Origin: a virus
Taxonomy: Duplodnaviria > Heunggongvirae > Uroviricota > Caudoviricetes
IMG/VR virus record: IMGVR_UViG_2740892423_000009
Length of the DNA: 6,903 bases
Reading direction: 5' to 3' (one strand)
In this document: positions 1 through 6,903 of the stretch, in pieces
Layout of the letters: each line of letters starts with the position of its first letter
Numbering within the stretch: position 1 is the first letter of the stretch
Translations under genes and position numbers: made by a program
Notes under the pieces: generated by a model
Seen by the model: only the letters and a program-made list of their open reading frames with translations
Told to the model about the DNA's origin: nothing
The model's database searches: none

Positions 1-15
1 ATCTGTTCTCCAATG

Positions 16-60
16 ACTAGTCTAAAAACTAGTATTAAGACTATCACTTATTTAAGTGAT
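16..60. repeat. two adjacent inverted repeats downstream of the 149-aa gene
   Basis: ACTAGT (16-21), loop ctaaaa, ACTAGT (28-33); ACTAGT is self-complementary. Then ATCACTTA (43-50), tt, TAAGTGAT (53-60), a perfect 8-bp inverted repeat. Could be an operator or a weak terminator; no clean U-tract follows on the minus strand. Confidence 0.4.
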
Positions 61-90
61 ACTGGTTGTCTGGAGATTCAGGGGGCCAGT

Positions 91-540
91 CTACCCAGCA
101 TCATCGTTTATGATTCTAGTGATTATGGTTTCGTATGCAGTATCACAGCAATTGCACTTATAAGAAACTTTTGTGTCTAATCCTTTATAATCTTCTAACA
201 ATCCAACTAAAACCATATCTTTGCGTTCCAGCACATTGCTTGCTTTATCTAATACAGCTTCCTTATCTCTATTCTTTTTCTTAGGAAGTTTTAATGATTC
301 TTTATAGCATTCAAGACACGCACCTTGTTTTTTAAGAGTTTTGAAAGCAATTGTTCGCGTTGTGCTATGTTTCTTGCAGGTTATAGAAACGGGTGTATGT
401 TGCCCTTTCCACGGCACAACAAAACCGTTATAGATGTACCCCAACTCATCACAACGTTTAATGGCAATAGGTTCATAGTCAAGAGGCGTTTTTCTTGTAA
501 ATCCGGTGTAGTTGATATATTCAGCAAATAAAATCTCCAT
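91..540 (-). CDS. hypothetical Cys-rich, putative zinc-binding protein, 149 aa
   Basis: SD GGAGGA 4 nt upstream of the ATG at 540-538. Motifs C-x2-H-x16-C-x2-C (ITCKKHSTTRTIAFKTLKKQGACLEC) and C-x-C-C (YKCNCCDTAY) suggest a zinc ribbon or treble-clef. Tyr/Gly-rich N-terminus (EYINYTGF, LGYIYNGF). No HNH or GIY-YIG signature I can confirm. Confidence 0.7.
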   Translation of the reverse strand: MEILFAEYINYTGFTRKTPLDYEPIAIKRCDELGYIYNGFVVPWKGQHTPVSITCKKHSTTRTIAFKTLKKQGACLECYKESLKLPKKKNRDKEAVLDKASNVLERKDMVLVGLLEDYKGLDTKVSYKCNCCDTAYETIITRIINDDAG

Positions 541-548
541 GATTCCTC

Positions 549-578
549 CAAATAAAAAAGCGACCGAAATTGGTCGCT
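549..578 (-). terminator. rho-independent terminator (bidirectional-looking) between the 115-aa and 149-aa genes
   Basis: Stem agcgacc (559-565) and ggtcgct (572-578) with loop gaaatt. On the minus-strand RNA it is followed by UUUUUUAUUU (revcomp of 549-558), which runs straight into the GGAGGA SD of the 149-aa gene. On the + strand it is followed by cgtatttatt. Confidence 0.55.
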
Positions 579-592
579 CGTATTTATTAGAG

Positions 593-940
593 TTAGATGT
601 ATTCCATTATATACCCGGTAAATCTGAGTCCTTTAATGTAGTAATTAGTTGTGCCTACACACACCGCGCGTGCATCACCCAGACAGTTAAAACTATAAGG
701 ATTAACTACATCGACTTCTTGCCCGACACGAAAACGATACTTAGGACGTTTAGCCAATGTAGCGACACAAAACACGGTCCCTTTTTCATGATCGCGGATA
801 CATTCTTTATATTGTTTATGTTTAACTCTCTTCGCCTCAAAATCATAAGTCATTGATTCTGGACTAATGCCATTAATAAAAATACCGGAAAGCTGATCGA
901 CCGGATAAGTAGGAAATTCAGTGAAAATATTTTTAGCCAT
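593..940 (-). CDS. hypothetical protein, 115 aa
   Basis: ORF from the track with SD GGGGGT 5 nt upstream of the ATG. Protein MAKNIFTEFPTYPVDQLSGIF... contains four Cys (ECIRDH, FCVATL, FNCLGD, AVCVG). No family recognised. Confidence 0.65.
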   Translation of the reverse strand: MAKNIFTEFPTYPVDQLSGIFINGISPESMTYDFEAKRVKHKQYKECIRDHEKGTVFCVATLAKRPKYRFRVGQEVDVVNPYSFNCLGDARAVCVGTTNYYIKGLRFTGYIMEYI

Positions 941-944
941 GTTA

Positions 945-970
945 TACCCCCATAAGATTCTATGAGGGTA
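945..970 (-). promoter_or_regulatory. hairpin overlapping the SD of the 115-aa gene (possible translational control element)
   Basis: Inverted repeat tacccccata (945-954) and tatgagggta (961-970), 10 bp with one C/A mismatch and a 6-nt loop. On the mRNA the GGGGGU SD sits in the 3' arm, 5 nt before the AUG at 940. No U-tract follows, so it is not a classic terminator. Confidence 0.3.
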
Positions 971-978
971 TTTATGGA

Positions 979-1662
979 TTAAACGTATCTCATGCGCGAT
1001 TTAATGTGCTTATTAATGTTCTTAAGCATCATTTCCTCGTTGCTTTCCCACGATCCTAGCGTCGAATAACGAGTAGAAATTTTATCCGACTTAACGGCAA
1101 CAATTCGCTTACTCTGTTTCTGGATGCGTTTCTCTAAGCGACGTTTTGCCACCGCCGATCCATTCCTAGCGCGTTTGGTTCGGGATTTCTTAGGCTTGTA
1201 CTTCTTCATGATAAAAGTTCCTTCCTTGTTTTCTACCTTGATGAAGTTGCCGTTTTCGATGTTACGCATCATCTTACCGCCTTTGATGGCCTTAATGTTC
1301 CCGTGGGCGTCTAAGACCTTACCGTTAGCGATTGGCACTAGCTTATTGATTTTGCCACCATCGAAATAGTGTTTCAGATAGTCATCCTGACTGCCGATCT
1401 TCTTGTCCTTATCCCTTGCGCCCTTGATGAAGATTTGGTGTCTCGTCCCTGATCGGTTCTTGTAGTTGGTATTACCTACAGCTTGTTGAGTCCATCGAGT
1501 AGGTCTATCAACATTCTTGTTAATCTTCTTCTGGAGTGCTCTGGAAGCAAAGATCGCCCCTTCCCCTAGTGCCCTTTCGAATGTATCGGTTGCCTTTTCA
1601 GACCATTGCCGTAACGCTTTCTTAGTCCTTAGAGCGTTTCGTTTATTGGTACTGGTTGCCAT
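979..1662 (-). CDS. hypothetical strongly basic Lys/Arg-rich protein, 227 aa; possible nucleic-acid-binding or virion-internal protein
   Basis: SD AGGGGG 5 nt upstream of the ATG at 1662-1660. By my hand count about 57 Lys+Arg against about 19 Asp+Glu, with basic runs KKYKPKKSRTKRARNGSAVAKRRLEKRIQKQSKR. No catalytic motif recognised. Confidence 0.75.
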   Translation of the reverse strand: MATSTNKRNALRTKKALRQWSEKATDTFERALGEGAIFASRALQKKINKNVDRPTRWTQQAVGNTNYKNRSGTRHQIFIKGARDKDKKIGSQDDYLKHYFDGGKINKLVPIANGKVLDAHGNIKAIKGGKMMRNIENGNFIKVENKEGTFIMKKYKPKKSRTKRARNGSAVAKRRLEKRIQKQSKRIVAVKSDKISTRYSTLGSWESNEEMMLKNINKHIKSRMRYV

Positions 1663-1663
1663 G

Positions 1664-1834
1664 TTAGCCCCCTAATAACGAAAAGACCCCCGCCAGTGTC
1701 CTTAGCAATTGTTCATCCACGGTCATAGCCGGGAGTTCAAGCCCAAAGGACGTTAGCAGAGGTCTAATAGCTACGTTATAAGTGAGGGCGACAATCAAGA
1801 GATAACCAAAATATTTCTTAAGTTTATTCTTCAT
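1664..1834 (-). CDS. small hydrophobic membrane or secreted protein, 56 aa (not in the supplied ORF track)
   Basis: Hand translation of the minus strand gives MKNKLKKYFGYLLIVALTYNVAIRPLLTSFGLELPAMTVDEQLLRTLAGVFSLLGG*. SD AGGGGTG lies 5 nt upstream of the ATG at 1834-1832. Basic N-region plus hydrophobic core, no Cys, so not a lipoprotein. Stop TAA (1666-1664) is 1 nt from the next gene's ATG (TAACATG), implying translational coupling. Confidence 0.5.
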   Translation of the reverse strand: MKNKLKKYFGYLLIVALTYNVAIRPLLTSFGLELPAMTVDEQLLRTLAGVFSLLGG

Positions 1835-1852
1835 ATATTCACCCCTTTATTA

Positions 1853-2131
1853 TTATTTTTGTTTGAGTATGTCGAGAACTTGGTCAAATTTAGCATCCAT
1901 CGCAACCACTTTCTTCTCTATACCGTGTAGTGTTTGTTCCATTTGGTAAACACGTTCAGCAATCTGAGTATGGTTATTCTGCATCGTCTCAAACTTCTGG
2001 TTTAACAATGCGTCGCTGGATTCCAATTTAGATAACCTATTTTCAGTTGCTAATTGATTTCGGTGAAGTCTCCAAAGACCACCGCAAATTAAGGCGATAA
2101 CACCGATACCGCCATATATAATTTCAGTCAT
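1853..2131 (-). CDS. hypothetical single-pass membrane protein with a long coiled-coil domain, 92 aa
   Basis: ATG at 2131-2129 preceded by CGGGGGCGTA. N-terminal hydrophobic helix IIYGGIGVIALICGGLW followed by RLHRNQ, then about 70 aa rich in heptad-like Leu/Ile/Val/Met spacing (LSKLESSDALLNQKFETMQNNHTQIAERVYQMEQTLHGIEKKVVAMDAKFDQVLDILKQK). Three consecutive TAA stops. Confidence 0.7.
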   Translation of the reverse strand: MTEIIYGGIGVIALICGGLWRLHRNQLATENRLSKLESSDALLNQKFETMQNNHTQIAERVYQMEQTLHGIEKKVVAMDAKFDQVLDILKQK

Positions 2132-2170
2132 TACGCCCCCGATATTTTTATAATTTCATGGCAGAATTAT

Positions 2171-2216
2171 TTAGATAAAAATAATCCCGCCTAACTCAAA
2201 AGAATTAAGCGGGATT
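2171..2216 (-). terminator. rho-independent terminator downstream of the J-like gene
   Basis: On the minus-strand transcript: stem AATCCCGC (2216-2209) and GCGGGATT (2190-2183), extendable through a U-G wobble plus UAA/UUA, with a ~10-nt loop, followed at once by ATTTTTATCT (revcomp of 2173-2182). Lies 20 nt after the J stop. Confidence 0.6.
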
Positions 2217-2235
2217 AATTATTAAAATTAAATTT

Positions 2236-5200
2236 TTAAGAAACAGTAATACCCGTAGTAGCTTTTTTAGTTACCATTACAGTTAAATCACTGATCCATG
2301 TGCTAGGCGTCCAGTTGTTGATTGCGCTTGATTGCACTTCAAAGGTCAAGGTCACAGCACCTTTACCCGCTGGCATATCAATAACACCTGAGTAAAGACC
2401 AGTATTACCGCCATACGCCCTATTATACAACTCTGACCCATTCTTACGAACAATCAGGCGACAGGTGTCGTAATAGGTATTATTGTTCGACCCTTCACGC
2501 GCTCGCAATCCACCAAAACTAATTGCCGGAATAACGATTTGACGATCGAACTTGTGATCATCTTCAACGCGAACGGTTACTGTACCTTGCGGATAGCCAC
2601 CATAACCATTATCAACGTTAACATCACGGTGTGGGAACTTACGACCAATCACCTTAACGAAATCACCCTTAACCTGAGTAGCTTCAAGCATACCCTTAAT
2701 AACACAGCTAGAGTTAATCGTGACGTTGTTCAGAGTACCGGAATCAGCCGTGATATTACCTTTAACGGTAGCGTTCATGAACGTAGCACTACCGTTCTTA
2801 TTGATATGCCATCCGGTAGATCCGTTCCAGTTGGAAGACTGGATATAGTTACCGATTTTAGCGTTATCAATTGCGCCATTTACAATCTTGGCGTTGGTGA
2901 TCGCGCCGTCTTGGATTTTCGCTGAATTGATCGCAGCATTGCCAATTTTAGCCGTGGTGATACTAGCATCAGTAATCTGTGCTGATCCGATTGAGGCATT
3001 ACGAATCATCGCATTATCGAGATAAACCTTGTTACCTTCGATACCAAACGGGCAAACATCGGTCCCGTTCTGCGGAGCTACAGCAATTTTATCAGCCGTA
3101 AAGATGATTTTAGTCGGTTGTGCCGGATCGTTAGTTGCGCTCATGTGAATGCCAGCCACGCGACCATCTGCATTAACTGCTAGATTGTATTTGCTGTTAA
3201 TGGTTCCCTTCAAAGCATCGATCTTAACGTCCGCTTCCTGATTCACACCAGCAATCTTGCCATCCATTTCTACCCGAACTTGGTCAATCTTACTTGCGCT
3301 TGCTGCTTCACTGGTAGCAATAGCTTGTTTCAGGGTTGTAGCGGAGGCGCTAACTTCTTTGGTGATATCGCCTTTCAGTTCAGCTTTAACCTGATCAATC
3401 TTAGTTGAACTTGCCTTATCACCAGAAGCAATCAGACTCTTTAAGGTATCGGCTGAGGCTTGAACAGTTTTACCCGTCTCGGTAGTGATTTGCTTATGCA
3501 TTGCATCAATTTTAGCATCGGCATTAGCGCCAGCTTGAGCAATAGCATCAGCGATGGTTTCATCTAAGCGATCTTGTAAACCAATCAGGTCTTCCAGTGC
3601 TTCTTTGTCCTGATCGTCCCAGCTAATGGTAGATTTCATTTGCATGAAATACGGTTCAGACCAAACAGCATCATCCATACCGAAAATATCGTAGTGAGCA
3701 CCACGGATATAATAATCACCGTCAGCAATATCAAAGGAAGTATGGCTAACACTATTCGTGCTTACTGCCCTTGCATCTGAGAAAGTGTTGTCGGTTGCAT
3801 ACTGGATGATTGACCCTGCATAGTCATGTTCTACGTCATCCGCCCAGCTAACAAACGCAGTATTAAAGCCACCACGCGCACTAAAACCTTTCATTGGCTT
3901 ATGTTGTGGGTTGATAGCCACTAAACGCGCTGGGGCGCTCTCTGAGTTGTTATAGCCCTTAGCTGATACTTCTACCGTCAGTTGACGCGAAAGGCCGTTA
4001 AACTGGTTCATATCAAGCGTATAAGTCCATGATTCAGGATCGCGGGTACGGTACTGAATAGACTTACCAGCCTTGTTAGTCACCTTGATAATGTATGCTT
4101 CAAACAGGTCACTAAACTTGTTAGTTTCACCGTTGATCATCACATCTAATTGTTGCTGGTTTTCCCATTCGATAATCAGATCATTACCTTCGAAAGTTCC
4201 TGGCGTGCTACCCTGATTTTTGATTCGAATAACCGGAGTCGGCAATTCATAGGTAACGGTAGGATTCTGGTTAACCAGTTCTACCCAATCGGATCGCGCG
4301 ATGATACCGAAAGCACAAACTCGATAATCGTAGGAACGATCTTTTGCCAGTGCATTGACACTGAAAATTTGCTGTGAAGTCTGTCCCAACTTAATCCAGT
4401 TAGGTGATCCGCTTACACGGTAATCAATCTGGAAGCCGTAGCGGTTAAAATCTTCCGGTGCATCCCATGTCAAAGTAACGTTTTTACCGTAAATCGTCTC
4501 GCCAGTTGCCTTAATTCTGAAATTAGTAGGCTTCTGTACTGTCATTGAATCCGGTAAACCACTTGGTCTATTGTCTGGAGTTGCCGCATAGTTCAGGTCA
4601 GTATAAACCTGAGAATTATATTCTGTAGCGGTGATAGTCATCATCCCAGCAATACCAGAATCAATAGAACGATCAATTGCGGTAATACGCCAAAGTGAAT
4701 TATTCAGTTTCAATTCATCATAGGTTACGCTGATAACGTCCCAAACTTCGGCAGTGAATGCGTCAGTAGTCATAAAGCTGATAACCTGAGTGATACGAGA
4801 TTTATTTCGTTCTACACTCGCAAGTTTATCAATCTGGGCTTTAGACTTAACAAAACGATATTCAATATCTTTAGCGATAATTCGACCATCTTGACGAATA
4901 GTAGCATCGTTTTCAGCATCAGCCGGATAACGTAGCATTTGCTCGGAATAGTCAATTGATGGTTCCTGATACATCGCGTTAATGGTATTGAAATAACCGT
5001 TAGTGCCACCTGTTTTCAGTGATACCTTACCCATCATGATATTGTCTTCATTGAAGGTATGCTTAACAATATCAGGAGCATCCAGTTTCAGGGTAATTCT
5101 TCCGAAGGATTCGAACATCACCCCGCCGAAAGTCTGCATAAGGCTAGTTAAGTTCTCTTTAAAGCTGGCGTTCGGATCACATGCACCGTTTGAATGCAAA

Positions 5201-6012
5201 TCCATCTGGCGTACTTGCTTACGTACTTTCAGGAATGAATCAACGTTAATGTTTTCAATTGGTACGGATAAGCCATATTTTTCATTTGTTAGGTAGTGGA
5301 AAATCTGGTCCACGCCGTTAGTGCTAGCCTCAATAGCATTGGTTTCAAGGTTACGAATCTTTAAGCCCATAACATCGACTGCCACTTGGCTATTTGGTTG
5401 AAGGATATCAACACCAGCAGCAAGAGATTTGTCATCACGACGTAACACAATACACATGGTTGCAATGCCGTTACCCTTGTAAGCATCGGTCCAGTCTGAG
5501 CCTAAATGCTGTTTTGCCAGTGACAAAGCGGTGTTAGGATTCTTACCCGTGCGGAACTCAACCTCCAACACTTTCCGGTATTCTTCTTTAATGTTGCCCT
5601 TATCGAGAATGCCATCACGGATCGTCATGTTCTTACCAACAAGAACATTTTTATTATCGATAAACAGTGCTTTGTAGTGGTCGATTTCACCCTCTGCTAC
5701 AGCGAAGATTTGCACTAACTTATTGTTTTCTCTTTTAGAAATTGCTTTGTAAACGCAGTTTGTACCAGTACGGGTAACACCGAAAAGAACGGGTAATACT
5801 GTCTTCGGATCGTTTGATGTTCCTAGTGTCACCGCATTATCTGGGCTTTGTACTTTAGGTGTTTTTGGTGCGCCTACAGTGGAAGCGATCAAGGTCATTG
5901 CACCAGCAGCCATACCGATAGCGACTGCGGTCATAACAGAAAATGTTGCGGCTGCCGCCATCCCCGCCGAAGCACCAGCGATCACCGCGCCTACCAATAT
6001 TTCAAATCCCAT
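2236..6012 (-). CDS. central tail fibre / host specificity protein, lambda gpJ family, 1258 aa
   Basis: Long uninterrupted ORF with SD GGGGGTGA 3 nt upstream of the ATG. Residues ~495-790 form three tandem FN3-like segments (e.g. [28 protein letters not shown]...YDYRVCAFG). Residues ~940-1000 ([32 protein letters not shown]...[12 protein letters not shown]) and the C-terminal ~180 aa ([17 protein letters not shown]...[12 protein letters not shown]...[16 protein letters not shown]...[16 protein letters not shown]) resemble the equivalent lambda J regions as I recall them (lambda: SGTLSNVTIAENCTINGT...DDHPFDRQIVVLP...VDMPAGRGNVILTFTL...VQVMVIKKQALGISVV). Confidence 0.93.
   Translation of the reverse strand: [1258 protein letters not shown]
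2848..2982 (-). repeat. about 30-bp in-frame tandem repeats encoding decapeptide fibre repeats I-x-x-A-K-I-x-x-G-A
   Basis: Protein [43 protein letters not shown] (residues ~1011-1055). DNA shows recurring ttttagc / atcttggcg / attttcgctg / attttagccg units. Confidence 0.6.
3178..3615 (-). repeat. in-frame degenerate repeats encoding an Ala-rich coiled-coil segment of the J-like protein
   Basis: Protein repeats ...[11 protein letters not shown]... / ...[17 protein letters not shown]... / ...[17 protein letters not shown]... / ...[12 protein letters not shown].... Matching DNA repeats on the + strand, e.g. ggtcaatcttacttgcgcttgc (~3281), gatcaatcttagttgaacttgc (~3393), catcaattttagcatcggcattagc (~3505). 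Confidence 0.6.
5866..6000 (-). other. hydrophobic Gly/Ala-rich N-terminal segment of the J-like protein (residues ~5-49), predicted membrane-like or helical
   Basis: Translation [45 protein letters not shown] has no charged residue between E4 and K50. This is not how lambda J begins, from memory. Confidence 0.5.
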
Positions 6013-6431
6013 TATTCACCCCCGAATCTATAAACTTGTTCATAGTCAATGTCTGAAACAGGAATGGTCATCCAGATACCATCTTCTTCAACGAGGCCAT
6101 AACCGGAATAATGAGGAACTACGGAATAATAATTACGGTTTCCTAATTTGTGGGCTGTGACCAGTAAGTCGCCGTCCTGTAAATCATCAGTGACTAATTT
6201 GAAATGTTTCTTTATTGGTTGAAGGATGTTTGAATATCCGCTTAATTCTTTGCAGATTTTCAAGCCTTCTTCTTTAGTTGAATATTTTTTATAAAGAGAA
6301 TTATATAGGTCAGTACCAGCGAGAATATCGATGATCTTACATGCAATGAGATTGCAATCATTCTCGCCTTGAACGAACTCCTGACCTATTAAAGAATTGA
6401 TGTAATCGGTGATAAGCCTAGTTTTTAGCAT
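6012..6431 (-). CDS. NlpC/P60-family tail assembly protein (lambda gpK C-terminal-domain-like), 139 aa
   Basis: Start moved to the internal ATG at 6431-6429, which is preceded by GGAGGT plus a 7-nt spacer. The longer 191-aa ORF in the track would overlap the upstream ORF by about 110 nt. Protein MLKTRLITDY...ENDCNLIACKIID has a candidate catalytic Cys (codon 6354-6356) in a D-C-x-x-L context followed by conserved His residues, as in NlpC/P60 papain-like domains of gpK proteins. Stop TAA overlaps the J-like ATG by 1 nt (TAATG). Confidence 0.75.
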   Translation of the reverse strand: MLKTRLITDYINSLIGQEFVQGENDCNLIACKIIDILAGTDLYNSLYKKYSTKEEGLKICKELSGYSNILQPIKKHFKLVTDDLQDGDLLVTAHKLGNRNYYSVVPHYSGYGLVEEDGIWMTIPVSDIDYEQVYRFGGE

Positions 6432-6477
6432 GTTGAATACCTCCATGCTGTTATTTACTAGGCTTAGGGAGAAGGGA

Positions 6478-6822
6478 TTATTTCTTAGAGCTAAACCACT
6501 TCGACTCGCTTTGCCACTTCCCGGCACGAGAGAAGAATAGATCGTTCTCGTTTCCAACATAGGATCGGTGGATACCATCGGAGGCATGACTACGAGCGTT
6601 TTTATCTAGAACTTCCCAGATACTATTAAGCTGAAATTCTGATTCGTTTTTACACTCATCATCTTCATGTTCGATGTTAATACCGATGGAATCGACTACC
6701 CCACGGAAAACAGGGTAAGTAGTTTCAACCTTGCCCGTGTTGGGGTTAAGGAAAACCATCTCGATTTTCACATCAGATTTATCGAATTGCTTGTTTCGAA
6801 TCAGGCTAATTGTTGTGGTCAA
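6478..6822 (-). CDS. hypothetical tail-tip assembly protein, 114 aa; possibly a stand-alone N-terminal (MPN-like) half of a gpK-type protein
   Basis: ORF from the track. Its first codon is TTG (revcomp of 6820-6822), immediately after an in-frame TAG, with GGTGG about 10 nt upstream. Internal GTG/ATG starts lack a good SD. No clear JAMM HxH motif seen, so the MPN assignment is positional inference only. Sits directly upstream of the NlpC/P60 gene. Confidence 0.5.
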   Translation of the reverse strand: MTTTISLIRNKQFDKSDVKIEMVFLNPNTGKVETTYPVFRGVVDSIGINIEHEDDECKNESEFQLNSIWEVLDKNARSHASDGIHRSYVGNENDLFFSRAGKWQSESKWFSSKK

Positions 6823-6903
6823 CTAAAACTGGCCACCGCGTTAGAGTTTTTCCAGTATCGGTTTTCTGATTCGTTTGGTGGTAACCCACCATTATATTCG
6901 TGC
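6819..6903 (-). CDS. 3' end of an upstream tail gene (5' part lies beyond the window edge); possibly a gpL-like minor tail protein
   Basis: Minus-strand frame open from the window edge to a TGA at 6819-6821, translating ...HEYNGGLPPNESENRYWKNSNAVASFS*. The stop overlaps the TTG start of the next ORF by 2 nt. Function guessed only from position upstream of the gpK-like/J-like genes. A second frame is also open over these 81 nt, so the frame choice is tentative. Confidence 0.3.
   Translation of the reverse strand, partial: HEYNGGLPPNESENRYWKNSNAVASFS

Follow-up and report, generated by a model that had tools for sequence, protein, structure and literature searches.

Homing endonuclease genes (HEGs) of the T5orf172 type code for proteins in which a nuclease is accompanied by zinc fingers: 87% of them carry CapR, DUF723 or DUF4379 fingers, in many cases as repeats resembling beads on a string, and HEGs are located at boundaries of genetic exchange (Barth, Nguyen & Seed; PMC10055350). 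The DNA-binding domains of HEGs have also given rise to a regulator, namely, CapR, the capsid-operon repressor of the PLE satellite of Vibrio cholerae, whose four cysteines are required for DNA binding, as judged from Cys-to-Ser mutants (Netter et al.; PMC8096241).

The DNA analysed here, which we refer to as the window, is a stretch of 6,903 nucleotides. Its source, the draft contig JRQF01000015.1 of 6,981 bp, of which the window makes up nearly all, comes from Escherichia coli 77-30253-3, an isolate from a copper-fed pig; the window starts 152 nt inside this contig, and an ORF with an HTH_Tnp_1 domain comes next there. The contig terminates in IS copies at both ends, which is expected since short-read assemblies break at repeats. 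We consider it very probable that the minus-strand ORF at 540..91 is the 5' remnant of a free-standing phage HEG, of the architecture 'zinc-finger repeats + T5orf172/GIY-YIG nuclease', which resides in a temperate E. coli prophage and was inactivated by IS2.

The open reading frame at 540..91 and its junction with IS2

A first-pass annotation, made from the sequence without database searches, had described the product of this ORF as a Cys-rich protein of 149 residues. The frame does have 149 codons, from the ATG at 540..538 to the TAG at 93..91, and it holds the motifs C55-K-K-H58, C75-L-E-C78 and C129-N-C131-C132; what did not hold was its completeness, as described below. An E. coli protein of 345 residues matches the fragment with a phmmer E=2.8e-92, and 116 relatives are found at E<=1e-3, which shows that the 149-codon ORF is a genuine coding sequence. 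In view of the strong homologues of the minus-strand frame, the overlapping plus-strand ORFs at 13-180, 135-284 and 325-531 were not considered further. The two features that meet at the end of the frame are as follows.

1..93, minus strand: IS2 left end, comprising the terminal inverted repeat and the leader to just before the start of insC, assigned by identity to IS2 copies.
94..540, minus strand: codons 1-149 of a 345-codon gene of homing-endonuclease type, the N-terminal remnant after IS2 insertion.

In megablast searches against phage records, positions 1-93 were recognized as the left end of IS2 at 100% identity. Extended to 1-95, the identity is 100% with the IS2 copies of Stx phages and 97-99% with those in other phages, and the window as a whole gave matches at its two IS ends only. 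On the gene strand the junction reads ...GAT GAT GCT GGG / TAG ACT GGC CCC..., such that the in-frame TAG (91-93) is the first triplet of the IS2 terminal TAGACTGG; the stop codon is thus supplied by IS2 and is not the gene's own. The TAG closes the frame at once, and so the IS2 end adds no IS-encoded tail. The fragment corresponds to the front 43% of the 345-aa product, and the '149-aa protein' would be a truncation product of a native protein of 345 residues. The small stand-alone regulator that had been proposed is thereby replaced by the 5' part of an IS2-disrupted 345-codon gene. Likewise, the paired palindromes that had been taken as part of the regulation of the gene are present downstream, at 18-43 and 42-61, but both lie within IS2 and are unrelated to the gene.

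Positions 94-1000 of the window are present in three of the 5,426 complete E. coli genomes searched, and in E275a and ETEC4090 the gene is uninterrupted, with 345 codons. These intact alleles run on past the IS2 point as ...RIINDDAG/CRHCGS..., and therefore IS2 landed exactly between codons 149 (G149) and 150 (C150), in the gene's own orientation and with duplication of CTGGG. The reciprocal junction was found on a draft contig (JRGD01000226.1, GCA_000754845.1; hereafter L007), whose assembly accession differs and which perhaps comes from another isolate. Positions 1-700 of L007 hold, in this order, the IS2 right end, CTGGG and codons 150-345, after which come the gene for a Peptidase_M15_3 endolysin and, beyond an ORF of 65 aa, that for a serine recombinase. 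The last five bases of the window before IS2 (...GCTGGG) are the same CTGGG. A 5-bp target duplication is typical of IS2, and CTGGG reads as just such a target-site duplication. When the half present in the window is joined to L007 96-686, with one CTGGG removed, a 345-aa ORF results that matches the E275a allele except for E2G; that the rejoined halves give a perfect ORF argues for an insertion that is both recent and simple.

In a wider protein collection the 149-aa form occurs on two contigs and the 345-aa forms on hundreds, from E. coli and Shigella, and the exact junction between IS2 and the gene is absent from the 5,426 complete E. coli genomes. For the downstream half, RefSeq lists only M171-G345, as a 175-aa 'hypothetical protein' (WP_032083333.1).

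A second, independent IS2 was observed in the same gene in HCP5S3_I4 (L001 2604-3934), the strain nearest to the window among these genomes, at codon ~171. This copy lies 66 bp further 3' than that of the window, has the opposite orientation and the duplication CCATC, and also leaves an N-terminal piece of similar extent. Two IS2 insertions in a gene that occurs in 3 of 5,426 complete genomes could be due to chance, to an IS2 hot spot or to selection against the nuclease in lysogens.

Zinc modules of the fragment and of the intact protein

In the intact protein, three modules of ~70 residues follow one another in tandem, and every one of them has a C-x2-(H/C)...C-x2-C site; we recognize this array because the ligand positions are strongly conserved. 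Each module is made of a helix, a small sheet and the ligand site, and an alignment of module 1 with module 2 stays in register (z = 5.1 vs shuffles). The parts of this array that remain in the window are the following.

289..492, minus strand: zinc module 1, complete, residues ~17-84, from the CapR match, ligand conservation and AlphaFold2.
378..376 (C55), 369..367 (H58), 318..316 (C75) and 309..307 (C78), minus strand: ligands of module 1.
94..267, minus strand: zinc module 2, incomplete, residues ~92-149, with C129 (156..154) and C132 (147..145) kept and C150/C153 lost.

Three lines of evidence bear on these modules. First, the 149-aa fragment matches the CapR homology domain of Pfam (PF21817) with 31.4 bits (cut-off 24.2, E=2.1e-7), the best stretch being residues 23-64; the full-length alleles score 22.0 and 23.7 bits, slightly below that cut-off. 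Among 60 aligned relatives, CapR is found in 49, DUF723 in 25 and DUF4379, a 'probable treble clef zinc finger', in 21, together with MUG113 (10/60) and T5orf172 (3/60), both of the GIY-YIG clan, and HNH_3 (1/60).

Second, the ligands are conserved across these 60 homologues. In module 1, C55 is kept in 54, H58 in 39, and C75 and C78 in 51 each; in module 2, C129 is kept in 55, 37 homologues have H and seven have C at position 132, and C150 and C153 are kept in 57 each. Further conserved cysteines are C203 (57/60), C224 (58/60) and C227 (55/60), and C131 is not conserved. Residues C55, H58, C75, C78, C129 and C132 are thus predicted to be a genuine, conserved set of metal ligands. The C-x2-H...C-x2-C motif that had first drawn attention is a real ligand set, whereas 'C-x-C-C' is correct by its letters only: the actual pair, C129-x2-C132, provides the first two ligands of module 2, and its partner pair C150/C153 was cut off by IS2.

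Third, module 1 is laid out as a helix, three strands, a short helix at 66-71 and a helix at 76-84. An AlphaFold2 model was obtained for P0001, a 345-aa relative 95% identical to the fragment (mean pLDDT 91.5). In AlphaFold2, with a pLDDT of 93-97 across residues 21-70, the turn of a beta-hairpin carries the first ligand pair, and a helix begins at the second, an arrangement as in treble-clef folds. The metal module suggested by the first-pass annotation, for which a treble-clef fold is probable, is supported by the CapR match above threshold and by the DUF723 and DUF4379 matches of the relatives, and so is the expectation of conserved Cys and His residues, since the ligands are kept in most of the 60 homologues.

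A word-indexed homologue search with the fragment alone returned no matches, and the relatives came from the full-length allele and an exhaustive HMMER search. The 116 relatives found in this way (E<=1e-3) have a median length of 397 aa, nearly all of them being 260-900 aa long, and most show two to eight matched stretches, that is, repeated modules. Weak tblastn matches (27-38% identity) were obtained to genes annotated as 'endonuclease' or hypothetical in T4-like phages and in a Vibrio phage. No meaningful family was found in NCBIfam, and sequence searches of the PDB yielded chance-level matches only, whether the query was the fragment or a profile of the nuclease domain.

The same zinc-finger repeats were also observed together with different C-terminal domains (P0023, P0024, P0028, P0033, P0049, P0050 and P0053). 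In some such relatives a motif, ...LDFYLP...IE(Y/C)(D/Q)G.QH..., is reminiscent of nucleases of the Vsr/PD-(D/E)XK type, one has HNH_3 plus NUMOD4, and one is a fusion to a DNA ligase. This variety suggests that the DNA-binding array may have been shuffled among nuclease types.

The C-terminal nuclease domain

The nuclease domain of the intact allele, with a GIY-YIG fold, comprises ~115 residues (~228-345). It is missing from the ORF of the window, which stops at residue 149 and leaves the domain beyond IS2. In an alignment of 25 C-terminal domains, Y241, K250, G252, R262, E292 and D311-G-x-T-E-T316 are invariant, and the residue order Y...(Y/F)G...R...E is that of GIY-YIG enzymes; going by motif order, the conserved residues would be equivalent to Y6, Y17, R27 and E75 of I-TevI. 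The domains of the 25 relatives match MUG113 in 15 cases (best E=1.6e-6), T5orf172 in 13 (best E=6.4e-7) and GIY-YIG in six. For the protein itself, the C-terminal domain reaches E=0.02 and 15.9 bits against MUG113, below the cut-off of 22.3, and the full protein has no match to T5orf172 of Pfam at E<=10. Because its own domain scores below threshold, the nuclease is predicted to be of the GIY-YIG/T5orf172 type from its fold and motif and from its relatives.

Matches to PHROG families are of two kinds: PHROG 681, 'endonuclease', is found with the full-length allele at E=9e-43, and PHROG 559, 'HNH endonuclease', is matched at E=6e-8. An HNH identity was nevertheless rejected, since the alignment with PHROG 559 covers the zinc-finger repeats only (residues 34-236) and no HNH family of Pfam matches the fragment or the full protein at E<=10. 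The link to nucleases that had been made from the sequence is thus right in that the intact gene has an attached nuclease, but its type is GIY-YIG/T5orf172 and not HNH; a search for HNH or GIY-YIG catalytic residues had been proposed, and those present are of GIY-YIG type (Y241, R262 and E292, invariant in the 25 relatives), and no HNH profile was found. An anti-defence role, which had also been put forward, gained no supporting evidence, the PADLOC defence models matching 0 families for the fragment and for the full-length protein.

A mobile cassette between a 115-aa gene and the endolysin gene

Upstream of the start codon, and in the flank beyond, the following features were recognized.

548..579, minus strand (T-run included; stem-loop 579..558): terminator-like hairpin, GAGCGACC-AATTTC-GGTCGCTT then TTTTATTTGG, from fold and sequence.
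545..549, minus strand: Shine-Dalgarno (SD) sequence GGAGG, 4 nt (AATC) before the ATG at 540..538, read from the sequence.
94..592, minus strand: the part within the window of a 1081-bp cassette (terminator, SD and gene), from blastn of L002 against L005 and L004.
593..940, minus strand: upstream 115-aa phage gene, whose last ~100 nt (593-~690) are diverged between alleles with and without the cassette.

The hairpin has a stem of 8 bp with five GC pairs, followed by TTTTATTT; a folding energy of -21.7 kcal/mol was computed for the region (z = -4.8 vs dinucleotide shuffles), and the T-run passes directly into GGAGG. The terminator hairpin running into the SD was therefore correctly seen in the first-pass annotation. 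The separate regulation at which it was taken to hint needs to be reworded: terminator and SD do accompany the gene, but they travel with it as part of a mobile cassette and are not a host regulatory arrangement, and no sigma-70-like promoter was found in positions 1-1100 of the window.

The extent of the cassette comes from blastn, in which L002 3419-4499 has no counterpart in L005 or L004 (L002 4500 corresponds to window position 593). The 1081-bp insertion has the TAA of the 115-aa gene directly before it and ends within the ribosome-binding site of the endolysin; in most related prophages, which are without the cassette, the endolysin gene begins 10 bp past the 115-aa gene, as read at the empty site of L004 (2017.18.04CC) and L005 (PK8568). 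The cassette is missing from 52 of the 55 complete E. coli genomes that match, and two of the 52 were inspected. On the side of the 115-aa gene, identities are 33/50 and 43/50 in the two 50-nt intervals nearest the junction and 46-49/50 beyond, and on the endolysin side they are 48-50/50; within the 115-aa protein, allele differences are confined to the last 18 residues. Positions 593-690 are a likely candidate for the recognition or cleavage region or for a co-conversion tract. A sporadic distribution, a precise intergenic site by conserved late genes and a one-sided divergence are the marks of a free-standing HEG.

In a related prophage, that of E. coli 2017.18.04CC (L004 158-3548), other cargo fills the interval between the serine recombinase and the endolysin, namely, a GIY-YIG nuclease family protein (391 aa), a hypothetical protein (185 aa) and a DEAD/DEAH helicase, which suggests a spot for variable cargo, possibly related to defence.

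The remainder of the window

At its other end the window runs into a further insertion element.

6811..6903, strand not assigned: end of a second IS3-family element, which truncates the tail gene ORF at 6478-6822 (minus strand), assigned from regions labelled 'IS3 family transposase', in thousands of E. coli records, to which it is 100% identical.

The truncated ORF matches PHROG 2048, 'tail protein', over model positions 255-362 of 390 only, its N-terminus being truncated. The window is a 6.7-kb prophage piece with IS elements at both ends, and the prophage is probably defective. Two minus-strand ORFs of 56 and 92 aa, at 1664-1834 and 1853-2131, have hydrophobic N-terminal segments and weak PHROG matches; on one side of them is a 1258-aa tail-tip gene and on the other the lysis end, and their products could be lysis components of holin or spanin kind, or else immunity proteins. 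Another ORF, at 6012-6587 (minus strand), is listed with 191 aa from an upstream ATG and overlaps its neighbour, and in the source annotation it is a 139-aa DUF6950 protein (L006 399-818); the shorter start is probably right.

Proposed mechanism and alternative readings

If the intact gene worked as its family suggests, its zinc modules would read an extended DNA site in the manner of beads on a string, and its GIY-YIG domain would cut the allele that is without the cassette, close to the 3' end of the 115-aa gene. The cassette would then be copied in by recombinational repair, cassette-bearing alleles would be shielded from cutting by the diverged flank, and the terminator upstream of the SD would keep expression of the nuclease low and uncoupled from the late operon. 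What remains in the window encodes one complete zinc module and a second with half its ligands, with no third module and no nuclease. Most likely this copy is a non-functional pseudogene fragment of recent origin; a truncated product could still be made, its SD and start codon being intact.

The alternative that fares best, which we nonetheless regard as improbable, concerns the intact protein, which may not be selfish but a domesticated prophage nuclease directed against competitors such as phages or satellites, as is Odn of ICP1, or else a regulator without catalysis. T5orf172 nucleases have indeed been co-opted in this way, with Odn as an example (PMC10055350); the gene adjoins that end of the prophage which holds lysis and integration functions and is a place of variable cargo, and in 2017.18.04CC a GIY-YIG nuclease and a helicase occupy the same region. 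However, a precise intergenic presence or absence among conserved genes, combined with divergence of one flank, is what homing predicts, no PADLOC defence model is matched, and the catalytic-type residues are conserved.

A second alternative, for which we see very little chance, is that the 149-aa product is functional alone, as a zinc-finger DNA-binding protein that either represses or, being dominant-negative, occupies the target of the endonuclease, in parallel with the domestication of CapR. That CapR is itself a nuclease-less derivative that represses a phage operon (PMC8096241) speaks for it, and so do the SD, the ATG and the one full module that the fragment keeps, predicted with pLDDT above 90, the clean end of the frame at the IS2 TAG with no IS-encoded tail, and the comparable N-terminal piece left by the second IS2 in HCP5S3_I4. 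Against this, the 149-aa form is known from only two contigs, as opposed to hundreds for the 345-aa form, and the halves rejoin to a perfect ORF without further changes, as after a recent event with no sign of selection. Furthermore, module 2 is short of two nearly invariant ligands and would probably misfold, and since the relatives use two to eight modules for recognition, a single module is unlikely to give specificity.

The bolder form of this idea, that the IS2-made fragment is expressed as a nuclease-less DNA-binding protein that occupies the endonuclease site or represses the neighbouring late and lysis genes, is a speculation to which we give even less credit: CapR-like activity is unlikely because the truncation is rare and recent and module 2 is crippled. 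Were it true, the locus would be a snapshot of the first step in domesticating the DNA-binding domains of HEGs into CapR-like regulators of satellites and phages, and the second IS2 66 bp away would hint at selection for loss of the nuclease in lysogens. Finally, a complete 149-aa gene under its own regulation, coding for a small Cys-rich regulator, an HNH accessory or an anti-defence protein, can practically be dismissed, for although its zinc motifs are real and PHROG 559, 'HNH endonuclease', is matched at E=6e-8, this match is limited to the zinc-finger repeats (residues 34-236) with no Pfam HNH at E<=10, the stop codon is that of IS2, and nearly all relatives are 260-900 aa long.

The preferred reading, an IS2-split HEG, has consequences mainly for annotation, and its significance beyond that is little. 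The gene is a previously unannotated example of the zinc-finger HEG class, here in the form of an IS2-split pseudogene; the RefSeq hypothetical proteins WP_159382560.1 and WP_001767182.1 (345 aa) can be recognized as a zinc-finger-repeat GIY-YIG homing endonuclease of temperate E. coli prophages, and the fragments WP_032083277.1 and WP_032083333.1 as its IS2-split pseudogene. The HEG architecture of ICP1 and T5-type phages is extended to a junction in the lysis region of an enterobacterial prophage, and a defined pair of empty and occupied sites becomes available for homing tests. The case also calls for caution when reading from sequence only: an ORF that ends at an IS terminus is a truncation, and the palindromes beyond it belong to the IS.

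Comparison with known systems

The closest likeness is to the T5orf172-type HEGs of the vibriophage ICP1, T5-like phages and others (Barth, Nguyen & Seed; PMC10055350). Both have N-terminal tandem zinc modules and a C-terminal nuclease of the GIY-YIG clan, with the ligand pattern C-x2-(C/H)...C-x(1-2)-C in common, and both are intergenic and free-standing by conserved late genes, with presence/absence polymorphism and diverged flanks. Unlike those HEGs, which belong to lytic phages, the present one is hosted by a temperate E. coli prophage, which has a serine recombinase; its nuclease falls below the thresholds of Pfam T5orf172 and MUG113 and has a distinctive invariant D-G-x-T-E-T; and the copy at hand is cut by IS2 and has no nuclease.

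CapR shares with the fragment a domain family and four metal ligands, the two pairs being ~16-26 residues apart, and both consist of DNA-binding modules, predicted ones in the fragment, without a nuclease. They differ in that CapR is encoded by a satellite gene that is selected and conserved and whose operator has been demonstrated, whereas the fragment results from a rare and recent truncation by IS2 and its module 2 is crippled, and in the first ligand pair, which is C-x2-H in the fragment and C-x2-C in CapR.

More distantly, I-TevI and the Seg proteins of T4 are also modular, joining a nuclease to DNA-binding parts that include a zinc finger, with free-standing or intron-borne mobility and tight control of expression. 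No sequence similarity to I-TevI or Seg was detectable in the PDB sequence searches; in I-TevI the nuclease is N-terminal, so that the order of domains is reversed with respect to the 345-aa protein, and the DNA-binding modules are of other kinds, namely, a zinc finger, a minor-groove helix and an HTH.

As a disruption by IS2, a member of the IS3 family, the locus is of the usual sort, with 100% identity at the terminus, a 5-bp duplication (CTGGG here, CCATC in HCP5S3_I4) and a split ORF. One point is unusual when compared with ordinary IS2 disruptions: two independent insertions, 66 bp apart, have hit the same rare gene in two strains.

Follow-up and report, generated by a model that had tools for sequence, protein, structure and literature searches.

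In the usual order of neck genes, Ad1-Hc1-Ne1-Tc1, the gene for the tail completion protein (TCP, Ne1) lies between those for head closure and for the tail terminator (PMC4362835). The solved case is gp51 of phage 80alpha (PDB 9MU2, chain P), which its authors equate with lambda gpZ, SPP1 gp16.1 and HK97 gp10; it is a monomer within the neck lumen that turns a positive face towards the DNA, stacks the aromatics of an extended loop on the last base pair of the packaged molecule and holds the terminal phosphate with an arginine (PMC11661146). The same source describes an extra beta domain at the apex of the predicted gpZ structure, and lambda Z- particles that look normal and are about 500-fold less infectious (PMC11661146). 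SPP1 lacking gp16.1 joins heads poorly and ejects its DNA outside the cell, with a titre ~100-fold lower (PMC11099176). In lambda, gpZ was found in virions by mass spectrometry, and its location has been resolved in no lambda structure. The TCP of T5, p143, is reported on the tail tip, and its own authors regard it as a structural outlier.

Against this background we analyzed a stretch of viral DNA of 6,903 nucleotides, referred to here as the window, in which ORF 979..1662 specifies a strongly basic protein (the target). We estimate at roughly 0.8 the probability that this ORF encodes the TCP (Ne1) of the prophage from which the window comes, as a divergent homolog of lambda gpZ; this figure applies to family and role, and our confidence in any exact location within the virion is lower. 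Counterpoints to this reading are that the target has no Pfam match, that its direct PHROG match is weak and that its gene position is atypical. The target gene and its surroundings comprise the following features:

593..940, minus strand: gene for a 115-aa protein that accompanies the TCP gene as its conserved downstream partner in every enterobacterial relative

979..1662, minus strand: gene for the 227-aa basic protein, probably a divergent gpZ/HK97-gp10-type tail completion protein (TCP/Ne1)

1664..1834, minus strand: 56-aa hydrophobic small ORF, conserved upstream neighbor in E. coli and Salmonella relatives, with a weak phrog_2024 match

1668..1672, minus strand: Shine-Dalgarno-like run GGGGG inside the end of the 56-aa ORF, five bases from the target ATG

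1853..2131, minus strand: gene for a 92-aa, lysis-like or membrane protein with an N-terminal transmembrane segment (hydropathy window 1-22) and a coiled coil

2182..2217, minus strand: terminator-like hairpin (16-bp stem and T-run) between the tip gene and the 92-aa gene

2236..6012, minus strand: gene for a 1258-aa lambda J-like tail tip or receptor-binding protein, directly upstream of the cassette (Pfam Ig_GpJ_C 7e-34, Phage_Tail_Tip 7e-21)

The window is an IS-flanked piece of an E. coli prophage, its left end (1-95) being IS2 and its right end (~6808-6903) an ISEc52-like element of the IS3 family. The right-hand element cuts the hub gene, leaving in ORF 6478..6822 no more than the C-terminal part of a 217-aa phiJL001-gp84-like hub; the source genome therefore carries a degraded prophage copy. 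The 6.7 kb between the two elements are 100% identical to a prophage in E. coli HCP5S3_I4, and 52 of 5,426 complete E. coli genomes contain at least 80% of this segment. No match was obtained when the target was compared with 50,697 phage records by tblastn, or the window with plasmids by megablast.

An uninterrupted relative from E. coli strain 39EVA (L002) gives the gene order of the whole element: a GpA-type large terminase, a gpW-like 165-aa protein, portal, capsid, a 96-aa FII-like protein and a 140-aa protein; then tube-like genes, a fiber, tube, a Gp38-like adhesin, chaperones, tape measure, distal tail protein and hub; and finally DUF6950, the 1258-aa J-like tip, the 92-aa and 56-aa proteins, the target, the 115-aa protein, Peptidase_M15_3 and a serine recombinase. 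This intact prophage occupies about 1.22-1.25 Mb of NZ_CP138416.1, and its tape measure gene lies at L002 27094-29526 (minus strand). With this neck and tail set (GpA terminase, gpW-like, portal, FII-like, gpU-like, tube, TAC, TMP, DTP, hub and J), the prophage is a lambda-like, long-tailed one. It shares with lambda the GpA terminase, the gpW-, FII-, gpU- and V-like genes, and a J-like tip carrying the gpJ C-terminal domain.

The target ORF begins with ATG, ends with TAA and is labeled only 'hypothetical protein' in RefSeq. The first-pass annotation had counted some 57 Lys and Arg against some 19 Asp and Glu in a 227-aa protein, and both counts are exact (K36 + R21 = 57, or 25.1%; D9 + E10 = 19). 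The extreme positive charge that it described is equally well founded, with a net charge of +38 and a pI of 10.77. This charge is no accident: the target and its three orthologs take the top four places in basicity among the 132 ORFs, each 100 aa or longer, of four related loci. Pairwise dN/dS was 0.05-0.17 when the gene was compared with orthologs of 99%, 74% and 57% protein identity, and the target is thus a real, conserved prophage gene under strong purifying selection. Its product has neither a transmembrane segment nor a signal sequence nor a lipobox. High positive charge is a trait of the whole family, with pI values of 10.2-12.0 in 21 of 21 aligned members. In size and charge the target resembles lambda gpZ (227 versus 192 aa, 25% versus 24% K+R, pI 10.8 versus 12.0), and such a charge would suit contact with DNA and with a negatively charged tail lumen. 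Extreme basicity in a phage ORF can accordingly be a normal signature of a TCP and is not by itself the mark of an effector.

Direct comparison of the target with family databases gave a single, weak match, to phrog_1924 'minor tail protein' (residues 28-181, E 4.9e-4). The target remained below the gathering cut-off of PF06763 Minor_tail_Z (23.9 bits), and a Pfam search at E up to 0.1 yielded no family, DNA/RNA-binding, histone-like, nuclease and toxin domains included. Its close family is tiny, with 6 clusters among 5.8 billion proteins searched and 12 representatives among 1.84 billion; nine of 15 family members match phrog_1924 independently, among them P0017 over its full length at 2.4e-33. 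When the full-length alignment (A2) was used to search for homologs, low-complexity, K-rich word matches crowded out the signal and only 12 proteins came back. Trimmed to the conserved N-terminal core, the search yielded 1,096 proteins, ~200 aa long and chiefly alpha- and beta-proteobacterial. PF06763 was matched by 13 of 60 sampled superfamily members (E up to 0.01), and P0058, P0115 and P0116 score above its curated cut-off along their entire length (24.7-27 bits).

To guard against circularity, two profiles were built separately, one from enterobacterial and intermediate sequences (A6) and one from 48 alpha- and beta-proteobacterial sequences including PF06763 members (A7). Aligned with hhalign, they matched with a probability of 99.0% (E 6.4e-18, 112 columns). 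An HMM made from A7 only, run on three prophage loci, singled out the target ORF as the sole match every time (E 8e-9 to 2e-8; 8.5e-9 for the target itself), while the next-best ORF had an E of at least 0.18. The bridge to lambda is provided by gpZ, which matches both phrog_27 'tail completion or Neck1 protein' (3e-69) and phrog_1924 (1.9e-4), and by P0116 and P0058, whose full-length matches are likewise to phrog_1924 (~1e-45) and phrog_27 (~5e-11). Against the single lambda gpZ sequence, hhalign was no more than suggestive, giving 41% for profile A5 (E 2.8e-4) and 62% for A7 (E 7.4e-5), covering only the N-terminal 39-71 columns; the 21-sequence profile A3 found nothing in the same comparison (probability 0.13), and PDB sequence searches with profiles A1 and A5 returned only noise. 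The distant members carry the motifs IDRPTxFT, QxxYL..F.GG, P, [Y/H/F]GN[I/L], RLVAIK and GSW, and the invariant or near-invariant columns are P54, T55, T58, Q92, Y95, L96, P110, G121 and N122. These comparisons place the target, as a remote member, in the gpZ-like TCP superfamily formed by phrog_1924 and phrog_27. The N-terminal helix region of gpZ and of the target can tentatively be aligned at profile level and phrog_1924 is common to both, whereas pairwise identity is undetectable and the basic run lies elsewhere in the chain.

An AlphaFold2 model of the target (m221cb728e2f7), computed from a 60-sequence alignment, had a pLDDT of 76 and a pTM of 0.60. Its parts correspond to the gene as follows:

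1513..1644, minus strand: long N-terminal alpha-helix, residues 7-50 (pLDDT above 90), the region aligned by hhalign with the lambda gpZ N-terminus

1294..1512, minus strand: conserved core, residues 51-123, with DRPTxWT/FT, a beta-hairpin at 62-79, the QxxYL helix at 92-101, P110 and [H/Y/F]GN[I/L] at 120-123

1105..1206, minus strand: K/R-rich stretch KKYKPKKSRTKRARNGSAVAKRRLEKRIQKQSKR, residues 153-186, predicted to form two helices; a clade-specific insertion

985..1050, minus strand: C-terminal alpha-helix, residues 205-226 (pLDDT 86-94), packing on the N-terminal helix, a TCP hallmark

The middle of the model (residues ~81-160) has a pLDDT of 54-70; a beta element at 140-153 is less confident, and a strand follows at 187-191. 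Two long antiparallel terminal helices and an apex of beta-hairpin and loop make the predicted fold that of a TCP, and the core at residues 51-123 would probably form this apex, turned towards the DNA end and the tape measure protein. A Foldseek search of the PDB with this model found no match, so the structural line of evidence is moderate. Among viral predicted structures (BFVD), the top match had a probability of 1.00 and TM scores of 0.53/0.57, and the named matches near the top were mostly 'HK97-gp10, putative tail-component'. Foldseek on a predicted structure was a check that the first-pass annotation had proposed. The Lys/Arg-rich stretch to which that annotation drew attention does exist, with basic helices predicted at H159-166 and H170-183 (pLDDT about 70-83), but is no part of the conserved core: its 34 residues are absent or short in most distant family members, and the alignments mark it as a variable-loop insertion confined to the enterobacterial clade and a handful of other members. 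In the enterobacterial clade it would enlarge the basic surface.

The superfamily groups the target with HK97 gp10, SPP1 gp16.1 and 80alpha gp51. Of these, 80alpha gp51 (HK97 gp10 family) shares with the target a positive surface and the same terminal-helix architecture. It is half as long, and the target adds a beta element, as noted for gpZ, and basic helices at the apex; identity is 11%, the target has no Pfam HK97_gp10 match, and 80alpha packages by headful whereas the target prophage is of the cos type. The phrog_1924 clade, ~1,100 mostly alpha- and beta-proteobacterial proteins of ~200 aa (for example Rhodobacter phage RcCronus gp44), has DRPTPFT, QAxYL, GG, P and YGN[IL] in common with the target, and all are basic. 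Identity to the target is 16-24%, and the target has extra insertions at residues ~80-91 and 153-186. T5 p143 (phrog_3725) resembles the target in being of 255 aa, called a TCP/Ne1 and probably monomeric. Kinship with it was rejected, as hhalign of profile A5 against p143 gave a probability of 0.11 and p143 matches only phrog_3725.

What sets this gene apart is its position. The lambda gpZ gene lies between FII and U, whereas the target gene lies outside the corresponding Hc1/FII-Tc1/gpU slot, after the J-like tip gene, behind a terminator-like hairpin and among lysis-like genes. The canonical slot is empty, the 96-aa FII-like gene overlapping the gpU-like 140-aa gene by 17 nt. A second, canonical TCP was sought in the neck module and among all ORFs of L002 and two further loci (L003 and L005) and none was found; for a phage type in which a TCP is required, the target is thus the sole candidate. 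The 140-aa protein encoded in neck position (L002 35763-36185, minus strand) is acidic and unannotated, without a match in Pfam or PHROG; at 28% identity to lambda gpU over 94 aa and a pI of 4.55 versus 4.05, it is probably the tail terminator of the prophage.

Displaced genes of this kind recur among the distant members, whose gpZ-like genes are located as follows:

L012, 1616-2161: gpZ-like gene

L015, 9001-9609: gpZ-like gene

L016, 9001-9603: gpZ-like gene

L019, 10001-10561: gpZ-like gene

L006, 13965-14564: gpZ-like gene (RcCronus gp44)

In L012, L015, L016 and L017/L019 the gene stands directly upstream of terS/GpA-terL, the position characteristic of the phrog_1924 clade, whereas the enterobacterial genes follow the tip gene and have lysis-like neighbors. 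As the last gene of RcCronus it adjoins the right cohesive end, RcCronus-type phages having 13-nt 5' overhangs; in DCP80 its place is between a tip-like gene and the endolysin. An empty canonical slot accompanies the displaced gene in RcCronus, L015 and L019 as well, and the sampled hosts of the lineage are all lambda-like GpA/cos-type phages, L019 with a contractile sheath. The clade and the target thus have in common a cos/GpA-terminase phage, an empty canonical TCP slot and a gene outside the neck block, and on the nine loci compared displacement appears to be general for the phrog_1924 lineage. As to DCP80 itself (L007, PQ671644.1), the 141-kb record is classed as a T4-like Gaprivervirus and has motA and ndd nearby. 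Its region 6967-13621 is a siphovirus-style block consisting of a ~1250-aa tip-like gene, endonuclease VII, the gpZ-like gene, a 99-aa partner and the endolysin. Possibly the genome is mosaic, or the assembly chimeric.

By analogy with 80alpha gp51, SPP1 gp16.1 and lambda gpZ, one or a few copies of the target protein would be added late to the tail and would lie in the lumen at the head-tail junction. There, the apex would touch the end of the packaged, cos-ended DNA, while the hairpin and helices would bind the N-termini of the tape measure trimer, so positioning the DNA for exit. At infection the protein would leave the tail with the tape measure, ahead of the DNA, and it would be needed for infectivity. 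Placement in the neck lumen is an extrapolation from the single solved case. It is conceivable, if rather unlikely, that the phrog_1924 lineage, its enterobacterial branch included, represents a functionally specialized 'cos-end cap' whose gene has left the neck module in all nine loci sampled, either for the stretch just before cos/terS/GpA-terL or for the lysis region behind the tip gene. Were this so, the displacement may have to do with independent regulation or stoichiometry, as one copy per virion is expected. In the enterobacterial branch, the poly-basic, helical 34-aa insertion together with the conserved 100-115-aa partner might add a role, for instance a grip on a longer piece of DNA within the tail, or protection or escort of the DNA end on its way into the cell.

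The target would still be a TCP homolog if its location or role differed from that of 80alpha gp51, whether at the tail tip or as a cos-end-specific DNA-binding or packaging accessory, and we regard this as improbable. The tip is suggested by the adjoining J-like gene, by the weak pb9 B-domain match of the distal tail protein and by the position of p143 at the tip of T5; the packaging role by the phrog_1924-type genes upstream of terS/GpA-terL (L012, L015, L016, L019) and by the RcCronus gene next to the right cos end; and either is made easier by the unresolved location of gpZ in lambda virions. However, the predicted fold matches that of a TCP of the neck lumen, gene position is weak evidence for where a protein resides, and the T5 precedent is an outlier that belongs to a different PHROG and shows no sequence similarity to the target (hhalign 0.1).

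Less probable still is that the target is a non-structural, nucleic-acid-binding effector (histone-like, nuclease or RNA-binding, host-takeover or phage-interference) in a moron cluster, the role for which the first-pass annotation had made it a candidate. In its favor are the basic charge, the location after the tip gene and behind a terminator-like hairpin, and the bare RefSeq label. Yet homology and fold both point to the TCP family, and homology to a known structural protein is what that annotation had itself set against the effector idea. Moreover, PADLOC models matched neither the target nor its four neighbors, Pfam gave no DNA/RNA-binding, nuclease or toxin domain, the low dN/dS speaks for constraint on the gene, and the phage would otherwise be left with no TCP candidate. 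What holds of the proposed nucleic-acid binder is its spirit, a virion-internal protein that would contact DNA; what does not hold is its substance as an effector.

That the gene belongs to an accessory cluster behind the tail genes is right as to place, after the tip gene, but not as to character: the five-gene block there keeps a fixed order in E. coli and Salmonella prophages down to 57% identity, and it is therefore no variable moron cluster. The coupling to an upstream micro-ORF that had been proposed is real in the sequence. The TAA stop of the 56-aa ORF occupies 1664-1666 and a single base (1663) separates it from the target ATG (1660-1662), and because of this one-base gap and the GGGGG run, translational coupling of the two is plausible. 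A search for a sigma-70-like promoter of the 92-56-227-115 aa cassette found none, and an Rfam search of the window no RNA family. The 92-aa gene keeps its position in E. coli and Salmonella relatives, its product having only weak coiled-coil matches in Pfam. The 115-aa protein, without a match in Pfam, PHROG or PADLOC, has a 99-aa counterpart in DCP80 at 29-30% identity.

The least probable reading, by a little, is that of a lysis cassette component such as a lysis regulator or an envelope-disrupting cationic protein: the membrane-like 92-aa and hydrophobic 56-aa neighbors, the Peptidase_M15_3 gene two genes downstream in relatives (L002 19580-19933) and the proximity of homologs to an endolysin or lysozyme gene in DCP80 and L012 would fit it, but the target has no transmembrane segment, signal sequence or lipobox, its homology and fold indicate a TCP, and in most distant relatives its gene adjoins the terminase and not lysis genes.

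With the target read as a TCP, it is a previously unannotated, divergent member of a known family, distinguished by its atypical gene position and its clade-specific basic insertion. The value of the assignment lies mainly in annotation: ~1,100 database clusters and the copies in ~50 complete E. coli genomes, now labeled 'hypothetical protein' or vaguely 'minor tail protein', become assignable to the tail completion protein family. TCPs are poorly understood, and comparison within this clade, which consistently keeps its gene apart from the neck module and whose hosts are always GpA/cos phages, could help to address whether gpZ-type TCPs recognize the cohesive DNA end; with nine loci, this is a modest point.

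Some smaller observations concern the rest of the window. A second strong terminator-like hairpin at 558-579, bidirectional, GC-rich and with an 8-bp stem, follows the 115-aa gene, and together with the hairpin at 2182-2217 it brackets the 92-56-227-115 aa gene block. With the 92-aa and 56-aa proteins upstream and the M15 peptidase downstream, the arrangement resembles a lysis cassette in which the TCP gene is embedded. The antisense, plus-strand ORFs 1124..1369 and 1517..1675 were treated as spurious. Finally, the 149-aa product of an ORF at 91-540 (minus strand) carries a CapR homology domain (Pfam 2e-7) and resembles HNH/endonuclease PHROGs (3e-13). This ORF is missing from most related prophages, which match the window from 651 onward, and it looks to be an insertion of the homing-endonuclease type, placed between the genes for the 115-aa protein and the M15 peptidase.

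Follow-up and report, generated by a model that had tools for sequence, protein, structure and literature searches.

A 6,903-nt stretch of phage DNA (the window, meaning that whole stretch) carries a 56-codon open reading frame, here called the micro-ORF, and raises the question of whether so short a frame is a gene and, if so, what its product does. The first-pass annotation had described the frame together with an AGGGGTG Shine-Dalgarno (SD) sequence and a stop codon 1 nt from the next ATG. All of these elements were found as described. The frame lies on the minus strand, runs from an ATG at 1834-1832 to a TAA at 1666-1664, and encodes a protein of 56 aa (MKNKLKKYFGYLLIVALTYNVAIRPLLTSFGLELPAMTVDEQLLRTLAGVFSLLGG). 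The SD lies 5 nt before the ATG, and the TAACATG junction leads into a downstream gene for a protein of 227 aa with a pI of 10.8. The features are listed in Table 1.

Table 1. Features in and around the micro-ORF (window positions; all on the minus strand)
Feature	Position	Strand	Remarks
Micro-ORF, CDS including stop, RefSeq WP_001406248.1	1664..1834	-	ORF listing, annotation, conservation, purifying selection
Micro-ORF Shine-Dalgarno AAGGGGTG	1840..1847	-	5 nt 5' of ATG; AGGGGTG at 1846-1840
Hydrophobic helix FGYLLIVALTYNVAIRPLL, codons 9-27	1754..1810	-	hydropathy; aligns with TM1 of Phage_holin_1
Coupling junction: AGGGGG (basic-gene SD), TAA, C, ATG	1660..1673	-	SD formed by codons 54-56
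Tail tip/host-specificity protein, J-like, 1258 aa	2236..6012	-	Pfam Phage_Tail_Tip, Ig_GpJ_C
Intrinsic-terminator hairpin, 16 bp then T run	2182..2217	-	between tail-tip and 92-aa genes
92-aa protein, N-terminal TM and coiled coil, probable partner	1853..2131	-	as holin or XhlA/BhlA-type accessory
Basic protein, 227 aa, pI 10.8, HK97-gp10-like (neck/tail-completion type)	979..1662	-	coupled downstream gene
115-aa soluble protein, unknown function	593..940	-	present in all related loci
CapR/endonuclease-like mobile gene, N-terminal part	91..540	-	inserted before endolysin gene; cut by IS2 (window 1-95)

A conserved small gene within a late prophage unit

With 54 ORFs of 30 aa or more in the window, a frame of the micro-ORF's length is unremarkable by chance, and conservation was therefore the deciding test. 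The first-pass annotation had looked to conservation of the frame and of its stop-start arrangement, and both held: the reading frame was unbroken in 24 of 24 related loci (21 loci and three further E. coli genomes), and the junction was preserved in every close relative. Among the 11 distinct nucleotide versions, Nei-Gojobori dN/dS against the window was 0.07 to 0.26, at dS up to 0.87 and beyond, and the median over micro-ORF pairs was 0.23. Variable sites were most frequent at third codon positions (21/11/36 for positions 1/2/3). The distance between the SD core (GGGG/GGGTG) and the start was unchanged across all loci. These data establish the micro-ORF as a genuine conserved gene under purifying selection.

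A search of 5.8 billion proteins yielded 19 micro-ORF clusters with 77-98% identity, from E. coli and Salmonella. Twelve of the 19 were 56 aa long, one was 57 aa, and six were 74-77 aa owing to a start called upstream. An exhaustive HMM search of 1.84 billion representatives gave three additional, more distant clusters of 54-66 aa, and the family comprises only four 50%-identity clusters among these representatives. The same search returned one repeat-protein match, which is unlikely to be related. Residues Y19, N20, V21, P25, L26, P35, G49, S52, L53 and G55 were invariant in the micro-ORF clusters. Homologues with 28-52% identity occur in Edwardsiella-type and Klebsiella prophages. Positional homologues located 5' of the basic-protein homologue were found in Klebsiella (61 aa, 26.6 bits, E 4e-7 among 1,618 ORFs) and in the phage record DCP80 (57 aa, 13.7 bits, E 0.005). 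Sequence searches, including that of the 1.84 billion representatives, revealed no characterised relative of the micro-ORF, Pfam, NCBIfam and PADLOC models matched no member of the family, and a literature search for the accession found no mention. The only library family matched was phrog_2024 (10 of 15 members, best E 4e-4), a 65-position PHROG profile of unknown function, and the match is weak.

Bases 96-6810 of the window are 100% identical to a chromosomal prophage of E. coli strain HCP5S3_I4. Related copies were present in 57 of 5,426 complete E. coli genomes and never on plasmids, and the window had no nucleotide match among isolated phages. Bases 1-95 are the end of IS2, bases 6815-6903 match another transposable element, and this prophage copy as a whole is riddled with IS elements. 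Intact related prophages are ~36 kb long and were inserted into hicB by a serine recombinase; in one strain the prophage adjoins ycdY and the csg genes instead of hicB. The genes run in the order terminase, portal, capsid, tail fibre, tube, tape measure, distal tail protein, hub, DUF6950, tail tip J, 92-aa protein, micro-ORF, basic protein, ~115-aa protein and Peptidase_M15_3 endolysin, with the recombinase on the opposite strand. The gene order around the micro-ORF is conserved. A placement in an accessory region, as initially implied, could not be upheld, because the micro-ORF lies inside a late unit that ends with the endolysin. A hairpin followed by a T run was found between the J and 92-aa genes in 9 of 11 complete intergenic regions, with stem sequences that differ in distant lineages.

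Among the neighbours, the 92-aa protein has an orthologue in the Edwardsiella-type locus L017 that matches phrog_1296 'holin' (E 5.8e-6). A profile search of solved-structure sequences with the basic-protein family gave nothing significant, and tblastn searches of 50,697 phage genomes with the 227-aa and the 115-aa protein gave nothing useful. An intact copy of the CapR/endonuclease-like gene, encoding 345 aa, is present in locus L002. The M15 endolysin has no signal sequence, and the phage therefore needs a holin. The micro-ORF is located 1.1 kb and two non-lysis genes 5' of the endolysin gene within one unit; in the Klebsiella locus L022 the block is not followed by an endolysin. Besides the tape measure, J and two signal-peptide proteins, the 56-aa and 92-aa proteins are the only annotated proteins of the window's prophage with TM segments. 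Rz-like spanins are encoded separately from the micro-ORF in loci L017 and L018. We also considered as the holin of the lineage a 94-aa protein with three TM segments, encoded beside the small terminase gene in ETEC1738, and rejected it because it was not found at the corresponding end of the window's prophage; it had no match in the other fetched loci.

Resemblance of the micro-ORF product to Phage_holin_1

The membrane character proposed in the first-pass annotation was supported by hydropathy, with a segment that is borderline in the window copy (KD19 of 1.55 for residues 9-27) and clearer in distant homologues. The protein has a Lys-rich N terminus, a hydrophobic helix, a loop with acidic residues (FG-LELP-AM) and a short amphipathic C-terminal helix. 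The AlphaFold2 model (mean pLDDT 79) showed a helix at residues 2-29, a loop, and a second helix at residues 41-54. The positive-inside rule would place the N terminus in the cytoplasm. The hydrophobic helix contains the invariant Y19-N20-V21 and P25-L26. A layout resembling the n-h-c regions of a signal peptide was recognized, with S-F-G at 29-31, but some relatives have Y or I at position -3. The h-region, with its invariant Y19, N20 and V21, is the best-conserved part of the protein, which argues for a retained helix. The protein contains no cysteine and hence no lipobox, which rules out an Rz1-like o-spanin. A type I toxin of the Hok/TisB kind was rejected as well, as no Rfam or protein family matched and the gene is embedded in a late operon; the Rfam scan of the window returned zero families.

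A tblastn search of 50,697 phage genomes with the micro-ORF gave a sole match, a Listeria phage holin, with an E value of 7 that is not significant alone; the same search with the divergent member P0022 gave nothing useful. The Listeria protein belongs to Phage_holin_1 (PF04531, E 4.5e-25), and hhalign of the micro-ORF family profile against it gave a probability of 92.9%. We then compared the family with a profile of ten PF04531 holins from Listeria, Enterococcus, Ruminococcus, Streptococcus, Staphylococcus, Lactococcus and Brochothrix phages. The alignment covered 52 columns, matching residues 3-55 of the micro-ORF product with residues 7-58 of an 87-aa holin (Prob 91.2%, E 9.8e-7, score 36.1). 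Reversed-profile controls scored 12-13. Column shuffles (n = 150) had a mean of 11.5 and a maximum of 23.7, within-block shuffles (n = 150) had a mean of 12.4 and a maximum of 27.8, and 0 of the 300 shuffles reached the real score. When the ten-holin HMM was run on a test set of 1,618 segments, in which all other stop-to-stop ORFs of six loci served as decoys, 15 of 17 micro-ORF homologues (core-lineage members, P0020 and P0021) scored 12-17 bits, above every decoy (best 5.8 bits).

The resemblance to Phage_holin_1 has clear limits. The pairwise E value overstates significance because the holin family was found through a best-of-database match; scaled to roughly 25,000 families, E is about 0.02. 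The signal comes mainly from the closely related core lineage (Neff about 2). Among the divergent members alone, P0022 scored 18.5 against 18.6 for its reversed control, and the DCP80 protein gave no signal. Pfam hmmscan, PF04531 included, gave no match for 14 family members even at E<=10. The second helix of the micro-ORF product is ~14-17 residues long and breaks off at the point corresponding to mid-TM2, where LGVV follows in the holins, and the protein lacks the DPTT motif and the charged C-terminal tail, its last residues being ...SLLGG. Because of the Pfam silence, the single-lineage signal and the missing half of TM2, DPTT motif and tail, we did not file the protein as a PF04531 member, and we call it a truncated holin_1-like protein on the basis of the profile comparison.

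Several features are shared with Phage_holin_1 proteins such as phiLC3 LysA, Listeria PSA Hol and pneumococcal EJ-1 Ejh: a start of the form MK.N.K with a basic N terminus, a TM1 of equal length ending in FG, a similar loop (FG-x-x-[LI]P-A-x-T-[VI]-[DN]-x-E-x-L) and a second helix beginning VF.LLG[VG]. The genomic setting is also similar, with a late unit containing an endolysin and a gene for a ~95-aa coiled-coil/TM protein directly 5'. However, the micro-ORF product is 56 aa long rather than 82-98 aa, its host is Gram-negative, and its gene lies two genes before the endolysin and is stop-start coupled to a gp10-like gene. All 122 Phage_holin_1 tblastn matches were in Firmicute phages. A review describes Ejh-Ejl as a holin-endolysin pair for lysis of the Gram-negative Pseudomonas putida (PMC11514776).

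In four of four Firmicute phages checked, the gene directly 5' of the holin_1 gene encodes a coiled-coil protein of 93-100 aa with one TM segment: XhlA (PF10779) in EH93P1, DUF2951 in phi575, a BhlA-like protein with an N-terminal TM in a GBS phage, and a protein annotated as 'hemolysin' in RG-TP1. The gene order in RG-TP1 (tail fibre, 'hemolysin' gene, holin, small ORF and endolysin, with an integrase-like gene on the opposite strand according to a PHROG note) resembles that of the window's prophage lineage. XhlA/XhlB and BhlA/BhlB are membrane components of the PBSX and SPbeta lysis systems and show that a single lysis cassette may contain two small membrane proteins (PMC6834076). Like these sets, the locus has a one-TM coiled-coil protein of ~70-100 aa beside a small membrane protein of holin type, positioned after the tail genes and before the lysin. 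Comparisons of the 92-aa protein with XhlA, BhlA and DUF2951 gave scores equal to the reversed controls, and homology to any of them was rejected; the parallel is therefore an architectural analogy only.

Coupling to the basic-protein gene

The proposed tight coupling of the micro-ORF to the basic-protein gene was borne out by the conserved junction. The TAA is followed by a single spacer base (C1663) and the ATG (1662-1660) of the 227-aa basic gene, and the last micro-ORF codons, UUA GGG GGC, make the AGGGGG SD of this gene. The arrangement of stop, 1 nt and start was preserved throughout the close relatives as well as in the homologues of 54 and 66 aa, despite variation in the stop (TAA/TGA/TAG), the spacer base and the start (ATG/GTG), and the final codons contained GGGG. 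The Klebsiella version has overlapping stop and start codons (TAATG), and the DCP80 version has a gap of 8 nt between them.

The mRNA of the micro-ORF folded better than 200 of 200 shuffles (z -3.07). In the RNAalifold consensus, GCCCUC..AUAACG (codons 16-21) paired with CGUUAU..GGGGG (codons 52-56), including the downstream SD, and 18 of 500 shuffles attained the observed score. Codons 15-20 and 52-55 (UCG UUA UUA GGG) were nearly invariant at synonymous positions, with a diversity of 0.036 versus 0.388 elsewhere; a synonymous-site permutation gave P 0.0002 for this codon set, which was picked post hoc, after the fold had been seen. The paired columns were invariant, and covariation as proof of the long-range helix was rejected for this reason. 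In the minimum-free-energy folds of several sequences, the C-rich segment paired with the micro-ORF's own SD instead. Given the invariant columns and the alternative folds, the structural part of the coupling model is hypothetical. The embedded SD and the RNA constraint also confound the conservation of the C-terminal LLGG, which is partly RNA-driven. It is likely that translation of the micro-ORF is tied to the output of the basic protein, giving it a second role at the RNA level by a coupling mechanism that we infer from the junction.

Pairwise identities across 13 loci were compared between the micro-ORF and each neighbour gene (Spearman). Divergence of the micro-ORF followed that of the 92-aa gene, with a rho of 0.87 overall and of 0.67 when restricted to the close group, and that of the 115-aa gene (rho 0.79), whereas no co-divergence was observed with the basic gene (rho 0.13). 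Alleles of the basic gene that share ~30% identity replace one another in a background that is otherwise 80% identical, and the micro-ORF itself keeps an identity of 80-89%; in loci L005 and L006, identical micro-ORFs are followed by basic proteins of 227 and 183 aa. An Endonuclease VII gene has been inserted between the 92-aa gene and the micro-ORF in Klebsiella loci L022 and L023 and in phage DCP80, leaving the micro-ORF/basic-gene pair intact. The micro-ORF product and the basic protein were rejected as functional partners because of the missing co-divergence, and we read the pair as a translational unit rather than a protein partnership.

Candidate role in lysis and alternative explanations

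Our best reading, to which we assign a probability of roughly 0.5, is that the micro-ORF encodes a truncated holin-type lysis membrane protein that acts with the 92-aa protein, and that its translation is additionally coupled to that of the neck-like gene. The product would be a small bitopic inner-membrane protein, its Lys-rich N terminus probably cytoplasmic, with one TM helix, a short loop in the periplasm, and a second helix that is amphipathic or spans half the membrane. It would represent a shortened relative of Phage_holin_1 in the lysis module of a temperate Enterobacterales siphovirus, expressed late from the unit of 92-aa, micro-ORF, gp10-like basic, 115-aa and M15 endolysin genes. 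Together with the 92-aa protein, it may form the membrane lesion that passes the signal-less endolysin to the cell wall, or may time that lesion. Since half of TM2 and the charged tail are missing, it may be a co-holin or antiholin and not a stand-alone holin. Ribosomes that finish the micro-ORF would expose the basic-gene SD and re-initiate at its start. Of the roles listed in the first-pass annotation, the holin-like one has gained profile evidence, and exclusion and toxin roles found no support from promoter, PADLOC, NCBIfam or Rfam searches.

The constant adjacency and coupling of the micro-ORF and the basic gene, the sparing of this pair by the Endonuclease VII insertions in L022/L023 and DCP80, and the similarity of the basic protein to a virion neck component would also suit a product that is unrelated to lysis and is made in constant ratio to the HK97-gp10-like protein, serving it as chaperone or assembly partner. 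The hydrophobic helix would then bind the basic protein or tether neck or tail completion to the membrane. We consider this unlikely, because basic-gene alleles are swapped at ~30% identity beside micro-ORFs that remain 80-89% identical (rho 0.13) and because the similarity to holin_1 would be left unexplained. The coupling has been weighed in another way too, with the micro-ORF as mainly a regulatory leader whose translation opens an mRNA helix hiding the basic-gene SD and whose peptide is of minor importance. The position of that SD inside the last codons, the fold with its z of -3.07, the pairing of codons 16-21 with 52-56 and the near-invariant synonymous sites (P 0.0002, post hoc) are what it would predict. 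However, purifying selection acts on the amino acids along the whole length, the YN..xPL motif and the architecture persist at 28-52% identity despite differing nucleotides, and the helix lacks covariation support, with 18 of 500 shuffles attaining the observed score, and in several sequences competes with a pairing to the micro-ORF's own SD. A leader role is compatible with the lysis reading, and as the main function of the micro-ORF we regard it as very improbable.

The closeness to the tail-tip gene, with a conserved terminator in between, raises yet another option, a moron-like cassette following the host-specificity gene, in which the micro-ORF would encode a prophage-expressed membrane protein for superinfection exclusion or lysogenic conversion, comparable to proteins of the HK97 gp15/YebO or T4 Imm type. 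A precedent exists in HK97, where a tail operon includes the gene for gp15, a small exclusion protein of the inner membrane (PMC3594210). The micro-ORF resembles this YebO-like protein in being a small membrane protein gene among the tail genes of a temperate siphovirus, but it differs in having no detected homology to it and no promoter of its own seen, and in belonging to an endolysin-terminated unit. The stretch separating the terminator from the 92-aa gene yielded no sigma-70-like promoter, the block runs unbroken into the endolysin gene in intact relatives, Pfam gave no matches, and the PADLOC defence-protein models hit zero families for the micro-ORF and its neighbours. An exclusion function is accordingly quite unlikely. 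Finally, a chance ORF or a decaying, functionless remnant might be suspected from the short length, the single borderline hydrophobic segment and the IS-riddled prophage copy. This explanation is effectively refuted by the frame that is intact in every relative, a dN/dS of ~0.2 at dS up to 0.87, the conserved SD and the homologues at 28-52% identity in Edwardsiella-type and Klebsiella prophages.

The reading as a truncated holin-type lysis protein can be carried further, in a version that we offer as speculative and consider rather unlikely. The Enterobacterales prophages of this lineage would possess a 'half-holin', a 54-66-aa derivative of the Firmicute Phage_holin_1 fold that comprises TM1, the loop and half of TM2. 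Within the Gram-negative host it would work only with the TM/coiled-coil protein encoded 5' of it, the two forming either a holin of two components or a pair of holin and antiholin. Synthesis of the fast-evolving gp10-like neck protein would be gated by translation of the half-holin, and the time of lysis would thereby be linked to completion of the virion.

Annotations of the prophage lineage of the micro-ORF include no lysis membrane protein. If the lysis reading is true, the micro-ORF would supply the missing holin component of a lineage found in about 1% of complete E. coli genomes, with further hosts in Salmonella, Edwardsiella-type bacteria and Klebsiella. A holin family whose matches here were confined to Firmicute phages would also extend to Gram-negative phages, and its minimal 56-aa version there would be useful for asking how much of a holin suffices. 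The micro-ORF and the basic gene form a clean natural case of stop-start coupling with an SD embedded in the upstream coding sequence. The micro-ORF adds modestly to a type of system that is already known and is not new in kind.

As the gene is inconsistently called, the practical value of these results lies mostly in annotation. The first-pass annotation had expected the micro-ORF to be missed by automated annotation, and this was partly the case. It is intact yet uncalled in three RefSeq E. coli genomes, and its homologues are likewise missing from the annotation of a Klebsiella NCBI record and of phage DCP80. Mostly, however, it is already annotated, as PGAP calls it as the hypothetical protein WP_001406248.1 in all three RefSeq records whose tables were read.

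Near-invariant synonymous sites and a variable neighbour

Synonymous sites were nearly invariant in two blocks of the micro-ORF encoding the 56-aa small membrane protein, namely codons 15-20 (window 1775-1792, minus strand) and codons 52-55 (1670-1681, minus strand). These two blocks are complementary to each other (GCCCUC..AUAACG and CGUUAU..GGGGG), and their pairing could form a long-range helix masking the Shine-Dalgarno sequence of the downstream basic gp10-like gene.

The basic gene itself, together with its equivalents in the related loci L004-L019, behaves like an exchangeable cassette. The alleles range from 181 to 239 aa and share only ~30% identity with each other, whereas the flanking genes are 64-89% identical despite the divergent alleles between them, as exemplified by L005 versus L006. 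From these sequence comparisons, such divergent alleles between more similar flanks suggest diversifying selection on, or frequent allele replacement of, the neck-type basic protein.

A terminator hairpin followed by a T run separates the tail-tip gene of the window from that for the 92-aa TM/coiled-coil protein, and hairpins recur at this position among loci L003-L025. The stem sequences differ considerably between lineages, but the hairpin is retained; its probable effect is to reduce how much transcription continues into the lysis-proximal genes. TATAAA-like motifs are present in the A/T-rich stretch downstream of the hairpin; no sigma-70 match was found in this stretch.

Positions of features in the window and related loci
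Feature	Locus	Position	Strand	Remark
Basic gp10-like gene	Window	979-1662	-	
Terminator hairpin and T run	Window	2182-2217	-	
IS2 end	Window	1-95		Truncates the CapR/T5orf172-type gene
CapR/T5orf172-type endonuclease-like gene	Window	91-540		Itself inserted between 115-aa and endolysin genes
Second mobile-element end	Window	6815-6903		Adjoins 5' end of upstream tail gene (ORF 6478-6822)
153-aa TM/coiled-coil ORF	L025 (DCP80)	7862-8323		Unannotated
57-aa micro-ORF	L025 (DCP80)	8801-8974		Unannotated
Endonuclease VII gene	L022	6365-6847		
Endonuclease VII gene	L023	1956-2438		
Endonuclease VII gene	L025	8349-8816		
Candidate spanin pair	L003	15331-15947	-	
Candidate spanin pair	L017	9448-10022	-	
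94-aa protein, three TM segments	L026	18970-19254	-	Adjoins small terminase gene, ETEC1738
KwaA/KwaB	L019	9733-11375		

Klebsiella and DCP80 versions

In the Klebsiella loci (L022 and L023) and Escherichia phage DCP80 (L025; PQ671644.1, 14611-33129), an inserted Endonuclease VII gene splits the TM/coiled-coil gene from the micro-ORF and overlaps the micro-ORF start. The prophages with this insertion carry further T4-like genes, for UvsY, a UvsW-like helicase and Gp38. DCP80 is classified in Straboviridae, with a 141-kb genome and motA, and has a siphovirus-type hub/tail-tip/basic-protein module resembling that of the window's prophage. The DCP80 record may be a chimeric assembly.

Lysis and cargo genes in relatives

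Probable spanin pairs adjoin the recombinase gene on the strand opposite the late operon in E. coli ETEC1738 (L003) and the Edwardsiella-type L017, which is an unusual site for lysis genes. The L017 pair (108 aa and 83 aa) gave clear Rz-like PHROG matches, and the ETEC1738 pair consists of a 113-aa TM protein with a weak Rz-like match and an 81-aa protein whose N terminus is signal-like. ETEC1738 also encodes a three-TM protein of 94 aa, which has no PHROG family and no match in the other fetched loci, the equivalent end of the window's prophage among them. Directly after the endolysin gene, the Kiwa defence genes kwaA and kwaB are carried as cargo in L019, L020 and L021, the lineage with a 66-aa micro-ORF homologue.

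Integration sites and mobile-element ends

The hicB antitoxin gene is split by the prophage in two strains (L001 3873-3992; L030 3644-3952), and hicA is left there with a disrupted antitoxin because the prophage integrates into hicB. In one other strain, the prophage adjoins ycdY and csg genes (L003 16679-16798). The window's upstream tail gene is intact in E. coli strain HCP5S3_I4. The 100% identity to this strain ends at window base 6810; the window therefore represents a different copy, hit twice by IS elements.

Follow-up and report, generated by a model that had tools for sequence, protein, structure and literature searches.

The window analyzed here, a 6,903-nt stretch of a Caudoviricetes record (IMGVR_UViG_2740892423_000009), comes from a prophage with a serine recombinase, a gpA-type terminase large subunit, a J-like tail tip and an integration site in hicB; the phage itself is a siphophage of the serine-integrase type that is not transposable and has a GTA-like tail tip. 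The gene of interest occupies positions 1853..2131 of the minus strand, with an ATG start and its stop codon within these coordinates, and encodes a 92-aa protein annotated in RefSeq as hypothetical (WP_021515509.1). A Shine–Dalgarno sequence, GGGGG, lies 4 nt 5′ of the ATG (2136..2140, minus strand), and GGGGG/GGAGG-type sequences at the same spacing precede nearly all genes of the surrounding module in all lineages. Directly after the J-like tail-tip gene is an intrinsic-terminator-like hairpin of 16 pairs with a T-run (2172..2217, minus strand). A terminator scan returned five such sites, where 1.4 were expected, and a strong hairpin with a T-run is present at the same place in five of five lineages, with differing stem sequences. 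The post-J hairpin divides the tail genes from the module headed by the 92-aa gene.

Three further conserved genes of the module lie on the minus strand. The first (1664..1834) encodes a 56-aa bitopic membrane protein with a basic N-terminus, a conserved neighbor of the 92-aa gene that is predicted to be oriented N-in/C-out (net(N)-net(C) of +3 to +7) and belongs to a wide family of prophage proteins of 54–100 aa. As a preliminary description of this DNA had stated, it has no Cys. The second (979..1662), whose start is 1 nt past the 56-aa stop in five core lineages, encodes a very basic 227-aa protein of unknown function (pI 10.8); its match to phrog_1924 (‘minor tail protein’) is weak yet consistent, and its predicted structure has a mean pLDDT of 42.4. 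The third (593..940) encodes a 115-aa protein, its function likewise unknown; the M15 endolysin gene of intact prophages begins within 10 nt after the 115-aa gene or overlaps it.

Orthologues of the 92-aa protein occur in five lineages, in prophages of Escherichia coli, Salmonella, Providencia, Edwardsiella and others. Differences at third codon positions exceed those at first and second positions in 10 of 10 pairwise comparisons, and the E. coli and Salmonella genes differ with a pN of 0.149 and a pS of 0.812. The gene is therefore real rather than a chance ORF, and it is under purifying selection. It is a conserved core gene that keeps the same partners across genera, at identities down to ~30%. 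A possible dual-start (holin/antiholin) motif was also considered: an in-frame upstream TTG is present in the Salmonella and Edwardsiella genes, but it is missing from the E. coli gene and the feature is thus not conserved.

With the 92-aa protein or its alignment as query, sequence searches of Pfam, NCBIfam and PDB returned only sub-threshold coiled-coil noise. A tblastn search of 50,697 phage records gave no match for the 92-, 115- or 227-aa proteins, and a scan of species-representative genomes produced a single, spurious 13-residue match. Among PHROGs, phrog_12015 (unknown function) is the consistent top match, for 11 of 14 family members; the other matches are ambiguous and scattered over spanin, holin, hemolysin and bacteriocin families.

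Architecture of the 92-aa protein and comparison with i-spanins

Only Met-Thr-Glu precedes the TM helix of the 92-aa protein, which comprises residues 4–20 (IIYGGIGVIALICGGLW; codons at 2072..2122, minus strand). This is the sole strongly hydrophobic segment (Kyte–Doolittle 2.02 over 17 residues) and is rich in Gly and Ala, with a combined count of 5–8 in the five orthologues and 3–10 in the whole family, versus 2–3 in i-spanin TMDs. A junction motif, W-(R/K)-L-H-R (residues 20–24; 2060..2074, minus strand), is invariant in the core family and marks the predicted membrane–cytoplasm border. The remainder, residues 25–92 (1856..2059, minus strand), is a heptad-repeat helix of ~10 nm, predicted to be cytoplasmic, that runs in a single unbroken register with hydrophobic residues at 15 of 20 a/d positions; across the family, positions a, d, e and g of the coiled coil are more conserved than b, c and f. 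The C-terminal domain spans 72 aa. AlphaFold2 models the protein as one helix from residue 2 to 91 (mean pLDDT 80.6), and the TM plus coiled-coil architecture of the preliminary description is thus upheld by hydrophobicity, heptad analysis and structure prediction alike.

The charges that flank the TM helix are distributed uniformly within the family. In eight of eight members, K/R are absent before the helix and a basic flank follows it, and most members have an acidic residue before the helix; net(N)-net(C) ranges from -1 to -4. [quoted passage not shown]

An N-terminal TM segment with a long helical or coiled-coil domain behind it, in the neighborhood of an endolysin gene, is also the layout of spanin inner-membrane subunits (lambda Rz, T7 gp18.5, T4/RB49 PseT.3), and the T4-type subunits are alike in size (~107–112 aa in those examined from RB49 and Pm5461). 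The 92-aa protein could be read as an Rz/PseT.3-like i-spanin that has a non-canonical or lost outer-membrane partner, places its coiled coil in the periplasm and acts in outer-membrane disruption. Several observations are in keeping with this: core members match phrog_739 (‘Rz-like spanin’) weakly (0.002–0.04), the outlier P0078 matches Rz-like spanin PHROGs at 3.8e-6, the Pm5461 i-spanin scores 19–25 bits against the family HMM and no other recognizable spanin was found in the E. coli, Salmonella and Providencia versions of the prophage. Even so, ~15% of phages with Gram-negative hosts do without spanins altogether (bioRxiv 10.1101/515445).

We nevertheless regard an i-spanin assignment as very improbable, for the following reasons: (i) a scan of every frame in and around the gene turned up no lipobox ORF, whether embedded, overlapping or flanking, in E. 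coli, Salmonella, Providencia, L068, L071 or L072, which is the outcome of a check for alternative-frame lipoproteins proposed in the preliminary description and agrees with its statement that no o-spanin partner is evident; (ii) synonymous sites of the gene are saturated, so that no hidden embedded frame, o-spanin or other, is under conservation; (iii) whichever TM window is used, four of five genuine i-spanins carry the reverse flanking-charge pattern, the five established proteins having net(N)-net(C) of 0 to +4 with one window and lambda Rz being ambiguous (0 or -1, depending on the window) and (iv) the helix is devoid of conserved Cys and of a hinge and, at 70 residues (~10 nm), is too short to cross the periplasm alone. 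Spanin subunits thus differ from the 92-aa protein in predicted topology, in having a lipoprotein partner and in their periplasmic Cys and hinge.

The Edwardsiella tarda prophage (L008/L009) provides a direct comparison. There, a 96-aa orthologue of the 92-aa protein coexists with a separate, genuine T4-type spanin pair encoded by overlapping genes, an i-spanin of 108 aa (phrog_739, 2.9e-14) and an o-spanin of 83 aa with the lipobox ISG|C (phrog_812, 1.4e-20). Profile comparison with hhalign of the 92-aa family against this i-spanin gives 0.5%, and against a three-sequence profile of PseT.3-type i-spanins 1.3–11.8%, versus 82–89% for the DUF2730 family discussed below. On these grounds, the 92-aa protein is very probably not an Rz-type i-spanin.

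Linkage to endolysin genes and candidate roles

The preliminary description had found no endolysin signature near the gene. This is correct inside the window, but in intact prophages an endolysin gene lies just beyond it, and the apparent lack of lysis partners is an effect of the window boundary. The intact prophage of E. coli H2 encodes an endolysin of the Peptidase_M15_3 family (phrog_894, E 1.7e-45) four genes downstream of the 92-aa gene, in the same tightly packed operon segment; in the DNA analyzed here, the endolysin gene has been displaced by an inserted homing-endonuclease gene, itself split by IS2. The M15 endolysin lacks a signal, a SAR domain and any hydrophobic segment at its N-terminus.

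Members of the 92-aa family are encoded at most four genes upstream of an endolysin in all lineages examined (about eight), although the enzyme may be of the M15_3, M15_4 or GH24 family. This linkage is seen in E. coli, Salmonella, Providencia, Edwardsiella and L010 as well as in a JGI metagenome lineage (L068), Ca. Symbiopectobacterium (L071), an ENA metagenome phage (L072) and a Klebsiella/Enterobacteriaceae-type prophage (L074). The usual companions in most lineages are a small bitopic membrane protein, a basic protein of ~190 aa and a protein of ~110 aa. Gene order is shuffled in L071 and L074 with the partner set retained, and in L071 the gene of a signal-less GH24 endolysin comes directly after that of the relative. 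In L072, the relative is part of a pure TM-protein and endolysin cassette, with a 2-TM protein of 75 aa between it and the endolysin, and tail genes are not recognized nearby. An endolysin neighbor combined with clear Rz homology had been named as what would make this an ordinary lysis gene; the endolysin is present, but clear homology to Rz is absent.

These arrangements bear on whether the protein acts in lysis at all. It could instead be a prophage-expressed membrane protein, a moron downstream of J that excludes superinfecting phages or blocks DNA entry, or a membrane factor that acts with the basic and 115-aa proteins in assembling the tail or virion. Lambdoid phages often carry morons and exclusion genes, cor and lom for example, after J, and the 92-aa gene has just such a site, right after the receptor-binding J-like gene and behind a terminator. 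The phrog_1924 match of the basic protein would suit a tail function, and co-expression with a cytoplasmic endolysin would be harmless in lysogens if the holin is encoded elsewhere. However, no sigma-70-like promoter is predicted between the post-J terminator and the 92-aa gene, the partner association is fixed across genera, unlike that of variable morons, the L072 relative sits in its lysis-type cassette away from recognizable tail genes and the family has profile-level similarity to a lysis-protein family, DUF2730. A non-lysis role, which the preliminary description had held to be at least as likely, is less likely than a lysis-linked one because the endolysin is always within four genes downstream in about eight lineages, and we consider it improbable.

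Within lysis, the signal-less M15 endolysin requires some holin, and the 92-aa protein has traits of one: it is small, with a single Gly/Ala-rich TMD and a charged C-terminal domain. It might be a single-TM, N-out/C-in holin, the TM helices forming a pore and the cytoplasmic coiled coil driving oligomerization and timing. The position of the L071 relative immediately before an endolysin would fit. So would the PHROG data for two orthologues, since a holin family, phrog_1296, is the best match of the Edwardsiella protein (5.8e-6) and aligns over nearly the full length of a Salmonella orthologue (0.0072); a faint match to Holin_LLH was also seen for P0078. Yet the phrog_1296 match is confined to 2 of 14 family members, and the predicted topology fits no known holin class. 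The three classes have three TM segments (N-out/C-in), two (N-in/C-in) or one with N-in/C-out orientation and a large periplasmic domain (PMC9636201), so that class III, the single-TM class, is oriented oppositely.

There are also more canonical holin candidates. In 22 of 23 loci, the slot immediately after terS codes for small multi-TM proteins that are intact and come in two non-homologous versions, one a 94-aa 3-TM protein and the other a pair of 56–59 and 57 aa. These proteins match no PHROG or Pfam family, and the mosaicism of the slot is a pattern typical of holins. With its discovery, an assignment of the 92-aa protein as holin by elimination was dropped. In L072, the 75-aa 2-TM protein offers another candidate, and reports on the single-TM analogues Ms6 Gp5 and Mu gp25 state that neither works alone as a holin. 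On balance, a holin function for the 92-aa protein itself appears unlikely.

Proposed relationship to DUF2730 and a model for function

The closest family we identified is DUF2730 (Pfam PF10805), whose only characterized member, gp25 or ‘releasin’ of phage Mu, is a membrane-tethered cytoplasmic lysis protein (Chamblee et al. 2022, PMC9239132). This family was not among the candidates of the preliminary description. DUF2730 proteins have ~100 aa, with the TMD inside the domain, a predicted N-out/C-in topology with ~4 periplasmic residues, a conserved RR/RK motif at the membrane–cytoplasm junction and a helical cytoplasmic domain of ~70 aa; their late genes lie within five genes of diverse endolysins, including cytoplasmic ones (PMC9239132).

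Profile–profile comparison links the two families tentatively. In hhalign, the core family matches a sister group of 90-aa proteins at 95.2% (E 2.8e-8), and the sister group matches a DUF2730 profile at 88.6% (E 2.6e-6, 81 columns); the combined family reaches 81.6% (E 1.1e-5) and the core alone 3.2% against this profile, which consists of five sequences from the table in PMC9239132, and such small profiles of TM and coiled-coil sequences are prone to bias. The window protein and the core E. coli and Salmonella orthologues give no match to Pfam PF10805 (gathering score 24.9 bits), whereas weak matches appear in the sister group, P0078 scores 0.0041 (17.6 bits), the 90-aa protein of L074 is marked ‘weak’ and gp25 as a positive control scores 2.5e-13. 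Given the missing Pfam match and the low core-alone value, the link to DUF2730 is a transitive one that passes through the sister group.

Single-sequence HMM scoring proved non-specific, because the Pm5461 i-spanin outscored gp25 on the family HMM, and it was replaced by the profile–profile comparison with matched controls. Scans of viral contigs with gp25 and with the Pm5461 i-spanin returned near-identical sequences only. Inflated similarity is a general property of sequences that combine a TM segment with a coiled coil.

Individual residues and overall layout can also be compared. Invariant G17, R32 and E37 and near-invariant W20 are common to gp25 and the family, and W-(R/K)-L-H-R is the counterpart of the DUF2730 RR/RK junction motif, as illustrated by W-HFH-RRS in Edwardsiella, W-KLS-KR in L010 and W-AM-RRS in gp25; in E. 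coli, L-H stands between the two basic residues, so that they are not adjacent. Like gp25, the 92-aa protein belongs to a family of ~90–100-aa proteins with the TMD in the domain, ~3–4 periplasmic residues, a predicted N-out/C-in topology with a similar charge bias and a location at most five genes from diverse endolysins. Differences are also evident. The conserved mid-domain Pro of DUF2730 is missing and the model of the 92-aa protein is a continuous helix. The gene is upstream of the endolysin gene and its phage is non-transposable, whereas DUF2730 has been found only in transposable phages, with genes downstream of the endolysin (PMC9239132). The three further conserved proteins with which the 92-aa protein travels are undescribed for Mu. 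Finally, release of a SAR endolysin is the sole mechanism demonstrated for gp25, whose topology is likewise predicted, and the role of DUF2730 proteins that accompany a cytoplasmic endolysin was left open (PMC9239132). The endolysin here is a signal-less M15 peptidase with no SAR domain, so that gp25-type release cannot apply directly.

Taking these observations together, we find it somewhat probable that the 92-aa protein belongs to the DUF2730 superfamily as a divergent member and acts as a releasin-like lysis factor of a non-transposable siphophage. In our model, it would be a type I (N-out/C-in) inner-membrane protein that exposes ~3 residues to the periplasm, crosses the membrane with its Gly/Ala-rich helix and continues, after the basic W-R/K-x-H-R junction, into a ~70-residue cytoplasmic helix that may oligomerize as a coiled coil. 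Its gene is the first in a compact segment of the late operon, divided from the tail genes by the conserved terminator hairpin; the segment also encodes a small bitopic partner of opposite predicted orientation, two soluble proteins and the signal-less M15 endolysin. The 92-aa protein could then promote membrane passage of the cytoplasmic endolysin, or set its timing, assisted by the 56-aa partner and probably by a separate holin encoded after terS. Unlike a spanin, it would not reach across the periplasm.

A broader proposal is that the four conserved non-enzymatic proteins (the 92-aa protein, the small bitopic protein, the basic protein of ~190–227 aa and the protein of ~110 aa) form an unrecognized multi-protein lysis system of spanin-less enterobacterial siphophages. 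The DUF2730-type protein would export or activate the cytoplasmic endolysin, and the basic protein or the small partner would replace spanin function at the outer membrane. We think this quite unlikely, but if true it would define a way of breaching the Gram-negative envelope that differs from the holin–endolysin–spanin pathway.

Comparable lysis proteins and implications

Small membrane proteins of similar design are known from other lysis cassettes. PBSX XhlA, which functions with the XhlB holin and the XlyA amidase, is likewise a small protein with a coiled coil and one TM segment, encoded at the head of a lysis cassette after the tail genes and upstream of a multi-TM holin and an endolysin, the same layout as in the L072 cassette. 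The segment order of XhlA is reversed, with the coiled coil first and the TM segment C-terminal, its host is Gram-positive and no significant homology to the 92-aa protein emerged; matches to Pfam XhlA (PF10779) are weak and limited to 3 of 12 family members (best 4.9e-4), the window protein not among them. XhlA is reported to be essential for lysis (PMC6834076).

Ms6 Gp5 and the 1-TM ‘holin-like’ proteins of Gordonia phages are also alike, being mostly cytoplasmic proteins of 79–145 aa with a single N-terminal TM segment, predicted in the Gordonia proteins to be N-out/C-in, and always accompanied by other small TM proteins in the lysis cassette. Ms6 Gp5 tunes lysis timing by interacting with the 2-TM holin Gp4 but cannot substitute for a defective lambda S (PMC6116114, PMC9671378). 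The hosts in these cases are actinobacterial, the Gordonia proteins have no predicted coiled coil and the likeness is one of description. A further parallel is Lcc6 of the Shewanella phage LambdaSo, a small lysis-cluster protein reported to be required for lysis at the step of holin action or endolysin release (bioRxiv 10.1101/2024.01.23.576932). Like the 92-aa protein, it is an extra small protein distinct from holin, endolysin and spanin; unlike it, Lcc6 is reported to be shorter, to lack DUF2730 and notable gp25 similarity and to act with a pinholin and a SAR endolysin.

Our analysis revises how a ‘spanin-like’ hypothetical protein should be annotated and indicates that architecture alone is insufficient for an i-spanin call. 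The hicB-integrated prophage of E. coli H2 would offer a tractable system for this proposed class of membrane-tethered cytoplasmic lysis proteins, and the small partner of the sister group is found on hundreds to thousands of contigs. If the DUF2730 link is true, releasin relatives would be widespread in integrase-type siphophage prophages of Enterobacterales, well outside the Mu-like phages, always tied to an endolysin and three uncharacterized partners and often in phages with no recognizable spanin.

The coiled-coil gene and its prophage fragment

In our ORF scan, all substantial ORFs of the window lie on the minus strand and encode, in transcription order, part of a tail protein (6822..6478), a DUF6950 protein (6587..6012), a J-like tail-tip protein of 1258 aa that has Phage_Tail_Tip and Ig_GpJ_C domains (6012..2236), the 92-aa target protein (2131..1853), a 56-aa ORF (1834..1664), a very basic 227-aa protein (1662..979), a 115-aa protein (940..593) and a 149-aa endonuclease-like fragment (540..91). 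Positions 96–6810 match a chromosomal prophage in Escherichia coli HCP5S3_I4 at 100% identity, and related copies are present in 57 of 5,426 complete E. coli genomes; sequence searches gave no match in plasmids or sequenced phages. IS ends occupy the first ~95 bases and the last ~93, both of which differ from the HCP5S3_I4 chromosome; the window is therefore a piece of degraded prophage flanked by mobile elements. Its right-hand junction was found in no complete genome. The repeat to which the last bases (6811–6903) belong occurs in 3,452 of the 5,426 genomes, at up to 24 copies each, and carries a transposon annotation in Salmonella phage SEN22. Because it cuts the tail gene (ORF 6478–6822, minus) to 114 aa, compared with 217 aa in intact prophages, this prophage copy is defective. 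We also note that the first ~50 codons of the J-like gene (2236–6012, minus; about 5860–6012) encode a Gly/Ala-rich hydrophobic stretch of ~45 residues, MGFEILVGAVIAGASAGMAAAATFSVMTAVAIGMAAGAMTLIAS..., that has a Kyte-Doolittle value of 1.88 and looks like a pair of membrane-like helices. The stretch is kept in the J proteins of Salmonella, Edwardsiella and a further lineage (L010).

The target has the architecture first ascribed to it. Its gene has an ATG start and a GGGGG Shine-Dalgarno sequence, and the protein has one hydrophobic segment (residues 4–20) and a heptad register unbroken over residues 25–92, in which hydrophobic residues fill 15 of 20 a/d positions. An AlphaFold2 model is a single continuous helix from residue 2 to 91 (pLDDT 80.6). 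Orthologues share 72–98% identity in E. coli and Salmonella, 56% in Providencia and 42–46% in Edwardsiella tarda and another lineage. Third-position changes prevail in every pair compared and pN/pS is 0.149/0.812 between E. coli and Salmonella; on these grounds the target is a real gene. Heptad positions a, d, e and g are better conserved than b, c and f, which is the coiled-coil pattern.

Gene order and the endolysin

The preliminary description had seen no lysis partners, and the wider context refutes this. The intact 35.8 kb prophage of E. coli H2, which a serine recombinase integrated in hicB, carries after J the genes for the 92-aa, 56-aa, 227-aa and 115-aa proteins and then a 117-aa Peptidase_M15_3, which strongly matches an endolysin family (phrog_894, E 1.7e-45) and in which neither a signal nor a SAR segment was found. 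This five-gene segment is common to Salmonella, Providencia, Edwardsiella and L010. A terminator-like hairpin separating it from J is conserved, with stem sequences that vary by lineage, strong Shine-Dalgarno sequences precede nearly all of the genes, and successive intergenic gaps are 18–75, 1, 14–40 and −4 to 10 nt. The layout persists in a JGI metagenome lineage (L068) with Peptidase_M15_4 as the final gene. In Ca. Symbiopectobacterium (L071) and a Klebsiella/Enterobacteriaceae-type prophage (L074), the TM-coiled-coil gene adjoins a signal-less GH24 lysozyme, and homologues of the basic, 115-aa and small TM proteins are recognizable in changed order. An ENA metagenome phage (L072) has the TM-coiled-coil gene followed by genes for a 75-aa 2-TM protein, a 48-aa 1-TM protein and an M15 endolysin. 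The agreement of these lineages consistently ties the target to an endolysin, while the enzyme family to which the endolysin belongs is interchangeable.

The window lacks the endolysin because, in the source-like strain HCP5S3_I4, a homing-endonuclease-like gene was inserted between it and the 115-aa gene and later split by IS2. The window's 149-aa ORF (91–540, minus) is the N-terminal part of this gene (phrog_681, CapR domain), interrupted by IS2 at positions 1–95. In HCP5S3_I4 the 175-aa C-terminal part lies beyond IS2 (L001 18072–18599) and matches the same PHROG at adjacent profile positions; intact H2 lacks the gene. Where the window shows one end of IS2, the corresponding junction in HCP5S3_I4 shows the other; that strain holds two inverted IS2 copies ~20 kb apart, and the window therefore possibly represents an inversion isomer or another strain. 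Between the 115-aa gene and the endonuclease fragment is a bidirectional terminator-like hairpin (GAGCGACC...GGTCGCT with T-runs; 558–579, both strands). It probably came with the inserted cassette, since the H2 endolysin directly follows the 115-aa gene. Homing-endonuclease-type genes (GIY-YIG SegE-like or CapR/HNH-like) recurrently adjoin the endolysin gene (window 91–540, L071 6804–7235, L074 5670–6119 and L010 10363–11340), and the L074 lysozyme gene runs opposite to the remainder of the module. Together these suggest that the endolysin locus is a hotspot of endonuclease-driven exchange, which may explain the swapped endolysin families.

Several neighboring genes deserve mention. The 115-aa protein (593–940, minus; L002, the H2 prophage, 19580–19933) carries the motifs FPTYP..QLS..NGISPESMT.DF and FRFRVGQE.D..NPY, and its gene always directly precedes or overlaps that of a short M15 endolysin consisting of the catalytic domain only; the protein may be an accessory subunit of the endolysin. 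It matches no family, neither it nor the basic protein has Pfam or PDB relatives, and the sole PHROG signal for the two is a weak 'minor tail protein' match of the basic protein. Acidic proteins of 65 aa in E. coli (L002 19390–19587, minus) and 146 aa in L010 (9865–10305) occupy the same position 3′ of the endolysin and share a K(I/V)VFDEVD..L motif, with no TM segment or family match. An unannotated 90-aa ORF (L002 19035–19307, plus), which overlaps the recombinase gene's 3′ end, encodes an N-terminus resembling a signal peptide (MKMIKILGLILSMNSCLALA|TVDQ); the product may be secreted, from a moron at the end of the prophage.

Spanin and releasin readings

Could the target be an Rz-type i-spanin? 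Partner, charge bias, coexistence and hallmarks argue against this reading, which we consider very unlikely, and profile comparison points mostly the same way. Three i-/o-spanin encoding arrangements have been defined (PMC9636201), and no nested, overlapping or separate o-spanin gene for the target was found in the examined lineages. The 56-aa neighbor, as first described, has no Cys, and no frame contains a lipobox ORF; with its synonymous sites saturated, the target gene holds no conserved embedded frame. None of eight family members has K/R before the TM segment, most have an acidic residue there, and a basic flank follows it. Their net(N)–net(C) values are −1 to −4, compared with 0 to +4 under one TM window for five established i-spanins (lambda Rz, T7 18.5, RB49 PseT.3, Pm5461 and the Edwardsiella i-spanin), although lambda Rz gives −1 under another window. 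From these flanking charges, the positive-inside rule predicts a cytoplasmic helix.

The Edwardsiella prophage has both a 96-aa orthologue and, separately, two overlapping genes for a genuine spanin pair like T4 PseT.3/PseT.2 (phrog_739, 2.9e-14; phrog_812, 1.4e-20; lipobox ISG|C). This pair (L008 9763–10337, minus; L009 5214–5788) is unusually placed for spanin genes: it is encoded on the strand opposite the late operon, follows the serine recombinase gene and converges with the endolysin. The other lineages lack it. Against spanin PHROGs, core members of the target family give 0.002–0.04; in hhalign the family gives 0.5% against the Edwardsiella i-spanin and 1.3–11.8% against a three-sequence i-spanin profile. 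It has no conserved Cys and no hinge. Recognizable spanins were not found in the E. coli, Salmonella and Providencia prophage versions, which is not unusual given that about 15% of phages infecting Gram-negative hosts have none (bioRxiv 10.1101/515445).

The closest known family is DUF2730, that of the Mu gp25 "releasin" (PMC9239132). Mu gp25 is a membrane-tethered cytoplasmic protein of 99 aa with a predicted N-out/C-in topology, in which four residues are periplasmic and the cytoplasmic domain has 73 aa; the family has an RR/RK motif at the membrane–cytoplasm junction, and its genes always lie within five genes of the endolysin and accompany diverse endolysins, including cytoplasmic ones (PMC9239132). 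The target matches each descriptive feature: size and predicted topology, junction motif, endolysin proximity and diversity of endolysins. Weak Pfam DUF2730 matches were obtained for the 90-aa protein at the target's position in L074-type prophages and for an outlier family member (P0078). The sister family of 86–93 aa with such matches is widespread (L074–L077 4903–5175; L097–L116 3001–3270). Its prophages have J-like tail tips and look non-transposable in the stretches examined; among active phages, DUF2730 has been stated to occur only in transposable ones (PMC9239132).

Scoring against the family HMM gave a mixed picture: gp25 outscored all 500 shuffles and most of the controls, but one i-spanin scored higher. 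Matched profile–profile comparison with hhalign gave a sharper result. The core family (E. coli/Salmonella-type proteins and their orthologues) matches the 90-aa sister group at 95.2% (E 2.8e-8), the sister group matches a five-sequence DUF2730 profile (from Table S1 of PMC9239132) at 88.6% (E 2.6e-6, 81 columns) and the combined family does so at 81.6%. Against the i-spanin profile these queries reach at most 11.8%, and DUF2730 itself 0.8%. Membership in DUF2730 is probable but transitive, because the core family alone gives only 3.2% against the DUF2730 profile and no match to the Pfam model.

Proposed role in lysis

We propose that the target is a releasin-like accessory lysis factor. Through its Gly/Ala-rich TM helices and its cytoplasmic coiled coil it would oligomerize on the cytoplasmic side of the membrane, acting with the oppositely oriented 56-aa partner. 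The oligomer would promote or time an inner-membrane step, after which the cytoplasmic M15 endolysin could reach the cell wall. Precedents for extra single-TM lysis factors include Mu gp25, PBSX XhlA, Ms6 Gp5, Gordonia-phage N-out/C-in proteins and LambdaSo Lcc6.

The target is probably not the holin itself, because a slot directly downstream of terS (L003, L044 and L045–L067) holds small multi-TM proteins, intact in 22 of 23 loci on viral contigs, in two non-homologous versions, and such mosaic occurrence is typical of holins. One version comprises a 56–59-aa 1-TM and a 57-aa 2–3-TM protein (L003 6495–6668 and 6722–6895, minus), which lack annotation in the RefSeq records examined, and the other a single 94-aa 3-TM protein (L044 2200–2484, minus). 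None matches a PHROG or Pfam family. As judged from sequence, these genes are the most holin-like of this phage group and are candidate holins.

The preliminary description was thus right that the target is not an ordinary spanin, but wrong about the missing lysis partners, as the gene belongs to a lysis-linked module, which makes a lysis-linked role the likelier one. The target is not a categorically new system and is probably a divergent protein of the DUF2730/releasin kind, differing from known members in its non-transposable phage, its location upstream of a cytoplasmic endolysin and its conserved partner set. The missing spanin leaves room for a more novel reading, the module as an alternative lysis system. 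The target would extend a barely understood family of lysis proteins and offers a testable model in E. coli.
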